Below, one piece after another: positions 1 to 64,000 of a stretch of DNA of 64,000 nt; within the stretch, counting starts at the first letter, position 1, and each line of letters starts with the position of its first letter. Below the pieces are notes generated by a model, which saw nothing but the letters and a program-made list of their open reading frames with translations, was not told where the DNA came from and searched no databases. The DNA is from Patescibacteria group bacterium (lineage in GTDB: Bacteria; Patescibacteriota; JAQUNI01). A program made the translations under genes and the position numbers. Location: positions 54,306 through 118,305 of the forward strand of contig JAQUNI010000001.1 of NCBI GenBank assembly GCA_028717685.1, in the 5' to 3' direction.

Positions 1-199
1 ACTCTTTAGCTATCCTTTGAGGAATAGTGCTTGCAATATTATTTGCAGCTAATACCTCCTCTGAGAATCCCTCACAAATTAGGTCTGCAGAATATTTCTT
101 TATTATTTTGACTAACAAGCATTTAAGGGAATTATTCCTATCTAAACATTGTCTTTTATGATCTATACCTATCAAATTTATTTGTTTATGATTTTTCAT
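1..199 (-). CDS. hypothetical protein, N-terminal part only (gene runs off the window start)
   Basis: Minus-strand ATG at 199 with an open frame to position 1 (begins MKNHKQINLIGIDHKRQCLD...). Not in ORF track because it has no stop in the window. Confidence 0.35.
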   Translation of the reverse strand, partial: MKNHKQINLIGIDHKRQCLDRNNSLKCLLVKIIKKYSADLICEGFSEEVLAANNIASTIPQRIAKE

Positions 200-364
200 T
201 TTGCGCGGTAATAAAACCTACTTCGTATTCGAACTTACCTTCGAACCAATATCTTGGCTAATCTAAGCTCATTTTTGGGAAAATCGTCCGGACTGGGGTA
301 TCGAGGTCTTCGAATTAATATTTTGGCTAAAGAATCGCATTTTCAGGAAATTCGTATGGACTAG

Positions 365-436
<72 letters not shown>

Positions 437-445
437 AAAGACGAA

Positions 446-829
446 TTACGAAGTACGAATTATAGTTTTAGTAGTTTTAATGAGGCCATTGATCATTTTA
501 CTAAGTTCAATGGTTTGGGTAGCTACAGGGTCAAAATCTTTATTGCTCAAATAGTTTATATCTCTGGCAATTAACAACTGATTTTGAACCTCGGTTAAGG
601 ATCCTAAAGCGCGGCAATAAAACTGCATCTTCTCTTTATAAGAAGGTCTACTAAATCCTTCAGCAATATTAGAAGTGAAAGAAACGGCTGCTCTCCTTAA
701 TTGGCTAGTTAAACCAAAGATTTCTTCTCTGGGAAATTTTTGGGTGACTTTGTAGATCATCAAGACTAATTTGTGTCCTTCTTTCCAAACTCGCAAATCG
801 GTAAAAGATTTAATTTTATTTTGATCCAT
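446..829 (-). CDS. four-helix-bundle protein (23S rRNA intervening-sequence protein / Avd-like fold family)
   Basis: 127 aa. Shares the conserved core with the two pilus-locus paralogs (W-x-K, LT-Q-RRAAVS-SNIAEG). Lies 10 bp from tRNA-Gln. Confidence 0.6.
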   Translation of the reverse strand: MDQNKIKSFTDLRVWKEGHKLVLMIYKVTQKFPREEIFGLTSQLRRAAVSFTSNIAEGFSRPSYKEKMQFYCRALGSLTEVQNQLLIARDINYLSNKDFDPVATQTIELSKMINGLIKTTKTIIRTS

Positions 830-873
830 GAAAATTGTTTATCCGTGATTCGTAATTCGGAATTCGTGATTCG

Positions 874-2397
874 CTATTTCACAATCTCCCCTCCCAAAAC
901 CTCCAGTGCTTCTTTAGTTAAATTGTTATTCTGTTGCAATTCTACCTTTTCACATTGAATCTGCCATTTGCCACCTAAGATTTGGTCTAAAACCCCTTCC
1001 ACTGTTTTTTTATTGCGGGCTTGAGAAACCATATCCTTATGGAAATCCCGCGGGAAACCCAAAACTAAAGAGCCATCGCGAAAAGCGACTGGCTGGCAGA
1101 GTTTCAAGAAAGCGCACAAAGAATAATTTAAAGGCTCCACCGCCTTTAACACCTCATTCCATTTACCTACCACCTGTTCTAAATTCATTGTCGGCTTTTG
1201 ATATTCGGGTAAGGAAGGAAATGATGTTTTTTCTTCTTTTTCTTCCAGTTTCGGGCTTTGGATTTTTTCCCGCGCTTCCGCTACCTTACCCATTGCTTCA
1301 CTATATTCTATAATGGCTAACTCCAAAGACAATTGAGGAATTAAAGCCGCATCCAAACTATTCTTCGCGGCCATAAAAAGCCTCACTAAATAGGCTAAAC
1401 TTTTCAGAGAGAAATTTTGGGCGCGAGCAACTAATTCTTCTTTTTGGGCAGAAGAAAAAGAAAGCCCGGCGTGATCCAGCAAAGCGGGCTGAACCTTAGC
1501 CAACATCATTCTGCGGAGATAATCAACAAGCTCGTCCGTAAAATTAAATAAGTCTTGACCATTGGCGACAGTCTCATTTACTTTGCGAATAGCTTGCGCA
1601 CTGTCGCAAGAAGCCAGCATATTCACGAAATCTGATATTAAAGACCAATCGACCGTGCCTAAAAAATCAGCCACTTTGCGGAGCTTGAGCTCTTTTTTGG
1701 GCCAAGAGAGAATCTGACCTAAAACACCTTCGGCATCCCGCTCCCCGCCGTCCGCTTTGATGGCGATCAATCTCAAAATCTCGGGGTTTAAAACGCGCTT
1801 CTCCTCCCTTAAAATCCGCGTTAAGCGGTGTTCAATTTCAGCGACGGTCAATTTTTTAAAATCAAATCTCTGACAGCGCGAGAGAATCGTCTCGGGCACT
1901 TCGTGCACCTCTGTCGTCGCTAAAATGAAAAGAGTATGCGGAGGCGGCTCTTCCAAGGTTTTCAAAAGAGCGTTAAAGGCTTCCCGCGTCAACATATGCG
2001 CTTCATCAATAATATAAACTTTAAAACTATCTCTTTGGGGCGCGAAACGCACATTCTCACGGAGAGCGCGAATTTCATTGATGCCGCGGTTGGAGGCGGC
2101 GTCAATCTCAACCAAATCCAATGACCTGCCAGAGGTAATCTCCTGACAACTCGCGCAACGGTTGCAGGGTTCCACCTTTCCGAGCCTGCGTTCGCGCGCG
2201 CTTTTTTTGTTCTGGCAATTAATCGCCTTAGCGAGAATGCGCGCCACGGTGGTCTTGCCAATGCCGCGAGGACCCGCGAAAATATAAGCATGGGCAATCT
2301 TGCCCAAGCTTAACTCATTCTTTAAAGTTTGGATAATGGCAGTCTGTCCTTCCATTTCAGAAAATTTTTGAGGTCTGTATTTACGATATAAAGTCAT
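874..2397 (-). CDS. dnaX: DNA polymerase III subunit gamma/tau
   Basis: 507 aa. Walker A GPRGIGKTT, zinc-binding cysteine cluster CNRCASCQ, clamp-loader AAA+ layout. Confidence 0.9.
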   Translation of the reverse strand: MTLYRKYRPQKFSEMEGQTAIIQTLKNELSLGKIAHAYIFAGPRGIGKTTVARILAKAINCQNKKSARERRLGKVEPCNRCASCQEITSGRSLDLVEIDAASNRGINEIRALRENVRFAPQRDSFKVYIIDEAHMLTREAFNALLKTLEEPPPHTLFILATTEVHEVPETILSRCQRFDFKKLTVAEIEHRLTRILREEKRVLNPEILRLIAIKADGGERDAEGVLGQILSWPKKELKLRKVADFLGTVDWSLISDFVNMLASCDSAQAIRKVNETVANGQDLFNFTDELVDYLRRMMLAKVQPALLDHAGLSFSSAQKEELVARAQNFSLKSLAYLVRLFMAAKNSLDAALIPQLSLELAIIEYSEAMGKVAEAREKIQSPKLEEKEEKTSFPSLPEYQKPTMNLEQVVGKWNEVLKAVEPLNYSLCAFLKLCQPVAFRDGSLVLGFPRDFHKDMVSQARNKKTVEGVLDQILGGKWQIQCEKVELQQNNNLTKEALEVLGGEIVK

Positions 2398-2440
2398 AAA
2401 TTGGGAATGGGGAATTAAGAATTAGGAATCAGGAATAAGA

Positions 2441-2923
2441 TTACGAATTACTTATATTTTTGCTTGCTTCTTTTTTATTAAACACAAAAAATTTATAGCC
2501 AATAAAATTCCAGATTAAAGAAACCGCGGTAGCCACAACCTTGACCGCGTTCGCCCATAATCCGACCGAGAGCCCGAAATGCGCGCTTACCACGGTAGTG
2601 CCCAAATAAACAATCGAACTGTTAATCCCCATTCCTATAATTGTCACAAAGATAAACTGGGCATATTGAAAAACTGCCCGCTCCTCTCCTTTATATTTGA
2701 AGGCCCACAGGCGATTCCAAAAGAAACTGTTCGTGGAAGCAATCGCGAAAGAGATCGCATTAAAAACGAAAACCGGCCAGCCGCGGTAAATACTAAAAAC
2801 CCACATCTCTAAATTTAAAATCCCGAAGTCAATCGCCGTGTTTATAAAGCCGACAACCACAAAACGCAAGAATTGACCAATAATGGGATACTTTTGCAAA
2901 AGATTTTTATTTTCTGGACCCAT
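2441..2923 (-). CDS. GtrA-family membrane protein (polysaccharide synthesis/translocation accessory)
   Basis: 160 aa, four predicted TM segments, N-terminal RFVVVGFINTAIDFGILNL signature typical of GtrA. Confidence 0.65.
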   Translation of the reverse strand: MGPENKNLLQKYPIIGQFLRFVVVGFINTAIDFGILNLEMWVFSIYRGWPVFVFNAISFAIASTNSFFWNRLWAFKYKGEERAVFQYAQFIFVTIIGMGINSSIVYLGTTVVSAHFGLSVGLWANAVKVVATAVSLIWNFIGYKFFVFNKKEASKNISNS

Positions 2924-3019
2924 AATTTTGTTTTATCTGATTAAAATTAAACAATTTTATTTTAACAAAAAAAAGAGAATCCAGCAATTAAAAAGATTCT
3001 TCGTTTCTGAAATTACGAA

Positions 3020-3050
3020 ATAGGCAGAGACGCAAGATTTTGCGTCTCTA
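3020..3050 (-). terminator. stem-loop just 3' of the 3051..3746 gene (candidate intrinsic terminator)
   Basis: agagacgc-aagatttt-gcgtctct hairpin abutting the stop codon; the U-tract is weak. Confidence 0.35.
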
Positions 3051-3746
3051 CTACTCCTCATCTACCAATCCTTCCAAACCTTCCAGCTCGCTGTCCAAGT
3101 CATCCACAATCTGACCGGGAACGACTTCTTTCTCTACCTCGGCAGAAGGCACAGCATTCTCATTTCCCCTTTTTTCTACCATATCTTTCAAACTCGTTTT
3201 CTTGATAATATTCTCCACCGCGCCCCATTCGGATTCGCCTTGAGCGGGAATAACCAATGTTACCTCATCACCAGCTTCGCCTTTAAAATAAGTGACGCTC
3301 GCTAATAAAACTTTGTAGGATTTGTTTTCAACAATTACCTGATACTCCCCTTTATCATCCTGGGAAAGCACGCCTAACACCTTTTTACGCTCCACGGGCC
3401 CAATTTGTTTGTAAATAAAAGAACCGTCCTCGGTAATGGTAAGTTTAAGGGTATCACCCTGAATAATCTTGGATTTAGAGGCATAATTGGCAGGCACGGG
3501 GTATTCTGTGTCGTCCGGCGCGACCATACTCTGACCATTGAAAATTCCCTGAATAATCCGCGTTTTTCCCACAGAAGAGGCTAACTCTTGAGCCTTTTCT
3601 ATAATTTGTTTTTTACTGATTTTTGGCTTGGAGCTTTCCACATCTCCCCCCAAAAATTCAGTCAGAACCTTTTTAGCCTGGGAAAGATTGGACTCCGCTT
3701 GCTCTAATATTTCACGAATTAAAGCGATTTTTTCTAAATCTGCCAT
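3051..3746 (-). CDS. hypothetical protein with acidic C-terminus
   Basis: 231 aa ORF, no recognisable motif. Followed by a stem-loop. Confidence 0.45.
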   Translation of the reverse strand: MADLEKIALIREILEQAESNLSQAKKVLTEFLGGDVESSKPKISKKQIIEKAQELASSVGKTRIIQGIFNGQSMVAPDDTEYPVPANYASKSKIIQGDTLKLTITEDGSFIYKQIGPVERKKVLGVLSQDDKGEYQVIVENKSYKVLLASVTYFKGEAGDEVTLVIPAQGESEWGAVENIIKKTSLKDMVEKRGNENAVPSAEVEKEVVPGQIVDDLDSELEGLEGLVDEE

Positions 3747-3873
3747 TTTTTTGCAATTTCTCTTTTATTTTATTTTTGGAGAAATTACCTGTTAATTTTT
3801 AGTTTTTGTTTTTGCGACTTTTTGATAAAAATAATATAGCAAAAAAAAGGGGAAAGGTCAATGATTTGCATTT

Positions 3874-3922
3874 GACCCCACTAGAGAAACATGCCCCACA
3901 CGAATTTCTAACGGGGTTGACC
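3874..3922. repeat. copy of the dispersed CCCCGTTAGAGAA / TTCTCTAACGGGG palindromic motif family
   Basis: gaccccactagagaaac...tttctaacggggttgacc in the divergent intergenic region. Confidence 0.5.
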
Positions 3923-4035
3923 TTCCAGAAATAAAGTTTTATAATTAATTTAACAGCACGAAACTTGCCTGTACTTTTTGAAGTTAAGACGAATAATGTC
4001 CTCCTTCGTTCTAGCGAACTACGGAGGGCAAAAAA

Positions 4036-4980
4036 ATGAAAACCAAAAAAATCAGAATCATTAAATCTTATAATCTAACTTGGTATGATCTGGAGGCGCC
4101 GGAAGAAAAAGAATATAAATTTTTGCGTGAGCGTTTTCAATTTCACCCCCTAGATATTCAGGACTGCATTTCACCGGTGCAACGCCCTAAGATGGAAGAA
4201 TATAATCACTATATTTTTTTAATTGTCCGCATACCCTTCTACCAAAAGGAGGAGAGAGTGATTCGCGCTATGGAGATAGATATCTTTGTGGGGCAAAATT
4301 ATCTCGTTACCGCGCATCAGGGCAAAAGCACTACCTTGAAAGACTTTGTCCGCGAATGCCACGATTATCGCACGATTCGGGAAAAATATTTTCAATTTGG
4401 ACCTGGCTTCTTATTATATGAAATCTTAAACCGGATGTTTGACCGCTGCTATTCTCTCCTTGACGCCGTAGGTAGCGAAATTGACCGCGTGGAAAATAAA
4501 ATGTTCAAAGGCCAGGAAGGAGAGATCGTGGAAATCATCGCGGGAATCAAGAGAAATGTAATCAATCTACGCAAAATCATGAAAGCGCACGGACCACTGA
4601 TGAAAAGATTAATCAACAACGAAAAATTCTTTTTAAATTTAAACGGCGCCCGCTTTAACAACAAGGACATTCTTTTTGATAATCTTTCAGACAAGGTCCA
4701 AGACATCTGGGACATCCTTGACGGCCATACGGAAACGATTGCCGCTTTAGAGACTACGAATGAAAATCTGATTTCTCATCGTTTGAATGAAATCATGAAA
4801 ACCCTCACGATTGTCTCATCTATCCTTTTACCAGCAGCGTTGGTGACACAAATCTTCGGCATGTCCTACGACAACGCGCCTCTTTTAACCAATCGGATCG
4901 GATTCATTATTGTTTTCCTTTTAATCTTCTTTTTACCGCTTACTCTCATTCTTTTTTTCAAAAAGAAAAAATGGTTGTAA
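4036..4980 (+). CDS. CorA-family divalent cation transporter
   Basis: 314 aa, cytoplasmic N-domain plus two C-terminal TM helices, with GMSYDNAP in place of the canonical YGMNF loop. Confidence 0.7.
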   Translation: MKTKKIRIIKSYNLTWYDLEAPEEKEYKFLRERFQFHPLDIQDCISPVQRPKMEEYNHYIFLIVRIPFYQKEERVIRAMEIDIFVGQNYLVTAHQGKSTTLKDFVRECHDYRTIREKYFQFGPGFLLYEILNRMFDRCYSLLDAVGSEIDRVENKMFKGQEGEIVEIIAGIKRNVINLRKIMKAHGPLMKRLINNEKFFLNLNGARFNNKDILFDNLSDKVQDIWDILDGHTETIAALETTNENLISHRLNEIMKTLTIVSSILLPAALVTQIFGMSYDNAPLLTNRIGFIIVFLLIFFLPLTLILFFKKKKWL

Positions 4981-5084
4981 AATTGATTGACTTACGTTAT
5001 ATTATAAAGGCAGCTTTTTAAAAAATAGCTGTCTTTATTAGTTATGTGCTGTTGGCAAAGAATACCGGAAAGGAGGGATAACTG

Positions 5085-5789
5085 ATGCACCTTGCAAAAA
5101 CTACGGCGGCACTCCATATGGGTTCCGAGCTAATCGGTAAAATATACAGAACCCAAGGAGGCTTAGCGCTAAGGATCGTGCGCGTGGTTCATCAATGGCC
5201 AATTTTCAAATGGGTCACAGCGGATATATTGACAGCAATGCGTATGGTAATTGCATTTACCAATGTCTTGCTGTTTATCCTAGGAATAAAATGGGGCTTA
5301 AAGAATTTTCTTCCTTTCTTGCTAAGCCTTACCATTATTGCCTATGGATCCGACCTCTTTGACGGACAAATGGCCCGCTTGGAAGTAGAAGAAGGGAAAA
5401 AGAAAAAAGATACAAATTTTGGTCCTTGGTTTGACAATATGGCGGACAAAGCCGTATGCATACCAAGTATGTTTTTCATAATGTGGTTGCGGAGAGTTTA
5501 TCTTGCGCCGATTGCAATGCTAATCGTAGATATCACTTTGGGAATTTTTCGCTGGGTGATTGCTCGGAAATATAAAATCCAGCTTAGCGCTAATCATTAT
5601 GGAAAATTCAAAACATGGTTGCAGGGTTTTAGTATCAATTTTGTTTTAGTAGACTACCTTATTCCGGGTATTGGACAGGTGGGATATTACATTTTGCTCT
5701 TTGGGGCTATCCCTGTAGGCATATTAAGCTTCCTAAAACATTATCAGAATGCATATCCTCAAATCAAGAGAGCGCAAAACGGGCTTTGA
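5085..5789 (+). CDS. CDP-alcohol phosphatidyltransferase family protein
   Basis: 234 aa membrane protein with DG-x2-AR...G-x3-D-x3-D (DGQMAR...GPWFDNMAD). Confidence 0.6.
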   Translation: MHLAKTTAALHMGSELIGKIYRTQGGLALRIVRVVHQWPIFKWVTADILTAMRMVIAFTNVLLFILGIKWGLKNFLPFLLSLTIIAYGSDLFDGQMARLEVEEGKKKKDTNFGPWFDNMADKAVCIPSMFFIMWLRRVYLAPIAMLIVDITLGIFRWVIARKYKIQLSANHYGKFKTWLQGFSINFVLVDYLIPGIGQVGYYILLFGAIPVGILSFLKHYQNAYPQIKRAQNGL

Positions 5790-5889
5790 AATAAAAGGCC
5801 CTTTTTTTTATCAATTTAATGAGGTAAAATAGGAGAAGGAATGAAATTATTCTACCTTGAATTACGAAATTCATTTGTCTATTAGCAGG

Positions 5890-5965
5890 CTATTCTCCCT
5901 CCCCCTCCAACTCCCCCTCGGGCAGGGGGAGTGTAATCAAGCTTATCGCTAATAGACGATACATT
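5890..5965. repeat. GC-rich ~76 bp element, copy 1 of 2 (second copy at 26135..26210)
   Basis: ctattctccctccccctcc-aact-ccccctcgggcagggggagtgtaatcaagct..., about 90 percent identical to the second copy; contains the hairpin ccccc-tcgggca-ggggg. Confidence 0.6.
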
Positions 5966-5992
5966 TTAGAATAATTAGAAATTTACAAATTT

Positions 5993-7459
5993 ATGCTTCA
6001 ACTCTACAACACTCTAACCAAAAAAAAGGAAACATTTATACCTCTGCATCGCGGCAAAGCAACGATGTATACCTGCGGTCCGACGGTTTATAATTACGCC
6101 CACATTGGCAATTTTCGCGCCTATTTAACCGCGGACATTTTGCGCCGTTTTTTGGAATATTCAGGCTATGAAGTAAAACACGTAAAAAATATTACCGATG
6201 TGGGACACTTAACGTCTGATTCCGACACTGGCGAGGATAAAATTGAAGCAACCGCGAAAAAGAAAAAATTGGATCCTTATGAAATTTCGCGTTTTTACAC
6301 GGAAAGATTTTTAGAGGATGAGGCACGGCTTAATATCCTCCCGGCGCACAAATATCCCCGCGCCACCGCGCATATTCAGGAAATGATTAAAGCAATCGCC
6401 AGTTTAATCAAAAATGGCTACGCCTATGAAAAAAATGGCAATGTATTTTTTGATATTGCGCGCTTTAAAGATTATGGTAAATTATCCGGCAACACTTTGG
6501 AAAAACTAAAACAAGGAGCGCGGATTGAACCCCATCCGGATAAAAAAAATCCTTTTGATTTTGCCCTCTGGAAAAAAGCGGAAAAGGACCATATTATGCG
6601 CTGGGAATCGCCTTGGAGCGCGGGGTATCCCGGGTGGCATATTGAATGTTCAGCAATGAGCATGGAATACCTTGGCGAAACATTAGATATTCACACGGGC
6701 GGAGAGGATAATATCTTTCCTCACCACGAAGATGAAATCGCCCAATCAGAAAGTTTAACAGGCAAGCCCTTTGTCCATTATTGGGCGCATACAAGCTGGC
6801 TCCTTGTGGACAACGAAAAAATGAGCAAATCGCGCGGTAACTTTTACACTTTGCGCGATCTTGTTAAACTTGGCTACTCGCCGATGGCTTTCCGGCTTTT
6901 GGTTTTGCAATCACACTACAAAAGCCATCTCAATTTCACCCATGGGGCAATTGACGCGGCGCAAGAAGGCTTACAAAAAATATACGATTTTACAGAAACT
7001 ATGCTCTTATCCGGCGAACACGAAAAAGGCGGCGCTTCGCCTCAAACAATCCGAAAGTTGATAAAGGAATACGAAAAAAAATTCATAGAAGCGCTGAACG
7101 ACGATTTGAATACGCCCCAAGCCGTAGCCGTATTGTTTGATTTTATACGAAAAATCAATAATCTCGCTCCTCTGCGCAAGCGCGAAGCAAAGCCGATTTA
7201 CAAATTTATATTACATTTGGATCGGGTTTTGGGACTCAAGATAGACAAAGTGGGTCAAGAAAAGCAGGAAATTCCAGAAGAAATAAAAAAGATGGCAGAG
7301 GAAAGAGAAAAGGCGCGCGAGGCAAAAGATTTCGCGCAAGCGGATAACTTGCGAAGGGAAATTAAAAAGGCCGGATTCCTAATCCGCGATACAAAGAAAG
7401 GCGCAATTTTGACTAAAAAAAGAGGGCACTCTCTAAACAGTGCCCACGTAAGGAGCTAA
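5993..7459 (+). CDS. cysS: cysteine--tRNA ligase
   Basis: 488 aa, class I motifs HIGN (AHIGNFRAY) and KMSKS (KMSKSRGN). Confidence 0.92.
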   Translation: MLQLYNTLTKKKETFIPLHRGKATMYTCGPTVYNYAHIGNFRAYLTADILRRFLEYSGYEVKHVKNITDVGHLTSDSDTGEDKIEATAKKKKLDPYEISRFYTERFLEDEARLNILPAHKYPRATAHIQEMIKAIASLIKNGYAYEKNGNVFFDIARFKDYGKLSGNTLEKLKQGARIEPHPDKKNPFDFALWKKAEKDHIMRWESPWSAGYPGWHIECSAMSMEYLGETLDIHTGGEDNIFPHHEDEIAQSESLTGKPFVHYWAHTSWLLVDNEKMSKSRGNFYTLRDLVKLGYSPMAFRLLVLQSHYKSHLNFTHGAIDAAQEGLQKIYDFTETMLLSGEHEKGGASPQTIRKLIKEYEKKFIEALNDDLNTPQAVAVLFDFIRKINNLAPLRKREAKPIYKFILHLDRVLGLKIDKVGQEKQEIPEEIKKMAEEREKAREAKDFAQADNLRREIKKAGFLIRDTKKGAILTKKRGHSLNSAHVRS

Positions 7460-7482
7460 CAATTTTTTAACTTGAATCATTA

Positions 7483-8568
7483 TTAGGACAGGGGTGGGTA
7501 GAAAAAAAACAACTGGACGCGGGGATTGCCCACGATCATATAATCTCTTTCTGATAAACAGTGGGGCATCATTAGGGTCACGCCCGGTTTTAAATAAAGG
7601 TCGGAACCAAATCCCCTTAAGTATCCGCTCCCAGAAGTCACGGCTATTCCATAGAAGAAGCCCTCTTTGCATATTTTAACCTCTGAATTAACCGTAAGGC
7701 GAGAAGCGCCAAAGAATTGCTGTGTACCATCTGGCAGGATGGCGCATTCGTTATTTCCGCCTTCCGCCCAGATGGTGCGGGGCTTCATAAACACTTCACT
7801 TTCAAACTTTTCCCTGTTGAGATAGCCAAAGTCAAGAGAACCTAGGGCTGTTTCCCAGTCCAATCCTAATAGCCCGTCGGCAGCACGAGGCAGACCAAGC
7901 ATCTTCCACTCGGCGAAGATGCTCCAGTCCGTCGGTTCCTGCGGCTCAAGGACACAGCAACCCATCAAGGAATGTGGCACTCCCGCGGGAATATAGAAGA
8001 TATCCCCCCCAATCTCTGGTTCATATATATACATATAGTTGCGCATCGCGTTTCCGTTTTGATCCTTATACCATCCCGTAATGTCACGGCGAGTGATCTG
8101 GCGGTCCCAGCCCACCCATACTTTGGCATCTCTCCTTATTGCTATAATAATCCAGGCTTCCGTCTTCCCAAAAGGAGAGTTTAAATGTTTTTGCGCAAAT
8201 TTGCGATCCGGATGCCAGTGGACAGGGATATAGCTTGCTGTGTCAAAAATCTTTACTAAAATCCCCAGCGCCTGCCCCCATTTTAGTAAATGGTCGGGTC
8301 CTAACATTTCGGCTGGGAATTGCGCAATCAGCTCGGTTAAAAGGACGGTGCCGCCTTCAGGAAGCGCAACCCGCCCAATCCCTTCATTGGGCTCGTTCGT
8401 TCTTCCTGGCGTCATTGCCTTGTTTGTAGAAAGAAACCAGCCTTCGGGGCGGCGATCATCTTTAGGATGAGGTTCGCCAAAGAATTGCGCCCTTAACTTT
8501 CCACCCTGGTAACAATGTGGAAAAACACTGGGGACCAGAACCAACGGACGTTCTAATAAGCTTCCCAT
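7483..8568 (-). CDS. class I mannose-6-phosphate isomerase-like cupin protein
   Basis: 361 aa with PVHWHPD and FYIPAGVPHSL metal-binding cupin motifs. Looks more GC-rich than its neighbours. Confidence 0.5.
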   Translation of the reverse strand: MGSLLERPLVLVPSVFPHCYQGGKLRAQFFGEPHPKDDRRPEGWFLSTNKAMTPGRTNEPNEGIGRVALPEGGTVLLTELIAQFPAEMLGPDHLLKWGQALGILVKIFDTASYIPVHWHPDRKFAQKHLNSPFGKTEAWIIIAIRRDAKVWVGWDRQITRRDITGWYKDQNGNAMRNYMYIYEPEIGGDIFYIPAGVPHSLMGCCVLEPQEPTDWSIFAEWKMLGLPRAADGLLGLDWETALGSLDFGYLNREKFESEVFMKPRTIWAEGGNNECAILPDGTQQFFGASRLTVNSEVKICKEGFFYGIAVTSGSGYLRGFGSDLYLKPGVTLMMPHCLSERDYMIVGNPRVQLFFFYPPLS

Positions 8569-8657
8569 CTTTGACCTCCTTGAAAGAGAGTTATTGGTTT
8601 ATAGCGTTGTGAAAAAGAGCCCTCTAGAATTTAAAATTTTAACACTGTCTTATAAAA

Positions 8658-9704
8658 ATGTCTAATTTTTGGCAAAAACTTCCCAAACCCTTTATTTGTC
8701 TGGCTCCCCTGGCAGGGATCTCTGACTCCCCTTTTCGCCAAATCTGCAAGGAATTTGGCGCGGATGCGGTTTTTACCGAAATGATCTCCGCTGAAGGACT
8801 TAGCCGCGAGCAAAATAAAACTCTAGAACTTACTTATTTTTCTCAAAAAGAACGACCCATTATTTTGCAACTCTTTGGTAAAAATCCAGAGAGTTTTGGG
8901 CGCGCCGCGCAAGTGATTCAAAATTTATCGCCTAGGAAAAAACCAGATGGCGTTGATTTAAATCTAGGCTGTCCGGCGCGCAAGGTAAAAACTCACGGTT
9001 CGGGAATCGCTTTGATGCGCGATCCCGATCTTGTTAATAAAATTATCGCCGCAATCACCGCGAACACCGATCTGCCGCTCTCCATTAAAATCCGCGCGGG
9101 AATTAGGAAAGAAGGGATTAAAGCGGCGAGTTTCGCCTCAAAAATCAACTGGCAAAAACTAGCCGCCATTATTGTCCACGGCCGTTATCTAGAACAAGGA
9201 TTTTCCGGACCCATTGATTATACGGAAATTAAAAAAATCAAAATGATTGTGGGCGATAAAACCGTGATTGGAAATGGAGGGATTAATGGCTTAAGAAGCG
9301 CCCAAATAATGTTTAAAAAAACAGATGTTGATGGCATAATGATTGGCAAGGGAGCTTTGGGGAGACCGTGGATTTTTGAAAAAATTAAAAAAGCCTTAAA
9401 AAGAAAGACTCCCCCCTTCCTCCCGGAGGTCAAGGGAGAAATAAATACTCCCCCTCTTGATAAAGAAGGGGAAAGAGAGAGGGTCTTCGCCCCTTTATTG
9501 CCAAACACAATAAAAACCGCCCTCAAGCACGCGAGATTGATGATTGAACTCAATGGCGAGGGAAAGGGAATACGGGAAATGCGGAAACACCTTTTGTGGT
9601 ATTTCCGCGATTTTGAGGGCGCTAAAGGAATAAGAAAAAAACTTACTAAAATTGAAACATTTAGAGATTTGGAGGACACTCTCCTTTATCTTTCCAGCAA
9701 TTAG
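8658..9704 (+). CDS. tRNA-dihydrouridine synthase
   Basis: 348 aa, N-terminal LAPLAGISDSPFR and LNLGCPARKV, characteristic of the Dus family. Confidence 0.85.
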   Translation: MSNFWQKLPKPFICLAPLAGISDSPFRQICKEFGADAVFTEMISAEGLSREQNKTLELTYFSQKERPIILQLFGKNPESFGRAAQVIQNLSPRKKPDGVDLNLGCPARKVKTHGSGIALMRDPDLVNKIIAAITANTDLPLSIKIRAGIRKEGIKAASFASKINWQKLAAIIVHGRYLEQGFSGPIDYTEIKKIKMIVGDKTVIGNGGINGLRSAQIMFKKTDVDGIMIGKGALGRPWIFEKIKKALKRKTPPFLPEVKGEINTPPLDKEGERERVFAPLLPNTIKTALKHARLMIELNGEGKGIREMRKHLLWYFRDFEGAKGIRKKLTKIETFRDLEDTLLYLSSN

Positions 9705-9883
9705 CCGCAACAATCATACCGCAAAAGATTAAGGCTGAAAGAATGATGAGCAATTTTATTATAAGCATCCCCCACCTTTTTTTAAAAGATGGGGAACCCT
9801 CTTTCTTTAATAAACGCACCCTTTGAACCCCTTCTTTTTCTATGCTATACTAAAATGAATTAACAGGCAAAATCTAGAAGCCT

Positions 9884-11242
9884 ATGGCCGGAACGCAAAA
9901 TCAAAAAGAAATAGAAAAAATGCCGCCTCAAAATATTGAAGCCGAGAAATCGGTTTTAGGGGCGGTGATGCTTGATCAAGACGCAATCATAAAAATCGCG
10001 GACACGATTAATGCCCAGGATTTTTATGTGCAAAAAAACAAACAAATTTTTGAAGTAATGCTTGAGCTTTATGAAAAGAGAGAACCGATTGACATCTTAA
10101 GCCTGTCTAACTGCCTGGAAAACAAAGGCACATTAAAAGAGCTGGGGGGGTCAACGTATTTAACGAGCCTCGTGAATAGCGTGCCTAGCGCCGCGAATAT
10201 TTTGCATTACGCGAAGATTGTTCGGGAAAAAGCGACCTTGCGCAGACTGATTCAAACTGGCCAAAAGATTGTGGAGTTAGGATATCTGGAAGAAGAGGAT
10301 TTGGAAAAATTATTAGATAAAGCAGAGCAAGGATTATTTTCCGTTTCCCAGAAATACTTAAAACACAATTTCATCCCCATCCAGAGTATTTTAACCGAGG
10401 CCTTTGACCGCATTGATGAACTCCACAAACAGAAAGGCAAGCTCCGCGGCTTGCCGACAGGCTTTACAGATTTAGATAATCTCCTGGCAGGTCTGCAAAA
10501 TTCCGACCTTATTGTCCTCGCCGCCAGACCTTCAATGGGGAAAACTTCTTTAGCCCTGGATATTGCCCGCCAAGTAGCCACGCAAACGAAAGTGCCGGTT
10601 GGCATCTTTAGTTTGGAAATGAGTAAAGAACAGCTTGTGGACCGTCTCCTTTGCGCCGAAGCGGGCGTGGACCTTTGGAAAATGCGTACCGGTAAAATTA
10701 AAGAGGATGAATTCCCATATATTGGCGAGGCAATGGGCGTTTTGGCGGAAACGCCGATCTTTTTAGATGATTCCGCAACCAGTAATATTATGGAAATCCG
10801 CACTAAAGCCCGCCGCCTGCAAATGGAGCATAAAGTGGGACTCTTAATTATTGATTATTTGCAGTTGATGGAGGGCCGCACAACTGACAATCGGGTGCAG
10901 GAAGTTTCAGAAATTTCCCGCAATTTAAAGGCAATTGCCAGAGAACTTAATATCCCCGTCCTTGCTTTGTCTCAGCTCTCGCGCGCCGTGGAATCGCGCT
11001 CACCGGCCATTCCTCAACTTTCTGATTTACGCGAATCGGGCAGTATTGAACAAGATGCCGATGTGGTAATATTTATCTATCGGGAAGTAATGTACAAGCG
11101 GGAAACCGAACGCGCTAATATTGCCGACATCTTTATTAAAAAACACCGCAATGGTCCTACTGGCCAACTGGAGCTTTATTTTAACGAAAATCAAGCTTCA
11201 TTCAAAAATCTAGACAGGCAACACAGTGAACTAACTACCTAA
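9884..11242 (+). CDS. dnaB: replicative DNA helicase
   Basis: 452 aa, N-terminal PQNIEAEKSVLGAVM, Walker A ARPSMGKTS, DnaB C-terminal RecA-like domain. Confidence 0.92.
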   Translation: MAGTQNQKEIEKMPPQNIEAEKSVLGAVMLDQDAIIKIADTINAQDFYVQKNKQIFEVMLELYEKREPIDILSLSNCLENKGTLKELGGSTYLTSLVNSVPSAANILHYAKIVREKATLRRLIQTGQKIVELGYLEEEDLEKLLDKAEQGLFSVSQKYLKHNFIPIQSILTEAFDRIDELHKQKGKLRGLPTGFTDLDNLLAGLQNSDLIVLAARPSMGKTSLALDIARQVATQTKVPVGIFSLEMSKEQLVDRLLCAEAGVDLWKMRTGKIKEDEFPYIGEAMGVLAETPIFLDDSATSNIMEIRTKARRLQMEHKVGLLIIDYLQLMEGRTTDNRVQEVSEISRNLKAIARELNIPVLALSQLSRAVESRSPAIPQLSDLRESGSIEQDADVVIFIYREVMYKRETERANIADIFIKKHRNGPTGQLELYFNENQASFKNLDRQHSELTT

Positions 11243-11328
11243 CTGTCATTTCATAAAGCAGCCTGCCATGGGCGGACTTCGTCACGCCGAAGGCGGACTC
11301 CTCGCGTAATGACATTTATTTACTAACT

Positions 11329-11610
11329 ATGTTTGACTCTCTTAAAAATCTCAACCAATTAAGGCAACAAGCTAAAAAAATCAAAAAAGAATTAGGTAAA
11401 GAAATCTTGATCGGCACCGCGGAAGATGGCAAAATTCAAATCACGATGGACGGCAACCAAGAGGTGAAGGCTGTGCGCGTAGAACCGGATTTGCTTACTT
11501 CCGAAAACAAGGAAAAAATTGAAAAAGGCATCAAAGAAGCGATTACCCAATGCATTACCCAAATGCAAATGGCGATGGCAAGGAAGATGCAGAATGGAGG
11601 AATGTTTTAA
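11329..11610 (+). CDS. ybaB: nucleoid-associated protein YbaB/EbfC
   Basis: 93 aa with the typical YbaB pattern; sits upstream of recR, the classic arrangement. Confidence 0.85.
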   Translation: MFDSLKNLNQLRQQAKKIKKELGKEILIGTAEDGKIQITMDGNQEVKAVRVEPDLLTSENKEKIEKGIKEAITQCITQMQMAMARKMQNGGMF

Positions 11611-11746
11611 GTTAAAAGTTAAAAGTGCAAAGTGAAAAGTTGAATTTAAAGTTTAAAGTTTCTTTTGTAAAAGCAGCTGCTCCGCAATAATTTTGTACTT
11701 TAAACCGCAATTTTGAACTTTGAATTTTTAACTTTGAACTAATTTT

Positions 11747-12352
11747 ATGTCTCTTCTTCCCCAATCCATAAAAGATTTAATAGACGAATTTGCCAAGCTG
11801 CCCGGCATCGGTCCTAAGACCGCGGCTAGGCTTACTTTTTATTTATTAAAACAGCCGGATCAAGAACTGGAACGTTTTGGCGAAACCTTGCAAAATCTAA
11901 AGCAGAAAATCAACCTCTGCCCCACTTGCTTTACATTAGTTCAAAATAACTTCTGTCCTTTTTGCGATAATGTTAACCGCGATTCTGATCTAATCTGCAT
12001 AGTGGAAGAACCTTTGGATATTATTGCCCTGGAAAAAACCAAAGAATACCGCGGGCTTTACCATGTCCTCCACGGCATCATTTCACCGATGGATGGAATC
12101 GGACCCGAACACCTAAAAATCCCCGAGCTAATCTCCCGCATTAAAAAAAATAAACCCAAGGAGATTATCATCGCGACCAATCCCTCTCTTGAGGGAGAGG
12201 CAACGGCGATGTATTTACAACGGATTTTAAAAGATTTCAAGATCAAGCTTACTCGCCTTGGACGGGGATTGCCCACAGGCGGCGAATTGGAATATGCGGA
12301 TGAAATTACCCTAGTGAACGCTCTGCAAGGGCGGAGAGAAATAAAGCTGTAA
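11747..12352 (+). CDS. recR: recombination protein RecR
   Basis: 201 aa, helix-hairpin-helix, C4 zinc finger CPTCFTLVQNNFCPFC, Toprim domain. Confidence 0.92.
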   Translation: MSLLPQSIKDLIDEFAKLPGIGPKTAARLTFYLLKQPDQELERFGETLQNLKQKINLCPTCFTLVQNNFCPFCDNVNRDSDLICIVEEPLDIIALEKTKEYRGLYHVLHGIISPMDGIGPEHLKIPELISRIKKNKPKEIIIATNPSLEGEATAMYLQRILKDFKIKLTRLGRGLPTGGELEYADEITLVNALQGRREIKL

Positions 12353-12407
12353 AACAAAATATAGAGACGCAATTCATCATATCTCTATAACATATTGATT
12401 CTATTTT

Positions 12408-12448
12408 CTATAGAGACAGGTTTAAAATTTGTCTCTATAGTTTTTTTT
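12408..12448 (+). terminator. intrinsic terminator after recR
   Basis: Perfect 10-bp stem ctatagagac / gtctctatag with 13-nt loop, followed by T8. Confidence 0.7.
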
Positions 12449-12452
12449 ATTT

Positions 12453-12492
12453 ACCCCGTTAGATTCGGTTTAGAAATATATTTCTAAACGGG
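12453..12492. repeat. copy of the CCCCGTTAGA palindromic motif family
   Basis: ccccgttagattcg-gtttagaaatatatttctaaac-ggg; inner part is a perfect palindrome. Confidence 0.5.
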
Positions 12493-12499
12493 ATTGGAT

Positions 12500-12823
12500 C
12501 TAACCTGGTTTACACACAATCTCTTGCACTTGTAAAACTGTATACTGCGGACGAAAACCTTGCCTTTTGGTATATCGCTTTTTCGCTTTGAATTTCAAAA
12601 TATGCACTTTTTTACCTTTCTTCGCTGGCTCCAAAACCTTGACGGAAACCAAAGCGCCAGAGACGCGCGGCTGACCGATCTTAATCCCTTTGTCATCTGC
12701 ATATGCTAGAACATCATCTAAATTCACGATTTCTTCTTTTTGGACATCCATTTTATCCACTTCTAAAACATCACCCCGCGAAACCATATATTGTTTTCCC
12801 TGAACACGAATAATCGCAAACAT
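12500..12823 (-). CDS. rplU: 50S ribosomal protein L21
   Basis: 107 aa, MFAIIRVQGKQYMVSRGDVL... typical of bL21. Confidence 0.9.
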   Translation of the reverse strand: MFAIIRVQGKQYMVSRGDVLEVDKMDVQKEEIVNLDDVLAYADDKGIKIGQPRVSGALVSVKVLEPAKKGKKVHILKFKAKKRYTKRQGFRPQYTVLQVQEIVCKPG

Positions 12824-12915
12824 AAAATAAGGTAAATAATAATACGTGTTGAGATTATAGCAAAAAAAGAAAAACTGGTCAAATAAAAATAATACGCGCT
12901 TCTCTAGAAAAGGTG

Positions 12916-14037
12916 CTATAAAGAAACATTACGCGCCTCCTTACGGCGGTACCGCAAAACCAAGGTTAAAGCCAGACTAACCATAACGACGATCATAATG
13001 ATCAGCGCCAAAAGTTTTTCTTTAGCTTGTAGAAACAAACCCGAAACCCCAAAGGCAAAAGATAAAAAATATAGAAAGAGCACGGCTTGACGATGAGTAA
13101 AGCCAATGCCCAAAAGACGGAAATGCAGATGTTTTGCGTCGCCCTTAAATGGCGAACGGTGCTCAAAAAAGACACGGCGGCAAATCACCCACAATGCGTC
13201 TAAAATCGGAATCCCCATAATAAGGAGCGTGGTGGCGATTTTTCCTCCCGCTAAAATAGCAAGCACCGCAAGCATAAAACCAGCGAACGTACTCCCGCCT
13301 TCGCCTAAAAAAATCTTCGCTGGATGGAAATTCAGAACTAAAAACCCCAAGAATGCGCCGGCGCAAATCACGGATAATAAAGCCGTTTCTGGCTGGTGCA
13401 CGGCTTGGCTTAAACTTAAAAAAAACAAAATGCCTGCTCCAATCGCTGTAACCCCCGAAGCCAAACCATCCAAACCATCCAGATATTTCGTAGTGTAGAT
13501 CATGCCCAAAATCCAGAAAAAGGCAAACAAATCCGCAAACAAAGTAAGATAATAAGGAATACCCGCTAAAGTAAAAATATGGATTTTCACCTGATCAAAA
13601 TAAAAAAGCCCACCCAAAGGATTAGTCGCGTATTTGATGCCAATGCCGGAAGCTACGATGGCGGCAGCGGCAAGGAGCGGCCAGATAAACTGCTTCCACG
13701 GTTTCAAATTATATTTGTCGTCTAAAATTCCTCCAATCATTAAAAATAAGCCGCCTATTAAGACGCCAATAATATTTTTCAGCCTAATCGTGCCTGTGGC
13801 TAAACTATGCGTAAAGAAAAGGTAAAATAGAACTACCAAAGCGAAAGCCGCATAAACCGCCAGACCGCCTAAAAGAGGAATCGGCGCCTTTTGAATCTTG
13901 CGTGGTAAAATTGGATAATCCAAAATCTTGAAATGCAAAGCCAACTTGCGTACTAAAAAAGTCAAAATCAAACATAGCAACGCTCCAATGAAAAAGGGAG
14001 GAATAAAACTGGCTAAATTATAATTGAAAGTTGACAT
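12916..14037 (-). CDS. glycosyltransferase family 4 polyprenyl-phosphate sugar-1-phosphate transferase (MraY/WecA family)
   Basis: 373 aa, about 10 TM helices, IPLLGG loop, conserved D-x-x-D region and DAKHLHFRLL motif. Confidence 0.65.
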   Translation of the reverse strand: MSTFNYNLASFIPPFFIGALLCLILTFLVRKLALHFKILDYPILPRKIQKAPIPLLGGLAVYAAFALVVLFYLFFTHSLATGTIRLKNIIGVLIGGLFLMIGGILDDKYNLKPWKQFIWPLLAAAAIVASGIGIKYATNPLGGLFYFDQVKIHIFTLAGIPYYLTLFADLFAFFWILGMIYTTKYLDGLDGLASGVTAIGAGILFFLSLSQAVHQPETALLSVICAGAFLGFLVLNFHPAKIFLGEGGSTFAGFMLAVLAILAGGKIATTLLIMGIPILDALWVICRRVFFEHRSPFKGDAKHLHFRLLGIGFTHRQAVLFLYFLSFAFGVSGLFLQAKEKLLALIIMIVVMVSLALTLVLRYRRKEARNVSL

Positions 14038-14145
14038 TGAAAAAAATTAAAAATGAAAAGTGAAAAATGTAAAATTAAATTGAAAACAATTTTTTCATTT
14101 TAGATTGTGATTTTTAATTTTTCATTTTATATTTTACGTTTTCTA

Positions 14146-15735
14146 CTACACTTCCTTAAACAGCGCGCTGGAATGGGCTTTTGCGTCTTTGATATTTTCG
14201 GCTTTATGCAGCCGCGGTTTAGGCGTTACTAAAAAGCCCATATATTTTTTTAAGGCAAGTCGCGTCTGGGCGTCAATCGCGGGCACGCTCCCAAAAAAGA
14301 TGGTTACAACGGGCAGTAAAATCCACTGTAAAACCATATAAAAATACTCATAACGCCGATGCCGTTTGGGTCGCGGCGGCACTAAAACTGTGGAAATAAT
14401 CGCGGAAACGAAAATCCCAACCATAGAAAGGGACATTAAAAGCCGCGTCAAATAGGGAAGATTGCGCGCTAACACTGTTTCCCGAAAATCATCGCCTCCC
14501 AGAAATATGGGCATCCAACCGACAACCATTAAAATAATCGCCGTTACCGCCCAAGAATATTTTCCCTCTAACTCCCTGTAAATAATGCGCGTCTTTTTGA
14601 AAAAAGGAATGCCGCGCGTTCTTATGGAACGAAAAATCACATAAGGCAAATTTTCCACGCCCCAACCCCAACGCCTCCGCTGTTTATATTGATTTACAAT
14701 ACTTTCCCAAAAAGATCTGCCCAAAACCGTATCCATAGAGACCGGCATATAAAGAGGAATCACGCGATAGTTCCCGCGATAATGGAAAAAGCATTGATAG
14801 AAAATGCGCGAGTCTTCCGAGACGATATTCGTCTGCCAAAAACCGATTTCCACCGCGGTTTGGAAGCTCATCGCGTGGGAAGAAAAAGTTCCCATTCGCT
14901 CTGGACGCTCCTGCTCCATCATATGCCAAAAGGTAGTGGAAGCGCTAGCCACGCGCGCGAGAGCCGGCGCATCCCAAAGGTTGTTATTAAAGAAAGGAAC
15001 AGGTTGGTAGGAAGCGCGCGTCCGATTTGGTGTCGCAAGATAATGATAGGCAAGACAGGAAAAATATCTGGGGTGGACACAGGTATCGGCGTCAAAAACA
15101 GAAACGATCACATTGTCATAGGGGATACCCTCTCTATCAAGCCATTTTTGGACCTCGCGACCCGCCCAAGTCTCGTTAGAACCCTTGCCGGCAAGTTCGC
15201 CGATAATATCGCCAGGGTGCACCGTAACCATAAATTTATAAAACTTGCTGCCAAATTTTTCTTCTAGGGCACCTGCGTTTTTTAAACCGTTTTCACAATC
15301 CCTCTCTTCCACGCCGAGCACAACAATCATCTTCCCTGTAGGATAATCGGAATCCACTAGGGCTTTAAAAGTGGTTTCTAAAACCTCCAATTCTTCTTTA
15401 TAAGTAGGCAGGATAATCAAATGATAAAGCTCGCTCCATTTTTTATCACCCTGAAAGCTCTGGCATTTTGAGAACCAATCCGTTTTCAGATAGCGCTTCA
15501 TGCGAAAATAAGAAGCAACCTGGTGGATGCAAAGATAAGAAACGCGCAAGAGCCAGTGCAAATCAAAGGCAATAATAAAAATCGCCACGGAGACAGGCTC
15601 AATAAATGAGAATATAATACAAGAAAGAAGCGTGCCCCAAGCCAAAGCCGCAGGAAGAATTTCTAAACTGCGATAAAGAATCCGATCAGAGGGGCTATCT
15701 AAACTTGTGTAGTGAGCGATACCTTTAGGGTCCAT
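14146..15735 (-). CDS. membrane glycosyltransferase family 2, processive type
   Basis: 529 aa with VFDADT (DXD) and QRRRWGWG (Q-x-x-RW) motifs of cellulose/chitin-synthase-like GT2 enzymes, flanked by TM segments. Confidence 0.7.
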   Translation of the reverse strand: MDPKGIAHYTSLDSPSDRILYRSLEILPAALAWGTLLSCIIFSFIEPVSVAIFIIAFDLHWLLRVSYLCIHQVASYFRMKRYLKTDWFSKCQSFQGDKKWSELYHLIILPTYKEELEVLETTFKALVDSDYPTGKMIVVLGVEERDCENGLKNAGALEEKFGSKFYKFMVTVHPGDIIGELAGKGSNETWAGREVQKWLDREGIPYDNVIVSVFDADTCVHPRYFSCLAYHYLATPNRTRASYQPVPFFNNNLWDAPALARVASASTTFWHMMEQERPERMGTFSSHAMSFQTAVEIGFWQTNIVSEDSRIFYQCFFHYRGNYRVIPLYMPVSMDTVLGRSFWESIVNQYKQRRRWGWGVENLPYVIFRSIRTRGIPFFKKTRIIYRELEGKYSWAVTAIILMVVGWMPIFLGGDDFRETVLARNLPYLTRLLMSLSMVGIFVSAIISTVLVPPRPKRHRRYEYFYMVLQWILLPVVTIFFGSVPAIDAQTRLALKKYMGFLVTPKPRLHKAENIKDAKAHSSALFKEV

Positions 15736-15793
15736 AAAAAAAATGTAAAATTAAAAATGAAAAATGTAAAATAACATTTGAGATTTTACATTT

Positions 15794-16207
15794 TTACTGG
15801 TTAATATAAATAAGACTTACTGCTCCGATTAAAACAAAAATTTGCACCGTGAACGCGGTTAAAAGTAAAATATAATTTACAAGACGATCTTTCAAATAAA
15901 ACCAAAAACCGAGGACAAAATTCATTAAGATAATGAAGAGCCCGATTAAAGGAAGGGTAAAAACACGGTGATAAGAACCGATTAAATCAATGCCAAAATA
16001 GATATTATAATGAAGAGGAATGGGATATTCCGAGGGTTTGATAAAATAAGCCAAAAAAATCCAACTTAAAATGTTAAAAAATAAGCTCCCCAAAAAAAAT
16101 CCTAAATTAGTTTTATTGCGCCAAAACTGGGCGCGAAAAAAGCTCCGGACATAAGCCCAGAAATGGCGAAAAATATTCGGTTTTTCTTGATTCTGAACTT
16201 CTTGCAT
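15794..16207 (-). CDS. hypothetical membrane protein
   Basis: 137 aa, four hydrophobic segments, no motif recognised. Confidence 0.4.
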   Translation of the reverse strand: MQEVQNQEKPNIFRHFWAYVRSFFRAQFWRNKTNLGFFLGSLFFNILSWIFLAYFIKPSEYPIPLHYNIYFGIDLIGSYHRVFTLPLIGLFIILMNFVLGFWFYLKDRLVNYILLLTAFTVQIFVLIGAVSLIYINQ

Positions 16208-16414
16208 CTTGCTATAACTATATCTAAAAAAGCCTTAAAAGTAAACCCCGTTAGAGAATTTTGTCGTCCTTCGGTTCTTTGAGCTGAGCTCAAAATTATA
16301 TCCCTACTGTTCATAAATTAGATTGCTAAAATGTGGAATATTTTCTATAATAAATACGAAGTGACATCAGTAAACCCCATTAGGGAACGAAGCTTTCTAG
16401 CAGGGTAAATAAAA

Positions 16415-18019
16415 ATGCACACAAAAAGCAAAATCACAGTAGTTTTATTTTTACTGATTTTGATTCTCGCCGGCGTCTTCCGTTTTTGGCAAATCAGGGA
16501 TCTTCCTGGCGGACTCTACTCGGATGAAGGCGCGAATGGCTTGGATGTTTTGGATATCTTATCCGGCAAGAACCGCGATGTCTTTTATGAGCGCAACTAT
16601 GGTCGGGAGGGATTATTCTTCTACCTGCTCGCTCTCTCGGTTAAAATTTTTGGCATTGGTGTCTGGCAAATGAAAATCGTCTCGGGGATTTTAGGAATCC
16701 TCACGATTATCGGCCTTTATCTCTTGACCAAAACACTTTTTAACCGCACGATCGCCCTTTTAGCCTCTCTATTTGCCGCAGTGTCTATTCCTTATACTTT
16801 CTTGAGCCGCGTGGCTTTCCGCGCCAATATGCTGCCTTTTGTCTCGGTTTTTCTTTTTTATTTCTGCGTGAAGACCCTCAAAGATAAAAAGGATAAATAC
16901 TTTTATTCTTTTTTAGCCGGCATCTTCTTAGCCTTAGGATTTTATACTTATATTTCTTTCCGCATTATCCCCTTCTGCATCATCGCTCTTATTATCCTAT
17001 TTGAAATTATTTGCCGCCGCACTGGCAACCCGAAAGGATTTATTGTCCCTCACCGAAAACAAATTTTCACTGCTCTTATTGCTTTTCTGATTGCCATCGC
17101 GCCTCTTGCTTTCTATTTCTACCAACACCCCTCTTCTTTTTTTGGCCGCGCCAATGATGTTTCTATTTTGAATCCCAATCTAGCGCATGGCCCTTTTTAT
17201 TATCTCCTCCGTAATGTTGGTCTCACCGCAATTATGTTTAATGTCTATGGCGATGCCAATTGGCGCCATAATCTTTCGGAAGCGCCATTTTTTGACCCTG
17301 TGACTGGCGTTCTTTTCTTAGTCGGCTTGATCATCGCGGCGACTATATTTTTAAAAACAGGTTTAAAAGTTTTAAAGCATAAAGACATCGCTTTGCGCGA
17401 AACCTTTGCCGGCTATCTTCTTATTTTTGGCTGGCTTTTCAGCCTCCTTGTTCCGATGATAGCAACAGAAGAAGCAATTCCGCATTTCTTGCGCAGTATT
17501 GGCATTATCCCTGTCGTGTTTATTTTTCCCGCTTTGGGTCTGCGCGCCCTTTTCTTACGCATCCGCTACCGACCAGTGATGCTCGGTTTCCTGCTTCTTC
17601 TTTTAGTTGTCTTTGTGGTTAATTATAATCTCTGGCTATATTTTCAAGTAGCTAAAAACTCTTACGGATATTATACCTCCTATTATGGCGATTTAACTTT
17701 GGTCAGTAACTATATCAATGAAATTAACACGGGTAATACTAAATCCTCTCTCACTACTAGCGCTAATACTTTTCTAGTGCTTGATGATAAGGCTGACCGC
17801 ACTGTCAGCTTCTTAACTGCGCCCGCGAATCCTTATACTTTAATACCAATCAACGCAGAGATAAAAACGACCTATCCCGAAAGCGCGAAAATTATCTTCC
17901 CCTCTTTAAGTTTTAATCGCTTGGCTTCCTTCCAGAATATTTTCCCGGAAGCGAGATTAGTCTACGAAGAATACAATCGGTTTGGGGAAAAGGCGTTTGA
18001 AGTATATACCCTGCAATAA
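16415..18019 (+). CDS. GT-C glycosyltransferase family 39 (ArnT/PMT-like)
   Basis: 534 aa polytopic protein with the first-loop acidic motif (YSDEGANGLD) typical of ArnT/PMT-type GT-C enzymes. Confidence 0.7.
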   Translation: MHTKSKITVVLFLLILILAGVFRFWQIRDLPGGLYSDEGANGLDVLDILSGKNRDVFYERNYGREGLFFYLLALSVKIFGIGVWQMKIVSGILGILTIIGLYLLTKTLFNRTIALLASLFAAVSIPYTFLSRVAFRANMLPFVSVFLFYFCVKTLKDKKDKYFYSFLAGIFLALGFYTYISFRIIPFCIIALIILFEIICRRTGNPKGFIVPHRKQIFTALIAFLIAIAPLAFYFYQHPSSFFGRANDVSILNPNLAHGPFYYLLRNVGLTAIMFNVYGDANWRHNLSEAPFFDPVTGVLFLVGLIIAATIFLKTGLKVLKHKDIALRETFAGYLLIFGWLFSLLVPMIATEEAIPHFLRSIGIIPVVFIFPALGLRALFLRIRYRPVMLGFLLLLLVVFVVNYNLWLYFQVAKNSYGYYTSYYGDLTLVSNYINEINTGNTKSSLTTSANTFLVLDDKADRTVSFLTAPANPYTLIPINAEIKTTYPESAKIIFPSLSFNRLASFQNIFPEARLVYEEYNRFGEKAFEVYTLQ

Positions 18020-18044
18020 TTTTTTTACTATTTATCAAAATTTA

Positions 18045-18181
18045 ATAATTTTCCCTGCGAAAAATTTTCAATTTTCAATTTCTAATTTTTATTAAATTTT
18101 TAATCTTAAAATTTTTAAACATTTAAAATTGATTTATTGAAAATTTAATAAAAATTGAAAATTAGAAATTAAAAATTACTT
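18045..18181. repeat. AT-rich MITE-like element, copy A (terminal inverted repeats aattttcaatttctaattt / aaattagaaattaaaaatt)
   Basis: Left TIR 18070..18088, right TIR about 18160..18178; element ends in aaaattactt directly abutting the ATG of the next gene. Highly similar to copy B. Confidence 0.55.
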
Positions 18182-19933
18182 ATGAAATGGCTCACTAAAT
18201 TTGCTCCTCCTCTTCTGATCACTATAATAGTTTTGGTTTCCTTTTTTTCGGTCCAAAAAGATTCCGCGATTATGGATGAGGTCGCCCATATCCCTGCTGG
18301 CTATTCCTACCTGAAATTTGGAGACTACCGCTTAAATCCCGAGCATCCCCCTTTAGCGAAAATGCTGTCCGCTCTTCCTCTCCTTTTCTTGCACCTCCAA
18401 TTCCCCTTAAACCATCCCACTTGGACAACCGACGTGAATGGTCAATGGGAAGCGGGATATCAGTTTTTATACCACCTTGGCAATGACGCGGATCAAATAC
18501 TCTTTTGGTCGCGCCTGCCGATTATCGCTCTTTTAATCTTGCTGGGGATCTATGTCTGGAAATGGGCAAAAGAGCTCCTGGGGGCAAAATGGGCGCTGGC
18601 GGTTCTGTTTTTGTATGCTTTCTCTCCCACGATTATTGCCCATAGCCACTATGTGACCACTGATTTAGCCGCAACATGTTTTATCTTTATCGCCTTTTAT
18701 TATTTTGTTCATTATTTAAAAAAACCGAGCCTTAAGAATACTCTTTTGGCTGGTCTTGCTCTGGGCTTAGCCGAGGTCGCTAAATTTTCGGCGGTTCTTC
18801 TTTTCCCGTGTTTTGTTCTCCTTGCCCTTATTCCCCTCCTTTTAAACAGGTCTCCCCAAACTTCTTGGCTCAAGCAAACAAAAAACCATATCGGCAAATT
18901 TATCCTCATTTGTTTGATCGCGCTCGGAGTAATCCTTATTGTCTATCAACCCGCGGTCTGGGCTTTCAATTTAGAAAAACAACAAGAATTAATCCGCGGT
19001 TCTATCGGACCGGAAAAAATTGAAAATATTGTGCTCGCTATAAGTAAAATCCCAGGAGCGCAAGGTTTTGCCCAATATATCTTGGGCGTTGTGATGGTCT
19101 TTGCCCGCGTGGGAGGCGGCAACACCAATTACTTCTTGGGTCAGGTTTCTAATCAAGGGTGGTGGTATTATTTCCCAACCTGTTTTTTTCTAAAAGAAAC
19201 AATTTCGGTCTTAATCTTAACAGGATTAGCTTTGCTTTTTGTGATTCGCAAATTTGTCATCAATCTCGTAAAAGACCGTCCGCGCAAATGGCTTCCTTGG
19301 TTTAGGGAATACGCGCTTTGTCATCTGGCGGAAATCTCAATGGTAGTTTTTATCATTGTTTATGGGGTAGTCAGCATGAGAGGCAAACTGAACTTAGGCG
19401 TCCGCCACATTATGGTCCTTTTCCCCTTTATCTATATTTTAATCATTAAAGAATTCAAACGGCGTATAGCAGAAACTGCCTATAAAAAACTTTTCACAGG
19501 AATATTGATTGTTCTCCTTGTTTGGGTTGGCGTGGAAGTCACGATAAATTATCCTTCGTACCTTGCTTATTATAACGAGCTTGGTGGCGGTCCGAAGAAT
19601 GGCTATAAATTGATCACAGATTCCAATCTGGACTGGGGGCAGGATTTAAGACGTATGGCGGAATGGGTGAACGCCAATCCTGAAATCTCAAAAATTAAAG
19701 TAGATTATTTTGGCGGCGGAGTGCCCTCTTATTATCTTGGCGATAAATATCAAGAATGGCATTCGCAAAATGGACCAACAACGGGTTGGATTGCTGTCAG
19801 CGCAAATTATTTTTCTGAAAGTATTTATCGCAAAGATTCCACCTTTGCCACCTCTTACTATTATCTAGAATTAAAAAAGCCCGAAAAAATCTTCGGGCAT
19901 TCCATATTTGTGTATTATATACCGGAGGAATAA
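18182..19933 (+). CDS. GT-C glycosyltransferase family 39 (ArnT/PMT-like), second tandem paralog
   Basis: 583 aa polytopic protein; loop motif MDEVAHIPAGYSY and PEHPPLAKML resemble the ArnT/PMT family. Confidence 0.7.
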   Translation: MKWLTKFAPPLLITIIVLVSFFSVQKDSAIMDEVAHIPAGYSYLKFGDYRLNPEHPPLAKMLSALPLLFLHLQFPLNHPTWTTDVNGQWEAGYQFLYHLGNDADQILFWSRLPIIALLILLGIYVWKWAKELLGAKWALAVLFLYAFSPTIIAHSHYVTTDLAATCFIFIAFYYFVHYLKKPSLKNTLLAGLALGLAEVAKFSAVLLFPCFVLLALIPLLLNRSPQTSWLKQTKNHIGKFILICLIALGVILIVYQPAVWAFNLEKQQELIRGSIGPEKIENIVLAISKIPGAQGFAQYILGVVMVFARVGGGNTNYFLGQVSNQGWWYYFPTCFFLKETISVLILTGLALLFVIRKFVINLVKDRPRKWLPWFREYALCHLAEISMVVFIIVYGVVSMRGKLNLGVRHIMVLFPFIYILIIKEFKRRIAETAYKKLFTGILIVLLVWVGVEVTINYPSYLAYYNELGGGPKNGYKLITDSNLDWGQDLRRMAEWVNANPEISKIKVDYFGGGVPSYYLGDKYQEWHSQNGPTTGWIAVSANYFSESIYRKDSTFATSYYYLELKKPEKIFGHSIFVYYIPEE

Positions 19934-20090
19934 ATTTCTAATTTTCAATTTCTAATTTCTATTAAATTTTTAATTTTAAAATTTTCAAACACCATTAGAA
20001 ATGAAAAATTTCTAGACGGGATAAACCTTTTAAAAATTAATTCATTAGAAATTTAATAAAAATTGAAAATTAGAAATTGAAAATTACTTA
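19934..20090. repeat. AT-rich MITE-like element, copy B
   Basis: Left TIR 19940..19958 and right TIR 20067..20085 are perfect reverse complements; internal sequence near-identical to copy A; right end overlaps the stop codon of the convergent gene. Confidence 0.55.
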
Positions 20091-21136
20091 TAATACACCA
20101 ATCCCTGCACCCTTAAATCAATATAGTATTTAATTTCTTTATTATTTTTCCCAATATCCTCTTTGAAAACTAAGGTTAAAGCTTCAAGTTGGTTTTGCAA
20201 GCTCTGTCTAGTGTCAAAAAATATTTGATAACCTTTGTCCGTTTTTATATACAAGTCGCGGGAATCAGAAATCGGCACAATGAATTCTTGGATTTTCAAA
20301 TCCGTCTTTAGAGATAACAAATCCCGCACTTGAAAAAGGAAACTTAAAAAAGAGGGGTCTAAAATCTGCTCGCGCGGTTCTACTTTTTTAAAAGACTGAT
20401 CATAAAGAACGGGTAATCCCTTTTCCCATACCGTTTCCTCGGGAATTTCCTCGCCGATTATTCCTTCCGCATCTAAAAAGTGATAAAGAATAGTGGGATT
20501 TTCGGGATAGGAGGTTGGAGTCAAGATGGCTTGTGACTCTTTATCTTTAACTTCCCCGATTTCCTCCCTACTCGTAGAATCACTGGCAAAAGCTTCAGGG
20601 GGTAAAAATAAATCCTGCGGCGCGCCATTTGCCCAAATCGCTTTCGGCTCCCTCTCGGTAATGATAATTTTTAAAACATCGGGGAATTCTTTTTTAATGT
20701 CTATTTTCTCAATCTGGGCAAAATGGGCATAGATTACGCTGCTTAAATGCTTTTTACCCGCAATAATCAAATTTTCTTTGGGAAAAATAAAGGCGCGTCC
20801 CTTTAAATTCTCGCGCGCCAAATTTTCCACATCTTCACCCTTGACATTAACATTGCCTACCACTACAATCTCCTTGATTTGCCAGAACGGAAAAAAGAAT
20901 AAAAAATAAACAAGCGAACCTAACGCAAGCAAAAAAAGGAAAAAGGCAATTTTCCGCTGCAAATGTCCCGAAGCCTCGCGGACGCGAAAACGAGGAGTCG
21001 CGAGATAAATCCTCGGGCTCGCTAAGGTCCGCTTTTTCCTAAAAAACCCGCGTTTCCACTCCACTTTCCTTTTGCGGGATTTTTGTTTATACGGGTTTAA
21101 GTATAATTTTTTGCGGCTGGGTTTATGAGAAAACAC
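20084..21136 (-). CDS. FtsQ/DivIB-like cell division protein (POTRA domain)
   Basis: 350 aa; basic N-terminus, one TM helix, then POTRA-like IKEIVVVGNVNVKGEDVENL. The ORF starts with GTG; the true start may be further in. Confidence 0.5.
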   Translation of the reverse strand: MFSHKPSRKKLYLNPYKQKSRKRKVEWKRGFFRKKRTLASPRIYLATPRFRVREASGHLQRKIAFFLFLLALGSLVYFLFFFPFWQIKEIVVVGNVNVKGEDVENLARENLKGRAFIFPKENLIIAGKKHLSSVIYAHFAQIEKIDIKKEFPDVLKIIITEREPKAIWANGAPQDLFLPPEAFASDSTSREEIGEVKDKESQAILTPTSYPENPTILYHFLDAEGIIGEEIPEETVWEKGLPVLYDQSFKKVEPREQILDPSFLSFLFQVRDLLSLKTDLKIQEFIVPISDSRDLYIKTDKGYQIFFDTRQSLQNQLEALTLVFKEDIGKNNKEIKYYIDLRVQGLVYYK

Positions 21137-21166
21137 TTGACAAAATACTAATGTTTATTATATAAT
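21137..21166 (+). promoter_or_regulatory. sigma-70-type promoter (TTGACA-18 nt-TATAAT)
   Basis: Perfect -35 TTGACA (21137..21142) and -10 TATAAT (21161..21166), about 90 bp upstream of the 21257 gene, which has an AAGGAGA ribosome-binding site. Confidence 0.5.
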
Positions 21167-21256
21167 ATTAACTCGCTCTTTGATGGTACATTCTATATCT
21201 ATATTTAGTTGTGCTTTGAATAGTTACAAAAAATTCTAATAATAAGGAGAGATGTT

Positions 21257-21751
21257 ATGTCTTTTAATAGCGATATATATGATAGTTTTAGGGATATAAC
21301 AACACCATATCAAGAGAAAAAAGTCGTAGCAGAAAAATTAGAAGGGATTATGCAAGAAATAGGAGAAATCTCTGCTAATTTGGTGCAACTCAACTCTGTG
21401 GAATTGTTAAAAGAGATTCTTTCCTTCCTTAAGCAAGATAGGCGAGGAGAAGCAGAGGAAGCCATTGGAAAAGCATGGCCAACTCTGGAACGTGAGTATT
21501 ATAGTCTCGCGGAAGGATCCTCTTCCATCCCTCCTGAAAAGAAAAAAAAATTCTGGAAAATAGCCTCTTTAATAGAAGAGGCTGAGGACGATTTTATAGC
21601 CCAAGGATTAGATACTAACGTGTCTTTTTCTTTGGGCGGGGATAGCCATATAAGAACCATTAAACAGGACATGTGGCTCCCTCCAGACAAAAGAACCTAT
21701 ACGGTTCTTTTGCAAGAATTAATGCAAGCTGTATCTCTTCCGCAACCCTAA
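21257..21751 (+). CDS. hypothetical protein (first gene of the small plus-strand island)
   Basis: 164 aa, strong SD, no recognisable domain. Confidence 0.5.
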   Translation: MSFNSDIYDSFRDITTPYQEKKVVAEKLEGIMQEIGEISANLVQLNSVELLKEILSFLKQDRRGEAEEAIGKAWPTLEREYYSLAEGSSSIPPEKKKKFWKIASLIEEAEDDFIAQGLDTNVSFSLGGDSHIRTIKQDMWLPPDKRTYTVLLQELMQAVSLPQP

Positions 21752-21904
21752 AAGTTGCGGATTTTTTTATAAGAATTGAAATATGATTTTTCACGATGCG
21801 ATTTCCCAAACACTTGCTCTGTGATTAATCTTCTGCTTTAATATAAACAGGTTTGTTCCTAAATGCACCCTTAATGCACCTTGAATATCTTCAGGAGGTG
21901 AAAA

Positions 21905-22165
21905 ATGGCGGAAGGTTTAAATATAAAACTAAGCCCTGTCCAAAGCTTAACAGCAAGAATAATCGCTGGAAAAGAAAATATGACAGGAGAAGAAATAATA
22001 ACTGTCGCCCTAAACCTATATGAAACCGTACAGGGTGAGCTAGACTCATCACCTGACCGAGTAACCTTAGCGTTGGTGAAAAACGATGGAGAAATTTACA
22101 AGGAAATAATTCTCCCTAACCATATTCCTATACTACCCGCCCACACCGATATAATTTCAATATAA
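21905..22165 (+). CDS. small ribbon-helix-helix-like protein (paralog 1)
   Basis: 86 aa with AGGAGGTG ribosome-binding site; N-terminal strand-helix-helix pattern; alignable to the next ORF (L-I-S...ALxxL...EL-S...LALV...KEIxLP). Confidence 0.45.
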   Translation: MAEGLNIKLSPVQSLTARIIAGKENMTGEEIITVALNLYETVQGELDSSPDRVTLALVKNDGEIYKEIILPNHIPILPAHTDIISI

Positions 22166-22193
22166 AAACCATCATCTTAAGGGAGGTTTAACA

Positions 22194-22469
22194 ATGTCAG
22201 AGTTGAGTATCACATTTAGTAAGAACTGGAGTGCCGAGATAACAAGAATGGCTGAAAAAAGGGGAATAGAACCAAAAAACTTGATTTTAGACGCGCTGAC
22301 TGTATTATCAGCCTTAGAAGAAGAACTAGCTTCTGGAGAGGGAAAACAAGGTTTAGCTTTAGTAAGCCCCCGTTTCCGAATCAGAAAAGAAATAGTGCTT
22401 CCCCGTTATTCCTCTAAACTATTAACAAAGAATGCGCTCACAATAGAGCCCACACTCGCCGTAGACTAA
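22194..22469 (+). CDS. small ribbon-helix-helix-like protein (paralog 2)
   Basis: 91 aa with GGGAGG ribosome-binding site; ITFSKNWSAEITRMAEKRGIEPKNLILDAL resembles a CopG/Arc-type RHH. Confidence 0.45.
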   Translation: MSELSITFSKNWSAEITRMAEKRGIEPKNLILDALTVLSALEEELASGEGKQGLALVSPRFRIRKEIVLPRYSSKLLTKNALTIEPTLAVD

Positions 22470-22499
22470 AAGCTACGGTTTTTTTATTCTACTAGACCC

Positions 22500-22640
22500 T
22501 TCTCCGCCTCCCGCTTCCCAAGGGGAGAGGAGTTATTATCCCCTCCTTTCCAAGGAGGGGCTAGGGGAGGTTCTGAGTCAGAACCCCACCCATCCTCCCC
22601 TTGGAAAGGGGAGGTGGGGGGAGAAAGGAAGGGGTCTTTC
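22500..22640. repeat. GC-rich imperfect palindrome / hairpin cluster (probable bidirectional terminator)
   Basis: Hairpins cccctcc-tttccaa-ggagggg and cctcccc-ttggaaa-ggggagg arranged around the perfect palindrome ggttctgagtcagaacc, between the island and the convergent serS. Confidence 0.5.
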
Positions 22641-23926
22641 TACCTCTTAATCTCTTTGAACCCACAATACTTCTGCAAAATCTTGGGCACTTCAATGGAA
22701 CCGTCTTTGCGCTGGTAATTTTCCATAATCGCAATTAAAACCCTACCAATCGCAATAGCAGTAGAGTTGATAGTATGGACAAATTTTTTATTCCCTTTCT
22801 CGTCTTTATATTTGATATTCAGACGGCGCGCTTGGAAATCCGTGTCGTGACTCGCCGAAACTACCTCGCGATAACAACTCTCTGACGGCAGCCAAGCTTC
22901 TAAGTCAATTTTTTTAGCATTAGGCGCGCCCAGATCGCCGGTTGCGATATTCACGGCTTGATAATGAATTCCCAAGCCCTGCCAAATTTCTTCCACGATT
23001 TTAACAATCATTTCGTAAACTTGCCACGAATCTTCTTGCGTAGCGAACGCGAACATTTCCAGTTTATCAAATTGATGCCCCCGCAAAATTCCTTTTAAAT
23101 CCTTACCATAAGCGCCAGCCTCCCGCCGAAAGCAAGACGAAAAACCCATATAAAGTTTTGGTTTCCCGGGGGCTAGCCCCAAAATCTCGTCCATATGGTA
23201 CGCTGCAAGCACAACCTCGGCAGTGCCAATTAAATATAATTTTTCTTTTTCATCACCCGTGAGCTCATAAATCTCATTTTTATCCGCGGGGAAGAAGCCT
23301 GTGCCATACATCGCGGCTTCGCGCACGAGCATAGGCGGCAGGATCGGAGTAAAACCTTTTTTAATTAAAATATCTAAGACATATTGTATAAGAGCAAATT
23401 CCAGGCTCACAAGCTCGTTTTTTAGATACCAAAAACGGGCGCCTGAAACCTGCGCGCCTTTTTTAATATCTATTAAATCCAAAGCCTCTCCCAATTCATA
23501 ATGGGATTTGGGTTTAAAATCAAATTTTGATGGCTCTCCCCATTGATGATCCACCGCGTTGCCAGAAGCATCCGACGCCACTGACACAGAATGATCCGAA
23601 AGATTGGGAAATTGATCTAATAAAATTTTGATCTCCGCTTCTTTCTTCTCCAATTCCTCCCTTAAAACCTGCAATTGCTCCTTGTTCTTTTTCATTCCCA
23701 TAATCATCTTGGCTTTTTCCTCCTCGCCCTGCGTCTGCACAACCTTTGCTGAAAATTCGTTCTTGACTTGTTCCAACTCATTTTTCTTTTGAATTAATGC
23801 CCGCCGTTTTTTATCCCAATCTAAAAATTCATCCACTTTTCCTGATGGCATTGCCTTTAAATGGCGATTTTTTAATTCTTGGCGCCAGAGGTCTGGCTGT
23901 TCGCGCAATAATTTTATGTCAATCAT
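22640..23926 (-). CDS. serS: serine--tRNA ligase
   Basis: 428 aa, N-terminal coiled-coil arm and class II catalytic core. Confidence 0.92.
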   Translation of the reverse strand: MIDIKLLREQPDLWRQELKNRHLKAMPSGKVDEFLDWDKKRRALIQKKNELEQVKNEFSAKVVQTQGEEEKAKMIMGMKKNKEQLQVLREELEKKEAEIKILLDQFPNLSDHSVSVASDASGNAVDHQWGEPSKFDFKPKSHYELGEALDLIDIKKGAQVSGARFWYLKNELVSLEFALIQYVLDILIKKGFTPILPPMLVREAAMYGTGFFPADKNEIYELTGDEKEKLYLIGTAEVVLAAYHMDEILGLAPGKPKLYMGFSSCFRREAGAYGKDLKGILRGHQFDKLEMFAFATQEDSWQVYEMIVKIVEEIWQGLGIHYQAVNIATGDLGAPNAKKIDLEAWLPSESCYREVVSASHDTDFQARRLNIKYKDEKGNKKFVHTINSTAIAIGRVLIAIMENYQRKDGSIEVPKILQKYCGFKEIKR

Positions 23927-23950
23927 AATTTTATCTTTATAACGTGAATA

Positions 23951-26068
23951 TTAAAGTCCTAAATTTTGAGATATATCTTGCATCGCCCGGAGGCCGATTT
24001 TCACAAACTCTTCTAAAGATAAACCAAAGGATTCACAAGAAGTAATTACTTCTCGCCGCGCGCCTTGGGCGAAGGATTTTTCTTTAAATCTCTTTAAGAT
24101 AGACTGCATTGATAAATCAGATAATTTTTTTGATGGCAAAACCAAGGTGGCAGCCACAATCAAACCAGTCAAAGGATCCACAGCGTAAATCGCTTTTTCC
24201 ATCAAGGTTTTGCGAGGCGCGCCGCATTGATCATTATGCGCCTTAATGCCAACCAAAATTACGGGATGCACTCCTTCCTGCTCTAAAATCCCTACGGTGG
24301 TCGGACCGTGTTTTTCCGGCGCTTCGCGATAATCAAACATTTCCATATCTAAGTCGTGCAGAAGACCAGTAAGCCCCCAGACTTCCTTATTCTTTTGAAA
24401 ATGCTTGGCAAGAGCAGCCATTATCGCTTCCGTTGCCAACATATGTTTGCGCGAATTTTCATTCTTCACATATTGGCAAACCAAATCCCAAGCTTTGGCG
24501 CGCGTAATCCCTAGGTTCTCTGCCTCTTCGTTTTGAGCGGGCGCTTTTGTCGCTGGACAGACCTTTTGCGTATTTAATGGTTTCATTAAAGGAAAAAATA
24601 CTGCCTCACGGATGCTCGGAGCGTTGGTTAAAAACATTACCAGACGATCAATACCCATGCCCCAACCCGCGATCGGCGGCATTCCGTATTCCATTGCCCG
24701 CACATAATCTTCATCCATCATATGCGCCTCCGCGTCTCCCGCTTCCCGCATTTCAACCTGTTCTTCAAAACGCCTACGCTGCTCCAGAGGGTCAACTAAC
24801 TCAGAATAAGCATTGACTAATTCCTGCCCTAAAACCACTAACTGAAAACGATCCACAATCTTTGGATTCTGGTCATTCCTGCGCGCCAAGGGCGATAATT
24901 CAATGGGATGACCAGTTAGAAAAAGGGGACCTTTAATTTTCGGCCGCGAAACCTTTTTGTATAATTGATCTACTAAACCCCCAAAGCCTAATTTGCCAAA
25001 GCCTTCAATTTCAATTTTTTTCTTCCGCATTTCCTTTCTAAGTTTCTCCGCGGTATCAGCCTTGTTAATATCAATACCGCAATCTTCCAAAATCAAGCTT
25101 CCAAAATTTTTTCTCTGCCAAGGAGGAGTAAAATCTATTTTCTGACCTTGATAGTCAATCTGCAAGCTCCCAAAAACGCGGTTTAAGAGATAAACCAACA
25201 TTTCTTCAGTTTGCGCCATTAAAAATTCATAATTTTTGTAAGCCCAATAAAATTCCAGCATCGTAAAATCTTGAAGATGGGCGGTGTCCATTCCTTCATT
25301 GCGAAAAACCCGCGCCATCTCAAAAACCTTTTCCAAACCGCCTACAATTAAGCGCTTCAAATATGTTTCCGGCGCAATCCTTAAATACAAGGGAATTTGC
25401 AGGGCTTCGTGCTCTGTAATGAAAGGACGCGCGAGCGCGCCCGAAGCCTTGGTTTGAAGCACTGGCGTCTCCACCTCCAAAAAACCCCTCTCCGTCAGAA
25501 AATCACGCAGGGCATCGCAGATCTCCGCGCGCTTTTTGAAACGCTCACGCACTTCCGGATGAACAAGCAGATCCAAATAACGTTCCCGAAATCTAATCTC
25601 TTGATTAGAGAGACCTTTCCATTTTTCCGGCAAAGGACGGATGGATTTAGCGAGAATTTTATAATCGGAAACGAGGAGGGTTCTTTCCCCTTTCCGAGTG
25701 ACAAATACGGTTCCTTGGAGTTCAATAAAGTCGCCAATGTCAAAATTTTTAAAAAATTTGTATTTCTCCGGACCTGAAATGTCTTTTTTGAGATAAGCTT
25801 GGATTCTGCCGCTTTCATCATCAATATGGATGAAGGTAGAGCCGCCGTGTTCGCGAATGTTGCGTATGCGCCCCGCGACCACAATCTCGCCTTTTTCTTT
25901 TTCTATGGCTTCAAAATCATCCAATATTTTTTTGACTGTATGCGTCCGACGCGAAGAATCAGGGTAAGGATTGATTTCGGCTTTTAAAATTTTATTCAAT
26001 TTTTCTTTGCGATTTTGGATTAAATCTTTAAGCATATATTTTATTATACCTTGAGTTACGAAATTCAT
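23951..26068 (-). CDS. lysS: lysine--tRNA ligase (class II) fused to a C-terminal HD-domain phosphohydrolase
   Basis: 705 aa. Residues 1 to about 500 are a complete LysRS. The last ~200 aa carry HD-domain motifs: H (RKHMLATEA), HD (LLHDLD), H (KAHND), D (YAVDPL). Confidence 0.85.
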   Translation of the reverse strand: MNFVTQGIIKYMLKDLIQNRKEKLNKILKAEINPYPDSSRRTHTVKKILDDFEAIEKEKGEIVVAGRIRNIREHGGSTFIHIDDESGRIQAYLKKDISGPEKYKFFKNFDIGDFIELQGTVFVTRKGERTLLVSDYKILAKSIRPLPEKWKGLSNQEIRFRERYLDLLVHPEVRERFKKRAEICDALRDFLTERGFLEVETPVLQTKASGALARPFITEHEALQIPLYLRIAPETYLKRLIVGGLEKVFEMARVFRNEGMDTAHLQDFTMLEFYWAYKNYEFLMAQTEEMLVYLLNRVFGSLQIDYQGQKIDFTPPWQRKNFGSLILEDCGIDINKADTAEKLRKEMRKKKIEIEGFGKLGFGGLVDQLYKKVSRPKIKGPLFLTGHPIELSPLARRNDQNPKIVDRFQLVVLGQELVNAYSELVDPLEQRRRFEEQVEMREAGDAEAHMMDEDYVRAMEYGMPPIAGWGMGIDRLVMFLTNAPSIREAVFFPLMKPLNTQKVCPATKAPAQNEEAENLGITRAKAWDLVCQYVKNENSRKHMLATEAIMAALAKHFQKNKEVWGLTGLLHDLDMEMFDYREAPEKHGPTTVGILEQEGVHPVILVGIKAHNDQCGAPRKTLMEKAIYAVDPLTGLIVAATLVLPSKKLSDLSMQSILKRFKEKSFAQGARREVITSCESFGLSLEEFVKIGLRAMQDISQNLGL

Positions 26069-26134
26069 TTTGTTATTGTGGGAGATTTTTCCTCCTCTTG
26101 ACCTGCGGGAGACAGGGAGGGGTCTAATAAATGA

Positions 26135-26210
26135 CTATTCTCCCTCCCCCTCCGCCTCCCCCTCGGGCAGGGGGAGTGTAATCAAGCTCCTCGTTAATAG
26201 ATGACATATT
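26135..26210. repeat. GC-rich ~76 bp element, copy 2 of 2
   Basis: ctattctccctccccctcc-gcct-ccccctcgggcagggggagtgtaatcaagct..., near-identical to 5890..5965. Confidence 0.6.
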
Positions 26211-26258
26211 CCGCAATTCAAGGTCTTTAATATATTATACCAAAAACCGTAAATTTTA

Positions 26259-26293
26259 CCAAACAAAAACAGAGACGCAAAATTTCACGTCTC
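26259..26293 (-). terminator. intrinsic terminator after greA
   Basis: On the minus strand: agagacg-tgaaattttg-cgtctct followed by GTTTTTGTTT. Confidence 0.5.
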
Positions 26294-26322
26294 TACGCAT
26301 AAAATATTTATCATCCCTCTCC

Positions 26323-26814
26323 TTAAGATATTTCCAAAATTTTGTATTCTATCTTACCACCCGGGGTCTCCACCTCTACTGTATCTCCTTTTTTCTTACC
26401 AAGAAGCGCCTGACCAATCGGGCTTTCATTAGAAATCTTCCCCAATGGAGGGTCAGCCTCGTTGGAGCCGACAATAGTAAATTCCTTCTCGCTGGCATTA
26501 TTTTTCACCTTCACACTGTTTCCCACTGCCACAATATTATGCTGACCATTTTTATCAATAATAACCGCATTTTTAATCGTATTTTCAATCTCTATGATCT
26601 TTCCTTCATTAAAAGCCTGTTCATCCTTTGCGTCTTGGTATTCCGCGTTTTCAGAAAGATCGCCCAGTTCCTTGGCTACTTTAATCCGATTGGCAATTTC
26701 TCTTCTCTTGACTGTCTTGATAAACTCCAATTTTTCTTTTAATTTTTTAAGCCCTTCGGCAGTAATATATTTCTTTGTCATATTTTGTAAGTTTTTTAAA
26801 ATGCGCTTACGCAC
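26323..26814 (-). CDS. greA: transcription elongation factor GreA
   Basis: N-terminal coiled-coil plus C-terminal FKBP-like domain; acidic tip LGDLSENAEYQDAKDEQ. True start is probably the internal Met at 26781 (MTKKYITAEGL). Confidence 0.85.
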   Translation of the reverse strand: MRKRILKNLQNMTKKYITAEGLKKLKEKLEFIKTVKRREIANRIKVAKELGDLSENAEYQDAKDEQAFNEGKIIEIENTIKNAVIIDKNGQHNIVAVGNSVKVKNNASEKEFTIVGSNEADPPLGKISNESPIGQALLGKKKGDTVEVETPGGKIEYKILEIS

Positions 26815-26947
26815 TATATAAGCACATTTCTAGAGTTTTCTATTTAATTTAATATCACCATCATAATCCAAGGAAAAGGTGATGTCAAGAGGATAAATCA
26901 AATGCAAACTTTAAAAATCAAGATGCCTGCCTAAGCTGTTACTTAAG

Positions 26948-27766
26948 CTAACGGGGATTTTTAAACTTTGCATTATTTACCAGTTCCACCAGATTCATAA
27001 GGAGCATCATCACGGTCATTGGTCCGACGCCGCCCGGCACAGGCGCCAGAAAAGAAGCTTTTTTCTTCACGCTCGCCGCTTCCACATCCCCTTGGATTTT
27101 TCCCGCCCTCCAGCTCGTACCGGCATCAATTACGACGGCTCCTTTCTTGATCATCGTCCTGCGAATTAAATTGGGTTTACCCACACCCGAAATAATGATA
27201 TCAGCTTTTTTAACTTGAGCGGCTAGAGCTTTTGTATTTTGATCGTAAACCTTTACGCTTGCGCCTAGTTTTTGCATTAAACGCGCCGTTGGCTCGCCCA
27301 CTAATTTCCCCGCTCCCACTACCGCTACTTTCCGACCCTTCACTCCAATCTTATATTCCGCAAGAAGCGCGGCAATTCCTAAAGCCACAGGCGAGACGAC
27401 AGCGCGATTTTTAAAACCCTCTACGTCCATCTTCTTGGGTATACATTTCAAGACTTGATCTCTATCAATACCTTGAGGCAGGGGCAATTGTACCACTACG
27501 CCGTGAGGTTTTTTTTCTTTAATCGCTAAACGCAATATTTGGCAAATCTTTGGAGCGGGAGAAGAGGGAGGCAAAGTGACTAAGGAAAAGCTGACCCCCA
27601 AGGAATGGCAAATTTCCTTTTTCTTGCGCACAAAAATTCGGGAGGCTCGATCCTGTCCGACCATCAAAACTAAAAGGCGAGGCTTTATAGATAGGCCCTT
27701 TATCTCCTTCTGAAGATAATGAAAAAAATTTCGGGCTAGTTTTTTACCATCTAAAATCTGGAACAT
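26948..27766 (-). CDS. folD: bifunctional methylenetetrahydrofolate dehydrogenase/cyclohydrolase
   Basis: 272 aa, NAD(P) fold VVGAGKLVGEPTA and PVPGGVGPMTV motif. Confidence 0.9.
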   Translation of the reverse strand: MFQILDGKKLARNFFHYLQKEIKGLSIKPRLLVLMVGQDRASRIFVRKKKEICHSLGVSFSLVTLPPSSPAPKICQILRLAIKEKKPHGVVVQLPLPQGIDRDQVLKCIPKKMDVEGFKNRAVVSPVALGIAALLAEYKIGVKGRKVAVVGAGKLVGEPTARLMQKLGASVKVYDQNTKALAAQVKKADIIISGVGKPNLIRRTMIKKGAVVIDAGTSWRAGKIQGDVEAASVKKKASFLAPVPGGVGPMTVMMLLMNLVELVNNAKFKNPR

Positions 27767-27897
27767 AATATTGGTAATCAGTAATTAGTAATTAGTAATT
27801 GGTAATCGGGAGTCCTATAAATTACAAAATTTTTGAAAAGGAGTGAGCAAGAAAATTAGAGACAAATACTTAATTCCTGCTTCCTGATTTGTTCTTC

Positions 27898-29823
27898 CTA
27901 CTGCCTATTGAAATACCACTCTAACACATTTTTTGCGATAGGCACGGCTGCTGCTTCACCGCCACCGCCGCCTTCAATTAAAATAGTAAGTGCAATTTTA
28001 GGGTGGTCGTAAGGCGCAAAACCAGTAAACCAAGCATGGGTAGGCTGTCCGCTGCCCGCAAATTGCGCGGTGCCTGTTTTTCCCGCCACCGCCACGGGAA
28101 GGCTATTAAGCAAACGGGCGGAACCTTCGGTCACGGTTTGGCGCATACCTTGCCGCACCACCTCTAAACTTTTGCTACTAATAAAATCTTTTCGGATAAT
28201 CTCGGGGGAGATTTCTGTTTCTTTTTTTTCTATCTCATCAATCATCTTGTAGCCAATCTTTGGCTTGTAAAGAATCCCGCCATTCGCAATAGTAGCAATA
28301 TAATTAGTAAGCTGCAAGGGACTCACTAAAATATCCCCTTGGCCAATACTCGCGTGATAAGTGTCTCCGATGTACCATTGTTCCCCTTTGACTTTTTCTT
28401 TCCATGCCGCATCAGGCACGAGGCCCGCTGCTTCTCCCGGTAAATCCACGCCGAGAGGGGCATTAAAACCAAACTTACTTGCCCAGGCTTTTATTCTATC
28501 TATTCCTAAACCCTCAATTCCAATGTCTTCATTTCCTCCGCCTACCATATAAAAAAACACATTGCAGGACTCGGCAATCGCGCGTCTGACATCCACCGCG
28601 CCGTGGGCTTTCCAGTCCGGAAAATTCCAAACCGTCCCTCCCCAACCTTGGTAAATGAGATTCCCCGGGCAATTCACTACTTCCGACGGGGTAATAATTT
28701 TTTCCTCTAAAGCGGCGGCGGCGATGAGAGGTTTGATAATGGAACCCGGGGGATATTCTCCGGAAATCGCTCGATTAAACAAAGGCTCGCTAGGATCACG
28801 ATTCAACTCGTTCAATTTCTCTTCTGAAATCCCTTGGGTAAAAAGGTTATTATCATAAAAAGGGAAATTAACCAGCGCTAGAATGTGGCCATTCTCCGGA
28901 TCCATAGCCACAACGGCTGCTCTTTCTGTTTTTGTTTGAGAAAGCATTGCCTTAACTTCCTCGGCAATCTTTTTTTCCAATTCTAGGTCCAAAGAGAGCT
29001 GCAAACTGCGACCCGCCTCGGGACTTTCTTGCCCGATGATCTTGGCAATTTGCCCGCGCGAATTTACCTCCGCAATCTTGCGACCATTTTTACCTTTTAA
29101 GACTTGTTCGTAGGAATATTCCACACCTTGTTTGCCAATATAATCGGTTAAAAAATAGCCCTGCTCTTTGTTCGCGGCGTACTCTTCCGGCGAAATCCTG
29201 CCGGTATAACCTATAATATGGGAAATAAGTTCCCCGCCAAGATATTCCCGCACAGGAGAACTAAGAAGACTAATCCCGGGCAGAGAAGATAATTTTGCGT
29301 CCAGAATTAACGCCTGGTCGCGCCCTAAATTACGCACCAAGATTTCCGGTTCATAAGAATGAGGATCCGCCTCCTGAAAAGCGGTCTCAATCTCTGTCGC
29401 GTCTTTCCCTAAAATCTGGGCTAAATTTTCAATAAAACTTTTTCTCTCGGGAGGAGGAGGCAAATCCGCAGGAATGAACACAACCTCGAAATTGGGAATG
29501 TTGCGCACCAATAAGTTACCCTTCTGATCATAAATAACGCCCCGAGGAGCCGCCAGGCTTAAAGTGCGAATCCGATTACTTTCCGCTTCCCTGGTGTAAG
29601 ACTCCCCAGCTAAAATCTGCAGGGAAAAAATACGCCAACCCAAGATCAAAAAACAAATAATCACTACCAATCTGAAAAGACTCAAGCGCCCTAAGCGGAA
29701 ACGCAGATCCGCCGGCCTTAAATCATCCTCTTGCGCAAAACCTTCCTGTCCCTCCCAATCCTTCTCCGCTAAAAACTTTTCGGAAATCTTAAATTCGGAT
29801 TTTGAAAAATTAAAAAAATGCAT
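27898..29823 (-). CDS. mrdA: penicillin-binding protein 2 (peptidoglycan transpeptidase)
   Basis: 641 aa, N-terminal TM anchor, SxxK (SIIKP), SCN and KTGTA motifs; located downstream of mreBCD. Confidence 0.85.
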   Translation of the reverse strand: MHFFNFSKSEFKISEKFLAEKDWEGQEGFAQEDDLRPADLRFRLGRLSLFRLVVIICFLILGWRIFSLQILAGESYTREAESNRIRTLSLAAPRGVIYDQKGNLLVRNIPNFEVVFIPADLPPPPERKSFIENLAQILGKDATEIETAFQEADPHSYEPEILVRNLGRDQALILDAKLSSLPGISLLSSPVREYLGGELISHIIGYTGRISPEEYAANKEQGYFLTDYIGKQGVEYSYEQVLKGKNGRKIAEVNSRGQIAKIIGQESPEAGRSLQLSLDLELEKKIAEEVKAMLSQTKTERAAVVAMDPENGHILALVNFPFYDNNLFTQGISEEKLNELNRDPSEPLFNRAISGEYPPGSIIKPLIAAAALEEKIITPSEVVNCPGNLIYQGWGGTVWNFPDWKAHGAVDVRRAIAESCNVFFYMVGGGNEDIGIEGLGIDRIKAWASKFGFNAPLGVDLPGEAAGLVPDAAWKEKVKGEQWYIGDTYHASIGQGDILVSPLQLTNYIATIANGGILYKPKIGYKMIDEIEKKETEISPEIIRKDFISSKSLEVVRQGMRQTVTEGSARLLNSLPVAVAGKTGTAQFAGSGQPTHAWFTGFAPYDHPKIALTILIEGGGGGEAAAVPIAKNVLEWYFNRQ

Positions 29824-29950
29824 TAATGGTTCGGCACAGCTCCTTAAGCTTTGCCCTGTAATCCGCCTAAGGCGGACAGGGCTTTGCCGAAGGATTAAAG
29901 TATAAGTCCGCCCAGCCGTATGGCGTGCGCGGCCTGCCTGCCTCCTTTTT

Positions 29951-30505
29951 TTATTTAATTTGTTCTTCTGTCTTTAATAATACAGAATAACAATATCTTA
30001 ATATCCTGTAGCTCAATATTGTCACCGCTAAATTATAAAATATTGTGGGCAAAACCAGATATTTTAAATCATAAAATAAATCTATTTGAAGATCGCTTAA
30101 GCGCATCCAGCTAAAAAGTTTTACCAAAATAATCAGGGCTAAATTGTAAATCATACTGCCTAAAATAGTCATGAGAATAATCGCGCTCACGCCCCTTTCT
30201 CTGAATAACTTAAGAGATAATATTCTGACCAAGAAGATAACTAAAATAAAACTTAGAGTTACCACCCCGAAAGGAAGACTGGAACTAAAGTCTAAAAAAA
30301 GCAAAAATGGGAAATACCATTTCAAGGTTGTCTTGACTCCGAGGGTAAGAAAACAAATTAAGAAACCAATCAAAATAAAGTTTGGCCTCGCTAATCCAAT
30401 ACTTAAATGAGGTCCCCAAACCAACTCCAGAAAAAGTAAAAATAATAAAATCAGCAAGAAAAAAAATTTATTCATAATAGTTAAGCTTGCGGCAAAATTC
30501 TCCAT
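29951..30505 (-). CDS. mreD: rod shape-determining protein MreD
   Basis: 184 aa polytopic membrane protein between mreC and mrdA; assigned by position and topology. Confidence 0.5.
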   Translation of the reverse strand: MENFAASLTIMNKFFFLLILLFLLFLELVWGPHLSIGLARPNFILIGFLICFLTLGVKTTLKWYFPFLLFLDFSSSLPFGVVTLSFILVIFLVRILSLKLFRERGVSAIILMTILGSMIYNLALIILVKLFSWMRLSDLQIDLFYDLKYLVLPTIFYNLAVTILSYRILRYCYSVLLKTEEQIK

Positions 30506-30579
30506 TTAAAAGATGCGGACCACACCTATCTCCTTAAAATCTTCAATCTGAAGGATTGATGGTTCGGCTTCGCTCACCA

Positions 30580-31410
30580 TTAATCATTGAGCGTAGTTGA
30601 AGAGTTGACATCCGTCACGACCAGCACCTTTTCTAATTTTGAAAAGTTCACATAAGACCGCACTTGGGCTTTTTGGAAAAGTTCACCGCTATTACTTTCC
30701 ACCTTCACAATTTCACCAATCACTAACCCTTTGGGCAATTCACCGGAAAGCCCAGAGGTAATAACTATATCCCCGACCTGCACAATCTCGTTTTGGGGAA
30801 TCATCTCCATTGTCAATCCCAAACCATGCTGACCATAAATATTACCACTTGCTCGCGAATCAATAATTAAAGCGTTCACCACGCTATTTTGATCAGTAAT
30901 TAATAAAACGGTCGCTGTTTTGGAAAAAACTTCAATTACCTTGCCGACCAAAAATCCTTCCCCGAAAATCACGGGCGCGCCAACCCTGACATTATCTTGC
31001 GCGCCGCGATTGATTTTCAGACTCTGAATGAGATTGTCCGGATTCCGCCCAATGACTTCAGCGTCAATTCCTCTCACTCCTCCCTTCTCTTTAAATTTTA
31101 ATTGATCACGTAAAAACACGTTTTCCTTCTCTATTTCTCTTAATCTCACATTTTCCGCAATTAAATGATAATTCTCTTCACTTAAACCTTGGTTTTCCCG
31201 CGCGAGATCTCGGATCGCCGTCAAGAGATGAAAAAAATTATCAATTTTATTGACTGTTTTAAAAGCCGCTCTTTCCACGGACGCAGTAACAACAAAAATC
31301 GCATTTTCCACAGGACGCAAAACCTTCACGTAATGCAAAAAAATGAGCAGTGTAATCACGCCCATTGCTAATAAAATCATACCCGATTTAGAACGAAAAA
31401 AACGAGGCAT
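30580..31410 (-). CDS. mreC: rod shape-determining protein MreC
   Basis: 276 aa, N-terminal TM, coiled-coil, beta-rich C-domain; immediately downstream of mreB. Confidence 0.75.
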   Translation of the reverse strand: MPRFFRSKSGMILLAMGVITLLIFLHYVKVLRPVENAIFVVTASVERAAFKTVNKIDNFFHLLTAIRDLARENQGLSEENYHLIAENVRLREIEKENVFLRDQLKFKEKGGVRGIDAEVIGRNPDNLIQSLKINRGAQDNVRVGAPVIFGEGFLVGKVIEVFSKTATVLLITDQNSVVNALIIDSRASGNIYGQHGLGLTMEMIPQNEIVQVGDIVITSGLSGELPKGLVIGEIVKVESNSGELFQKAQVRSYVNFSKLEKVLVVTDVNSSTTLND

Positions 31411-31518
31411 AAAAAAGCGTAAAGTGAAAAGTGTAAAGCGTAAAGTGTAAAAAATAATAACCCAGTATTTTAAGTTGCACGCTGTTCATTTTATGCTTTA
31501 CGCTTTAAGTTTTAAGCT

Positions 31519-32559
31519 TTATTTATACTGCGTGTCCACCAACACCTCGCGCAAGAGGTCTAAATTTTCTAAGACCATGCCCGCGCCCCGAACAACACAA
31601 GTCAAGGGATCATTGGCGATCTGGACGGGCATCTGCGTCTCGCGTGCGACAAGACGGTCAAGACCGCGCAGGAGCGCGCCTCCGCCCGCCAAAATAATAC
31701 CCCGATCCATAATATCCGCGACAAGTTCAGGAGGGGTTTCCTCAATCGTTCCTTTAATATTAGAAACTAGATTTCTGATGGAACGCGATAAGGCTTCGCG
31801 CACCTGACTATCATTAATAATCACCTCCTTTGGCAGACCCGTGACGAGGTCCCGACCGCGCAACTTTGCTTCCAAGGGTTTCTTCAAAGGCCAAGCCGAG
31901 CCAATGGCGATTTTAATTTCTTCGGCTTTCCTTTCGCCGATTAATAAATTAAAGTGGTCGCGGGAATATTGAATAACATTCTCGTTTAATTCATCTCCCG
32001 CAATCCGCAACGATCGCGCCACCACGCCCCCGCCCAGAGAAATTACCGCCATCTCGGTTGTGCCGCCGCCGATATCCACAATCATACTTCCCGAAGCATC
32101 TTGCACGGGAAGGCGGGAACCGATGGCCGCGGCCATCGGTTCTTCAATCAAGAAAGCTTGCCTCGCGCCAGCCGTGCGCGTGGCATCCTCCACCGCTCGC
32201 CGCTCCACTTCGGTGCAGCCCGAAGGAATGCCAATCACTACCCTAGGTCGCGGAATAAGAGTGAACATTCCTTGGTGCACCTTCTGAATAAAATATTTTA
32301 ACATCTGCTCGGTCACTTCAAAATCAGAAATCACCCCGTCCACAAGTGGACGAGTGGCTACAATATGCATCGGCGTTCTTCCCACCATCTTTTTCGCTTC
32401 ATTGCCAATTGCCAAAACCTGACCCGTCTTCGTATTCATAGCCACGACCGAAGGCTCATTGATGACGATGCCTTTCCCACGCACATACACTAAGGTATTC
32501 GCTGTCCCTAAATCAATGCCGATGTCGCGGGAAAAAGCGCCTAAAAAACGATTAAACAT
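31519..32559 (-). CDS. mreB: rod shape-determining protein MreB (actin-like)
   Basis: 346 aa, IGIDLGTANTLVYV phosphate-1 motif and DIGGGTTE. Confidence 0.92.
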   Translation of the reverse strand: MFNRFLGAFSRDIGIDLGTANTLVYVRGKGIVINEPSVVAMNTKTGQVLAIGNEAKKMVGRTPMHIVATRPLVDGVISDFEVTEQMLKYFIQKVHQGMFTLIPRPRVVIGIPSGCTEVERRAVEDATRTAGARQAFLIEEPMAAAIGSRLPVQDASGSMIVDIGGGTTEMAVISLGGGVVARSLRIAGDELNENVIQYSRDHFNLLIGERKAEEIKIAIGSAWPLKKPLEAKLRGRDLVTGLPKEVIINDSQVREALSRSIRNLVSNIKGTIEETPPELVADIMDRGIILAGGGALLRGLDRLVARETQMPVQIANDPLTCVVRGAGMVLENLDLLREVLVDTQYK

Positions 32560-32624
32560 AATTTGGAATTAGGAATAGAGAATAATGAATAAGGAATAAG
32601 GAATTCTGAAAGTTACGCAATTCC

Positions 32625-32675
32625 TAAAAAAGGAGTAAGCAGAAATCTAAGGCAAACGCTTAACTCCTGCTTCCT
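32625..32675 (-). terminator. intrinsic terminator after proS
   Basis: On the minus strand: GGAGTTAAGC...GCTTACTCC stem (one bulge) followed by T6. A related sequence occurs after mrdA at 27833..27885. Confidence 0.5.
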
Positions 32676-32699
32676 AATTCCTGATTCCTGATTCCCAAC

Positions 32700-34187
32700 C
32701 TAGTACGCTTGGGCGAAGAGCCAGCGATATTTCGCGTCTTTGCCGCAGTAAATACATTTACCTCTCTCTTCCTTTACGTCAAGCTCCAAACATCGCGCAG
32801 TCGCACGAGTTTCTTCTTTAATCTTATCCTCGCATTCGCTCTTCTCACACCAAAAGGCGCGCAGAAAACCCCGCTCCTTCTTCATTATATCTTGAAACTC
32901 CGGATAAGAATCAATAAGATGGGTGTGCTCTTGCGTGAATTTTTGGTGCCGCTCGAAAATCTCTTTTTGCATTATCTCCAGAGCCTTGCGAACCATAGAC
33001 GGCAATTCCGCAAGTTTTATTTTCTCTTTAACAAAATTATCGCGCCTGACTAAAGTCGCCGCTCCCGCTTTCATTTCCCGCTCACCAATTTCCACGCGCA
33101 GAGGCACCCCTTTCAATTCCCACTTATTAAATTTAAAACCGGCAGTTTCTCCTTCTCTTAAATCCACTTCCACGCGGAAATCTTGGAGCGACTCTTTCAC
33201 CTTTTCCGCAAAACCCAATACCTTGTCCTGACTTTCTGTTTTGAATATTGGAATAATGATGACCTGTAGGGGCGCGATTTGCGGAGGGAGAACCAAACCA
33301 TTATCATCGCCGCCCGCCATCACAAGACCGCCGATGCTGCGCGTGGAAAGACCCCAGCTGTTCTGCCAAGGATAAAGATCGCGCCGGTCTTTGTTTTGCA
33401 CGGTCCAATGAAAAGCGCGCGAGAAGTTTTGACCCAAATCGTGCGAAGTGCCACCCTGCAGAGCCCTGCCATCCGGCATCAAAATTTCAAAACTAAAAGT
33501 TTTTGCGGCGCCGGCAAATTTTTCTCTCTCGCTCTTCACGCCCGCGATGCCATAAAGAGATAAAAGCTCATTGTAGACTTTTTTGTATGTTTGAAGCGCC
33601 CACGTTACTGTCTCCAGACTCTCTTTCTGGGTCGCGTGCGCGCAGTGCCCTTCCTGCCACAAAAATTCCGAAGTCCTTAAAAATAAATAGGTTCTTTTCT
33701 CCCAGCGCACTACATTATTCCACTGATTAATCATAATCGGCAAGTCGCGCCAAGACTTCACCCATTTTTTGTACATTTCATACATCACAGTTTCCGAGGT
33801 GGGACGAATCACAAGTTTCTCTTTCAGTTTCTCGCCGCCTGCTTCCGTGACAACAGCCATCTCCGGAGCAAATCCCGCCACATGCTCTTTCTCTTTATTT
33901 AAAAAACTTTCCGGAATAAAAAGGGGAAAATAAGCATTTTGGACGCCATGGGTTTTAATTAAAGGGTCAAGAAAGGCTTGGATTTTCTCCCACAAAGCGT
34001 AACCATAAGGCCTAATAACCATACAGCCCTTCACAGGCGCGTAATCCGCGAGTTCCGCTTTCAAAATAACATCTTGATACCACTTTCTTAGATCTTGGCT
34101 CTTTTTGGTAATTTGTTTAACCCTCCCGCTGTTCGCCTCAGATAAACTGTTTGAGGATTTCGCTTGTTCGGTTTTATTTTTAATCAT
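32700..34187 (-). CDS. proS: proline--tRNA ligase (archaeal/eukaryotic type)
   Basis: 495 aa, class II core and a C-terminal zinc-binding domain ending CIYCGKDAKYRWLFAQAY. Confidence 0.9.
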   Translation of the reverse strand: MIKNKTEQAKSSNSLSEANSGRVKQITKKSQDLRKWYQDVILKAELADYAPVKGCMVIRPYGYALWEKIQAFLDPLIKTHGVQNAYFPLFIPESFLNKEKEHVAGFAPEMAVVTEAGGEKLKEKLVIRPTSETVMYEMYKKWVKSWRDLPIMINQWNNVVRWEKRTYLFLRTSEFLWQEGHCAHATQKESLETVTWALQTYKKVYNELLSLYGIAGVKSEREKFAGAAKTFSFEILMPDGRALQGGTSHDLGQNFSRAFHWTVQNKDRRDLYPWQNSWGLSTRSIGGLVMAGGDDNGLVLPPQIAPLQVIIIPIFKTESQDKVLGFAEKVKESLQDFRVEVDLREGETAGFKFNKWELKGVPLRVEIGEREMKAGAATLVRRDNFVKEKIKLAELPSMVRKALEIMQKEIFERHQKFTQEHTHLIDSYPEFQDIMKKERGFLRAFWCEKSECEDKIKEETRATARCLELDVKEERGKCIYCGKDAKYRWLFAQAY

Positions 34188-34207
34188 ATGGATGCAAAAA
34201 ACTTGTA

Positions 34208-34247
34208 GTGAACCCCATTAGAGAATGAAGTTCTCTAACGGGGTAAA
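34208..34247. repeat. copy of the CCCCGTTAGAGAA / TTCTCTAACGGGG palindromic motif family
   Basis: gtgaaccccattagagaa-tgaag-ttctctaacggggtaaa between rseP and proS. Confidence 0.55.
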
Positions 34248-34258
34248 TTTATTGAATA

Positions 34259-35356
34259 TTAGAAGAACATTTTAATTTTGTCCACAATGCCGAATTTTAA
34301 AACATCACGCGAAGTAATCATCAGCATCAATCCCATCAAAAGCACAAAACCCACTGTATTAGCCCATCTTTCAAACTTCCGATTCAAAGGGCGACGGATG
34401 ATGCTTTCCACGCCTAAAAAGAGCAGACGCCCGCCATCCAAAGCGGGAAAAGGAAGGATATTGATAATCGCGAGATTAATGGAAAGAAGAGCGGTAAACT
34501 GCATCAAATAAACAAACCCTAAAGCAGTCGCGCGCCCCGTCATCACCGCCACGCCCACGGGACCAGACAGGTCCGCGGAAACTTTTCCCGTCATAATAAT
34601 GTTCGCAACGAGATCATACAAAGTCCGCGCAATGAATTTCACGGCATAAGCAGTATCTATAATTCCCGCTTTCACCGCCTGCAGCAGGGGATAAGAAATA
34701 ATCGCGGTTTTTACAAGCCCCACGCCCATAGGACCGTCGCCCTCGGGAAAATTAACGCGCGGCGTCCCTTTAAGGATAATTAATTCCTTACCCCTTTCAA
34801 CGAGGAAGGTGGTTTCGCTACCGCGCGACGCGTTGATTATTTGCTGCATATCCTCTATTTCTTTAATTTCCTTGCCATTAATCTCGCGCACGGTATCGCC
34901 TATTTCCAAACCTGCGGCTTCAGCGGGCGAACCTTTATTAATCTCCAAAATCTGTACTTTAGGATCCCTAATGTTGCCTTTAACCTCGCCCTCCACCGTC
35001 TGCGGCGCGCCAATCTTGTAGCCCGCGGAAATTAAGACAGCAGCTAAAACAAGGTTCATCACGACCCCTGCCACCAAGGTGAGAGCGCGCTTGCCATAAG
35101 ACTTAGAGGTAAAACTGCGCGGATCTTGCTTTTCTCCTCCGTCTTCACCCTGAATCTTAACAAAACCGCCTAGGGGAATAAGATTCATCGAGTAAACCGT
35201 CTCCCCGCGCCGCACAGCAAAAAGACGCGGCGGAAAGCCGAAGCCGAATTCTTCTACCCCCATTCCGAATTTCTTTGCCATCACAAAATGGCCCAACTCG
35301 TGGACAAAAATCAGCAAACCTAAAATTAAAATAAAAACAAAAAGAGTAAAAAACAT
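34259..35356 (-). CDS. rseP: RIP metalloprotease RseP (site-2 protease, M50 family)
   Basis: 365 aa, HELGHF zinc motif in the first TM region, central PDZ domain. Confidence 0.85.
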   Translation of the reverse strand: MFFTLFVFILILGLLIFVHELGHFVMAKKFGMGVEEFGFGFPPRLFAVRRGETVYSMNLIPLGGFVKIQGEDGGEKQDPRSFTSKSYGKRALTLVAGVVMNLVLAAVLISAGYKIGAPQTVEGEVKGNIRDPKVQILEINKGSPAEAAGLEIGDTVREINGKEIKEIEDMQQIINASRGSETTFLVERGKELIILKGTPRVNFPEGDGPMGVGLVKTAIISYPLLQAVKAGIIDTAYAVKFIARTLYDLVANIIMTGKVSADLSGPVGVAVMTGRATALGFVYLMQFTALLSINLAIINILPFPALDGGRLLFLGVESIIRRPLNRKFERWANTVGFVLLMGLMLMITSRDVLKFGIVDKIKMFF

Positions 35357-35480
35357 GGAAAATTTCTAATTGACCTAATGTCTAATTTCTAAATAATTCC
35401 CAATGTCTAATAACCAATGACTAAAGAAAAATTTTAGACATTAGACATCAGTTATTAGTTAGGTCAATATAAAAATTAGA

Positions 35481-36038
35481 TTAATGAGGCATGATTTCCT
35501 TTTCTTTCTTCTCGCTCATCATTTCTAATTTCAGGGTATATTCCTTGGTCTTCTGATCCAATTCCTCTAAACCACGAAACTTTTCATCCTCGGACATAGC
35601 TCCTTGTTTGGTCGCTTCTTGAACCTCTTCCCTGACCTTGTCACGCCAATGCCGCAAAGCAATCCGACTCTGCTCCAGTTTTTCCCTCAAAACCTTGATG
35701 AGCTGCTCCCTCCTCTCCTCCGTAAGATCAGGGAGTTTAATCCGAATAGCGTCCCCTTCTATGCTCGGATTTAAACCTAAGGGGGAACTCGCAATAGCCT
35801 TTTCCACATCCTTAATCACATTTTGATCCCAAGGTCTCACCACTAATATATTCGGTTCCGGAGCGGAAATGCTGCCTAGCTCTCGAATCTGCATCCGCGA
35901 GCCGTAAACCTCTACGACTAAATTTTCCACCAGAGAAGGATTTGCCCTGCCCGTCCGTATCCCCGCCAATTCTTCACCAAAATGCTTTAATGCCGCATCA
36001 AACTCGGGAGCGTATTTTTTAAAAATTGACTCAAACAT
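35481..36038 (-). CDS. frr: ribosome recycling factor
   Basis: RRF pattern (RTGRANPSLVENL, PLTEERR). The ORF-track start at 36056 lies inside a repeat; ATG at 36038 (MFESIFKK) is the more likely start. Confidence 0.9.
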   Translation of the reverse strand: MFESIFKKYAPEFDAALKHFGEELAGIRTGRANPSLVENLVVEVYGSRMQIRELGSISAPEPNILVVRPWDQNVIKDVEKAIASSPLGLNPSIEGDAIRIKLPDLTEERREQLIKVLREKLEQSRIALRHWRDKVREEVQEATKQGAMSEDEKFRGLEELDQKTKEYTLKLEMMSEKKEKEIMPH

Positions 36039-36045
36039 ATAGTAA

Positions 36046-36168
36046 GTAAACCCCATTAGAGAACTTCTTTTCTCTAACCCCGTTTGGAAATATGTTTCTA
36101 ACGGGGTCAGCGTCTATATTTTTCCCACCACCGACTTTGTCGGCGGCTTTCTCTAACGGGGTAAAAAT
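36046..36168. repeat. cluster of three copies of the CCCCGTTAGAGAA / TTCTCTAACGGGG motif
   Basis: gtaaaccccattagagaa...ttctctaacccc-gtttggaaatatgtttctaacgggg...tttctctaacggggtaaaaat, plus a ccgac-tttg-tcgg hairpin. Confidence 0.55.
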
Positions 36169-36170
36169 AA

Positions 36171-37217
36171 TTATTTCTTGACTGCTCTCAAACCTAAATA
36201 AATAGTGTTGGGATTCACAGGATGATACCTGATGATATGGATCGCTTCAGCCGCATACATTTTGCGCACCTGCCAAGACTCGCCCTCGTTCACCGACTTA
36301 AAGACCGTATTCCCAGCAATAAAAAACAACTCTTCTTGATTCTGGGGATTCACCGCGATCGCCACAATCGGCAAAGAAGCGGAGGGCGTTAAAGTCTTCA
36401 TCGGCGTCCAAGTCCTGCCTCCGTCTTGACTTAAGAGCAAGCCATAGCTCGTCGCCAGATAAAAAGTATTATTCCGCCTATCCCTTTCCAATTGATAAAT
36501 CCACGACCCGCCCTTAAAGGGCTTTAAACCCTCCAGGGCAATTTCCGTCCAGGAAATGCCGCCGTCCTCGCTTTTAAAAATACCCTCGGTAGACGTTACA
36601 TACCACATCATTCTAGAATCCTGCTCGTCCATCTGCAGCCTTCCTGTCTTCGCCGTAAGTTCTGCTAATTTAGTCCATGTTTTGCCCTGATCCTCTGATT
36701 TTAAAATCCCGCCCCAACCCGTGGTGGTAATGATATTATTATGATTATACCAATCAATCACAACATTATAAAGGGGCTGTCCCGCTATCGCGTCGGTAAA
36801 AATCATCTCCCAATTTTCTCCGCCGTCGCGCGTCGCGTATAGCCGGCCTGCCCCGCCCGAAAACACGCTCACATACATAATCTTAGGGTCGTCAGAATCA
36901 ATAGCCATATCCCAAACGTCCCCAATGGTAATTTTCGTTGCCGCCCAGGTGTCCCCATTATTGCGAGAAACATACATTCCCTTGCCTTCCGAACCAAGAT
37001 AAATTGTCTCTTTGTCCACGGGGTCAAAAACAATCTTTAAGATATTTAAAGCGGCAATGCTACTCTTCTCGTCAATCTTCACTTTGAAGGCCCAGGTCTC
37101 ACCCCCGTCATCCGATCGCCAAATCCCCGCCTGCTTGGATTGAAAACAACCTGGCAGGCTTAAACCTAAAAAGAGGAAGGTTATAGGGAGCAAAAGAAGG
37201 AACGATTTTCGGGTCAT
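36171..37217 (-). CDS. BNR/Asp-box repeat lipoprotein (beta-propeller)
   Basis: 348 aa, signal peptide with lipobox-like LPGC, at least six Asp-box repeats (DGGETW, NGDTW, DGGENW, DQGKTW, DGGISW, DGGRTW). Confidence 0.55.
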   Translation of the reverse strand: MTRKSFLLLLPITFLFLGLSLPGCFQSKQAGIWRSDDGGETWAFKVKIDEKSSIAALNILKIVFDPVDKETIYLGSEGKGMYVSRNNGDTWAATKITIGDVWDMAIDSDDPKIMYVSVFSGGAGRLYATRDGGENWEMIFTDAIAGQPLYNVVIDWYNHNNIITTTGWGGILKSEDQGKTWTKLAELTAKTGRLQMDEQDSRMMWYVTSTEGIFKSEDGGISWTEIALEGLKPFKGGSWIYQLERDRRNNTFYLATSYGLLLSQDGGRTWTPMKTLTPSASLPIVAIAVNPQNQEELFFIAGNTVFKSVNEGESWQVRKMYAAEAIHIIRYHPVNPNTIYLGLRAVKK

Positions 37218-37222
37218 AAAAA

Positions 37223-38167
37223 TTAGATATTAATTAACAATGTTTCTAAAGCCAAACGTTTATTAATATTAAATTTCAAATTTTTTAAAATGATTTGCGT
37301 TGTCTGCGCAAGAGACAAAACCTCTCGGCTGGCGTAAGCTTGGCTTGCCTTCACAATCTCCGGAGCAAAATCGGGATTACTCGCTAAATCCAGGCAATTA
37401 TTTTTGGCTAAGATTAAATTGTGATAAAAACCAAGCCACTCTCTTAGCATCTCTTCTAAAGCTTTGCCGTCGCGGGAGACTTTTTCCGCAAAGATAAAAC
37501 GCCTGGCCAGAGAATCACTTTTTAATCGGATCAGATTGCGGACATAATCTATTTTCTTTTCCACTTCCTCGGGATTTTGAAAATAAGTCCAAGCCAATCC
37601 CGGACGCCCTTCCGAAAGATAAGCCAAGACGCGGGCTTGCTCCGAAGAGGCTCCCGCGCTCTTTAAAAAACTTTCTATCTCGCATAGGGCGACGCGGTAA
37701 AACTTAAAAATCTGGCACCGCGAAACAATCGTGGGCAATAAAATTTTTGCAGAGGGAGCGATTAAAATCAAAATCGTCTGCCCCGATGGTTCTTCTAAAA
37801 GCTTCAAAAAAGAATTCGCCGCTGGTCGGTTCATCTTTTCCGCGCAGGGCAGAAAGGCGATTTTATAAGAAGCGAAATAAGGAGTAAGAGCAAGATGATG
37901 TTTTAGTTCCCTCATCTGGTCAATAGTCACCAGTTTTTCTCCCTCCACAATTTTCACATCTGGATGCGCGCTTATTTTTTCCTTGTCTGCCAAATCCAAA
38001 ATTTCCGCGATAAACCGCTTTGCGATTGCTTCTTTTCCTAAATGCGGATCGCCCGCAAAAAGATAGGCATGAGCAAAATTTTTCCGCGCCAAACTATGGC
38101 TCAAAATCTCAAGCTGAATTTTATGTCCCGCAATGCCGGAAAAAACATTCTTTGGAGGATTCGCCAT
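37223..38167 (-). CDS. holB: DNA polymerase III subunit delta'
   Basis: 314 aa AAA+ clamp-loader fold with degenerate Walker A (GDPHLGKEA). Confidence 0.75.
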   Translation of the reverse strand: MANPPKNVFSGIAGHKIQLEILSHSLARKNFAHAYLFAGDPHLGKEAIAKRFIAEILDLADKEKISAHPDVKIVEGEKLVTIDQMRELKHHLALTPYFASYKIAFLPCAEKMNRPAANSFLKLLEEPSGQTILILIAPSAKILLPTIVSRCQIFKFYRVALCEIESFLKSAGASSEQARVLAYLSEGRPGLAWTYFQNPEEVEKKIDYVRNLIRLKSDSLARRFIFAEKVSRDGKALEEMLREWLGFYHNLILAKNNCLDLASNPDFAPEIVKASQAYASREVLSLAQTTQIILKNLKFNINKRLALETLLINI

Positions 38168-38380
38168 ATTTTCTGTGTCCAGCGCCTTTTTGAACGCCCC
38201 GCCGTCTTTTTCGTCGGAGGAAAAGAAACTACAACTTTTCGGTGAGGCTTTAATAGCTTGCCAAAAAGGGGCTTTAATTTATTATAACATAATTTTGAAA
38301 TAAAAAAAGTGCGGGCTAATTGACCGCACCTAAACATAAAAAGTCTGTATTCGCAATCTAAATTTCTGTCTGTGGAACAA

Positions 38381-39151
38381 TTATAAAATCTTTAATAACT
38401 GCTCATGAATTTTCGTGCCATTACTCGCCAAAAAGATACTATTTTTATCATTCTTTTCCTGCCTCCCTTTAAAATCGGTGATTAAAGCCCCTGCCTCTTG
38501 AGCAATTAATTTACCCGCAATATAATCGTAAATTTCATTGTCATTATTGATAATCGCCTCAATTTTCCCAGAAGCTAAGAGACAAAAATCCAAGGCGGGC
38601 GACCAATTAGTTAAGACTCTTTTCACTTTTACTGCGTTTAGTTTTCTGGTAAGATTATCGGCGTATTCTCTGGAATTAACATCATTACAAGTATAAACAA
38701 CACTAACTCTTTTGATGTCCGCTTCTTGATTAACTCGCAGTTTTTTATTTTCCAAAAAGGCGCCTTTTCCTTTTTCGGCGCGATAGGTCTGATTTAAGAT
38801 GGGGCTGTGAATCACCGCGGAGATCACCTCATTATTTTTCAATAAAGCGATGCAAACCGAAAAATTGGGAATACCTAAAACAAAATTATTGGAGCCATCC
38901 ATAGGATCAACAACGAAGGTGTAATCTGATTTTTTATCTATTATTCCTTTCTCTTCGGAAAAAATATTGTAATGAGGAAATTCCAGGGAGAGAATCTTTA
39001 AGATTACAGCTTCGGATTCCAAATCCGCCTCTGTACGAAAATCAGAAACAGTGGATTTCTCTTGCAGCTCCATCGTCTTGCCAAAATATTTTTTGAGAAT
39101 TCGGCCGCCATTTTCTGCGGCTTGGATTATTTTTTTTAAGCTAGAATCCAT
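38381..39151 (-). CDS. inositol monophosphatase family protein
   Basis: 256 aa with FVVDPMDGSNNF metal-binding motif of the IMPase/SuhB family. Confidence 0.8.
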   Translation of the reverse strand: MDSSLKKIIQAAENGGRILKKYFGKTMELQEKSTVSDFRTEADLESEAVILKILSLEFPHYNIFSEEKGIIDKKSDYTFVVDPMDGSNNFVLGIPNFSVCIALLKNNEVISAVIHSPILNQTYRAEKGKGAFLENKKLRVNQEADIKRVSVVYTCNDVNSREYADNLTRKLNAVKVKRVLTNWSPALDFCLLASGKIEAIINNDNEIYDYIAGKLIAQEAGALITDFKGRQEKNDKNSIFLASNGTKIHEQLLKIL

Positions 39152-39234
39152 ATATCCCTATTTTACCAAAAAATCCTGCTTGCGGATAAAAAAACAGAAT
39201 TATATTCATTTTAAAAAAATAGTTAGCCCTACCT

Positions 39235-40245
39235 TTAAGTTTTACTAGACAGAATACTGTGCTTGTAGAGTTCCAAATTCTCTAGGGCTATGCCCGTGCC
39301 GCGAACCACGCAGAGAAGGGGATCTTCGGCAACATAAGAAGGCACGCCGATTGCTTTGCTCACGAGTTTATCCATATTGCGTAAAAGGGCGCTTCCACCG
39401 GATAAAACCATCCCCCGATCAATCACGTCCGCGGAAAGCTCGGGCGGTGTTTTTTGAAGCACGGATTTAATCACGTTGATAATCTCTCGCAAAGGATCTT
39501 GAATCGCTTCGGTCACTTCATTAGAGGTGATTTCAATGCTGCGCGGCAATCCCCCGACAATGTCGCGACCGCGAATCTCCGTCTTTTTATTTTCCGAAAG
39601 AGGCAAAGCGCTTCCGAGCTTGATTTTTACCGCTTCCGCCGTGGCGTCGCCAATCGCTAAATTATGCTTCGCACGCACATAATCTGTAATCGCTTGATCA
39701 AATTTATTGCCAGCCACGCGCGCAGAATTGGAGGTTACCACCCCTCCCAAAGAAATAATCCCCACCTCGGTCGTCCCGCCGCCGATGTCAATAATCATAT
39801 TCCCCACGGATTGACCGATTGGAATCCCCGCTCCAATTGCCGCCGCCACAGGTTGCTTGATTAAATAAACCGCTTTGGCGCCCGCGTTCATCGTAGCGTC
39901 CACCACCGCTCTCCTCTCTGTGGAAGTAATCCCCACAGGCACAGAGACCATCACTTCCGGACGAAATAACCTGACCCCGCCAGTCGCTTTGTTAATAAAA
40001 TAACGCAGCATCGTTTCGGTAATCCGATAATCCGCAATCACCCCGTCGCGCATTGGCTGGGAAGCTTTGATGTTTTCGTGGGTGCGGCCAAGCATTTGCT
40101 TCGCTTCCAACCCCACCGCTAAAATTTTATTGTCATCTAAAGAAACCGCCACTACTGTCGGTTCGTTAATCACCATTCCCCTCTTCGGCACGCAGACTAG
40201 GGTATTCGCGGTGCCGAGATCAATACCAATGCGTTTTGTGAACAT
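39235..40245 (-). CDS. MreB-like actin homolog (second paralog, stand-alone)
   Basis: 336 aa, IGIDLGTANTLVCV and DIGGGTTE; about 60 percent identity by eye to the operon-encoded MreB. Confidence 0.85.
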   Translation of the reverse strand: MFTKRIGIDLGTANTLVCVPKRGMVINEPTVVAVSLDDNKILAVGLEAKQMLGRTHENIKASQPMRDGVIADYRITETMLRYFINKATGGVRLFRPEVMVSVPVGITSTERRAVVDATMNAGAKAVYLIKQPVAAAIGAGIPIGQSVGNMIIDIGGGTTEVGIISLGGVVTSNSARVAGNKFDQAITDYVRAKHNLAIGDATAEAVKIKLGSALPLSENKKTEIRGRDIVGGLPRSIEITSNEVTEAIQDPLREIINVIKSVLQKTPPELSADVIDRGMVLSGGSALLRNMDKLVSKAIGVPSYVAEDPLLCVVRGTGIALENLELYKHSILSSKT

Positions 40246-40746
40246 AATGAAAACTTAAAACGAAAAGCGTAAAACGCAAAACTACAATGCAAAACTTAAA
40301 ACTTTTTTTATCTTACTTGACGCCTTGATTATAGCATAGCGGAAATTGACGAGTCAAAGGAACGAATCTAGCAGTTGGAATTAAGAATCAAGAATTAAGG
40401 GATTGTTATATTTGTTTCATTGTTGCATTGTTGCATTGTTGAATTCGTAAATATCTTTTCGACCGTCATTGCGAGGCTATTTCCATAGAATCTTAGAAGC
40501 TACATTATCAACCCCCCTACCCCCTTGCCAGGGGGGTCAATTTTTTCCCCTTAGAAAATGAAGGGTGGGGGCTGGAAAAATTTTCTCCCCTGATAAGGGG
40601 AGAAGCAAGAGGGGTTGTAAAATGTAAATCAAAAAAGACAAGATTTTTTTTCTTGCCTTTTCTGTTGTAACCTCTTGATAATCTAATTTTTTAAAAATAG
40701 AACTTTAAGCCCCTCACTTGGTGGCATGGGGGAGAATTCAGAGAGA

Positions 40747-42021
40747 TTATTTTACTCTTTTTATTTCCGCTCCTAAAGACTTTAATTTTCCTTCTATATT
40801 TTCATATCCCCGATCAATCTCCTCCGCCCGTTCAATGATTGATCGTCCGGAGGCGGCGAGAGCGGCGAGAACCAAGGTCGCGCCAGCGCGCAAATCAAGG
40901 CTCGTAATCTTACGACCGCGAAGTTTGGTCGGACCAAAAATTTTGGCGCGGTGGGCGTCCAGAATCTCCACTCTCGCGCCCATCTTTTTAAGTTCCCCTA
41001 AATATTGCAACCTGCCTTCGTACATTGGATCGTGAACCATACTCTCGCCTTTAGCTTGAGTCAAAAGCACGGCAAAGGGCGCCTGCAAATCTGTAGGAAA
41101 ACCGGGATAGGGCAAGGTTTGGATTTTCAGAGCATTAAAACGGGGCGAGGGTAAAGTCTGCACATAATCCTTGCCCACGACAAAATGAGCGCCTGTTTCT
41201 TCTAACTTCTTCAAAAAAATCTTCAAATGTCCCGGATCCAAATTCTTTACTTTCACTGCGCCACCCGTGATTAAACCCGCGATAATCAATGTTCCCGCTT
41301 CAATCATATCGGGTATAATTTTGTGCCGAACGCCATGCAAAGTCTTGACGCCTTCAATCACAATCGTGTGCGTCCCCGCCCCATGAATCTTGGCTCCCGC
41401 TTGCCTTAAAAAACGCGCCAGATCTTGGACATGGGGCTCCGAGGCGGCAAGCTTAATCACGGTTCTACCCTTGGCCGTCACAGCCGCCATAATTAAATTC
41501 TCAGTTGCCGTCACGCTAAATTCTTCTAAAACCACTTCCGTTCCTCTCAATGCTTTCGTTTCCAAAACATAACAATCTTTCTCATGACGGATTTTCACCC
41601 CTAAGGATTGCAGAGCGTCCAAATGCGTATCTATAGGTCTTGCGCCAATATGACAACCACCAGGGTGAGGAATTTTTACTCTTCCAAAACGCGCGAGGAG
41701 TGACCCCACTAAAAGAATAGAGGAGCGCATCTCCCGCACTTCGGGAAAATTTAAGCCTCGAGATTTGACCGCCATCGCGTTCAATCGCACGCGATGGCTT
41801 CTCAGGTCACTTGCGACCTCTATATTCAGCCGCTCTAAGATTCGCTTCATCTTTTCCACATCCAAAATATTAGGGACATTTTCCAAAACCGTGCTACCCT
41901 GAACAAGTAGGCTTGCTGCCAAAATGGGAGTAGCTGCATTCTTTGCGCCTTGCACAGTAACCTCACCATTTAATTTTTTTCCACCTTGGATAATAAATTT
42001 TGCCATAAATGACTTTGACAA
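40747..42021 (-). CDS. murA: UDP-N-acetylglucosamine 1-carboxyvinyltransferase
   Basis: 424 aa, N-terminal KFIIQGGKKLNGEVTVQGAKNA, EPSP-synthase-like fold. Confidence 0.9.
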   Translation of the reverse strand: MSKSFMAKFIIQGGKKLNGEVTVQGAKNAATPILAASLLVQGSTVLENVPNILDVEKMKRILERLNIEVASDLRSHRVRLNAMAVKSRGLNFPEVREMRSSILLVGSLLARFGRVKIPHPGGCHIGARPIDTHLDALQSLGVKIRHEKDCYVLETKALRGTEVVLEEFSVTATENLIMAAVTAKGRTVIKLAASEPHVQDLARFLRQAGAKIHGAGTHTIVIEGVKTLHGVRHKIIPDMIEAGTLIIAGLITGGAVKVKNLDPGHLKIFLKKLEETGAHFVVGKDYVQTLPSPRFNALKIQTLPYPGFPTDLQAPFAVLLTQAKGESMVHDPMYEGRLQYLGELKKMGARVEILDAHRAKIFGPTKLRGRKITSLDLRAGATLVLAALAASGRSIIERAEEIDRGYENIEGKLKSLGAEIKRVK

Positions 42022-42146
42022 TTGGTTCTTAATATGCTAAGTTAAATGCCGCCTTATTTTCCCTTGTTCAATGGCTGGCTGGATTATAATATGGTTAAAT
42101 TCTCAAGAACAAACACTAAAACAGTTAAATAACAAACAATTGATTT

Positions 42147-43505
42147 ATGCCCTATCTTTTCCGCCGCTTTCTTCTATTTCTAATCATCTTCATCTTTCTC
42201 TTGGCTGCCCCTTTAGTCTGTTTTTACGCTCGAGGGTATCGTTTTGATTTCCAAACTTTAGAATTCACGAAAACCGGCACCATCAGCATTAAAACTATTC
42301 CGCGCGGCGCTAGTATTTATCTGAATAATAAACTCTATCAAAACTTAAGCCCGACAAAAATTGATGGCTTAAAACCCAAAGACTACACCCTGAAAGTCAC
42401 CAAACCCGGATACCAAGACTGGCAAGCGACCTTGACCGTAAAGCCCGAACTGGTAACCTCGGCAACACACATTATCCTCTTCCCAGAAAAAATCGAAGAA
42501 GAAGTATTGACAGCCGGCCAAATCAATAATTTTAATTTAAGCCCAGACCAAAAAAAAATTATTTATAATATCGCGCAGGGCGAGGATAAAGGTCTCTGGA
42601 TCTTTGATCTGGACAAAAAACAAAATCTCAAAATTTCTGACATTTATTTTGATGAATTTGATTGGTCAGAGGATAGTCAGAAAGCGATTTTAACAAGAGA
42701 AGAAAAAAGCCAAAAAAGATACGGCATTTTGAATCTGAAGGCAAATGATGCGCCAGATTATTCATTTAAAATTCAAGATTTAGGAAGTGTCTTCCAAAAA
42801 CCAATTGAAGAGGTGCATTGGCAAGCGGGTAATAATCAGAGGCTATTTCTTTTAAGCCAAGGTGATCTTTATGAAGTGAACTTTATAAAACTTGAAATTA
42901 CCTTGCTCCAAAAAAACATTAAAGCCTACGCGCCCAATGCTTACGGCCTTTTCTGGATTCAAGAAGATCAAAGAAATTATTCCCTCGTTGCTCAAGATTA
43001 CCGTCTTCTGAATCGCACCCAAATGATTGCTTCTTTGCCGGCGCGAGAAGAATATAAGATTATCCCGGGCGCAAAAAAAATTGCCGTTCTCGCGGATAAT
43101 GATCTTTTCTTAATCCAAGACGAATCAACCTTGCAAATTGCGTCTAACGTAATAGACGCAATTTGGTCGCCAGACGGACAAAGATTGCTCTATTTTAACG
43201 AGCATCAATTAGGGAATTATTACTTAAAAGATGAAGAGAATATAATCTTAACGCGAGATAGCAGAATTCTAAAAAATGTCGGCTGGTGGCCGCGATCACA
43301 ATATATAACCTTCACTGCGGAAGGAAAATTAAAATTTCTTGACGCAGCGCCAGAGATGAATACCCACTATATTACCGAGATAAAAAACACCCGCATCCCT
43401 GACACCAGAATTTACTGGAATAAAGATACAAAAGGAATCTTTATGCTTTCCCAAAATAGTCAAGAAGAAAGGGAAATTATGGAGATGAGATTAATAGAAG
43501 AATAG
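42147..43505 (+). CDS. PEGA domain-containing membrane-anchored protein
   Basis: 452 aa, N-terminal TM, PEGA-like domain (IKTIPRGASIYLNN...KPGYQDW), then a beta-rich region. Confidence 0.5.
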   Translation: MPYLFRRFLLFLIIFIFLLAAPLVCFYARGYRFDFQTLEFTKTGTISIKTIPRGASIYLNNKLYQNLSPTKIDGLKPKDYTLKVTKPGYQDWQATLTVKPELVTSATHIILFPEKIEEEVLTAGQINNFNLSPDQKKIIYNIAQGEDKGLWIFDLDKKQNLKISDIYFDEFDWSEDSQKAILTREEKSQKRYGILNLKANDAPDYSFKIQDLGSVFQKPIEEVHWQAGNNQRLFLLSQGDLYEVNFIKLEITLLQKNIKAYAPNAYGLFWIQEDQRNYSLVAQDYRLLNRTQMIASLPAREEYKIIPGAKKIAVLADNDLFLIQDESTLQIASNVIDAIWSPDGQRLLYFNEHQLGNYYLKDEENIILTRDSRILKNVGWWPRSQYITFTAEGKLKFLDAAPEMNTHYITEIKNTRIPDTRIYWNKDTKGIFMLSQNSQEEREIMEMRLIEE

Positions 43506-43531
43506 AATCTTAAGGGCGGCTTCGCCATTTA

Positions 43532-43559
43532 GGGTGTCGCTCGCAAGCGACACCTTTTT
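43532..43559 (+). terminator. intrinsic terminator after the PEGA protein gene
   Basis: ggtgtcgct-cgca-agcgacacc stem-loop followed by TTTTT. Confidence 0.7.
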
Positions 43560-43661
43560 AACAAATTAACAAAAAATTCAGGTTTAAGTTTACCCCCACA
43601 CCAATACATTGATGGTGGGGGCACACCAAAATCTTTGGTGAAGGATTTGGCGCCGCATACT

Positions 43662-44189
43662 TTACCTCTTGGAAAACTGCGGCGCGCGCCGGGCTCCTTT
43701 GAGCCCGTATTTTTTTCTCTCTTTTTTACGCGGATCGCGCTTTAGGAAACCGGCTCGTTTTAGCCTTTTCCGGAAATTGGGCTCAAAAAGGAATAAAGCT
43801 CGCGCAATCCCATGGCGCACTGCTTCGGATTGGCCCTTGACCCCGCCACCCTTGACCTTCACTTCCAAGTCAAAACCCTCCGGACGACCGACACAATTCT
43901 GGGCTTCGCATACTATTTTTTGCAAGCGGGATTCTAAAAAATATTTTGGGTAATCTTTATTATTGACTGTGATCTGACCCTTTCCGACCCTTAATTTGAC
44001 ACACGCAACCGCCTCTTTTCGCCTCCCCACAGCATAAAAATAACGCCCCTTGCGCGATCCCTTGCCCTTGGATACCTTCAGGTCCACTTCCTTCTCCGCT
44101 ATTTGCGCGGGAGTCTCTTTTTTCGATTTAGATCCGGGTTTGACCTTCACCTTTTTGGAAATACTTTTCGTTTTTTTTGAACTCTGCAT
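43662..44189 (-). CDS. rpsI: 30S ribosomal protein S9 with Lys-rich N-terminal extension
   Basis: 175 aa; C-terminal 130 aa is canonical uS9 ending ...RRAPQFSKR; about 45 extra basic residues at the N-terminus. Confidence 0.9.
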   Translation of the reverse strand: MQSSKKTKSISKKVKVKPGSKSKKETPAQIAEKEVDLKVSKGKGSRKGRYFYAVGRRKEAVACVKLRVGKGQITVNNKDYPKYFLESRLQKIVCEAQNCVGRPEGFDLEVKVKGGGVKGQSEAVRHGIARALFLFEPNFRKRLKRAGFLKRDPRKKERKKYGLKGARRAPQFSKR

Positions 44190-44265
44190 AAATTAATTGT
44201 TCTTTTGAAAACTTAGAAGATAAAAATTTTTTAAGAAATAATAAACCCTTACCACAAACTAAAGC

Positions 44266-44697
44266 TTAAAACGACCTCTGATGTTCTGATAACGAGGTAA
44301 ACTTATTTTGATAAGGATGTTTCTGAGCCGTAAAAATTTTTAACCGTCTTAACATTGTCTTCCTTAATTTATTATCGGGCAGCATTCCCCTCACTGCTCT
44401 TCTTAATACGAGAGACGGATCGCGACCAAAGGCCTTTTTAAATGTTTCCGTCTTTAAACCGCCAGGATAGCCGCTATGACGATAATATTTCTTTTGCTCG
44501 ACCTTTTTGCCTGTGACCCTTATTTGACGCGCGTTAATCACTACCACCCAATCCCCCCGATCTTCATAGAGAACAAATTGGGGCTTGTTTTTCCCCCTTA
44601 AAAGAATAGCAGTCTCACCTGCCAAACGTCCCAGCACTTTATTTTTGGCATCAAGGAGATGCCACTCTCTTTCAATTTCTCTCCCTTTGACTTTCAT
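44266..44697 (-). CDS. rplM: 50S ribosomal protein L13
   Basis: 143 aa; upstream of rpsI as in the conserved rplM-rpsI operon. Confidence 0.9.
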   Translation of the reverse strand: MKVKGREIEREWHLLDAKNKVLGRLAGETAILLRGKNKPQFVLYEDRGDWVVVINARQIRVTGKKVEQKKYYRHSGYPGGLKTETFKKAFGRDPSLVLRRAVRGMLPDNKLRKTMLRRLKIFTAQKHPYQNKFTSLSEHQRSF

Positions 44698-44825
44698 AGA
44701 GATAATATCTAATTTCTAATATTAAATACAATAGCTAATAATTAAAGCTTTTGTAACTTATAGCCTATAACTTGTGACTCAAGCCTTGTATTACAAGTTT
44801 CAAGTTATAAATTATAAAAATTATT

Positions 44826-45176
44826 TTACACTAATTCTATCTTCACCATTTTTGCACTGTCGCCAGCACGAGAGGAAAGTCTGATTATTCTGGTATAACC
44901 GCCAGGGCGCGTTTTATATTTCGGCCCTAGGACTTTAAAAACTTTTCCAGTCGCTTCTTTGGTCAAAAAGCGCAAAACATAACGCCGGTTCGCCAAACTT
45001 TCCGATTCTTTTCCCCGGGTCACCAATCTCTCCGCTAAAGGCCGCACCGCTTGCGCTCTGGCAGCTGTGGTCACAATTTGGTTATGCAAAATCAAAGCAT
45101 TAGCCAACTGCCTAAGCAAAGCCTTTCTTTCATCGGGAGTTCTTTTTAATTTATTTCCCTTCTTTAAATGACGCAT
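44826..45176 (-). CDS. rplQ: 50S ribosomal protein L17
   Basis: 116 aa; downstream of rpoA as in the conserved alpha operon. Confidence 0.9.
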   Translation of the reverse strand: MRHLKKGNKLKRTPDERKALLRQLANALILHNQIVTTAARAQAVRPLAERLVTRGKESESLANRRYVLRFLTKEATGKVFKVLGPKYKTRPGGYTRIIRLSSRAGDSAKMVKIELV

Positions 45177-45303
45177 AATAAAATCTTTTTACCCCACACC
45201 TTTGTAAGAAGAGTACCCCGCGAGCCTAGGCTAACGGGTATGAATAGATATCAGTGAAATCCTTGCCTTCCGAGGTTTAATACTTCACGAGAAAGTGCGG
45301 GAT

Positions 45304-46281
45304 TTATTTTTTTTGCTGCAATAAAATTCCTTTCCGACCTAGAATTCTTTTTATCTCTTTTCTCGCCGAATCACCAATGCCGGGGATTTTGCCCAACTTC
45401 TCTTCAGTCATTTTAGCTAAATCTTTCACCTTGGTAACTCTTTTCTTCTTGAGAGCGTTCAACGTCCGCTTAGATAACCTTAGTTCCTCCAAAGACAAAT
45501 CTTCTAAAATGGCGGCGCTTGCCAAAACCGCTTTCTCTCTCTTATCCCCTACGTTCCGTCTCGGAGTCTTTTTAATCATCTCCTTGACTTTAGCCAGTTT
45601 TAACCCTGCCAGACAAGAAAAATGATTCACTAAAATCTTTGCCGCTTCTTCCAAGGCGTCTTTAGGGCTCACTGTACCATCCGTCTCCAAGTCTATATTC
45701 AACTTATCAAAATTCGTCATTTCTCCCACCCGAATATTCTCAATCTTGTAGGATACATTCTTAATAGGAGTAAAAATCGCATCAACGGCAATTTCACCAA
45801 TTTCGCGCTTCTCTTCCTCCCTTTGTTCCACTGGTTTGTACCCCCTCCCTTGACTCACTGTAATTTCCATCTCCAGTTCAGCTTTCTTATCCGTCAAGGT
45901 CGCAATGCGCAAATCGGGATTAGCGATCTCCACATCGCTCCCCGTTTTTATATCACGCGCCTTCACTTCCTTTTCACCCTTAACATTTAAAGTAATCTTG
46001 ACTGGTTCTCTTTTATACACTTTGAACCTCAACTGCTTCAAATTTAAAATGATATCCACCATATCTTCTTTCACAAAAGGCAAAGCGGAAAATTCATGAT
46101 CCACCCCCTTAATCTTTACCGCGGTTACCGCCCCTCCAGGCAAAGAGGAAAGCAATACCCTCCGCAGAGCATTGCCCAGGGTTAAACCGTATCCTGGAAA
46201 ACAGGGCTCAATTACTAAAGTCGCCCGATTCCCTTGGGATTTAATGATTTCCACTTTTTGCGGTAATTGAATTTCCTCCAT
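45304..46281 (-). CDS. rpoA: DNA-directed RNA polymerase subunit alpha
   Basis: 325 aa; N-terminal dimerisation domain and C-terminal HhH domain; sits between rpsD and rplQ. Confidence 0.92.
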   Translation of the reverse strand: MEEIQLPQKVEIIKSQGNRATLVIEPCFPGYGLTLGNALRRVLLSSLPGGAVTAVKIKGVDHEFSALPFVKEDMVDIILNLKQLRFKVYKREPVKITLNVKGEKEVKARDIKTGSDVEIANPDLRIATLTDKKAELEMEITVSQGRGYKPVEQREEEKREIGEIAVDAIFTPIKNVSYKIENIRVGEMTNFDKLNIDLETDGTVSPKDALEEAAKILVNHFSCLAGLKLAKVKEMIKKTPRRNVGDKREKAVLASAAILEDLSLEELRLSKRTLNALKKKRVTKVKDLAKMTEEKLGKIPGIGDSARKEIKRILGRKGILLQQKK

Positions 46282-46367
46282 ATTATTTGGTTCTAAAAGA
46301 CACTTCTTGAAGACTTAGGGTAAATTTTTATCTCTAAGCCTTGAAGCGCTTTTTATCTAAAATGTTA

Positions 46368-46994
46368 TTAACGCGAATAGTACTCCACAATCAACGCCAT
46401 ATCCACGGAATGATCGACATCTCTGCGACCTGGTTTTCTTAAAACTGTAATTACCTTAGTTTTAGGCTCTACAGAAAGCCACGTTACGGGTGCTTCCACA
46501 GGCAAATCAAGTTCTTTAAAATACTTATTATTTTGCGCCCTGGGAATTAAGGCAATCTTATCCTTCTCCTTCACCTCATAAGAGGGGATATTAACTTTTT
46601 TACCGTTGACTACAAAAAATTCATGATTCACTAATTGCCTCGCCTGCTGACGCGAACGAGCTAATTGCGCCCGATAAACGACATTGTCCAATCTGGATTC
46701 TAAAATTTGAAACAAAATATCGCCGGTAACTCCTTTTTTTTGACTTGCCACTTTATAATAGCGGCGGAATTGCCGTTCCAGAATACCATAAAGACGGCGC
46801 AGTTTCTGTTTCTCGCGCAAATGAAGACCATATTCGGATAGCCTGGCATTAAAGGCTTTAGGGCCTGTCCTGCCAGGAATATAATTTTTGCGCACCATCG
46901 CGCATTTAGGACTAAGACACCGCCCACCCTTTAAAAAAAGTCTTATTCCTTCACGGCGACAAAGGCGACATTTAGGACCTATTAATTTAGCCAT
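46368..46994 (-). CDS. rpsD: 30S ribosomal protein S4
   Basis: 208 aa, N-terminal zinc ribbon (CRLCRREG...C..C), S4 domain. Confidence 0.92.
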   Translation of the reverse strand: MAKLIGPKCRLCRREGIRLFLKGGRCLSPKCAMVRKNYIPGRTGPKAFNARLSEYGLHLREKQKLRRLYGILERQFRRYYKVASQKKGVTGDILFQILESRLDNVVYRAQLARSRQQARQLVNHEFFVVNGKKVNIPSYEVKEKDKIALIPRAQNNKYFKELDLPVEAPVTWLSVEPKTKVITVLRKPGRRDVDHSVDMALIVEYYSR

Positions 46995-47102
46995 AAATTC
47001 GGAATTAGGAATAGGGAATTATGAATCATGAATCAGAAATTAGGAAGCGAGGAAAAAAGCTGTTCATCTTTATTCCTGATTCCTGATTCCCACTTCCTTT
47101 AG

Positions 47103-47561
47103 TTATACTCTTCTTGCTTTGCGCGGCCGACAACCATTGTGAGGAATAGGCGTAACATCCTGAATAGATAGAATAGTTAAACCGTTGGCCGCAAGTGCTC
47201 TCACTGCCGATTCACGCCCCGACCCAATCCCGTTTAAGAAAACGTCCACCTTTTCTAAACCATAAATCTGTGATTTTTCGCAAGCGCTTTGAGCTACTTT
47301 AGAAGCGGCATAAGGCGTGGATTTCTTTGCTCCCCTGAATCCCAAGCGTCCAGCAGAACCTTGGGCAATCACATTACCATGCAAATCGGTCAAACTAATA
47401 ATAGTATTATTATAAGTAGCATAAATGTGTGCTTGACCTTGCGGCACGTATTTCCGAATTTTCTTGCGTTTTCCCTCGGGTTTCGCCTCGCCCGTTTTGG
47501 CTTTCTGCTCTGTATCGTAATCCGCATTAGATTCAATTGTTTTAATCTTCTTTTTGCCCAT
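47103..47561 (-). CDS. rpsK: 30S ribosomal protein S11 with basic N-terminal extension
   Basis: 152 aa; canonical uS11 core (HIYATYNNTIISLTD) preceded by about 25 extra Lys-rich residues. Confidence 0.9.
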   Translation of the reverse strand: MGKKKIKTIESNADYDTEQKAKTGEAKPEGKRKKIRKYVPQGQAHIYATYNNTIISLTDLHGNVIAQGSAGRLGFRGAKKSTPYAASKVAQSACEKSQIYGLEKVDVFLNGIGSGRESAVRALAANGLTILSIQDVTPIPHNGCRPRKARRV

Positions 47562-47640
47562 AATGTTGGAATTAGGAATTGTGAATCAGGAATTAGGAAA
47601 GAAGAAAAAAGGCTATTCATCTTTATTCCTTATTCAGATT

Positions 47641-48030
47641 TTATGTTTTTTCTGACGCCGACCTGCGACCGCTGCCTGCTGTTTTACGGACATTGCCCCG
47701 CACTGTCCGAGAGTTGGTGCGGGTACGTTGACCGCGGGCAGGAAGATTCTTCGCGTGCCGCGAGCCCCTATAACTTCCAATTTCTTTAAGACGTTTAATA
47801 TTGGTGGCGACTATCCTTCTTAAATCCCCTTCCACCTTATATTTTTTTTCAATAATATCCCGGAGCCTCCCTTCTTCTTCACTCGTCAGGAGAGACACAT
47901 GTTTATCGACATCCACCCGCGCCTCCACTAAAATTTTTCTAGCCAAAGATTGCCCTATGCCATAAATATAGGTTAAACCAATCTCTATTCTCTTATTGGG
48001 AGGTAAAATAACCCCTGCGATGCGAGCCAT
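47641..48030 (-). CDS. rpsM: 30S ribosomal protein S13
   Basis: 129 aa, [26 protein letters not shown]. Confidence 0.92.
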
Positions 48031-48132
48031 AAAATTGGAATTGTGAATTATGAATTATGAATTATGAAATTTGACAGCACATTCTTAATTTTAGATTTTC
48101 GCGATTCGTAATTCGTAATTCTAGATTCGGTG

Positions 48133-48246
48133 TTAGCCTTGCCTTTGTTTATGTTTGGGATTTTCACAAATCACAAAAACCCGTCCCCTCCGCCGGACAA
48201 TTTTACATTTTTTGCAAATCTTTTTTACAGAAGGTCTGACTTTCAT
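48133..48246 (-). CDS. rpmJ: 50S ribosomal protein L36
   Basis: 37 aa, not in the ORF track (<60 aa): [37 protein letters not shown], with the C-x2-C...C-x4-H zinc ribbon; between infA and rpsM as expected. Confidence 0.88.
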
Positions 48247-48364
48247 AATCCAAAATTATTAACTCTTCGGCAAAGTTCAGGCCGTTCAGGTCGTTCAGAC
48301 TCCGAAGAGTCTTCAGACTCAAGGAGCTCTGAAAAGGTACTGAACAAAGTCGAAGCATTAAAGA

Positions 48365-48583
48365 CTATAATGATCGATAAACGATGCGGCCGAGGGAAAG
48401 ATCATAAGGACTTAATTCCACGCGAACCCTGTCACCCGGCATAATCCGAATCTTGTTCAGCCGCATTTTACCGGAGAGATGTGCTAAAATCTCATGGCCG
48501 TTTTCCAGTTTCACCTTAAAGGTCGTAGATGGCAAAACTTCGGAAACTTTCCCCTCCATTTCAATTACATCTTTTCTGGACAT
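48365..48583 (-). CDS. infA: translation initiation factor IF-1
   Basis: 72 aa from the internal Met ([13 protein letters not shown]...). The ORF-track version (to 48631) adds 16 N-terminal residues that are probably not translated. Confidence 0.9.
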
Positions 48584-48721
48584 CCTGCCGGAAAACACAG
48601 GATTATTTTTAGTCTTCTTGAACTTAATCATAGGAAATAAAACCCCTTGAAAATCTTACTTAATGTAACATAAAATACTAAAAAAAACAAGGATTTCTGC
48701 TAAACCCGATTTACCCTGCGT

Positions 48722-48765
48722 GATAAACCCCGTTAGATCCCGTTAGAAATATATTTCTAACGGGG
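48722..48765. repeat. copy of the CCCGTTAGAAATA palindromic motif (perfect 26-bp palindrome)
   Basis: cccgttagaaatatatttctaacggg is a perfect palindrome, preceded by a direct half-site ccccgttaga. Confidence 0.6.
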
Positions 48766-48931
48766 CCACGCGTAGTTTAAAAACCACGCTCAAGGTGTTT
48801 TTATATTATATAACCAAAGACACTAAAGAAGCAATACCTCCCAAAGAAATATGACGAAATCCTTATCTCGCGGAGACAAATGCCTTTTAAATATTCTAAC
48901 ATTACAACTTCTTAAATTTACCAACTATTCT

Positions 48932-50707
48932 TTAGGGAAGGGCGCTTAAAACTTGAACTTCTATCTTTTTCTCCAAGGCAGGAACCTTTCGAACCCAAAA
49001 TGGCCAAAGGCGAATATCTACCTGCCGTACCTCCGCAAGCGATTGCAGATATTTTTGAGCCGCTTCTTTGTTTAAATTGACAATCTTTTCCTTAACCTTC
49101 CCCTCGTCAATTTTCCAAAATACCTCCTTTTCTATATGCACCGTCATTAGGGCTTTTTTTTCATTTAAATCAACGCTCTCTAACTTATAACTTACCCCCT
49201 CTTCAGAAAGATTAAGGATATATTTATCGGTTCCCAAAAGACTACTTACCGCGCGCAAGGCCGCATCCCGAGCCTCTTCTTGGGAAAAAATGAGCGCCCT
49301 CATTTGAATTTTAACGACGGTCTCAAATGTATCCGCTTCCTCGTCAACCTTCTTACTGTGTTTCACTTCCGAAACCTCGCTAATAAGCGCCCCCTCGGAT
49401 AAGGTAAACCCAGCAGGGAGATTATTATTAATTTCTGCGCGGGCGCTAGACGTGAGACTCTCAGTAATCGCTTTTTGCGCTTCCTCTAAATCCTTTTGGG
49501 TTACTATTTCTATATCGCGCGAAATTCCACCGACGAATGGATTACTGCTCTTCGCATAAATCTTCTCTTGTTTAGCGGGCGAAAAGGCCACGATGTAAAA
49601 ATCCGATGGTCCGATATTGCCTTCGGGACCAGCCTGATCCGCTACCACGCCGACCTTCACGCTGCCCGGAATCACCTTGCCTTCGCCAGAAACTGACGCA
49701 GGAGGAATAGTCACCTGACTTTCTGTCCGAAATAAAATATTTTCTCGCGACATTAAACGAGTAGTGGGCACAAGGAGCTGACTCACGCCCAATTCATTAT
49801 AAAGGATGACCTCTCCCCGCGCTTTTTCTAAAACCTGTTTCTTTCCCGTAGGTTTAAAAATTCGCGTTTCCTGTTTTTCCAAAGTAATGATCCGCCCGCT
49901 AATGCCCTCTTTTGAATTATCCGTTGCAGGGACGTCAGCTTTCACGACAAGGCTCACGTTCTCGCTCAAAGGTTCACTCTTGGGCACAATCGTAACCGTT
50001 GCCTTTGGTAAAATCAAAAAAATAATCACTAAAATCAGAAAAAAGCTAAAGCCGATAAATCCTAAACCCACTTTTGCCGAAAGAGAGGAAAGCCTTGTTG
50101 TTTTTCGTTTAGATCTCTTCTTTATCCTCCCTCTGTATTCTCTTTCGGGAGAAGGGTCCGGCGGGCGGGAAGAATCAGATTCCACAGGCGACGACCTCCG
50201 CCTTGGATCGGCGAGACTAGTCTGCCCAGAGGAAGAATCTTGCCGTAAAGGGTAAAACTTATTGCTCTTGGCACGGCGAATAATATCAGACACAGAGACC
50301 GCGGCCACGCCATCAGGGGACAAAAATGGATTGGCGGCTCGCGGAGAAGATTGACGCCAATCTTCTCTTTGCGGGATTGGATTTCCCATCTTCGTCTCTT
50401 GCGGCTTTTCAATCTCCGTAGTCAAGACTGCTTGGTTGCCTACTTTTTCTCGGACTTCTAAGCCGGCGCGAGTAGCCAGATGCTTCCCCAGTTGATCGGC
50501 GGTAACAATAATAATCTTTCGGCCTAAAATGTCACCCTGGCTTTTTAAAAGCTTCAGATTGATGAAACTTTGCGAGAGGAGAGCCCTTTGAGGAATTACC
50601 AAAATAATCTCTCTATCGGTAATCTTCCGAATCCGATCAATTACGCTCGTAATCTCTTCATCAATATCAATGTAAATGGTTTTCATAATAATAAACTCAA
50701 AGCTCAA
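48932..50707 (-). CDS. hypothetical membrane-anchored protein
   Basis: 591 aa; N-terminal soluble region, Ser/Pro/Arg-rich linker, single central TM (GLGFIGFSFFLILVIIFLIL), large C-terminal domain. No motif recognised. Confidence 0.45.
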   Translation of the reverse strand: MSFEFIIMKTIYIDIDEEITSVIDRIRKITDREIILVIPQRALLSQSFINLKLLKSQGDILGRKIIIVTADQLGKHLATRAGLEVREKVGNQAVLTTEIEKPQETKMGNPIPQREDWRQSSPRAANPFLSPDGVAAVSVSDIIRRAKSNKFYPLRQDSSSGQTSLADPRRRSSPVESDSSRPPDPSPEREYRGRIKKRSKRKTTRLSSLSAKVGLGFIGFSFFLILVIIFLILPKATVTIVPKSEPLSENVSLVVKADVPATDNSKEGISGRIITLEKQETRIFKPTGKKQVLEKARGEVILYNELGVSQLLVPTTRLMSRENILFRTESQVTIPPASVSGEGKVIPGSVKVGVVADQAGPEGNIGPSDFYIVAFSPAKQEKIYAKSSNPFVGGISRDIEIVTQKDLEEAQKAITESLTSSARAEINNNLPAGFTLSEGALISEVSEVKHSKKVDEEADTFETVVKIQMRALIFSQEEARDAALRAVSSLLGTDKYILNLSEEGVSYKLESVDLNEKKALMTVHIEKEVFWKIDEGKVKEKIVNLNKEAAQKYLQSLAEVRQVDIRLWPFWVRKVPALEKKIEVQVLSALP

Positions 50708-50736
50708 ATGTCAAAACTCAAAACTACAGGTCAAAA

Positions 50737-51096
50737 CTAAAAATTTTTCTTTTTATATTTTTTTAAAAGTTGATTTAATATTTTCAATAAAGGTTTTCGC
50801 CAATCATCTTCTAACTGAGATTTGATGAGTTGCACTAATATCTTATCTCCTGAAGTCAGATGCAATTTTTCCAACTTTTTACATTGAGCTAAAATTTCAA
50901 AATCAATATCGGTGGCTAAAACATATTTGCTTTTCTCTAATGGGGTTAACTGAAACTGCTTTGTCAATCTCTGTTTTCTTCTTTGAAGTAATTCCTGATA
51001 ATGCCTATCTTCTTTTAAAACTTTTCTTAATTTATATCCCTGATATCCTAGATTCAGATAAAAATCTTCAATCGCTTGCATTGATTTCTCTTGCAT
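50737..51096 (-). CDS. hypothetical protein
   Basis: 119 aa basic ORF immediately downstream of the FtsA-like gene on the same strand. Confidence 0.4.
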   Translation of the reverse strand: MQEKSMQAIEDFYLNLGYQGYKLRKVLKEDRHYQELLQRRKQRLTKQFQLTPLEKSKYVLATDIDFEILAQCKKLEKLHLTSGDKILVQLIKSQLEDDWRKPLLKILNQLLKKYKKKNF

Positions 51097-51118
51097 AACT
51101 TTTAACTTTTAACTTATC

Positions 51119-52417
51119 TCATGTTTGCATCATCCTCACCACGCGCCTTAAAATGCCGCCCATCGCCCCTTCCTCGCCAGCTAAATCCAGAGCCAAGTTT
51201 GCGAGCGCCATTGGCGTCACATCTTGAGTCTGGGTGAGTTTCCCGGTTTGATCCACAATATTTACCACTTCCTCCGGTTTAATAAAACTTACTTGCGGCA
51301 GTTTGGCAAAAGCTAAATCTTCTGACCAGCGAGGATTCACAATACTCGCTTTGATTTCCGGCAAGAGAGAGCCGCCGCCGCAAAGCAGAATCCGCGAAGG
51401 CAATAAATCAGATTCAGTAAACTCTGATAAAGCGAGTTCCAAACCCGACATCCAGACTCGCGTATCGCCGGCCAAAACTTCTTTAACGCGATTGAGCTCT
51501 CTTATATCTAACTGACCTAAGGAATATTTGATTTTTAATTCCTCTGCCTCGGGCAATCCTATCCCTAATTCTTGAGAGATTCTTTTGGTAAAAGCGCGTC
51601 CGCCGAGGGCGAACATTTTGGTCCCCTCCACACCTCCATTGCGCACGACCGCGATATCCGTCGTCCCGCCGCCTACATCAAGAAAAATAGCGGAAAATTC
51701 CGGCGCGTCTTCAAGCCCCAAGGAACGCGCCACGGCGTAAGGCTCGGCGGCGATAGAGAGTAAATCTAAATCTAATTCCGCGGCAATAGTCTGAAGCGCG
51801 CCCAAGTGCACTAAAGGGGCGTAAGCATTGAAGATGCCAATAGAGACATCTTTGCCTTGAAAACCCAAAGGATTAGTCACCCTGTAGCCATCAATCCTGA
51901 CATCCACAATCGCCGCGTTAATCAATTTCACGTCAATCTCCGCGTGCCCTGTTTCCCAAGCAAGCTGCTTCCTTACTTTATCAAAAGCTTTCCATTGCAC
52001 CTTATGCAGAATATTCTTTAATTCCGGCATATCAATCTTGGTTTTAGGCTTCAATCTTTCATAATGCACGGTCGTTGTGGACCCTTTAACAAGTTCGCCA
52101 GCAATACCCAAAATAACCTGCGTGGGGCGAAAACCCACTTCCTTCTCCGCTTCCCGGATCGCTTTCTCGCAGGTAGTGACGACGCCGGCAATATCCGTCA
52201 CCGCGCCTGATTGCATGTCGCCGAAAGCCTGATTCGCGCGACCCACTCCACCAACATAACCTTTACCCTCTTTAGAATCTACCTTGAAAATCAAAGCCTT
52301 TACTACCGCTGTCCCGATATCCAAAGCAAGAGCGTAATGGTTCTTTTCCTTTCTTTTTTTTAATCTTGCCAATAATCCCATAGTAATCCTCTTAAAAACC
52401 CAAAAATTTCCCCGCAA
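51119..52417 (-). CDS. actin-like ATPase of the FtsA/PilM family (probably cell division protein FtsA)
   Basis: 432 aa with LALDIGTAVVK, DVGGGTTDIAVV and LCGGGS motifs and an inserted subdomain resembling FtsA 1C. No ftsZ adjacent, so the assignment is tentative. Confidence 0.55.
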   Translation of the reverse strand: MRGNFWVFKRITMGLLARLKKRKEKNHYALALDIGTAVVKALIFKVDSKEGKGYVGGVGRANQAFGDMQSGAVTDIAGVVTTCEKAIREAEKEVGFRPTQVILGIAGELVKGSTTTVHYERLKPKTKIDMPELKNILHKVQWKAFDKVRKQLAWETGHAEIDVKLINAAIVDVRIDGYRVTNPLGFQGKDVSIGIFNAYAPLVHLGALQTIAAELDLDLLSIAAEPYAVARSLGLEDAPEFSAIFLDVGGGTTDIAVVRNGGVEGTKMFALGGRAFTKRISQELGIGLPEAEELKIKYSLGQLDIRELNRVKEVLAGDTRVWMSGLELALSEFTESDLLPSRILLCGGGSLLPEIKASIVNPRWSEDLAFAKLPQVSFIKPEEVVNIVDQTGKLTQTQDVTPMALANLALDLAGEEGAMGGILRRVVRMMQT

Positions 52418-52625
52418 AATTAGGAGTTGATTTTTATTAACAGATGAGGTTTAAAATCGTTTATTTTTTTATTCAGGCGTTCCTCTCTACTTCATTTCTT
52501 TAAAAAATACAACATATCACAAAAAATATGACCTTCAGCGATAAAATATGTCTCGCCTCTTACTGAAATAATTATACAATTTTTGTCTTGATTTGACAAA
52601 TGTTTATCCACAAAGCCTTCTGCTA

Positions 52626-52654
52626 TTGACTTTTCCTGATTTTTATATTATATT
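52626..52654 (+). promoter_or_regulatory. candidate sigma-70-type promoter for the rlpA-like gene
   Basis: TTGACT, 17 nt spacer, TATATT; downstream gene has AGGGAGG ribosome-binding site. Confidence 0.35.
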
Positions 52655-52696
52655 AAACACTCCCCAAAAACCGAAAAAATAGGGAGGAAAAACAGA

Positions 52697-53281
52697 ATGA
52701 TAAAAGTATGGCTTGTCCTTATTATTTCTATGTTGGCAGGGGTGCTCGTTTATCAACTCACACATCCCGCGATACCCATTACGCCTACGCAGAATTTGCC
52801 GACTCAACGGTCCGAGAAAAAAGAAAATGCGCGGAAAACAATTTTATGTCGTAACGTTCATTATACCATAACAACATCGCGCTTGCCCCGCAGCAAGATA
52901 ATGCAAATTAAAATTGAAGCGCTTGCCAGTTGGTATGGCGAAATATTCCACGGCAAAATAATGGCGAATGGCGAAAAATTTGATAAAAATAATTTCACTA
53001 TTGCCACGAATCTATCAAAAACCATTCTACCTTTAAACCAAAGGGTGACGGTGCAAAACCCGCGGACTAAAAAAGAAGTCATCGCCCGCGTGACCGATCG
53101 CGGACCGTGGGATTGTGCTATGGAGAATGGTAAAATAGAACTAGTATATCTGAATGAACATCTCGTGCCTCATCCCGAAAGAAAGTTTGACCTTTCCGAA
53201 AGGATGGCGCGCGAGTTAGGTTTTTGGGAAAAAGGGGTAGAGAAGATTATTATCCTCTTCTCCATACCCGCAGAGTCTTAA
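52697..53281 (+). CDS. RlpA-like double-psi beta-barrel protein (septal lytic transglycosylase family)
   Basis: 194 aa, N-terminal TM/signal, DPBB signature ASWYG...GKIMANGEKFD...VTDRGPW. Confidence 0.7.
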   Translation: MIKVWLVLIISMLAGVLVYQLTHPAIPITPTQNLPTQRSEKKENARKTILCRNVHYTITTSRLPRSKIMQIKIEALASWYGEIFHGKIMANGEKFDKNNFTIATNLSKTILPLNQRVTVQNPRTKKEVIARVTDRGPWDCAMENGKIELVYLNEHLVPHPERKFDLSERMARELGFWEKGVEKIIILFSIPAES

Positions 53282-53300
53282 AAAAGACTCTTTTTTATTT
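53271..53300 (+). terminator. intrinsic terminator after the rlpA-like gene
   Basis: agagtctt-aaaa-aagactct stem-loop overlapping the stop codon, followed by TTTTTTATTTT. Confidence 0.65.
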
Positions 53301-53403
53301 TATCTTTATCCCTTCGCCTTTTTAGAGAAGAATACTCCGCAGTCTCTGCGGAGTGATAGATTTATATATCAATCCATCAAACAGCTTATCCCCCATTCAA
53401 TCT

Positions 53404-53432
53404 TTGACAAAATTAATATTCAATTATATAGT
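53404..53432 (+). promoter_or_regulatory. candidate sigma-70-type promoter
   Basis: TTGACA, 17 nt spacer, TATAGT, about 30 bp upstream of the 53465 gene. Confidence 0.4.
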
Positions 53433-53464
53433 ATCATCAGAAACTTAAAAAAACAAAAAACCTT

Positions 53465-54166
53465 ATGGAAAAAACAAAAAAATCTCCAACTACCTCTCTT
53501 AAAACAGTCCTGACCTTCATCTTGTTATTGCTTATTACCGCCGTCTTAATTTGCGCTGGTTACTGGTATAAGGATAATAAGACGGATCAAACGCAAAAAT
53601 CCGCTCCCGCGCCAGCAGCAACAACAACCAAAAAAAATAATACAGGAGTCTGGAATACATATGTAAATCAGAGATTTAATTATTCCGTGCAGTATCCCCC
53701 TAAATTAATCTTAATGCCTCTTTCCGAGGGGGATAATCCCTTCACGGACGCTGTAGAAATAGGCGATGAGGGCACCTTCATCGTGGAAAAAACAGAAACA
53801 CCAGGCGAGACGGACAAAACAATGGTTGTTGAGGGCATCTATTTAAACGACCAGAATAAAAATCTCACCCTTAAAGAATTCGCAGAAACCCAAGGTTCAT
53901 TTATTAATCTCTGTCATGAAGATAGACCAGAAAAAACCCAAGAAGTAACCGCTAAAAACGGCGCTAAAGGAATTGAAGCCTGGTATTGGGTTAAAGAGGG
54001 ATGCGAGGGAGCAGAGGCAAGGAAGTTAAATGATCCCTATGTTTTCTTTGACGCGCGACCAACTAACGATGTGATCATTGAATTATATGAAGGTCAAATA
54101 GATGATGTATTTCCCGAAATCGTCTCCACCTTTACTTTTATTGAACCTCGTAACTACGGAGATTAA
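53465..54166 (+). CDS. hypothetical membrane-anchored extracytoplasmic protein
   Basis: 233 aa, N-terminal TM anchor (VLTFILLLLITAVLICAGYW), Ala/Thr-rich linker, globular domain of unknown function. Confidence 0.45.
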   Translation: MEKTKKSPTTSLKTVLTFILLLLITAVLICAGYWYKDNKTDQTQKSAPAPAATTTKKNNTGVWNTYVNQRFNYSVQYPPKLILMPLSEGDNPFTDAVEIGDEGTFIVEKTETPGETDKTMVVEGIYLNDQNKNLTLKEFAETQGSFINLCHEDRPEKTQEVTAKNGAKGIEAWYWVKEGCEGAEARKLNDPYVFFDARPTNDVIIELYEGQIDDVFPEIVSTFTFIEPRNYGD

Positions 54167-54437
54167 TCCTCGCCCCAATAATCTGAAACCGTAATATATC
54201 GCACTAAAAGAAACGATCGGCGTAAAACATAAGTTTAATTATCAAAAAGGCTTTAAAGCACCATAAATCCCGCGCCTTTGCGAGCGGAATAAAAAGACCT
54301 TGGAAGGTAAGGGATTTTTTGATACCTAACTTGCCTAACGGCAGGTATTCTTCTCTAAAAGGCACGAGATAAACCATTCATCTCTAATGAATAGTTTTTT
54401 TTAAATTAAAAAACCTAGCAAAAAATGCTAGGGTAAT

Positions 54438-54803
54438 CTAAGAGATATCAAACACCTGAAAATCACTGCCTATGGCGACGAAGTAACCCGGACGACCGAA
54501 TTCTCCTGCCACTATTGTCCAAAACAAAGACCAAAGCAATAAAGATTGAGATGAACTTTGATGCCGCATACACAATGTGTATAGCGTTTTTGTGGACATC
54601 CCCAGGCTTTGCCGAGAATGACCGCCACCAAGCTCAGTCTCCAGAGCGGGAGGACTAATTATGTCTTCCTCTCTAATCGCATCATACTCGGCGAGTAGCG
54701 CGGATGGCAAATTATTTCGGATCAACTCCTTGTTATTGGTCTCGTTCTTTCCCATATGAAAACCTCCTTCACAAAAAGAATCTAGCTGAACTTTTCCCAA
54801 CAC
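54438..54803 (-). CDS. hypothetical protein (uncertain ORF)
   Basis: 121 aa ORF with atypical composition, overlapping the nitroreductase stop by 22 bp; a hairpin plus T-tract on the minus strand at 54400..54434 lends some support. Confidence 0.25.
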   Translation of the reverse strand: MLGKVQLDSFCEGGFHMGKNETNNKELIRNNLPSALLAEYDAIREEDIISPPALETELGGGHSRQSLGMSTKTLYTLCMRHQSSSQSLLLWSLFWTIVAGEFGRPGYFVAIGSDFQVFDIS

Positions 54804-55291
54804 ACAATCTCTGTAATGTTCTTGCGCGGCTTTGCCGCTGGCGTTTCATCTGGAACGCCAATAGGTAAAAGGGCGACTATTTTATATTTCTCCGGCACTT
54901 TTAATATTGCTTCTACTTTCTTTTGATCAAAAGAGCCAATCCAGCAAGCGCCCAATCCTTCCGCGGTGGCTTGCAGCGCCATATGCTCCACGGCAATAGC
55001 CAAGTCTACCGCATAGGCGGGAACTTCGCAAGACATCAGGCTTTTAGGATTCAAAGCCACAGCCGCGATCACAACAGGCGCCTCGGCGATAAAACTTTGG
55101 TTGGCAACAATACTAATCTTCTTGCGAATCTCTGTGTTGCGCACCACAATAAATTTCCAATCCTGGGCATTATGCGCCGAAGGGGCGAGCCGTGCGGCTT
55201 CCAAAATTTTATTCAGTTTTTCTTCAGGCACAGGATCCGCTTTGTACCTTCGAATACTGCGCCGTTCGCGAATTGCTTGCGTAACATCCAT
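54782..55291 (-). CDS. nitroreductase family protein
   Basis: 169 aa, N-terminal RRSIRRYKADPVPEEKLNKILEAARLAPSAHNAQDWKFIVV typical of the NADH/FMN nitroreductase fold. Confidence 0.8.
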   Translation of the reverse strand: MDVTQAIRERRSIRRYKADPVPEEKLNKILEAARLAPSAHNAQDWKFIVVRNTEIRKKISIVANQSFIAEAPVVIAAVALNPKSLMSCEVPAYAVDLAIAVEHMALQATAEGLGACWIGSFDQKKVEAILKVPEKYKIVALLPIGVPDETPAAKPRKNITEIVCWEKFS

Positions 55292-55294
55292 ATT

Positions 55295-55702
55295 TTATTT
55301 TTTCACTTTTTTAAAGCCTAAACTTTTTAATACTCTTATTGCCTGAATTAAATCCTTATCCTTCACTAAAATATGATCAGTGGAATAACTGGAAAGGACG
55401 AAAACACTGATCTTTGCCAGAGCTAACGACGTAGTGACTTTTGCCAGAAAACCCACTAATTCAAAGGGGAAAACTAAATCAAAAGTAATTATTTTCCATC
55501 CATTTTCCACGGATATTACACCATATTCAGGAATTTTCTCTTGTTCTATCACGACAGTGGTTTCCTTCTGGTCTTGGATCACCGCAAACGCATTAGGTAA
55601 AGGTCTCTTGGTTTTCAAAACTGCGTAAGTTTCATGGTGGATATAGATTTTTCCCTCCTTAAAATAATTTTTTAGTTCACTTTGATTTTGCTGACGGGCC
55701 AT
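55295..55702 (-). CDS. ACT domain-containing protein
   Basis: 135 aa; C-terminal region fits a beta-alpha-beta-beta-alpha-beta ACT-like pattern. Confidence 0.45.
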   Translation of the reverse strand: MARQQNQSELKNYFKEGKIYIHHETYAVLKTKRPLPNAFAVIQDQKETTVVIEQEKIPEYGVISVENGWKIITFDLVFPFELVGFLAKVTTSLALAKISVFVLSSYSTDHILVKDKDLIQAIRVLKSLGFKKVKK

Positions 55703-55854
55703 AATGACATTTGCGGGTTTTAATTTTAGAAATCTCTAAATTTTTTCGGTACCGAAAACTTGCCGATGTCCGATACGCCGGCCGACCTTTGCGACTGCCA
55801 ATTTTGGCATAATTTCTCATATCAAAATTATCACCCCTCTTACACTCAATTGCT

Positions 55855-56289
55855 TTACTTTACTTTGCGTGGCACCATGTCTTTTGGCTTATCCTTGATA
55901 TTTAAGAAATCCATAATACCTGATTTTATTCCCTCTAAAGTTTTGCTATTGTGCAGGCCAGCTTTCTCCGCCTGATTATAATCCAAGAATGATAATGCGC
56001 TTTCCCATTGCTCATTGTGGATATTTCCGATATTTTTCAAAGATAATTCCCCCCAAATGGCGTCAGAGGCATTCGTATTGCCTGGTTCACTAAACGATAG
56101 AGTGATTTCTCCCCTATTTTTGAGAGCAAAGTAGATTGGTCCACCCCCTTTTTTTAAAGAATTTCTTAAAAGGTCTTTATTCATAGCAGGCGGATCTATC
56201 CGGAAGGTATAACCTTTTTGCTCTTCGCTTTCAGGAGATAAATCTGGGTCCCCAGCTTCTTCAGGGTTAAATTTGATTTCTTCAGGCAT
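55855..56289 (-). CDS. hypothetical protein
   Basis: 144 aa ORF, no motif recognised. Confidence 0.4.
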   Translation of the reverse strand: MPEEIKFNPEEAGDPDLSPESEEQKGYTFRIDPPAMNKDLLRNSLKKGGGPIYFALKNRGEITLSFSEPGNTNASDAIWGELSLKNIGNIHNEQWESALSFLDYNQAEKAGLHNSKTLEGIKSGIMDFLNIKDKPKDMVPRKVK

Positions 56290-56705
56290 AGATTTGGTTT
56301 TAATTAGTTAAATTAATTGTCTAACTGCTATCCCGCTGCAGAGGCATCTTGCTTATATTATATCAAAAATTTTGGAAATAAAAAGGGCTATACCGCGAAC
56401 TTTTCGGAGGTCAGACGAAAGTCTGACAATTACCCTCGCGCGACCTCCGCGTGTCAAGCTTTCGCTTGACCTCCTTATGCGCGCCGCAACTTTTTGGAGA
56501 AAATAAAGATAAAACACGAAGCATTCTGCTACTGGGGCGCGTGCGTTTCTGGATTTCTGCTCCCTTGTCTCTTATCAAATATTTTGGTAATATTAGAATG
56601 TGGCAGGCGGTAATGTTCATATATAAAGTATTCCGCAATTTAATATTGCTAATAAATTATAATAAACTCGGGCAAAATCAATATAAAAACGGATAAGGGG
56701 AAAAA

Positions 56706-56861
56706 TTGGCTTATCATAAGGGAAAATTAGCCCATCTTGTCGATGTTTCCAATAATACGGTTACTGACATTAAAGCAGGAAAACAAGGTAATCTCACTAT
56801 AAGAAACTCTAAAAAAATCGCCAAAGCCCTCGGTATATCTGTGGATAATTTTTTAATATAA
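56706..56861 (+). CDS. small helix-turn-helix (XRE/Cro-type) protein
   Basis: 51-codon ORF with TTG start, not in the ORF track: HKGKLAHLVDVSNNTVTDIKAGKQGNLTIRNSKKIAKALGISVDNFL matches helices 2-5 of XRE-type HTH domains. Start codon uncertain. Confidence 0.35.
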   Translation: MAYHKGKLAHLVDVSNNTVTDIKAGKQGNLTIRNSKKIAKALGISVDNFLI

Positions 56862-56870
56862 TACATTCAT

Positions 56871-57242
56871 ATGGCAACAACAAAGAAAAAAATTCTCATC
56901 ATAGAAGACGAAAAGCCAATGGCACGCGCGCTTGAACTTAAACTCACGCACGCGGGCTTTGAGGTGAAAGCGGTATTTAATGGCGAGGAGGGAATCAAAC
57001 TTCTCCAAGAAGAAACCTACGCGCTCATCCTTCTCGATTTGGTAATGCCCAATGTGGACGGATTTATGGTACTGGAGATCCTTAAAGAGAAAAAAATAAA
57101 AACTCCGGTCATGGTTCTTACTAATTTGAGTCAAGATAAGGATGAGGAGCGTACGAAAGCGCTCGGCGCAAAGGAGTTTTTTATTAAATCCAATACGACA
57201 ATTGCAACCATCGTTGAGAAGGTAATAAAACTTCTAGAATAA
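56871..57242 (+). CDS. stand-alone response regulator receiver domain (CheY-like)
   Basis: 123 aa: KILIIEDEKPM (acidic pocket), phospho-acceptor Asp in ILLDLVMP, T/K in VMVLTNL...K. Confidence 0.8.
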   Translation: MATTKKKILIIEDEKPMARALELKLTHAGFEVKAVFNGEEGIKLLQEETYALILLDLVMPNVDGFMVLEILKEKKIKTPVMVLTNLSQDKDEERTKALGAKEFFIKSNTTIATIVEKVIKLLE

Positions 57243-57312
57243 CTATTTTCTTGTGAACCCCGCTAGAGTTATTTTTATGGTTAAAACGGGGAAAAAAATA
57301 AAAATATAAAAT

Positions 57313-59061
57313 ATGAAGGACAAATTAAAAAACGATACAGTCAATTCCAACGGGGTGAAATTTGACGACAAAACAATAAAGAAGATTCTCTTAAAAGGGA
57401 ACTATATTACTGAAGAAGATGTTAAGAACGCGGATGATTTTGCCACAACGCACCAAGTGTCATTCATAGGGTATCTGCTCCAAGAAAATCTCATCACCAA
57501 GGACCTCTTGGGGCAGGCGATTGCCGAATCGTTCAAGGTTCCCTACGCTGACTTAAATTCAGCACCACCCGCACCTCTGCAGGTGCAAAAAATTCCGGAG
57601 GAGACCGCGAAAAAATATCACGCGGTTATTTTCGCTGAAGAAAAAAACAAAACCGTAGTCGCCACCGATAATCCAGAAGATCCAACACTCCTGCCGGAAT
57701 TAGAAAAGCTGTTTGTCGGCAGGAGGTTGAGCATTGTCTATTCGCTGACCGAGGACATCAACGCGAGCTTTGTGCATTATCAAAAGCCGCTTGAAACCCG
57801 CTTCTCTAAGATTATTGAGAGCAAAGGGCGAGTCGCGCCAGAGCTTTTGGAAGAAATTTTTGATGACGCGCTCGTATATCATGCCTCCGACATCCATTTT
57901 GAACCCAGGCAGAAAGATGTGCTTGTGCGGTTTCGCATTGACGGCGTTTTACAAGAAACCGGCAGGATCCCCAAAGAATATTACGAAAATATTCTTAATC
58001 GCATCAAGGTGCAAAGCGGTTTGCGCATTGATGAACACTTTGCCGCGCAAGACGGTTCGCTCCGGTATGAACCCTCCTCCTTTAAAGCTTCCTCCTACGC
58101 TAACGCTCCAGCGGGCAAAAAGGATAGCGTTGTTGTTGACCTTAGAACCTCAGTTGTCCCCACTGTTGAAGGAGAAAAAGTGGCATTGCGCGTACTCTCG
58201 GCATATGTGCAAGGATTTTCTCTTGGTGATCTTGGTCTTTCGCCGGCACATCAGCAGATACTTGAGCAAGCCGCCACAAAACCATTTGGCATGATTCTCG
58301 TAGCAGGTCCCACTGGTTCCGGAAAAACCACTACGCTTTACGCACTTTTGAAACTTGTAAATAGCCCAGAGGTGAACATCACCACTATTGAGGACCCGGT
58401 GGAGTACAGGGTGCTCGGCGTGAATCAAATTCAAATCAATCCTCTAACAAATCTCACTTTTGCCAAAGGACTGCGTTCTATCGTCCGCCAAGACCCGGAT
58501 ATTATTCTGGTCGGCGAGATTCGCGACGAAGAAACAGCAGAAATCGCCGTAAATGCGGCACTCACCGGCCATCTTCTCTACTCCACATTTCACGCCAACG
58601 ATGCCGCTACCGCCATTCCTCGGCTTCTGGATATGGGCATTGAACCGTTTCTTTTGGCTTCCACGCTTGAGGTTATTGTCGCCCAGCGACTCGTGCGTAA
58701 AATTTGCGAACATTGCCGGCATAGTGTTACCAAATCGGCAAATGATTGGAAGACGCCTCAGCTTCGGTCAGTTATGCCATATCTTTCCAAAAAGTCGATC
58801 ACGCTCTATGAAGGGAAGAAGTGCGAGATGTGCGGCTATACGGGGTACAAAGGACGAACTGCTATTTTTGAATTCATCCAAATCACTCCGGAGATGCGGA
58901 ATCTCATCTTACACTCCCCGTCAACTAAAGAAATCTGGCAACTCGCCAGTAAGGATGGTTCAAAAACACTTTTTGAAGACGGCATTGAAAAAGTTAAGAC
59001 TGGAGTAACCACAATAGAAGAGCTGCTTCGCGTCGCCGAACCGCCGCAGAAGAGTGGGTAG
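57313..59061 (+). CDS. pilB: type IV pilus assembly ATPase PilB (GspE family)
   Basis: 582 aa: N-terminal GSPII_E N1 domain, Walker A VAGPTGSGKTTT, Asp/His boxes, tetracysteine motif (CEHC...CEMC). Confidence 0.9.
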   Translation: MKDKLKNDTVNSNGVKFDDKTIKKILLKGNYITEEDVKNADDFATTHQVSFIGYLLQENLITKDLLGQAIAESFKVPYADLNSAPPAPLQVQKIPEETAKKYHAVIFAEEKNKTVVATDNPEDPTLLPELEKLFVGRRLSIVYSLTEDINASFVHYQKPLETRFSKIIESKGRVAPELLEEIFDDALVYHASDIHFEPRQKDVLVRFRIDGVLQETGRIPKEYYENILNRIKVQSGLRIDEHFAAQDGSLRYEPSSFKASSYANAPAGKKDSVVVDLRTSVVPTVEGEKVALRVLSAYVQGFSLGDLGLSPAHQQILEQAATKPFGMILVAGPTGSGKTTTLYALLKLVNSPEVNITTIEDPVEYRVLGVNQIQINPLTNLTFAKGLRSIVRQDPDIILVGEIRDEETAEIAVNAALTGHLLYSTFHANDAATAIPRLLDMGIEPFLLASTLEVIVAQRLVRKICEHCRHSVTKSANDWKTPQLRSVMPYLSKKSITLYEGKKCEMCGYTGYKGRTAIFEFIQITPEMRNLILHSPSTKEIWQLASKDGSKTLFEDGIEKVKTGVTTIEELLRVAEPPQKSG

Positions 59062-59067
59062 TAGGAT

Positions 59068-59084
59068 TAGTTGGTAGTTTGTAG
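59068..59084. repeat. left inverted repeat flanking four-helix-bundle gene 1
   Basis: tagttggtagtttgtag is the perfect reverse complement of 59468..59484. Confidence 0.7.
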
Positions 59085-59103
59085 TGAGTAGTTAGTAGTA
59101 AAT

Positions 59104-59463
59104 ATGAAAATTGAATCGTACGAAAATTTAATTGTGTGGCAAAAGTCAATGGATCTGGTGATTGCTGTTTATGCATTGACAGAAAAATTTCCAAAAGAAG
59201 AACTATACGGTTTAACTTCACAAATGCGCCGCGCAACTGTTTCAGTTCCTTCCAATATTGCGGAAGGTAGTAGGCGTGGTTCTCGAAAAAATTTTAGAAA
59301 TTTTTTACTCAATGCGTATGGTTCCAGTGCAGAGCTTGGGACTCAGATCAAAATCGCGAAACGGCTTTCATACGGAAAAACCAAAAATTATGAGCAAGCG
59401 GATGCACTGCTTGATGAAGTAATGCGCATGTTAGACAAATTGACGTATGGGCTCAAAGAATAA
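59104..59463 (+). CDS. four-helix-bundle protein (23S rRNA IVS-protein / Avd-like fold family), copy 1
   Basis: 119 aa (MKIESYENLIVWQKSMDLV...LTSQMRRATVSVPSNIAEG); about 92 percent identical to the copy at 61765..62124. Confidence 0.7.
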   Translation: MKIESYENLIVWQKSMDLVIAVYALTEKFPKEELYGLTSQMRRATVSVPSNIAEGSRRGSRKNFRNFLLNAYGSSAELGTQIKIAKRLSYGKTKNYEQADALLDEVMRMLDKLTYGLKE

Positions 59464-60886
59464 AAGTCTACAAACTACCAACTACAAACTACAAACTATC
59501 TTCCTAGGCAAAGAACGGGACTATTTTATTGAGAATTTAAGCATGCTGGTCGCCGCTGGCATGCCGATTTTGGGCGTTCTCGACTCCATTGCCAAAGAAC
59601 TGCGCTCGCGCCGCATGAAAAAAATTCTTGCTCTTATTCGGGAATATATTGAATCTGGCTCGCCAATTTGGAAAGCGCTTCAAACAACTAACCTGTTTGC
59701 CGACCACACTATCTCGCTTATCCGCCTTGGCGAAGAATCGGGAAAGCTTACGGAGAACTTAAAAGTGGTCGCGAATGAACAAGAAAAAAATCGGGTGTTC
59801 CACTCCAAGCTTCGTTCCGCCATAATGTATCCTGTATTCGTACTCTCACTCACGGTCATTATCGGTGTGGGCATTGCGTGGTTTATTTTGCCCAAGCTGG
59901 CGCTGGTGTTTGCCCAGCTTAAAATAACCTTGCCCCTTATCACAAAAATTTTGATCGGATCGGGAACATTTCTTGGCGAATATGGCCAATACGTCGTGCC
60001 CGCGGCAGTTATAGCAATATCAGTTATTTTTTTCTTTATTTTCTCATTTCCAAAAACAAAATTTATCGGGCAATTTATTTTATTTTCTTTGCCCGGCGTT
60101 AAACAACTTATTAAGGAAGTGGAGCTGGCGCGGCTCGGTTATCTTTTAGGCACGCTTCTTGACGCTGGACTGCCGGTAACCCAAGCGCTCAACTCGCTCG
60201 CAAGCGCTACCGAGATTGCGCCATACAAAAAACTCTACAAACACCTGCGCGACTCGGTAGAAGACGGCAATCCGTTCCGGAAAAGCTTTATTTCCTTTAA
60301 GCGCACTAATCATCTTATTCCCGAACCTATTCAGCAACTCATCGTCGCTGGTGAACAGTCAGGCACTCTTTCAGCAACTCTTCTTAAAATCGGAGAGACT
60401 TATGAAGCTAAAGCGGACACGACGACAAAAAATTTGACCGTGATTCTGGAGCCGATATTACTCGTCATCGTGTGGCTCGGCGTTGTAGCCGTGGCGTTAG
60501 CAGTGATTTTGCCAATCTACAGCCTTATCGGCGGATTTAACGCCAACCAGCCCGCAGCGGCACAGCCTCCTCCTGCCGAAGAACAGGTAATCAGTCCGCC
60601 GCCAAGTGTGGAAACAACAGCTCCAGATACAGAAACCGTGGAAGTAATACCCCCTCCGGATACAGAAATCATAGAGAAAAAACCAACAACGCTCCGCGTT
60701 CTTCCCACTAGCGTAGGGTATCTTAACGTGCGCGAGAAACCATCATTAACAAGTAAAATCGTCACGCGCGTTAAGCCGGGTGAAACATTTGAATACACTG
60801 AAAAAAACGAGAGCTGGTATAAAATTATTTTGCCGGATGGCAATTCCGGATGGGTGTTTGAAAAATATGTTGAAGAAAATGAATAA
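59447..60886 (+). CDS. pilC: type IV pilus platform protein PilC (GspF family) with C-terminal SH3b-like domain
   Basis: 479 aa: two GspF repeats and three TM segments, then a Pro/Thr/Glu-rich linker and an SH3b-like domain (YLNVREKPSLTSKIVTRVKPGETFEY...WYKI...GWV). ATG overlaps the 4HB stop. Confidence 0.85.
   Translation: MGSKNKSLQTTNYKLQTIFLGKERDYFIENLSMLVAAGMPILGVLDSIAKELRSRRMKKILALIREYIESGSPIWKALQTTNLFADHTISLIRLGEESGKLTENLKVVANEQEKNRVFHSKLRSAIMYPVFVLSLTVIIGVGIAWFILPKLALVFAQLKITLPLITKILIGSGTFLGEYGQYVVPAAVIAISVIFFFIFSFPKTKFIGQFILFSLPGVKQLIKEVELARLGYLLGTLLDAGLPVTQALNSLASATEIAPYKKLYKHLRDSVEDGNPFRKSFISFKRTNHLIPEPIQQLIVAGEQSGTLSATLLKIGETYEAKADTTTKNLTVILEPILLVIVWLGVVAVALAVILPIYSLIGGFNANQPAAAQPPPAEEQVISPPPSVETTAPDTETVEVIPPPDTEIIEKKPTTLRVLPTSVGYLNVREKPSLTSKIVTRVKPGETFEYTEKNESWYKIILPDGNSGWVFEKYVEENE
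59468..59484. repeat. right inverted repeat flanking four-helix-bundle gene 1 (also encodes the N-terminus of PilC)
   Basis: ctacaaactaccaacta; read in the pilC frame it encodes LQTTNYKLQT. Confidence 0.7.
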
Positions 60887-61038
60887 ACAAAACTAACAAA
60901 TGACACATAACATCTGACACATGACATTTGACACATATGAAACAAAAAAAATTATAGGAAAATAAAAGGGCATCGTCAGATGTTAGGTATCAGATGTTCC
61001 AAAAGGGTTTACCCAGCACCACTTTTTAGATTATAAAC

Positions 61039-61731
61039 ATGTATTACGTCTATACCTTAATTAGTAAGTTAAAAAATAAGACAGAAATATATATTGGATC
61101 AACAAATGATCTGAGAAGAAGACTAAGAGATCATAATAATGGTAAAGAAAGATCTACAAAACGTTATAGGACGTGGAATCTGATTTACTACGAAGCATAT
61201 ATAACAGAGAGTCTAGCAAGATTAAGAGAAAAACGATTGAAACATCACGGAAATGCGATGAAAGAATTAAAAAAAAGAATCGGATTATCCGAATGGAAAA
61301 GTGGTGCTGGGTTTACCTTGCTGGAAGTTCTTCTCTCTATCGCGGCGATCGCGATTATCGCCGTAATTTCTATTCCCATTTATCAGTCGTTTCAGGTGCG
61401 AAACGATCTTGATATCGCGACCATGGAAATTGCCCAAACTTTGCGGCGCGCGCAAGTACTTTCCCAAGCGGTTGATGGCGACACAAGCTGGGGCGTTTCT
61501 CTCGCAAGCGGAAATATCACGCTTTTTAAGGGCGTAAGTTACGCCACCCGCGATACCAATTTTGATGAAGTGTTTGATGTATCAACAAATATCACTCCAT
61601 CGGGACCTTCCGAAATCGTGTTTGTAAAATTTACAGGCTTACCACAGACCACGGGGACAATAATGCTATCCTCCAATATGAATGAAACGAGAAATATAGT
61701 AATTAACCAGAAGGGAATGGTTAATTATTAG
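61039..61731 (+). CDS. GIY-YIG nuclease domain fused in frame to a type IV prepilin
   Basis: 230 aa. Residues 1-90 are a complete GIY-YIG domain (YYVYTL...IYIGSTNDLRRRLRDHN...YYE...E). Residues 74-91 look like a prepilin leader (MKELKKRIGLSEWKSGAG) followed by the cleavage/methylation motif G/FTLLEV and a hydrophobic helix. Confidence 0.7.
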   Translation: MYYVYTLISKLKNKTEIYIGSTNDLRRRLRDHNNGKERSTKRYRTWNLIYYEAYITESLARLREKRLKHHGNAMKELKKRIGLSEWKSGAGFTLLEVLLSIAAIAIIAVISIPIYQSFQVRNDLDIATMEIAQTLRRAQVLSQAVDGDTSWGVSLASGNITLFKGVSYATRDTNFDEVFDVSTNITPSGPSEIVFVKFTGLPQTTGTIMLSSNMNETRNIVINQKGMVNY

Positions 61732-61736
61732 TTGGT

Positions 61737-61752
61737 AGTTTGTAGTGGGTAG
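61737..61752. repeat. left inverted repeat flanking four-helix-bundle gene 2
   Basis: agtttgtagtgggtag is the perfect reverse complement of 62129..62144. Confidence 0.7.
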
Positions 61753-61764
61753 TTGGTAGTAAAT

Positions 61765-62124
61765 ATGAAAATTGAATCATACGAAAATTTAATTGTGTGG
61801 CAAAAGTCAATGGATTTAGTGATTGCTGTTTATGCATTGACAGGAAAATTTCCAAAAGCAGAACTATACGGTTTAACTTCACAAATGCGCCGCGCGGCTG
61901 TTTCAATTCCTTCCAATATCGCGGAGGGGAGCAGGCGCGGTTCTCGGAAGGATTTTAGAAATTTTTTACTCAATGCGTATGGTTCTGGTGCAGAGCTTGA
62001 AACTCAAGTTAAAATTGCGAAACGACTTTCATACGGAAAAACCAAAGATTATGAGCAGGCGGACGCGCTGCTCGATGAAGTAATGCGCATGTTAAACAAA
62101 TTGACGTATGGGCTCAAAGAATAA
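61765..62124 (+). CDS. four-helix-bundle protein (23S rRNA IVS-protein / Avd-like fold family), copy 2
   Basis: 119 aa from the ATG at 61765 (the ORF track starts at an upstream TTG). Ten substitutions relative to copy 1. Confidence 0.7.
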   Translation: MKIESYENLIVWQKSMDLVIAVYALTGKFPKAELYGLTSQMRRAAVSIPSNIAEGSRRGSRKDFRNFLLNAYGSGAELETQVKIAKRLSYGKTKDYEQADALLDEVMRMLNKLTYGLKE

Positions 62125-62746
62125 AAATCTACCCACTACAAACTACAAACTACCCACTCAACAAGGCTTCAGCCTTGTTGAAGTTATTCTCGCCAGCGCG
62201 GTGTTTGTTTTGTTCGTTACCGCGCTTGTCGGAGCGTACCTCTATGGGCAGGAGTCAACCGCGCTTGCCGGCAATCGCGCGCGCGCGACGATTCTTGCCG
62301 AAGAAGGGCTTGAGGCAGTGCGCAATATCCGCGATGCCGGATTTTCTAATCTCACCGACGGCACCTACGGATTGGCTGTTGTCGGCAACCAATGGGCGTT
62401 ATTCGGAACATCAGACACAACGGGTATTTTTACCCGCCAAATTACAATTTCCGCTGTAGATTCAGAACGAAAAAGCGTGACTGCGAATGTCGCTTGGCAA
62501 CAAAATGCCCAGCGCCCGGGAGCAGTTGCCCTGACGACCTATCTTACTAACTGGAAAAAGGCGACTCCTGTCAATTCCTGCGATATTTACTGCCAGTTGT
62601 TGGGAACCTATACCACTGGTACCTGTCGGGAAAATTCCCAACAATGTACTAAGTATGACGAGATTTATGAGGCGGGCGGTGATCCTATTTGTGTGACTAG
62701 TTTTCCTGGCGACGCCAGCCATGATACTTGTTGCTGCAAACCATAA
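62108..62746 (+). CDS. type IV pilin-like protein with Cys-rich C-terminus
   Basis: 212 aa: leader MGSKNKNLPTTNYKLPTQQG, cleavage motif G/FSLVEV (Glu at +5), hydrophobic helix; eight Cys in the last 55 residues. ATG overlaps the 4HB copy 2 stop. Confidence 0.7.
   Translation: MGSKNKNLPTTNYKLPTQQGFSLVEVILASAVFVLFVTALVGAYLYGQESTALAGNRARATILAEEGLEAVRNIRDAGFSNLTDGTYGLAVVGNQWALFGTSDTTGIFTRQITISAVDSERKSVTANVAWQQNAQRPGAVALTTYLTNWKKATPVNSCDIYCQLLGTYTTGTCRENSQQCTKYDEIYEAGGDPICVTSFPGDASHDTCCCKP
62129..62144. repeat. right inverted repeat flanking four-helix-bundle gene 2 (encodes part of a prepilin leader)
   Basis: ctacccactacaaact; in the pilin frame it encodes LPTTNYKL. Confidence 0.7.
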
Positions 62747-62751
62747 TTTAG

Positions 62752-62823
62752 GGATTAGTTTGTAGTGAGTAGTTGGTAGGTTGTAGTTTTCTACTCACTA
62801 CTCACTACAAACTACAAACTAAC
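62752..62823. repeat. inverted-repeat hairpin of the leader-coding motif with no gene in the loop
   Basis: agtttgtagtgagtagttggtag...ctactcactactcactacaaactacaaact: the same arms that flank the 4HB genes, here adjacent, just upstream of the pilin ATG at 62824. Confidence 0.6.
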
Positions 62824-63348
62824 ATGCTACCAACTACAAACTACCAACTACAAACCCAGCGTGGCTTCACGCTAATTGAACTGCTTCTCTATGTTGCCGT
62901 TGCGTCGGCGATACTTTTGGCGATTTCGGTTTTTCTTTCAATCCTCCTTCAGTCGCGCATCAAAAATCAAACTATCGCTGAAGTGGAACAGCAGGGGCTT
63001 CAAGTTATGCAACTCGTTACGCAAACCGCGCGCAACGCCGAGGCAATCACCTCGCCAGCGCAGGGCGCAAGCGCTTCATCTTTGACGCTTGACGTTATTT
63101 CTGCTGCCAGTGACCCCACTATTTTTGATCTCGCAAGCGGCGCGATTCGCGTCAAAGAAGGGGCTGGTTCAGCTACCGCTCTTACTAATTCTCGCGTTAC
63201 CGCTTCCGCTCTCACATTCCAAAATCTCTCTCGCACCGACACTCCGGGCACGGTTCGCGTCCAATTCACCCTCGCACATACAAATCCAGAAGGCAGAAAT
63301 GAATACTCATTTACTAAAACATTTATCGGCTCTGCGAGCCTGCGCTAG
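62824..63348 (+). CDS. type IV pilin-like protein
   Basis: Start taken at ATG 62824 (ORF track: 62773). Leader MLPTTNYQLQTQRG, cleavage motif G/FTLIEL (Glu at +5), hydrophobic helix LLYVAVASAILLAISVF. Confidence 0.7.
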   Translation: MLPTTNYQLQTQRGFTLIELLLYVAVASAILLAISVFLSILLQSRIKNQTIAEVEQQGLQVMQLVTQTARNAEAITSPAQGASASSLTLDVISAASDPTIFDLASGAIRVKEGAGSATALTNSRVTASALTFQNLSRTDTPGTVRVQFTLAHTNPEGRNEYSFTKTFIGSASLR

Positions 63349-63480
63349 TCATAATGCGGCAAATGCCGCAACGACTGACACTTGATACCTAGCACCTGAC
63401 AACTGACCACTAACATCTAACATTTTGTTAGGTGTCAGATGCCAAATGTCAGGTGTTAGGTGCTAGGTGTCAAGTGTTAA

Positions 63481-63927
63481 TTGTATAGAACCAGGTTATT
63501 CACACTCATGATTATTTTAAAATATAAAAAGTGTTATAATAAACAGGAGGATGGGTTCATTACCCTAATAAGTGTCTTGGTGGTTGGAGCGGTTGGAATA
63601 GCCCTCACAATTTCCGTGATTTTGCTCGGGCTTGGGTCGTCGCGAACAAGTTTTACGAATGAGCAGTCAAACCAAGCGAAAGCCCTCACTAACGCCTGTG
63701 CCGAAGAAGCTCTTCAGCAAATTCGTGATTCTGTGAATTTTGAAGGTACCGGTAGCCTTACTTTAGGTCTGGGCAGCTGCACCTATACCGTGACCAAACT
63801 TGTTAGCCAGAACCGAACCGTCACCGCCAGCGGGACAGTGGGAACAATCATAAGAAAAGCAAGTATTGCTCTTGATACAATCAGACCGAGCATCAACATC
63901 ACTTCCTGGCAAGAGGTGGCTGATTAG
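63481..63927 (+). CDS. minor pilin/pseudopilin-like protein
   Basis: 148 aa: G/FITLIS followed by a hydrophobic helix (VLVVGAVGIALTISVILLG); Ser instead of Glu at +5. True start is probably an internal Met. Confidence 0.5.
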   Translation: MYRTRLFTLMIILKYKKCYNKQEDGFITLISVLVVGAVGIALTISVILLGLGSSRTSFTNEQSNQAKALTNACAEEALQQIRDSVNFEGTGSLTLGLGSCTYTVTKLVSQNRTVTASGTVGTIIRKASIALDTIRPSINITSWQEVAD

Positions 63928-64000
63928 TTAGTAGTTTGTAGTGAGTAGTGAATAAAAAACTACCAACTAACACGCTACCAACTACAAGCTAAATAAACAT
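63928..64000. repeat. further copy of the pilin-leader inverted-repeat motif at the window edge
   Basis: agttagtagtttgtagtgagtagtg...ctaccaactaacacgctaccaactacaagc; probably precedes another pilin-like gene beyond the window. Confidence 0.45.

Follow-up and report, generated by a model that had tools for sequence, protein, structure and literature searches.

Predicted ribbon-helix-helix regulators in a hypervariable accessory region that separates ftsQ from serS in a Patescibacteria clade

The interval between an ftsQ-like gene and serS in the window (the whole 64-kb stretch of DNA analyzed here, from an uncultured member of the Patescibacteria) contains three plus-strand open reading frames, of 164, 86, and 91 aa (ORF1, ORF2, and ORF3). 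The explanation that best fits the evidence, with a probability of about one in two, is that ribbon-helix-helix (RHH) proteins of the CopG type control a strong promoter, as repressors or autorepressors, in an accessory locus whose gene content is hypervariable.

The repressor mechanism as a whole is one that we infer from the DNA and its relatives. The locus would be an accessory region restricted to one lineage, a Doudnabacteria-like clade of the Patescibacteria, where it is anchored between ftsQ and serS and has ORF3 as its one fixed component. The RHH proteins would dimerize by way of the N-terminal strands, with ORF2/ORF3 heteromers, or higher oligomers formed through a C-terminal hairpin, as further possibilities. 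They would bind repeated DNA at the promoters of the locus, the candidate sites being a palindrome at the -10 box of the first promoter (P1) and 11-nt repeats before ORF2. This binding would auto-repress an expression unit that would otherwise be very strong and driven by Shine-Dalgarno (SD) sites. The genes between P1 and ORF3 would be interchangeable and weakly constrained cargo, represented here by ORF1 and in other strains by an acidic protein of 184 aa, a 58-aa remnant of this protein, or a protein that resembles GvpO.

Gene layout and expression signals

The left-hand flank is the ftsQ-like gene (20084-21136, minus strand), which is recognized by a POTRA_1 match at E 2e-4, just under the Pfam cut-off, and the right-hand flank is serS (22640-23926, minus strand). 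Between them lie ORF1 (21257-21751), preceded by the SD sequence AAGGAGAG at 21244-21251, ORF2 (21905-22165), with AGGAGGTG at 21893-21900, and ORF3 (22194-22469), with GGGAGG at 22181-22186. The wider neighborhood includes PMT glycosyltransferases, lysS, and greA, and the single tRNA of the window is found at 365-436. No flanking direct repeats were found around the locus, no integrase or transposase was found near it, and there are no further paralogues of the three ORFs within the window. The GC3 of the three ORFs (0.32-0.36) is the 2nd, 4th, and 7th lowest among the 59 genes of the window (mean 0.437, sd 0.057), which is a mild deviation of 1.4-2 sd.

The preliminary description of this DNA, made from the sequence alone, presented the three plus-strand genes between minus-strand neighbors as one compact island. 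The arrangement is as described, but the island is not a single transcription unit, given that a good intrinsic terminator, T1 (21739-21768, plus strand), is located at the end of ORF1, which is separated from ORF2 by approximately 150 nt. This terminator is composed of an 8-bp stem (hairpin 21739-21761) followed by a run of seven T residues, and is kept in the related locus L001. A second intrinsic terminator, T2 (22458-22486, plus strand; hairpin 22458-22479, followed by a run of seven T residues), is common to the two RHH genes, ORF2 and ORF3, which are only 28 nt apart, and is nearly identical across L001, L004, and L019. The loop of the hairpin contains the stop codon of the ORF in both T1 and T2. 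The island thus consists of two transcription units, separated by T1.

The promoter P1 has a perfect sigma-70 consensus on the plus strand (TTGACA at 21137-21142, an 18-nt spacer, and TATAAT at 21161-21166). As the preliminary description had noted, the match is perfect, and it is unique in the 64 kb, where 0.03 such sites are expected, with at least one match in three of 100 shuffles. Among close relatives, P1 is kept in L001-L003, L006, and L018. In L004, the same -10 box and downstream sequence are joined directly to ORF2. The -35 box, which begins at 21137, lies immediately next to the GTG start codon (21136) of the ftsQ-like gene, which is read in the opposite direction. The -10 box is overlapped by a 12-bp perfect palindrome, TATTATATAATA (21156-21167), which is kept in L001 and L004, and which also gives TATAAT on the minus strand, toward ftsQ. 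This palindrome is a candidate operator.

A weak candidate promoter for ORF2-ORF3, P2 (TTGCTC, a 17-nt spacer, and TTTAAT; 21814-21842, plus strand), can be read from the sequence, and shares the upstream 9-mer AAACACTTG with P1. The consensus scan did not report P2, because the second base of its -10 box is a T. The RHH genes may be driven from this site, and its weakness leaves the expression of ORF2-ORF3 downstream of T1 poorly accounted for. A tandem 11-nt direct repeat, CCTAAATGCAC / CCTTAATGCAC (21858-21879, plus strand), is found immediately 5' of the SD site of ORF2, and would offer an RHH operator with a spacing of one helical turn. It has a two-copy counterpart in L004, CTTAATACAC(C)/CTTAATACAT, and is missing upstream of ORF3 in L019. 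With sequences that are either AT-rich or short, these putative operators could both have arisen by chance.

Each of the three ORFs has a strong SD site, as had been claimed for them, in a window in which approximately 50 of the 59 genes have none. The anti-SD duplex energies are -14.6 kcal/mol for ORF2, -12.9 for ORF3, and -8.2 for ORF1, which rank 2nd, 3rd, and 7th among the 59 genes. Both P1 and the SD sites are conserved.

Family assignment of ORF2 and ORF3

The two small proteins were described at the outset as paralogous and RHH-like, and both points are borne out. ORF2 and ORF3 share 32% identity over 69 aa (E 1e-6), and both consist of an RHH part followed by a C-terminal beta-hairpin, which in ORF3 reads LALV..KEIVLP and in the family as a whole conforms to the motif LAlv..KEIvLP. 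The family profile matches the CopG structures of the PDB (1b01/2cpg) at E 1.1e-4, with residues 1-40 aligned onto residues 1-40, compared with E 0.14 for a profile built from the close relatives alone. The Pfam model RHH_1 (PF01402) is matched by five of 15 family members, with a best E of 3e-6. ORF2 and ORF3 themselves match no Pfam model even at E<=1, including RHH_1 and the other RHH models, and their link to the RHH proteins is transitive, through distant relatives. The three-dimensional fold also agrees with membership of the RHH superfamily, and among the nearest structures are many RHH antitoxins, namely TacA, CopA(SO), MazE7, ParD, KacA, RelB, FitA, and VapB.

The RHH-plus-hairpin family reaches other lineages, and 13 representatives of it are recovered at E<=1e-3. 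One distant relative, P0015, combines two RHH units in the same polypeptide. Downstream of the distant members P0014 and P0019 there is in each case a protein of 127-131 aa with two TM segments, and these two proteins are homologous (E 7e-8), while P0021 adjoins an integrase and a ParA-like gene. ORF3 is, by prediction, a small DNA-binding RHH protein of the CopG/Arc type with an extra, conserved C-terminal beta-hairpin, and ORF2 appears to be its old and diverged tandem paralogue.

The likeness to CopG of pMV158 and to Arc and Mnt of P22 lies in the N-terminal beta-strand, in which polar residues alternate with hydrophobic ones, in the two helices that come after it, and in the presence of small proteins close behind a strong promoter with palindromic or repeated DNA. 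Arc and Mnt are related RHH proteins encoded by neighboring genes in the immI region of P22, and ORF2 and ORF3 are likewise two related RHH genes located side by side. By contrast with CopG and Arc, ORF2 and ORF3 are approximately 45 residues longer, including the beta-hairpin, which CopG and Arc lack, and unlike these systems, the locus belongs to the chromosome of a Patescibacteria genome and has neither a replicon nor a phage as its context, and DNA binding by its proteins is a prediction. The doubling of the RHH unit, here as adjacent genes, and the candidate operators in the form of tandem direct repeats recall TraY of the F plasmid and the omega repressor of pSM19035, but the locus has neither a conjugation nor a partition context. 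The RHH antitoxins (TacA/DUF1778, ParD, CopA-SO, MazE7, and BrnA) share with ORF3 an RHH domain with a C-terminal extension and a compact operon in which the partner gene varies. They differ in having a recognizable adjacent toxin, whereas the partner here is a paralogous RHH protein, and in the nature of the extension, a predicted, conserved beta-hairpin in ORF2 and ORF3 as opposed to the typical antitoxin tail, which is disordered or helical and binds the toxin.

Conservation, cargo turnover, and competing explanations

The order ftsQ, small genes, and serS is found in every relative recovered, and an ORF3 homologue lies between ftsQ and serS in L001-L004, L019, L021, L007, and L008, its position being held in L007 and L008 although serS is just 73-75% identical there. 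At this distance, ORF3 itself is 45-52% identical. Given that ORF3 occupies the same site in all the relatives, including the distant ones, the locus does not appear to be a recent insertion. The suggestion of an acquired module survives in part, in that the GC3 is atypical and the gene content varies between close strains, but an insertion specific to this genome is not supported, in view of the fixed site of ORF3. The family is extremely small, with approximately eight loci in billions of sequences, and scans of genome and metagenome contigs for additional loci recovered only one Doudnabacteria contig that was already known. A phage or plasmid origin was rejected, given that neither the scan of viral contigs, nor tblastn against 72,556 plasmids and 50,697 phages, nor Foldseek against viral structures (at E<=1e-3) produced a match.

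The genes located 5' of ORF3 differ among strains with flanks that are approximately 90% identical. ORF1 and ORF2 are polymorphic at this level of divergence, and ORF3 is present in every relative, including those in which synonymous sites are saturated. The layouts observed are ORF1 with ORF2, ORF1 with a stop codon and ORF2, ORF2 with a 58-aa ORF, a lone 184-aa ORF, and a GvpO-like ORF. ORF2 is absent from L019, L021, L007, and L008, and in some relatives its place is taken by the 184-aa protein or the GvpO-like protein. The 184-aa acidic protein is carried by L019, and the 58-aa ORF of L004 is its remnant. The GvpO-like protein, carried by L007, matches PF05800 (scores of 25.2 and 32.4 bits; the cut-off is 25). 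The cargo proteins of the different layouts do not resemble one another, and in direct comparisons the 184-aa ORF is similar to neither the GvpO-like ORF nor ORF1.

ORF1 is an all-helical orphan protein, encoded by a dispensable, fast-evolving cargo gene. It has only three homologues among 5.8 billion proteins, its AF2 model (pLDDT 47.1) is too poor for a fold search, and none of the three ORFs could be assigned to a family in Pfam, NCBIfam, PHROGs, or PADLOC. The gene is absent from L004, L019, L021, L007, and L008, and is already decaying in a sister lineage, where codon 97 is an in-frame TAA (L001-L003). Its dN/dS is approximately 1.08 against L001, compared with 0.40 against L018. By contrast, ORF2 and ORF3 have dN/dS values of 0.15-0.45 at dS 0.07-0.9 (ORF2, for example, 0.20 against both L001 and L004), and are thus real genes under purifying selection. 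All the genes of the locus evolve fast: when dS is equal, their dN is approximately five times the value for ftsQ. Greater conservation of the module than of its flanking genes was considered and rejected, given that the dS of ORF2 (0.56) and ORF3 (0.91) against L004 exceeds the background of approximately 0.27. In L004, serS is the sole gene aberrant against the background dS, at 56% identity, with its neighbors at 94-97%.

It is conceivable, if very improbable, that these are decaying or non-functional lineage-specific ORFs in a recombination-prone junkyard, with the promoter and SD sites as remnants that have no current role. The dN/dS of approximately 1 for ORF1 against L001, its nonsense codon there and its absence elsewhere, the minute size of the family, and the recombination in the neighboring DNA, as in the serS of L004, speak for this reading. 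This reading is opposed by the purifying selection on ORF2 and ORF3, the persistence of ORF3 in relatives with saturated synonymous sites, the recognizable RHH-plus-hairpin family in other lineages, and the conservation of P1 and the SD sites. Similarly improbable, if somewhat less so, is a role in cell division, in which the RHH proteins would set the expression of ftsQ through promoter competition or transcriptional interference, with the cargo as an incidental passenger. In addition to the abutment of P1 on the ftsQ start codon and the TATAAT that the palindrome gives on both strands, this reading draws on a promoter-like site on the minus strand (21267-21239), whose -10 box is a perfect TATAAT in L001, and on the divergent orientation of ftsQ and the locus, which is kept in all the relatives with a visible flank. 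The argument is purely geometric, however, and any TATAAT box can be expected to lie within AT-rich palindromes, while the conserved adjacency may reflect mere ancestry in a small, syntenic genome, and the fast evolution of ORF3 relative to serS is a poor fit for the housekeeping control of an essential gene.

A toxin-first type II toxin-antitoxin (TA) locus with a role in addiction or defense, which is considered unlikely, would make ORF3 an RHH antitoxin and autorepressor, ORF2 a duplicated antitoxin, and ORF1, the 184-aa protein, and the GvpO-like protein unrecognized, interchangeable toxins. This gene order is known from BrnTA and HicAB, and many of the nearest structures are RHH antitoxins. 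RHH is also the commonest DNA-binding domain of antitoxins, so the fold cannot tell a plain repressor from an antitoxin. The conserved RHH gene and the variable partner 5' of it form a tight operon in which the SD sites are strong, every gene of the locus evolves fast, and the decay of the cargo with the retention of ORF3, through the stop codon of ORF1 in L001-L003 and the truncation of the 184-aa gene in L004, is the pattern expected of decaying toxins. The settings of P0014, P0019, and P0021, beside two-TM proteins or an integrase and a ParA-like gene, point the same way. Against this, ORF1, ORF2, and the 184-aa, 58-aa, and GvpO-like ORFs match no toxin or defense family in the four databases searched, ORF1 is uncoupled from ORF2 both translationally and transcriptionally by its own terminator and the long gap, and the gene directly 5' of ORF3 here encodes an RHH protein and not an enzyme-like toxin. 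The locus is also chromosomal, in the same position across the clade, with no mobile-element genes found nearby, and has no homologue in the plasmids and phages searched. The addiction-like character proposed in the preliminary description thus finds no backing in toxin families, nearby integrases or transposases, or phage and plasmid homologues. A broader version, to which little probability is given, would see the ORF3-type RHH protein with its hairpin as the constant regulator or antidote for a hypervariable slot of cargo genes next to the promoter, in a conflict locus (toxin-first TA or defense) of the CPR/Patescibacteria in which unrelated small effectors (ORF1, the 184-aa and GvpO-like proteins, and the two-TM proteins of distant relatives) are swapped before the RHH gene. 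In this version, P1 would be interlocked with the ftsQ promoter, so that activation would also affect division.

If the preferred reading, of CopG-like repressors at an accessory locus, is right, the ORF3 group represents a modest new subfamily of a well-known type of regulator, with small proteins distinguished by the C-terminal KEIvLP beta-hairpin and covered by no Pfam model, and gene turnover and recombination would have a hotspot here, within otherwise streamlined and syntenic Patescibacteria genomes. To our knowledge, few transcription factors are known from the Patescibacteria, and regulation in this group is almost undescribed; the literature search found nothing specific on RHH proteins or SD usage in these bacteria. 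The consensus promoter and strong SD sites, in a genome poor in SD sites, would mark genes that can be expressed in heterologous hosts. The locus alone opens no major question, and its value would be higher only if the cargo genes encode effectors controlled by ORF3.

The GC-rich element beside serS

The island is closed, as the preliminary description stated, by a GC-rich cluster of nested palindromes (22493-22637), located between the convergent ORF3 and serS, with RNA-fold z-scores of -4.2 (plus strand) and -4.6 (minus strand). No Rfam family is matched at the gathering threshold, and relaxed thresholds recover only chance hairpin matches to miRNA precursors within the palindrome. The two ends of the cluster (GACCC...GGGGTC) are conserved, and the interior between them differs in length by strain, being approximately 85 nt in L001 and approximately 200 nt in L004, with the whole element absent from L008. 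Hairpins of the type CTCCCC-N3-14-GGGGAG are found in four copies in the window, all of them intergenic, compared with an expectation of 0.02. The palindrome is an element separate from the regulatory genes, and belongs to a family of REP-like hairpin repeats dispersed among intergenic regions. These hairpins have no sequence similarity to the enterobacterial REPs, and no RAYT-type transposase was identified for them, but they resemble REP/BIME elements in being nested, in varying in length among strains, and in lying between convergent genes.

Gene order and expression signals

The three plus-strand genes lie between two minus-strand genes, encoding an FtsQ-like protein (20084-21136; POTRA_1 match at E = 2e-4, slightly below the Pfam cut-off) and SerS (22640-23926), beyond which follow a lysS-HD fusion, greA, folD, and a PBP gene. 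The window as a whole is typical of a small CPR genome. The products of ORF1 (21257-21751, 164 aa), ORF2 (21905-22165, 86 aa), and ORF3 (22194-22469, 91 aa) are identical to the hypothetical proteins PHW01_00405, PHW01_00410, and PHW01_00415 from a 722-kb contig of a Patescibacteria MAG. ORF2 and ORF3 are paralogous (32% identity over 69 residues, E = 1e-6), and the GC3 of the three genes is the second, fourth, and seventh lowest among 59 genes.

These ORFs, the consensus promoter, and the strong Shine-Dalgarno (SD) sites all proved to be as the preliminary description had reported them. The conserved strong promoter P1 (TTGACA-N18-TATAAT, 21137-21166) is the sole perfect consensus promoter in the 64 kb, where 0.03 would be expected. 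When the 19 nt upstream of 59 ORFs were scored against the anti-SD sequence, the conserved sites of ORF2, ORF3, and ORF1 ranked second, third, and seventh, respectively, which is unusual for a genome in which approximately 50 of the 59 ORFs (at least 120 aa) in the whole window are essentially devoid of a detectable SD. Other strong sites precede genes for a CDP-alcohol phosphatidyltransferase (5085), CorA (4036), and a DPBB lytic-transglycosylase-like protein (52697), and an unknown gene (7483).

The three genes had been regarded as one island, and its features are present, but intrinsic terminators follow both ORF1 (T1, 21739-21761 plus T7) and ORF3 (T2, 22458-22479 plus T7). The island is therefore better described as P1-ORF1-T1, followed by ORF2-ORF3-T2, possibly with a weak promoter of its own, the candidate P2 (TTGCTC-N17-TTTAAT, 21814-21842).

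The ribbon-helix-helix proteins ORF2 and ORF3

No direct match to a curated family was found for ORF2 or ORF3, and an exhaustive profile search of 1.8 billion cluster representatives recovered only 13 proteins at E<=1e-3, two of which are repeat-protein artefacts. The remainder, of 67-110 aa, are built alike: a short strand at the N-terminus, in which hydrophobic residues alternate, precedes two helices (…A.K.gi.k.eiI..AL.lY…), and a linker that is acidic or rich in Gly leads to a beta-hairpin (LAlv…g.I.KEIvLP). When the wider family alignment was used as a profile, residues 1-40 matched CopG (1b01/2cpg) in register at E = 1.1e-4, and five of 15 family members reached Pfam RHH_1, while the AF2 model of ORF3 (pLDDT 60.8) has two helices followed by a hairpin. 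The assignment to the ribbon-helix-helix (RHH) fold is thus sound, which supports the regulatory part of the preliminary description, and the proteins form a very small subfamily, new within a well-known class of regulators. The C-terminal hairpin, covered by no Pfam model, is a family-specific addition.

At the DNA-facing strand positions of the CopG alignment, ORF2 has N6/K8 and ORF3 has S5/T7; given these unlike residues, the two proteins, if both bind DNA, would probably read different target sequences. Two distant family members, P0019 and P0014, are each followed by a homologous protein of 127-131 aa (L009, 303-686, and L010, 3040-3435; BLASTP E = 7e-8), for which two transmembrane segments are predicted and which, in that branch, may be a conserved partner.

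Against close relatives, the dN/dS of ORF2 and ORF3 is 0.15-0.45 at dS values of up to 0.9, and both genes are therefore translated and under purifying selection, although their proteins change several times faster than those of ftsQ, lysS, and greA (dN/dS 0.07-0.13). A reading of these two genes as junk ORFs can be rejected on this basis. The same reading is plausible for ORF1, for which the dN/dS is approximately 1.08 against L001 (first 96 codons) and 0.40 against L018. In three independent assemblies (L001-L003), codon 97 is an in-frame TAA, beyond which the sequence can still be aligned; the predicted structure is poor (pLDDT 47, all-helical), and only three homologues were found among 5.8 billion sequences.

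Gene turnover and proposed regulation between ftsQ and serS

In all the recoverable relatives, the frame of ftsQ(-), small plus-strand genes, and serS(-) is kept, but the genes between P1 and ORF3 (the cargo) differ between strains. All three ORFs occur in the window and in L018, where the contig ends inside ORF1, while L001-L003 and L006 (Ca. Doudnabacteria SO_2017) have ORF1 with the stop, ORF2, and ORF3. In L004/L005 (Parcubacteria LiPW_72), P1 directly abuts ORF2, which is followed by a 58-aa ORF and ORF3; ORF1 is missing by an indel (approximately 21251-21850) with AGG microhomology at both ends. The 58-aa ORF is the N-terminus of a 184-aa gene, deletion-fused to the SD of ORF3 (AAGGAGGTTGAGTAATG). 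In L019 and L021, an acidic protein of 183/184 aa precedes ORF3, with neither ORF1 nor ORF2. In L007 and L008, which are far more distant (serS 73-75% and ORF3 45-52% identical in amino acids), an 80-aa protein precedes the ORF3 homologue and matches GvpO (gas vesicle protein O; PF05800, above threshold) at 1230-1469 and 211-453, respectively; no gas-vesicle context is visible in this organism.

Apart from these two, strains that differ in cargo have ftsQ genes approximately 90-95% identical (dS ~0.25-0.33). Together, the synteny, cargo, and divergence data indicate that ORF3 is ancestral at the site and the P1-to-ORF3 interval fluid. The idea of a recently acquired island is only partly supported. 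The locus has no associated integrase, transposase, tRNA, or flanking repeat, and no homologue turned up in phage, plasmid, and viral-contig collections.

The wider region is also recombinogenic. Relative to L004, identity is 94-97% for lysS, greA, folD, and the PBP gene (dS ~0.27), while dS is 0.56 for ORF2 and 0.91 for ORF3, and serS of L004 (1089-2414) shares just 56% identity, its dS being saturated. This suggests that serS was replaced by a xenologue or that a recombined tract ends near ORF2-ORF3. The RHH subfamily lies in a hypervariable, recombination-prone locus of a CPR genome.

ORF3, together with ORF2 in the window, would act as a CopG/Arc-like DNA-binding (auto)repressor of the locus. 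Candidate operators are a perfect 12-bp palindrome (TATTATATAATA, 21156-21167) over the -10 box of P1, conserved in L001 and L004, and a tandem 11-nt repeat (CCTAAATGCAC/CCTTAATGCAC, 21858-21879) directly upstream of the ORF2 SD, which has a two-copy counterpart in L004. ORF2-ORF3 would be expressed in the window from the weak P2 plus read-through of T1, and in L004 directly from P1. More speculatively, cooperative binding may rest on dimer-dimer contacts made through the conserved hairpin.

The main alternative is a toxin-first toxin-antitoxin system, in line with the addiction-like module suggested in the preliminary description. No DNA-binding domain is commoner among antitoxins than RHH, ORF3 persists while the cargo decays, and the two-transmembrane proteins follow two distant family members; however, no toxin family is detectable, the terminator insulates ORF1 from the ORF2/ORF3 pair, and the immediate partner in the window is another RHH protein, which leaves an addiction module as an unsupported, less likely possibility. 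A role in the control of ftsQ is suggested only by geometry, in that the start codon of ftsQ lies right next to the -35 box of P1, TATAAT can be read on either strand of the -10 palindrome, and the minus strand has a promoter-like site (21267-21239).

Palindromic and tandem repeats

The GC-rich palindromic cluster noted downstream of ORF3 (22493-22637) is real, folding far better than shuffled sequences (z -4.2 and -4.6), but is outside the logic of the gene module. Hairpins of its type, CTCCCC(C)-N3-14-(G)GGGGAG, occur four times in the window (5911-5931, 22595-22613, 26156-26176, and 40585-40602) against 0.02 expected, all intergenic, with two copies identical (CTCCCCCTCGGGCAGGGGGAG). The outer GACCC…GGGGTC ends are kept in L001 and L004, around an interior that measures approximately 145 nt in the window and is shorter in L001 (~85 nt) and longer in L004 (~200 nt), the latter with extra sequence inside a hairpin loop. 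At the orthologous site, related hairpins are found in L001, L004, and L007, nested differently and of different length in each strain, and the element is absent from L008. The family is REP/BIME-like in its behaviour. The palindrome may also contribute to ending convergent transcription out of serS, a gene that lacks its own T-run terminator.

Tandem heptads (ATTCCTA/ATTCCTG...) form a further intergenic class, with 26 matches to ATTCCNAATTCC (<=1 mismatch) against 3.3 expected, in arrays at 2404-2436, 32565-32604/32670-32695, 47001-47026/47072-47097, 47568-47600, and 48037-48048. Their position is often immediately 5' of the start codon of an SD-less gene, and some, inverted and facing, could form long hairpins. 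A segment of approximately 100 nt is repeated with ~93% identity at 5847-5956, upstream of the gene at 5993-7459, and at 26041-26201, where the lysS copy has an extra insert of ~64 nt; it covers ~19 nt at the start of lysS (minus strand), the sequence upstream of that gene, and a GC hairpin. The lysyl-tRNA synthetase itself (23951-26068, minus strand, 705 aa) has a C-terminal extension of ~200 aa, which is a weak HD-domain match in the precomputed annotation of an orthologue.

Follow-up and report, generated by a model that had tools for sequence, protein, structure and literature searches.

The locus described here raises the question of why a lysyl-tRNA synthetase (LysRS) should carry a phosphohydrolase domain of the HD type at its C-terminus. 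LysRS is the classic source of Ap4A, for which it is still debated whether it is an alarmone or an unwanted by-product, and the preliminary description of the gene had proposed that the fusion couples the synthesis of Ap4A to its removal.

LysRS and an HD domain in one open reading frame

In the window, that is, the whole 64-kb stretch of DNA that was analysed, a single open reading frame, lysS::HD, encodes a LysRS (aa 1-497), a linker of 22 aa and an HD domain of 186 aa (aa 520-705):

23951..26068, minus strand: whole open reading frame lysS::HD, 705 aa from the first ATG (ORF list and Pfam/NCBIfam domains)
25652..25882, minus strand: anticodon-binding OB fold of LysRS, aa 63-139 (PF01336 tRNA_anti-codon, 59.8 bits)
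24584..25606, minus strand: class II catalytic core of LysRS, aa 155-495 (PF00152 tRNA-synt_2, 274.6 bits)
24512..24577, minus strand: interdomain linker, aa 498-519 (pLDDT 47-65, residues 507-513 below 50 in the full-length AlphaFold model)
23954..24511, minus strand: HD (HDIG-type) phosphohydrolase domain, aa 520-705 (PF01966, TIGR00277, stand-alone homologues, AlphaFold)

Judged by its sequence, the LysRS part is a bona fide housekeeping class II enzyme and a canonical lysS equivalog: lysS::HD reaches 563 bits with the NCBIfam equivalog model TIGR00499 (cut-off 427.6) and 629.6 bits with PRK00484 (cut-off 468), R256, E258, H264, E416 and R475 are among the core residues that are invariant in 75 fusions, and the LysRS fold of the full-length AlphaFold model has pLDDT values mostly above 90. 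A second LysRS-like match was not seen within the window. Translation probably starts at M12 (nt 26035), which would yield a protein of 694 aa, because homologues begin with MLKD... and the closely related P0121 of Candidatus Doudnabacteria (95% identity, labelled lysine--tRNA ligase) also has 694 aa. In the AlphaFold model the HD domain is tethered to LysRS by a flexible linker of ~20 residues, and both the length and the sequence of the linker differ from fusion to fusion.

The segment 23951-24560, which had been described as an extension of about 200 residues behind a complete LysRS core, comprises aa ~503-705 and the stop codon and thus covers linker and HD domain. The extension was confirmed by Pfam and NCBIfam models and by stand-alone HD proteins of ~185 aa, to which the C-terminal 209 aa are 55-66% identical (best match E=8e-70, 66% identity). 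In some relatives lysS and the HD gene are separate and lie close together (5 nt apart in L091), so that one indel would be enough to make them look fused. Nevertheless, it is extremely improbable that a frameshift introduced by sequencing or assembly, or a lost stop codon, has merged two neighbouring genes, and an artefact was ruled out on several grounds. The region 24560-24620, for which a check for a break had been suggested, contains neither a frameshift nor a stop, and one frame is open from 26068 to 23951, including the 22-aa in-frame linker. Assemblies of NCBI, JGI, ENA and Logan contain the same architecture in over 100 independent clusters, with some members on contigs reaching Mb scale (0.1-1.7 Mb). 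In addition, the N-terminus of the HD domain reads G-I-T-R in fusions vs M-x-R in stand-alone proteins, the start codon of the latter thus being replaced in the fusions.

Recurrence and genomic context

The LysRS-HD fusion is real, recurrent and unstudied; no description of it was found in the literature. The architecture was detected in 117 of the best 120 full-length matches (42-95% identity), among which the named hosts of fusions are Patescibacteria, Planctomycetota and Spirochaetota, and both domains were found in at least 33 clusters at 50% identity when 150 listed proteins were re-screened with an HD-only HMM. One protein (P0271) has the reversed order HD-LysRS. It should be noted that the profile of the representative search kept the LysRS columns (692 positions), so that its 44,405 matches at E<=0.001 represent LysRS plus HD and not the size of the HD family. 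The domain-only search had only stand-alone proteins among the matches listed, even P0121 being missing, and thus says nothing on the rarity of fusions. When genomes were scanned with the full protein, the matches were mostly plain LysRS of Firmicutes, with only two fusions (L007 and L052) among them.

Tri-domain variants carry a further domain between LysRS and HD, namely NUDIX or HAD (one each), tRNA_bind together with B3_4, B3_4 alone, or DUF2000; for the DUF2000 variant (P0266) a full-length PDB search matched LysRS/AspRS chains only. The tRNA_bind, B3_4 and DUF2000 inserts point to the tRNA 3' end, not to nucleotides, and thus speak against Ap4A as the substrate. The number of fusion events was approached with the HD tree alone (neighbour-joining, 183 columns), because the LysRS phylogeny was too poorly resolved for this purpose. 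The clade of the window protein joins stand-alone proteins, apart from the other fusions, with a bootstrap value of 98/100, so that fusion or fission took place more than once.

The surroundings of the gene in the window comprise the following features:

26323..26814, minus strand: greA (Pfam GreA_GreB), the conserved upstream neighbour of lysS::HD
26234..26262, minus strand: promoter-like hexamers TTGGTA-17-TATAAT ahead of lysS::HD, the second one preceded by TG (10/12, consensus match only)
26069..26225, minus strand: structured G/C-rich 5' leader of lysS::HD (MFE -58.8 kcal/mol, z = -3.2 vs shuffles)
22640..23926, minus strand: serS (Pfam Seryl_tRNA_N and tRNA-synt_2b), which starts 24 nt past the lysS::HD stop codon

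The terminator scan revealed a terminator-like hairpin after greA (26269-26296) and no minus-strand site of this kind in the gap between lysS::HD and serS; to judge from this arrangement, serS is likely to be on the same transcript as lysS::HD. The 5' leader matched no Rfam family. The gene order greA-lysS is kept in L001-L006, L090 and L091, the order lysS-...-HD-...-serS recurs in relatives, and L091 (greA-lysS-5 nt-HD-serS) is an unfused twin of the window locus.

Five stand-alone HD genes were looked up, and each is located downstream of lysS at a distance of 0, 1 or 3 genes; in an independent metagenome sample lysS is immediately upstream of the HD gene or fused to it in 34 of 65 informative loci. 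In Clostridia, stand-alone HD genes are unlinked to lysS and lie directly upstream of the RNase R gene (rnr) and/or smpB, and the respective group has been reported to possess YqeK already (PMC10148737); both observations speak against Ap4A. Some Clostridial copies are in an apparent operon with genes for an H+-pyrophosphatase and a 4HBT thioesterase. The HD gene of one Clostridial genome directly follows adenylate-forming AMP-binding ligases, an observation in favour of Ap4A.

The HD domain and its relatives

The HD domain belongs to a large uncharacterised HDIG subfamily with thousands of members, including proteins of the cultured Moorella, Pelotomaculum and Thermincola. PF01966 (gathering score 22) is matched with 25.6 bits in the full protein (aa 541-617) and with 28.3 bits by the domain alone, and TIGR00277 is matched marginally (27.7 bits for the domain alone vs a cut-off of 27.6, 25.0 bits for the full protein); all 41 HD family members match both models. 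The AlphaFold model of the domain is all-helical, with a pLDDT of 94.7. Residue conservation was counted over 120 stand-alone proteins and 117 fusions (237 sequences):

24443..24445, minus strand: H542, predicted first metal-ligand His (kept by all 120 stand-alone proteins and by 94 of 117 fusions, the other 23 having Q; aligns with YqeK H21)
24341..24358, minus strand: H571-D572-L-D574-M-E576, the HDxDxE motif, with H571 and D572 as predicted metal ligands (codons verified)
24308..24310, minus strand: H587, predicted second-metal ligand (H in all 117 fusions, whereas stand-alone proteins have H or Q; aligns with YqeK H83)
24233..24238, minus strand: H611-N612 (H in 237/237, N in >93%; H611 aligns with YqeK H109)
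24176..24178, minus strand: D631, predicted last acidic ligand (D in 120/120 stand-alone proteins, D/E in 117/117 fusions; aligns with YqeK D127)
24053..24073, minus strand: F666-A667...R672, family-specific motif of the C-terminal half (invariant in 237/237), putative substrate pocket

Thus, the metal-binding His and Asp residues of the HD superfamily, which the preliminary description had noted as H...HD...H...D, are present (H542, H571-D572, H587, H611 and D631) at invariant or nearly invariant positions of the family. D574 is invariant and, according to the conservation tables, specific to this HD family, and conserved basic residues (K647, K659/R660, K662, K664 and R672) and aromatic residues (F666 and F688) were also found. 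In 23 of the 117 fusions (Planctomycetota-type) H542Q occurs together with D572N, so that two ligands are altered, which speaks against Ap4A hydrolysis.

For comparison with YqeK, the profile of the HD family was searched against the PDB, with the ligands of GtYqeK as reference. Only YqeK-family chains were retrieved (8jja, 8.9e-6; 8wmy, 9.5e-6; 2ogi; 3ccg; 2o08), and H542, H571, D572, H587, H611 and D631 align one-to-one with H21, H50, D51, H83, H109 and D127, which form the binuclear site of GtYqeK (PMC13627108). YqeK (COG1713/TIGR00488), which in Firmicutes hydrolyses Ap4A (to 2 ADP) and Ap4N symmetrically and decaps Np4-RNA, is likewise a small (~190 aa), all-helical HD protein with the ligand set H..HD..H..H..D. 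It also occurs joined to the adenylate-forming NadD or encoded together with it in one operon; the NCBIfam model PRK07152 is matched by 33 of the 41 HD family members. However, the tetraphosphate clamp of YqeK, R18/K54 (HDxxK)/R133, is not conserved, the aligned positions being S/L539, M/F/Y/W575 and I637, which again speaks against Ap4A, and the partner is LysRS instead of NadD. The HD family has invariant residues of its own (D574, N612, F666-A667 and R672), and its C-terminal half, from the stretch after D631 onwards, was unaligned to YqeK in the profile-to-PDB search. YqeK has an aromatic sandwich (F135/F163) and a buried pocket for adenine (L81, L164, Y172 and T175); the conserved aromatics of the HD family, F666 and F688, are in the unaligned stretch.

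The preliminary description had named the HD, HDIG and YqeK families, of which the former two were matched, whereas the YqeK model TIGR00488 had no match to the HD domain of the window at E<=1; it gave weak matches in 34 of the 41 family members (best E 2.3e-6). PRK12703 was matched by 36 of 41 (best E 1.4e-11), DVU_1551 reached a best E of 4.4e-11, and the TIGR00295 and RNase Y models also outscore TIGR00488 on this family, a ranking that speaks against Ap4A. By these scores and the missing phosphate-clamp residues, membership of the HD domain in YqeK was ruled out. Archaeal TIGR00295 proteins align over nearly the whole domain (model positions 4-161 of 164), as does the HD half of PRK12703, a tRNA C56 2'-O-methylase fusion, at positions 172-319 of 339; the HD domain scores 20 bits vs cut-offs of 172 and 434, respectively. 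To our knowledge, the TIGR00295 and PRK12703 proteins are themselves uncharacterised, so that they add an association with a tRNA enzyme and not a known function. In a Foldseek search the top matches were YqeK-family chains with a TM-score of only ~0.5, and the domain resembles the folds of HD-GYP, PgpH and the HD domain of GlyRS-beta just as closely as that of YqeK. Other HD models (HD_4/RelA-SpoT, HD-GYP and PgpH) had no sequence-level match to the domain, which in Pfam matches generic HD only.

Possible functions of the tethered domain

Our leading, albeit tentative, reading is that the HD domain is an Np4N/Ap4A-type hydrolase tethered to LysRS. In the cell, Ap4A stems mainly from LysRS. 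HD enzymes of the YqeK type cleave Ap4A and decap Ap4A-capped RNA (PMC13627108). Ap4A or Ap4N would be made by LysRS when ATP or a different NTP takes the place of tRNA in the reaction with lysyl-AMP, and the HD domain, held at the LysRS C-terminus as a presumably catalytically competent, two-metal phosphohydrolase, would hydrolyse a nucleotide by-product of this adenylate chemistry, for which Ap4A/Ap4N are the best candidates and Np4-capped RNA is a further possible substrate. The by-product may thus be removed, and adenylates recycled, where they are produced. In support of this reading, both domains are intact, all six YqeK metal ligands are present, and the stand-alone HD gene is operon-linked to lysS. 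The fusions together with the lysS-linked stand-alone genes would represent Rosetta-stone and operon evidence for a functional link, and the NUDIX and HAD inserts are consistent with nucleotide clean-up. Overall, the original idea of Ap4A coupling receives support in part. Rel/SpoT ((p)ppGpp) and GlnD (uridylyl-transferase/removing enzyme) are bifunctional proteins in which an HD hydrolase undoes the protein's own product, and, if Ap4A is indeed the substrate, lysS::HD would by analogy likewise combine a nucleotidyl- or pyrophosphoryl-transferring activity with a product-undoing HD domain in one polypeptide.

The main alternative, which has a rather low probability in our estimation, is that the HD domain is a tRNA/RNA-end phosphoesterase or another tRNA-directed hydrolase alongside LysRS, for example, a 2',3'-cyclic phosphodiesterase or a 2'/3'-phosphatase that heals 3' ends of tRNA(Lys) or other RNAs for charging or degradation. 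A 2',3'-phosphoesterase activity is a property of the HD domains in HD-Pnk and in bacterial CCA-adding enzymes, and the whole-domain NCBIfam neighbours include, with the tRNA (cytidine56-2'-O)-methyltransferase fusion PRK12703, a second tRNA enzyme as partner, although this similarity is weak and far under the 434-bit cut-off. The tri-domain variants with tRNA_bind plus the PheRS-beta B3_4 editing domain, B3_4 alone or DUF2000 would also fit, as would the conserved basic cluster; however, the NUDIX and HAD variants suit nucleotides better. The position of Clostridial copies directly upstream of the genes for RNase R and/or SmpB is a further argument for RNA ends, but may merely mirror the conserved secG-...-rnr-smpB backbone, and there is no reason why LysRS, among all synthetases, would bear a general end-healing enzyme. 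It is unlikely that the HD module is a tRNA-directed repair or proofreading phosphoesterase, i.e. a new aaRS-appended catalytic class acting on tRNA(Lys) 3' ends or damaged tRNA(Lys), with the same family serving RNA quality control beside RNase R/SmpB in Clostridia and acting beside a tRNA methylase in archaea.

It is more doubtful that the domain acts on another small phosphorylated molecule, such as (p)ppGpp/(p)ppApp, cyclic dinucleotides, NTP/dNTP, AMP, PPi or an aminoacyl-adenylate, and that the fusion with LysRS serves regulation or co-expression with translation. The family's own acidic HDxDxE motif, the F666-A667, R672 pocket outside the YqeK alignment and the apparent Clostridial operons with H+-pyrophosphatase and 4HBT thioesterase would be in line with such a substrate. 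Against it stand the lack of matches to the HD_4/RelA-SpoT, HD-GYP and PgpH models and the repeated fusion or linkage to LysRS, which favours a substrate that LysRS makes or uses; at one spirochaete locus, moreover, a separate gene for an HD_4 small-alarmone hydrolase adjoins the fusion gene, which argues against ppGpp redundancy.

The fusions with H542Q and D572N, in which the rest of the domain is conserved, could indicate a mainly non-catalytic module that binds tRNA or senses nucleotides and modulates LysRS. The HD domain of the GlyRS beta-subunit offers a parallel, being internal, rigidly integrated and clamping the tRNA acceptor stem (PMC9908026). In contrast to its counterpart in (alpha-beta)2 GlyRS, the LysRS HD domain is C-terminal, flexibly tethered, equipped with a complete set of metal ligands and also free-standing. 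A non-catalytic role appears very unlikely, since the ligand set is kept in 120/120 stand-alone proteins (H or Q at position 587) and in 94/117 fusions (D/E at position 631), that of the window included, independent stand-alone forms of ~185 aa are typical of enzymes, and the flexible, variable linker and the reversed domain order speak against a fixed tRNA-docking geometry.

Class II LysRS cores have been reused with added functions elsewhere, namely in LysX (MprF-LysRS, mycobacteria) and EpmA/PoxA, and the LysX/EpmA models match the core of lysS::HD; however, these proteins employ Lys-tRNA or lysyl-AMP to modify lipids or EF-P, whereas lysS::HD combines a canonical lysS core with a hydrolase domain. 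A tie between HD and LysRS has evolved repeatedly: at least three phyla have the fusion (once with the domain order reversed), and in many CPR bacteria the two genes are linked in an operon. If Ap4A or Np4N is the substrate, selection would favour its destruction at the source, and the missing Np4N hydrolase would be identified for lineages without a reported ApaH or YqeK. If the substrate is instead a tRNA or RNA end, a synthetase would here carry a catalytic accessory domain of a new type. In either case, the family members in Moorella, Pelotomaculum and Thermincola make genetics and biochemistry feasible.

A LysRS with a tethered HD domain

The preliminary description had proposed that a lysyl-tRNA synthetase (LysRS) gene continues into a C-terminal HD domain, and this was borne out: both domains lie in one 705-aa open reading frame, the HD domain scoring above its Pfam threshold and the LysRS above its NCBIfam cut-offs. 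The gene and its surroundings comprise:

Upstream of lysS::HD, same strand: PBP2, folD and greA
26069-26225, minus strand: 5' leader of lysS::HD, G/C-rich and strongly structured (MFE -58.8 kcal/mol, z -3.2)
26068 to 23951, minus strand: lysS::HD, a single uninterrupted frame of 705 aa
aa 63-139: anticodon-binding OB fold of LysRS (Pfam)
aa 155-495: class II core of LysRS (Pfam, 274.6 bits)
aa 541-617: HD domain match (Pfam, 25.6 bits; gathering score 22)
23951-24560, minus strand: linker and HD domain, the stretch originally flagged
24 nt downstream of lysS::HD, same strand: serS

In NCBIfam, the protein matched the lysS equivalog TIGR00499 (563 against a cut-off of 427.6) and PRK00484 (629.6 against 468). 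No stop or frame change interrupts the window DNA at the proposed LysRS/HD junction. Judging from sequence, translation probably starts at M12 (nt 26035) and not at the first ATG (interval 26035-26068, minus strand), because MLKD... opens the close homologues P0121 (694 aa) and P0128; a GGAGG lies about 22 nt upstream of the first ATG. The full-length AlphaFold model (pTM 0.71) contains two confident domains separated by a low-confidence segment (pLDDT 47-65 for residues 500-520), which in the model looks like a flexible tether. Overall, the window encodes a LysRS of canonical type to which an HD domain with all of its two-metal ligands is flexibly tethered.

With a terminator-like hairpin after greA and a promoter-like site ahead of the leader, lysS::HD and serS look like a single transcription unit. 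The leader, with the hairpins CCCCC...GGGGG and GGAGGGGGAGGGAG...CCCCTCCCTGTCTCC, matched no Rfam family, and it could be regulatory. The only Rfam gathering-score match within the 64-kb window was a single tRNA gene (365-436, minus strand, 69.5 bits). Elsewhere in the window, a 164-aa ORF (21257-21751) and two adjacent small ORFs on the plus strand (21905-22165, 86 aa, and 22194-22469, 91 aa) have no Pfam match; the small ORFs appear by eye to be tandem paralogues with the shared ending ...ALV...KEI(I/V)LP...

Repeated fusion and operon linkage

By BLAST, the same HD domain was present end to end at the C-terminus of 117 of the 120 best matches to the full protein, with 31-94% identity to the window over all 186 residues. 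Named sources include Candidatus Doudnabacteria (P0121, 95% identical to the window protein), Patescibacteria/Parcubacteria, Planctomycetota and Spirochaetota, and several of the fusions are carried on contigs of 0.1-1.7 Mb. In 1.84 billion representatives searched exhaustively by HMM, LysRS and this HD family occur together in at least 33 clusters (50% identity) among the matches listed. The linker varies in length and sequence, and the N-terminus of the HD domain reads G-I-T/N-R in fusions versus M-x-R in free-standing proteins. An assembly or frameshift artefact was excluded by the open frame, the recurrence across phyla, the Mb-scale contigs and the replaced start. It should be noted that a word-indexed search queried with the 209-aa domain gave nothing but proteins of about 185 aa and left out multi-domain carriers, even one at 94% identity, so that domain-only queries of this type can hide fusions. 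Next to one spirochaete fusion, a separate, divergently oriented HD_4 gene of the small alarmone hydrolase type was found (L088, 5097-5642, minus strand).

Patescibacteria also have a very large number of free-standing HD proteins of about 185 aa, to which the window HD domain is 55-66% identical. In all five loci looked up, their genes share the strand of lysS and lie downstream of it. In three of these (L004, L006 and L090, all Patescibacteria), lysS and HD are separated by a gene of the ydjM family (PF04307, about 168 aa) whose end overlaps the HD start; L089 has a Fic-domain gene followed by two small ORFs at this position. The fifth, L091, is the unfused twin of the window arrangement, in the order greA-lysS-TAG-5 nt-ATG-HD-serS, with lysS and HD in different frames. 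When an HD-only alignment was used for an independent scan of metagenomes, 80 loci were obtained, 65 of them informative. Among these, lysS was fused to HD in one and lay directly upstream in 33, no more than about 110 nt away in 25 and separated by roughly one gene in the other 8; in the remaining 31, at least 2 kb of upstream sequence contained no lysS.

Neighbour-joining of HD domains placed the window sequence and the six fusions nearest to it with the free-standing Patescibacteria proteins, apart from the other approximately 110 fusions (bootstrap 98/100), and a two-residue indel at positions 579-580 matches this split, which on sequence grounds indicates more than one event of fusion or fission. 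One 715-aa protein, P0271, has the reversed order (HD at 1-179, LysRS at 216-714) and probably represents an independent fusion. Three unfused LysRS (P0127, P0128 and P0160; 62-76% identical to the window LysRS) fall inside the window clade of the LysRS tree, and P0128 (L001, 4001-5503) ends with the beginning of the linker (...MKPLDKQKVCPGAKKSK-stop), together suggesting secondary loss of the HD domain in these proteins. P0128 is followed by a 402-aa ORF without Pfam match, which by eye looks like a charged coiled coil. Thus, LysRS and HD functions have been fused repeatedly and in both orders, and are kept in one operon. For these lineages, the Rosetta-stone and operon data provide strong evidence of the HD protein and LysRS working together.

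A YqeK-like metal centre

Invariant or nearly invariant positions of the HD family are H542, H571-D572, D574, E/D576, H587, H611-N612, D/E631, K647, F666-A667 and R672. The metal-binding His/Asp residues anticipated in the preliminary description are present: in the PDB profile alignments, H542, H571, D572, H587, H611 and D631 pair one to one with YqeK H21, H50, D51, H83, H109 and D127, the ligands reported for its two metals (H21, H50, D127 and H83, H109, D51; PMC13627108). Of all PDB sequences, the family profile matched only YqeK-type Ap4A hydrolases (8jja, 8.9e-6; 8wmy, 9.5e-6; 2ogi; 3ccg; 2o08), and the confident domain-only AlphaFold model (pLDDT 94.7) had YqeK-family chains as its top, albeit weak, Foldseek matches (E about 1e-2, TM about 0.5).

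The C-terminal domain was recognized as HD and as generic HDIG (41/41 family members in NCBIfam), but the window's own domain did not match the NCBIfam YqeK model. Sub-threshold similarity extends to RNase Y, PRK12703 (a tRNA C56 methylase-HD fusion, Trm56-HD), the DVU_1551 NTP transferase, TIGR00295, NadD-YqeK and YqeK, with best E-values among members of 1.4e-11 for PRK12703, 4.4e-11 for DVU_1551 and 2.3e-6 for YqeK. In contrast to YqeK, the positions of the tetraphosphate clamp (R18, K54, R133) are occupied by S/L, M/F/Y/W and I, and the C-terminal half, unaligned to YqeK in the PDB profile search, contains an invariant F-A...R motif. The weak YqeK scores, the missing clamp and the private motif set the family apart as an uncharacterised HDIG subfamily of its own, whose metal centre resembles that of YqeK but whose substrate pocket is predicted to differ.

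Possible substrates of the HD domain

LysRS is the principal producer of Ap4A/Ap4N, which form when tRNA runs short and lysyl-AMP reacts with ATP or with some other NTP (PMC13627108). The HD domain would then have as its substrate a phosphorylated compound made by LysRS, and the tethered domain would hydrolyse Np4N, limiting and recycling this by-product at its source; it might also decap Np4-RNA. Because LysRS makes these compounds and the only solved relatives are Ap4A hydrolases, we tentatively favour an Np4N hydrolase, possibly with the decapping activity, even though it falls short of an even chance. The Ap4A interpretation proposed earlier thus stays plausible and leading, but has partial support, with the absent clamp and the unmatched YqeK model counting against it. 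If it holds, the logic would resemble that of Rel/SpoT and GlnD.

Further domains occur between LysRS and HD in some relatives: tRNA_bind plus the PheRS-beta B3_4 editing domain (P0252), B3_4 alone (P0268), DUF2000 (P0266, P0167), NUDIX (P0267) and HAD (P0275). The first three types are suggestive of the tRNA 3' end, and NUDIX and HAD of nucleotide or phosphate hydrolysis. In these lineages, LysRS seems to gather accessory domains that are hydrolases or handle tRNA and, as all inserts are of this kind, they may share a general "clean-up module" theme. Free-standing members also occur outside Patescibacteria, as 183-aa "HDIG domain-containing metalloproteins" of cultured Clostridia (e.g. Moorella, Pelotomaculum, Desulfofundulus, Thermincola, Carboxydocella). 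There, lysS does not adjoin and the order is eno-secG-[H+-PPase-4HBT thioesterase or two AMP-binding ligases]-HD-[rnr]-smpB (L172 and L173 of Pelotomaculum thermopropionicum and Thermincola potens; L133, L140, L149, L153), the HD start overlapping the thioesterase gene in some loci. Since YqeK has been described as widespread among Firmicutes (PMC10148737), the family is probably not simply "the" Ap4A hydrolase in those Clostridia.

The main rival, a phosphoesterase acting on tRNA or RNA ends, draws on the Trm56-HD relative, the B3_4, tRNA_bind and DUF2000 tri-domain variants, the GlyRS-beta precedent (PMC9908026) and the rnr/smpB neighbourhood; we regard it as rather unlikely, and action on another nucleotide substrate as somewhat less likely still. 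A mainly non-catalytic role is improbable. In 23 of the 117 fusions, all of the Planctomycetota-named type (e.g. P0175, P0184, P0231), H542Q and D572N always occur together while H571, D574, H587, H611 and R672 stay invariant, and these domains may have an altered metal site or be pseudo-enzymes.

The fusion is already visible in public databases, annotated only as "lysine--tRNA ligase"; literature searches returned no description of a LysRS-HD fusion and no characterised member. What is combined is known separately, namely synthetases with appended domains and HD hydrolases. The LysRS-HD fusion is phylogenetically broad and directly testable, with its family also represented in cultured Clostridia, and it is relevant to the unsettled debate over Ap4A as a signal or a by-product.

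Follow-up and report, generated by a model that had tools for sequence, protein, structure and literature searches.

The Correia/NEMIS MITEs of Neisseria are non-coding, carry terminal inverted repeats next to a short target duplication and reach high copy numbers. They are mostly intergenic and strain-polymorphic, may overlap promoters or form hairpins in transcripts, and usually measure 100-400 bp. The IS200/IS605 insertion sequences, which occur in both Bacteria and Archaea, and the PATE elements derived from them have hairpin ends and insert in a specific orientation by a T-rich word of 4-5 nt. Target words of IS200/IS605 are TTAC (IS608), TTTAAC (IS605) and TTGAT. REP/REPIN sequences are palindromes of about 20-40 nt scattered through intergenic DNA. 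They are non-autonomous and are mobilised by the RAYT (TnpA-REP) enzyme, possibly encoded by a single-copy gene elsewhere in the genome. Two reports describe REPs as species-specific, with a 5' GTAG-type tag and without target duplication (PMC6006769, PMC8266576). The Rickettsia palindromic elements (RPE) are inserted in frame in protein-coding genes, where the added peptide is tolerated (PMC10969869). Members of the piggyBac superfamily have CCC tips and 4-bp duplications (TTAA, rarely TAAA, TCAA or others), and the IS1380 transposases are prokaryotic relatives of this superfamily (PMC10813416).

The palindromes analysed here were found in a window of 64,000 nucleotides, the whole stretch of Patescibacteria DNA under study, and most probably form a family of non-autonomous transposable elements of the MITE/REP-like kind. 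As in MITEs, terminal inverted repeats, a target duplication of fixed length and small, non-coding, dispersed copies (of 24-165 nt, at eight loci within 64 kb) were observed, and the resemblance to Correia/NEMIS extends to all the features listed above except size. The copies here mostly measure only about 24-50 bp, in essence two inverted repeats placed back to back. Furthermore, no parent insertion sequence is known, a single family is spread over at least five phyla, and the orientation of the flank is fixed. Among the candidates of the original prediction, a REP-like element came closest: the copies are scattered, form hairpins, encode nothing and have been gained or lost among close relatives. 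The comparison fails, however, at the terminal inverted repeats, at the variable, directly repeated 4-bp flank, at the missing 5' GTAG-type tag and at the sharing of arms between phyla, and no RAYT gene was seen in the loci examined. RPE differ in being about 100-150 bp and restricted to Rickettsia; the tolerated site here is a cleaved pilin leader peptide.

The unit of the family reads C-CCCGTTAGARA, loop, TYTCTAACGGG-G, with a 4-bp direct repeat on either side, most commonly TTTA. The terminal inverted repeats of 12-13 bp (CCCCGTTAGARA / TYTCTAACGGGG) are located at the very ends of both forms of the element. In the short form, about 24-50 bp, the arms are opposed across a small loop, and some family members barely exceed their two 13-bp ends. 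In the long form, about 115-165 nt, the arms enclose a conserved interior with an internal copy of the right arm, a AAACCACC stretch and a GC-rich hairpin. Pairing of the arms was kept in 96% of cells, and compensatory changes on both sides were found at three positions (6/34, 16/24 and 18/22) that had been left free in the search pattern. Stem stability reached -16 kcal/mol. Partial-arm duplications and nested forms were numerous, and nested insertions were placed exactly after CTAAC within the right arm. Literature searches by sequence string and keyword found no description of the motif.

The arm word CCCCGTTAGAGAA and its complement were matched 12 times in the window with up to two mismatches, against a mean of 1.61 and a maximum of 5 in shuffled sequences; none of 100 shuffles reached 12. 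Hairpins built from this word and its complement were present at eight intergenic loci, and all full copies lie within the 14% of the window that is intergenic, for which the chance with eight independent loci is about 1e-7. A covariance model built on 54 copies taken from other genomes was applied, unfiltered, to the window. Its matches are listed in Table 1 together with the coordinates of all features.

Table 1. Palindromic elements and related features in the window. Coordinates are window positions; E is the E-value of the covariance-model match.
Feature	Coordinates	With flanks	Strand	Structure	Flanks	Position	Model match
Short-form element	3876-3916	3872..3920	.	41 nt; loop with CCCCACAC	TTGA at 3872-3875 and 3917-3920 (duplication)	upstream of corA	3871-3921, E 0.018
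Rearranged copy	12450..12492		+	extra left arm CCCCGTTAGAT, then full palindrome; matching one-base insertion in each arm, CGGTTTAGAAATA / TATTTCTAAACGG	TTTA left; no match right	between convergent recR and rplU	12449-12498, E 0.0015
Solo right arm	16241..16260		-	right arm + GTTTAC (- strand reading)
Degenerate short-form element	16375-16405	16371..16409	-		TAAA / TAAA	divergent spacer upstream of PMT-family gene	16370-16410, E 0.011
Marginal degenerate copy	19985..20026		-	in loop of long low-complexity hairpin		between convergent genes	19985-20026, E 0.16 (marginal)
Short-form element	34213-34243	34209..34247	-	31 nt; 13-bp arms; loop TGAAG	TGAA / TAAA	between rseP and proS	34208-34248, E 3e-10, 41.8 bits (top match)
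Long-form element	36051-36161	36047..36165	+	left arm, loop and internal right-arm copy (36051-36079); nested short element (36079-36106); spacer; GC-rich hairpin (about 36128-36146); terminal right arm (36149-36161)	TAAA / TAAA	between BNR/glycosidase-like gene and frr	36073-36111, E 4e-8
Sister-family insertion	45192-45302	45188..45306	+	111 nt	TTTA / TTTA
Flagged copy	48724..48765		-	extra arm (48728-48737) beside perfect palindrome (48739-48764)	TAAA on single side only	about 90 nt upstream of infA (48365-48631, -), 167 nt downstream of 591-aa gene	48733-48770, E 1.6e-8
Half site	50933..50945		-	single arm, translated L-T-P-L-E		within ORF 50737-51096
Marginal degenerate copy	57254..57291		-			between response-regulator gene and pilB	57253-57296, E 0.09 (marginal)

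Every site of the original prediction was present where it had been placed, including the perfect 26-bp palindrome of the flagged copy, CCCGTTAGAAATATATTTCTAACGGG. Two of the sites turned out to be of a different nature. The presumed degenerate copy at 45214-45240 is the internal hairpin of the sister-family insertion, and the region 36046-36168, described as three copies, is a single long-form element with a short one nested within. A supposed overlap with the start of frr was an artefact of the longest-ORF call, as orthologues put the frr start at ATG 36002. The half site at 50933..50945 was absent from the earlier list, and the ORF that contains it is itself an insertion relative to L145 and L147. 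A decayed long-form element probably extends from the 16375 copy to the solo arm at 16241..16260, which would be its right end. In the relative L155 the orthologous arm is kept (CCCTAACTGGGGTTTAC), with a left-arm-like CCCCGTTGGTAG about 95 nt away.

An over-represented short word that often forms inverted pairs in spacers may recall the DNA-uptake signals. The DUS of Neisseria and the USS of Haemophilus are also found as inverted pairs between genes, and type IV pilus genes are present in the hosts (pilB and pilins in the window). Almost no credence can nonetheless be given to the 13-mer as an uptake signal. Single words are the rarer form, with four solo arms against eight hairpin loci, and the 13-mer words are nearly missing from the coding DNA of the window. 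Neither the target duplications nor the conserved long form fit, and uptake signals are lineage-specific and not known to be common to several phyla.

The distribution of copies was compared with that in relatives. Conservation across related genomes had been proposed as a check on the motif, and individual copies were missing from orthologous spacers of relatives that are 91-94% identical. A 22-kb stretch of L155, orthologous to 3.7-25.7 kb of the window, gave 0 model matches against 4 in the window, and its spacer corresponding to the 12450..12492 copy held unrelated sequence. The 16375-16405 copy was missing in L156 and L157, and a different hairpin was present in L155. The whole 34213-34243 copy was missing in the 92% relative L122, where the spacer is 18 nt, and in L123. 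The long-form element was present in altered form in L122, missing in L127 and L128, and missing in L123, L124 and L147, where the spacer is 9-48 nt. At the site of the flagged copy, L147 carried a variant with matching changes on both arms (CCTGTTAAAT..ATTTAACGGGG) and L145 carried other sequence with an element remnant. Conversely, the 3' end of rplM contains a copy in L145 but not in the window.

If the hairpins served the host at the level of RNA or DNA, as a stem-loop that stabilises or terminates transcripts, as a processing site or as an operator bound by a dimeric DNA-binding protein, this would agree with the stable stems, the pairing kept through changes on both sides, the intergenic placement and the one copy that lies on a -35-like hexamer. 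Such a function is nevertheless highly improbable, since the same spacers of close relatives lack copies, the flanks are target duplications and the arms are identical in unrelated phyla. The earlier statement that the copies are not simple intrinsic terminators was borne out: a T-run was missing after the stem in all regions scanned (3874, 34208, 36046-36168 and 48722), the terminator scan called no copy, and copies also occur in divergent spacers and in coding DNA. An operator, as had been suggested, does not agree with copies in divergent, convergent and co-directional spacers alike and within coding sequence elsewhere, with orthologous spacers lacking copies in 91-94% relatives, or with identical arms in at least five phyla. 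Against an RNA processing site, orientation was random with respect to the gene strand (10 same, 14 opposite). Rfam yielded chance-level matches only, both for the whole window searched at gathering thresholds and for three regions scanned permissively. The imbalance of G-U versus A-C pairs in the oriented list (6 vs 4) gave no bias indicating selection on an RNA strand. The promoter-proximal placement noted earlier has a trivial cause in the case of the 3876-3916 copy. This copy was inserted in the first four bases, TTGA, of a -35-like hexamer, TTGACC, which the duplication restores, the right-hand TTGA belonging to a TTGACC-17-TATAAT promoter-like site. Integron attC sites were also considered and rejected: GTTAGA and TCTAAC stand in reversed order (GTTAGA on the 5' arm) relative to RYYYAAC...GTTRRRY, the insertion boundaries are in the TTTA flank and not at G|TT, and no cassette arrays were seen.

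On insertion, 4 bp of target sequence are duplicated, most commonly TTTA, usually followed by C, and in other cases TCAA, CGAG, CTGA or CTTG. Flanks of the types TTTA, TTAA and TATA occurred in the ratio 54:7:1. The central dinucleotide of the flank agreed on both sides in most copies (TT/TT 29 and AA/AA 25, against TT/AA 4 and AA/TT 2). When oriented, the left flank reads N-TTTAC and the right flank G-TTTA-C/T. Conservation was not observed past the 4-bp flank, and an extended target, for instance a pseudo-recombination site, is not supported. The length of the duplication is defined by the empty site upstream of corA in the 91% relative L155, which reads AAGG-TCAA-ATATG where the window has TCAA[C..G]TCAA. 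The terminal C and G are therefore the tips of the element and the duplication is exactly 4 bp. This excludes a duplication of 5 or 6 bp as well as a TTTAC target plus carried tail. A stem extension by the GTTTAC flanks across a 2x2 internal loop was likewise rejected, because the l5-r2 'pair' is statistically independent and the flanks match directly. Pilin paralogues with and without insert are consistent with target-site duplication. Two sites deviate: the rplM insertion in L145 has TTTAC on the left and CTTAT on the right, a mismatch to simple duplication, and the gain or loss between rseP and proS is 56 nt, not 35, with edges lacking a duplication.

The flank 4-mer holds one orientation relative to the element interior, which is unexpected from ordinary random target duplication. 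Pairs of copies with similar loops and an identical flank 4-mer had the same orientation in 40 cases and the opposite in 8, and CCCCGY-loop variants showed one orientation in 14 of 15, from a reading of the oriented list. Six long forms with the left flank in the locus had xAAA on both sides (TAAA; TGAA in L122). A rival reading of the same mobile element would be a single-stranded hairpin moved by an HUH (Y1) enzyme, in the 'peel and paste' manner of IS200/IS605 or in REP/RAYT style, with insertion beside a TTTAC-like pentanucleotide and the right-hand copy as part of the element. A tiny hairpin is a natural substrate for single-strand transfer, and the orientation-specific insertion at an asymmetric TTTAC, with TTTA-type flanks dominating, resembles the targets of IS608 and IS605. 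The CTTAT right of the rplM copy is unlike the target, as if carried in, and the nested insertions exactly after CTAAC fit as well. We nonetheless consider this route unlikely. At the clean corA site the terminal C/G belongs to the element and exactly TCAA is duplicated, and elsewhere the flanks agree whatever their sequence (CGAG, CTGA, CTTG) with the arms constant. In the copy lists, no internal position was seen to vary with the flank as a 'guide' would. IS200/IS605 elements have neither true terminal inverted repeats nor target duplication, and both are present here. The lagging-strand-template bias of PATE was not observed, orientation being independent of gene strand (10:14) and GC skew (34:33); agreement with PATE is limited to the preference for TTTAC-like targets and the specificity of orientation. 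No Y1 gene was found near the copies, and a screen of all ORFs in the loci for HUH and Y motifs gave 0 Y1 candidates.

Alternatively, the element could spread without transposase if a nascent strand ending in the 4-nt flank switched template by microhomology to a donor, copied the hairpin and switched back. This would account for a new flank that equals the old one, orientation included, and for the many partial-arm duplications and nested forms, and it fits both loci without any transposase and spread in very small CPR genomes. It is very unlikely, however, as it does not predict 11-13 arm bases that are near invariant over five phyla. Arm conservation of this extent points to a protein reading the arms. 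Moreover, a homology of four bases is too short for efficient targeting, and the arrival in new phyla is left unaccounted for.

An exact-pattern scan of a sequence collection gave at least 120 loci. Among the matches listed, 30 were from Patescibacteria (CPR), 26 from Omnitrophota, 19 from Planctomycetota, 18 from Desulfobacterota and 17 from Nitrospirota, as counted by hand from record titles with taxon labels that are those of metagenome bins. The scan demanded perfect arms, so that arm divergence is under-sampled. The 120 loci listed held more than 160 element copies. Six viral contigs carried ordinary copies, and the plasmid collection gave no match. Between assemblies of CPR, Omnitrophota and Planctomycetia the long form, non-arm sequence included, showed about 72-89% identity, which together with the near-identical arms is direct evidence of DNA exchange among community members. 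The architecture of the 36051-36161 element was found again in L116, L074, L021, L066 and L023.

Insertions within coding sequence were observed in type IV pilin genes of three phyla. The element lies in frame within the leader-peptide region, between G-F-T and L-I-E, and six such insertions follow the pattern GG.TTTAC[element]GTTTAC.TT.AT.GA. Directly after the insert the N_methyl motif is preserved, and uninterrupted paralogues adjoin. Presumably the coding region tolerates a transposon at this position because cleavage removes the leader. Element-bearing pilins were also the sole specific cluster in an enrichment analysis of neighbour genes (1,962 ORFs clustered), which otherwise returned generic families. 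The genes adjoining copies were unremarkable and included those for ABC ATPases, response regulators and ribosomal protein L9. The presence of the element in at least five phyla, and in frame in pilin signal peptides, argues for selfish DNA and not for the binding site of a regulator.

Since the element encodes nothing, a mobilising enzyme would have to be supplied in trans. A transposase gene was not found in the window or in about 1.1 Mb of fetched loci, either between or beside copies. An autonomous copy, with arms 0.6-4 kb apart and matching flanks, was likewise not found in the window or the same 1.1 Mb. Arm pairs 0.6-6 kb apart included no related autonomous element, and searches for distant arm pairs yielded nothing beyond elements of 93-101 bp and coincidences. 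ORFs with a copy on either side encoded CheD, a sigma factor, OmpA and similar proteins. Any mechanism is constrained by the CCC(C) tips, the strict 4-bp duplication, the clean empty sites and the kept orientation of the flank 4-mer. Judged by these features, a cut-and-paste DDE transposase like piggyBac or its bacterial IS1380 relatives may be proposed tentatively. IS1380 elements have a duplication of 4-5 bp and CC(C) tips, and the duplication length and tips seen here agree with both groups. The piggyBac tip, CCCTAGAAAG, and the ISEcp1 tip, CCTAGATTC, are similar to CCCCGTTAGAGAA. Mitra et al. are said to have found in 2008 that piggyBac excision is seamless, with 4-nt flanks on the excised DNA. 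In piggyBac these old flanks are overhangs that must anneal at the new target. Unlike piggyBac, the target here is the asymmetric TTTA and not TTAA, the elements are far below the required size of piggyBac ends, and no DDD/DDE transposase of the piggyBac/IS1380 type was found in the loci fetched.

The short forms may have moved like the long form, or may have arisen by in-place collapse of a long form between its two direct right-arm copies. A duplex of 27-40 bp cannot bend both ends into one pair of transposase active sites, so the short forms would need another route or an in-place origin. Effects on the host would be incidental: a copy may add a hairpin to a transcript, fall beside or within a promoter, change a C-terminus or lengthen a pilin leader peptide. 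A broader and rather doubtful proposal is that members of one hairpin-transposon family are active in all five phyla (CPR, Omnitrophota, Planctomycetota, Nitrospirota and Desulfobacterota), that the 4-nt flank travels along and must match the new target, by a prokaryotic, relaxed-specificity counterpart of the synthesis-free transposition of piggyBac or by a new hairpin route, and that pilin leaders serve as recurrent safe sites. The inherited flank orientation, if true, would point to a transposition chemistry new to bacteria.

In uncultivated bacteria from groundwater and sediment, the family accounts for a feature that recurs in spacers. Its copies are liable to be misread as operators, terminators or small RNAs, and the insertions in leader regions will inflate or distort pilin gene calls. 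CPR genomes are usually described as transposon-poor. Copies that differ between 91-94% identical genomes of a CPR lineage of about 0.7 Mb mark recent activity of mobile DNA.

A sister family is represented by the 45192-45302 insertion, which was unmatched by the covariance model of the palindromes. It was missing in L145 and L147, where the distance between rpoA and rplQ is 12 nt. Its tips are CCCCACAC / (rc) TCCCGCAC, and the CCCC tips are related to those of the palindrome family.

All sites that the original prediction had listed for the palindromic family were present at their coordinates. The 13-mer CCCCGTTAGAGAA, searched with up to two mismatches on both strands of the window, occurred 12 times against 1.61 expected, and none of 100 shuffles reached 12. 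The perfect 26-bp palindrome upstream of infA was confirmed and is preceded by one extra arm. A covariance model, trained on 54 copies from other genomes and run unfiltered over the window, gave the matches collected in the table. The proposed copy at 45214 was not recovered by this model, and belongs, as an internal hairpin, to a distinct 111-nt insertion. All full copies were located within the non-coding 14% of the window (probability about 1e-7 for eight loci), at a density of about one copy per 8 kb. One copy had been thought to overlap the start of frr, but orthologues place this start at 36002 and no copy therefore overlaps the gene. None of the scanned copies (3874, 34208, 36046-36168 and 48722) had a T-run after the stem, in agreement with the earlier view that they are not simple intrinsic terminators.

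Features located in the window. Covariance-model matches are strong (E 3e-10 to 4e-8), clear (E 0.0015-0.018) or marginal only
Position	Strand	Feature	Detail
3871		model match	clear
3917-3945	+	promoter-like site upstream of corA	near-consensus TTGACC-17-TATAAT; -35 hexamer overlaps the element's duplicated TTGA
9884-11242		dnaB	without intein
12449		model match	clear
14043-14142		one-sided hairpin
15739-15805		one-sided hairpin
16370		model match	clear
18063-18177		one-sided hairpin
19985		model match	marginal only (E 0.16)
22494-22636		one-sided hairpin	GC-rich
31420-31521		one-sided hairpin
34208		model match	strong
35382-35462		one-sided hairpin
36051-36161		single long-form element, TAAA flank on both sides	in order: left arm; loop; internal right-arm copy; spacer with AAACCACC; GC-rich hairpin CCRCCGAY-loop-RTCGGYGG; CTTTC; terminal right arm
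36073		model match	strong
45188-45306		111-nt insertion between rpoA and rplQ	TTTA/TTTA flanks; tips CCCCACAC and (reverse complement) TCCCGCAC
47015-47082		68-nt repeat, rpsM-rpsK spacer	84% identical to next; hairpin fold
47568-47635		68-nt repeat, rpsK-rpsD spacer	hairpin fold
48365-48631	-	infA	88 aa, below the 90-aa ORF cut-off
48733		model match	strong
48739-48764		26-bp palindrome
50737-51096	-	119-aa ORF	about 400 nt inserted in comparison with L145 and L147
57253		model match	marginal only (E 0.09)
62108-62746		pilin-like gene
62755-62851		one-sided hairpin	low-complexity
62773-63348		pilin-like gene
63376-63472		one-sided hairpin

The window genome belongs to the Patescibacteria (CPR, Doudnabacteria-like). 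Syntenic relatives were compared at about 91-94% DNA identity (L122, L145, L146, L155), about 76-83% (L123, L124, L147, L148, L157) and about 70% (L125-L128, L156). Upstream of corA, the empty site of the 91% relative L155 reads AAGG-TCAA-ATATG, and the filled site of the window reads AAGG-TCAA-(C CCCG...CGGG G)-TCAA-ATGC. The duplication is thus exactly 4 bp, and the terminal C and G are the element's own. The TTGACC hexamer was regenerated and not destroyed by the insertion, so that the duplication left the promoter-like site intact. Four covariance-model matches fall in the window stretch orthologous to L155, against none in L155 itself. L122 lacks the copy at 34213-34243 and has 18 nt between rseP and proS. 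The cluster upstream of frr is found in L122 and is absent from L123, L124 and L147 (9-48-nt spacer in these three) and from L127 and L128. Conversely, L145 has a copy, missing from the window, within the last codons of rplM, which alters the C-terminus of ribosomal protein L13. A clean 4-bp duplication was not fitted at two of these sites, rseP-proS (L122) and rplM (L145).

Among 162 copies the arms were nearly invariant and the loops were 0-16 nt, with an additional class of about 93-101 nt. The stem was kept by two-sided matching changes at the three positions left free by the search pattern (6/34, 16/24 and 18/22), and 96% of cells were paired overall, compared to 36-55% with the partner columns slid. 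Directly outside the arms the sequence is a direct and not an inverted repeat. The central flank dinucleotide was mostly identical on both sides (TT/TT 29, AA/AA 25) and seldom complementary (TT/AA 4, AA/TT 2), and the flank position that could lengthen the stem varied independently. Oriented copies read N-TTTA-C, CCCG...CGGG, G-TTTA-C/T, with no conservation further out. TTTA-type, TTAA and TATA flanks stood at 54:7:1, and the duplicated 4-mer is asymmetric.

The architecture of the long form is common to L122, L116 (CPR), L074, L021, L066 (Omnitrophota) and L023 (Planctomycetia), at 72-89% identity including the non-arm sequence. An interior common to several phyla gives direct evidence that the element was transferred horizontally. 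Several long forms are broken by short elements with their own 4-bp duplications, and the L021 long form folds far better as single-stranded DNA than its shuffles (z = -6.3). The species-representative genome collection was scanned once with the pattern CCCGTTAGARA-N(0-16)-TYTCTAAYGGG, requiring perfect arms, and gave at least 120 loci; the chance matches estimated for this pattern number about ten or fewer. Among the matches listed, by record title, were 30 Patescibacteria, 26 Omnitrophota (including the complete genome of Ca. Velamenicoccus archaeovorus), 19 Planctomycetota, 18 Desulfobacterota ('delta'), 17 Nitrospirota, 4 Proteobacteria and a few others. As the labels derive from metagenome bins, single assignments may be in error; the distribution across more than 100 bins is nevertheless robust. 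Six viral contigs carry the element; the plasmid collection searched gave no match. The sole 'archaeal' contig among the matches listed, L034, is labelled Aenigmatarchaeota and has three copies, together with genes for CheD and response regulators. It may be a bacterial contig placed in the wrong bin, and the occurrence of the family in Archaea is therefore only putative.

The element is a mobile, horizontally spread, non-coding sequence with inverted-repeat tips and a 4-bp duplication, and the family behaves like a MITE. The original prediction had offered a REP-like element; the appearance is like REP, but the element has no tag and makes a duplication, which puts it outside the REP definition. 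The IS200/IS605 definition also fails, due to the inverted repeats, the duplication and the lack of strand bias. A terminator, an attC site and an uptake signal were each rejected as the identity of the element. No matching family was found in Rfam and no description in the literature. The family is unusual in that it is extremely short, spans several phyla, has an oriented flank and repeatedly resides in frame within pilin leaders.

The orientation of the flanking 4-mer follows the internal asymmetry of the element. In statistics based on a few dozen copies, similar-loop pairs with the same 4-mer at different loci shared orientation in 40 cases and were opposite in 8. Loop variants containing CCCCGY, read by eye from the oriented list, were co-oriented in 14 of 15, and the six long forms with the left flank inside the locus had xAAA on the same strand (TAAA; TGAA in L122). 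Exceptions include L066 versus L090, and the window copy at 34213. Element orientation showed no association with gene strand (10 same, 14 opposite) or GC skew (34:33). A staggered-cut duplication at random targets would randomise flank orientation, which leaves two options: the element carries its flank along, or flank and target have to match. During piggyBac excision the 4-nt flanks stay as overhangs on the excised DNA, and then anneal at the target. Such excision, combined with relaxed target specificity, would give an inherited, oriented flank as observed. Members of the piggyBac superfamily make 4-bp TTAA-like duplications (TAAA and TCAA are reported variants) and have CCC tips, with the IS1380 transposases as prokaryotic relatives (PMC10813416). 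By this analogy, piggyBac/IS1380-like cut-and-paste was ranked first among the routes that could move the element, as a tentative proposal; movement by a single-strand HUH route was ranked second, and spread of copies by microhomology template switching third. No autonomous copy or transposase was found in the approximately 1.1 Mb examined. Since a 27-40-bp duplex cannot join both tips in one synaptic complex, long forms may give rise to short ones in place, through deletion of the DNA between the two direct copies of the right arm. In support of this, many short forms have a CTTCG loop equal to the left hairpin of the long form.

Clustering of the ORFs adjoining copies gave generic families only, except for pilin-like proteins with the element inside. 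Six genes of this kind came from Phycisphaerae and Pirellulales (L026 twice, L056, L058), Omnitrophota (L049) and the genus to which the window belongs (L116). All six have the DNA GG.TTTAC(element)GTTTAC.TT.AT.GA, so that the protein reads ...G-F-T-P-L-E...F-L-T-G-F-T-L-I-E-L-L, and the Gly-Phe-Thr codons supply the preferred G-TTTA-C target. The inserts are in frame and are followed by an intact N-terminal methylation motif, a position which would place them in the cleaved leader; uninterrupted paralogues adjoin. The three pilin-like genes of the window are without interruption. The stop-free frames leading into the pilin-like genes at 62108-62746 and 62773-63348 cross low-complexity hairpin DNA just before the G-F-S/T-L-V/I-E motifs (LPTTNYKLPTQQ and LPTTNYQLQTQR), and a second hairpin type may also occur in or beside pilin leaders.

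Most spacers of the window contain long imperfect hairpins with one arm almost only of A/G/T and the other of A/C/T, with predicted energies to -74 to -86 kcal/mol. Orthologous spacers of relatives have hairpins of the same style but unrelated sequence, which indicates fast turnover. These hairpins may be the terminators of the lineage or another class of selfish hairpin. The 111-nt rpoA-rplQ insertion follows the same scheme of tips and duplication and represents a second element family. L145 and L147 lack it and have 12 nt between these genes; its tip sequence recurs in the loop of the copy at 3876-3916. Between an ftsA-like gene and a 591-aa gene, a low-complexity hairpin carries the 119-aa ORF in its loop; the ORF had no Pfam or NCBIfam match and contains a half site translated L-T-P-L-E. 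Placement of infA mostly accounts for the approximately 900-nt 'gene-free' stretch upstream of rpsM. The DnaB of the roughly 75% relative L156 has an intein with a LAGLIDADG domain (L156 14462-17080).
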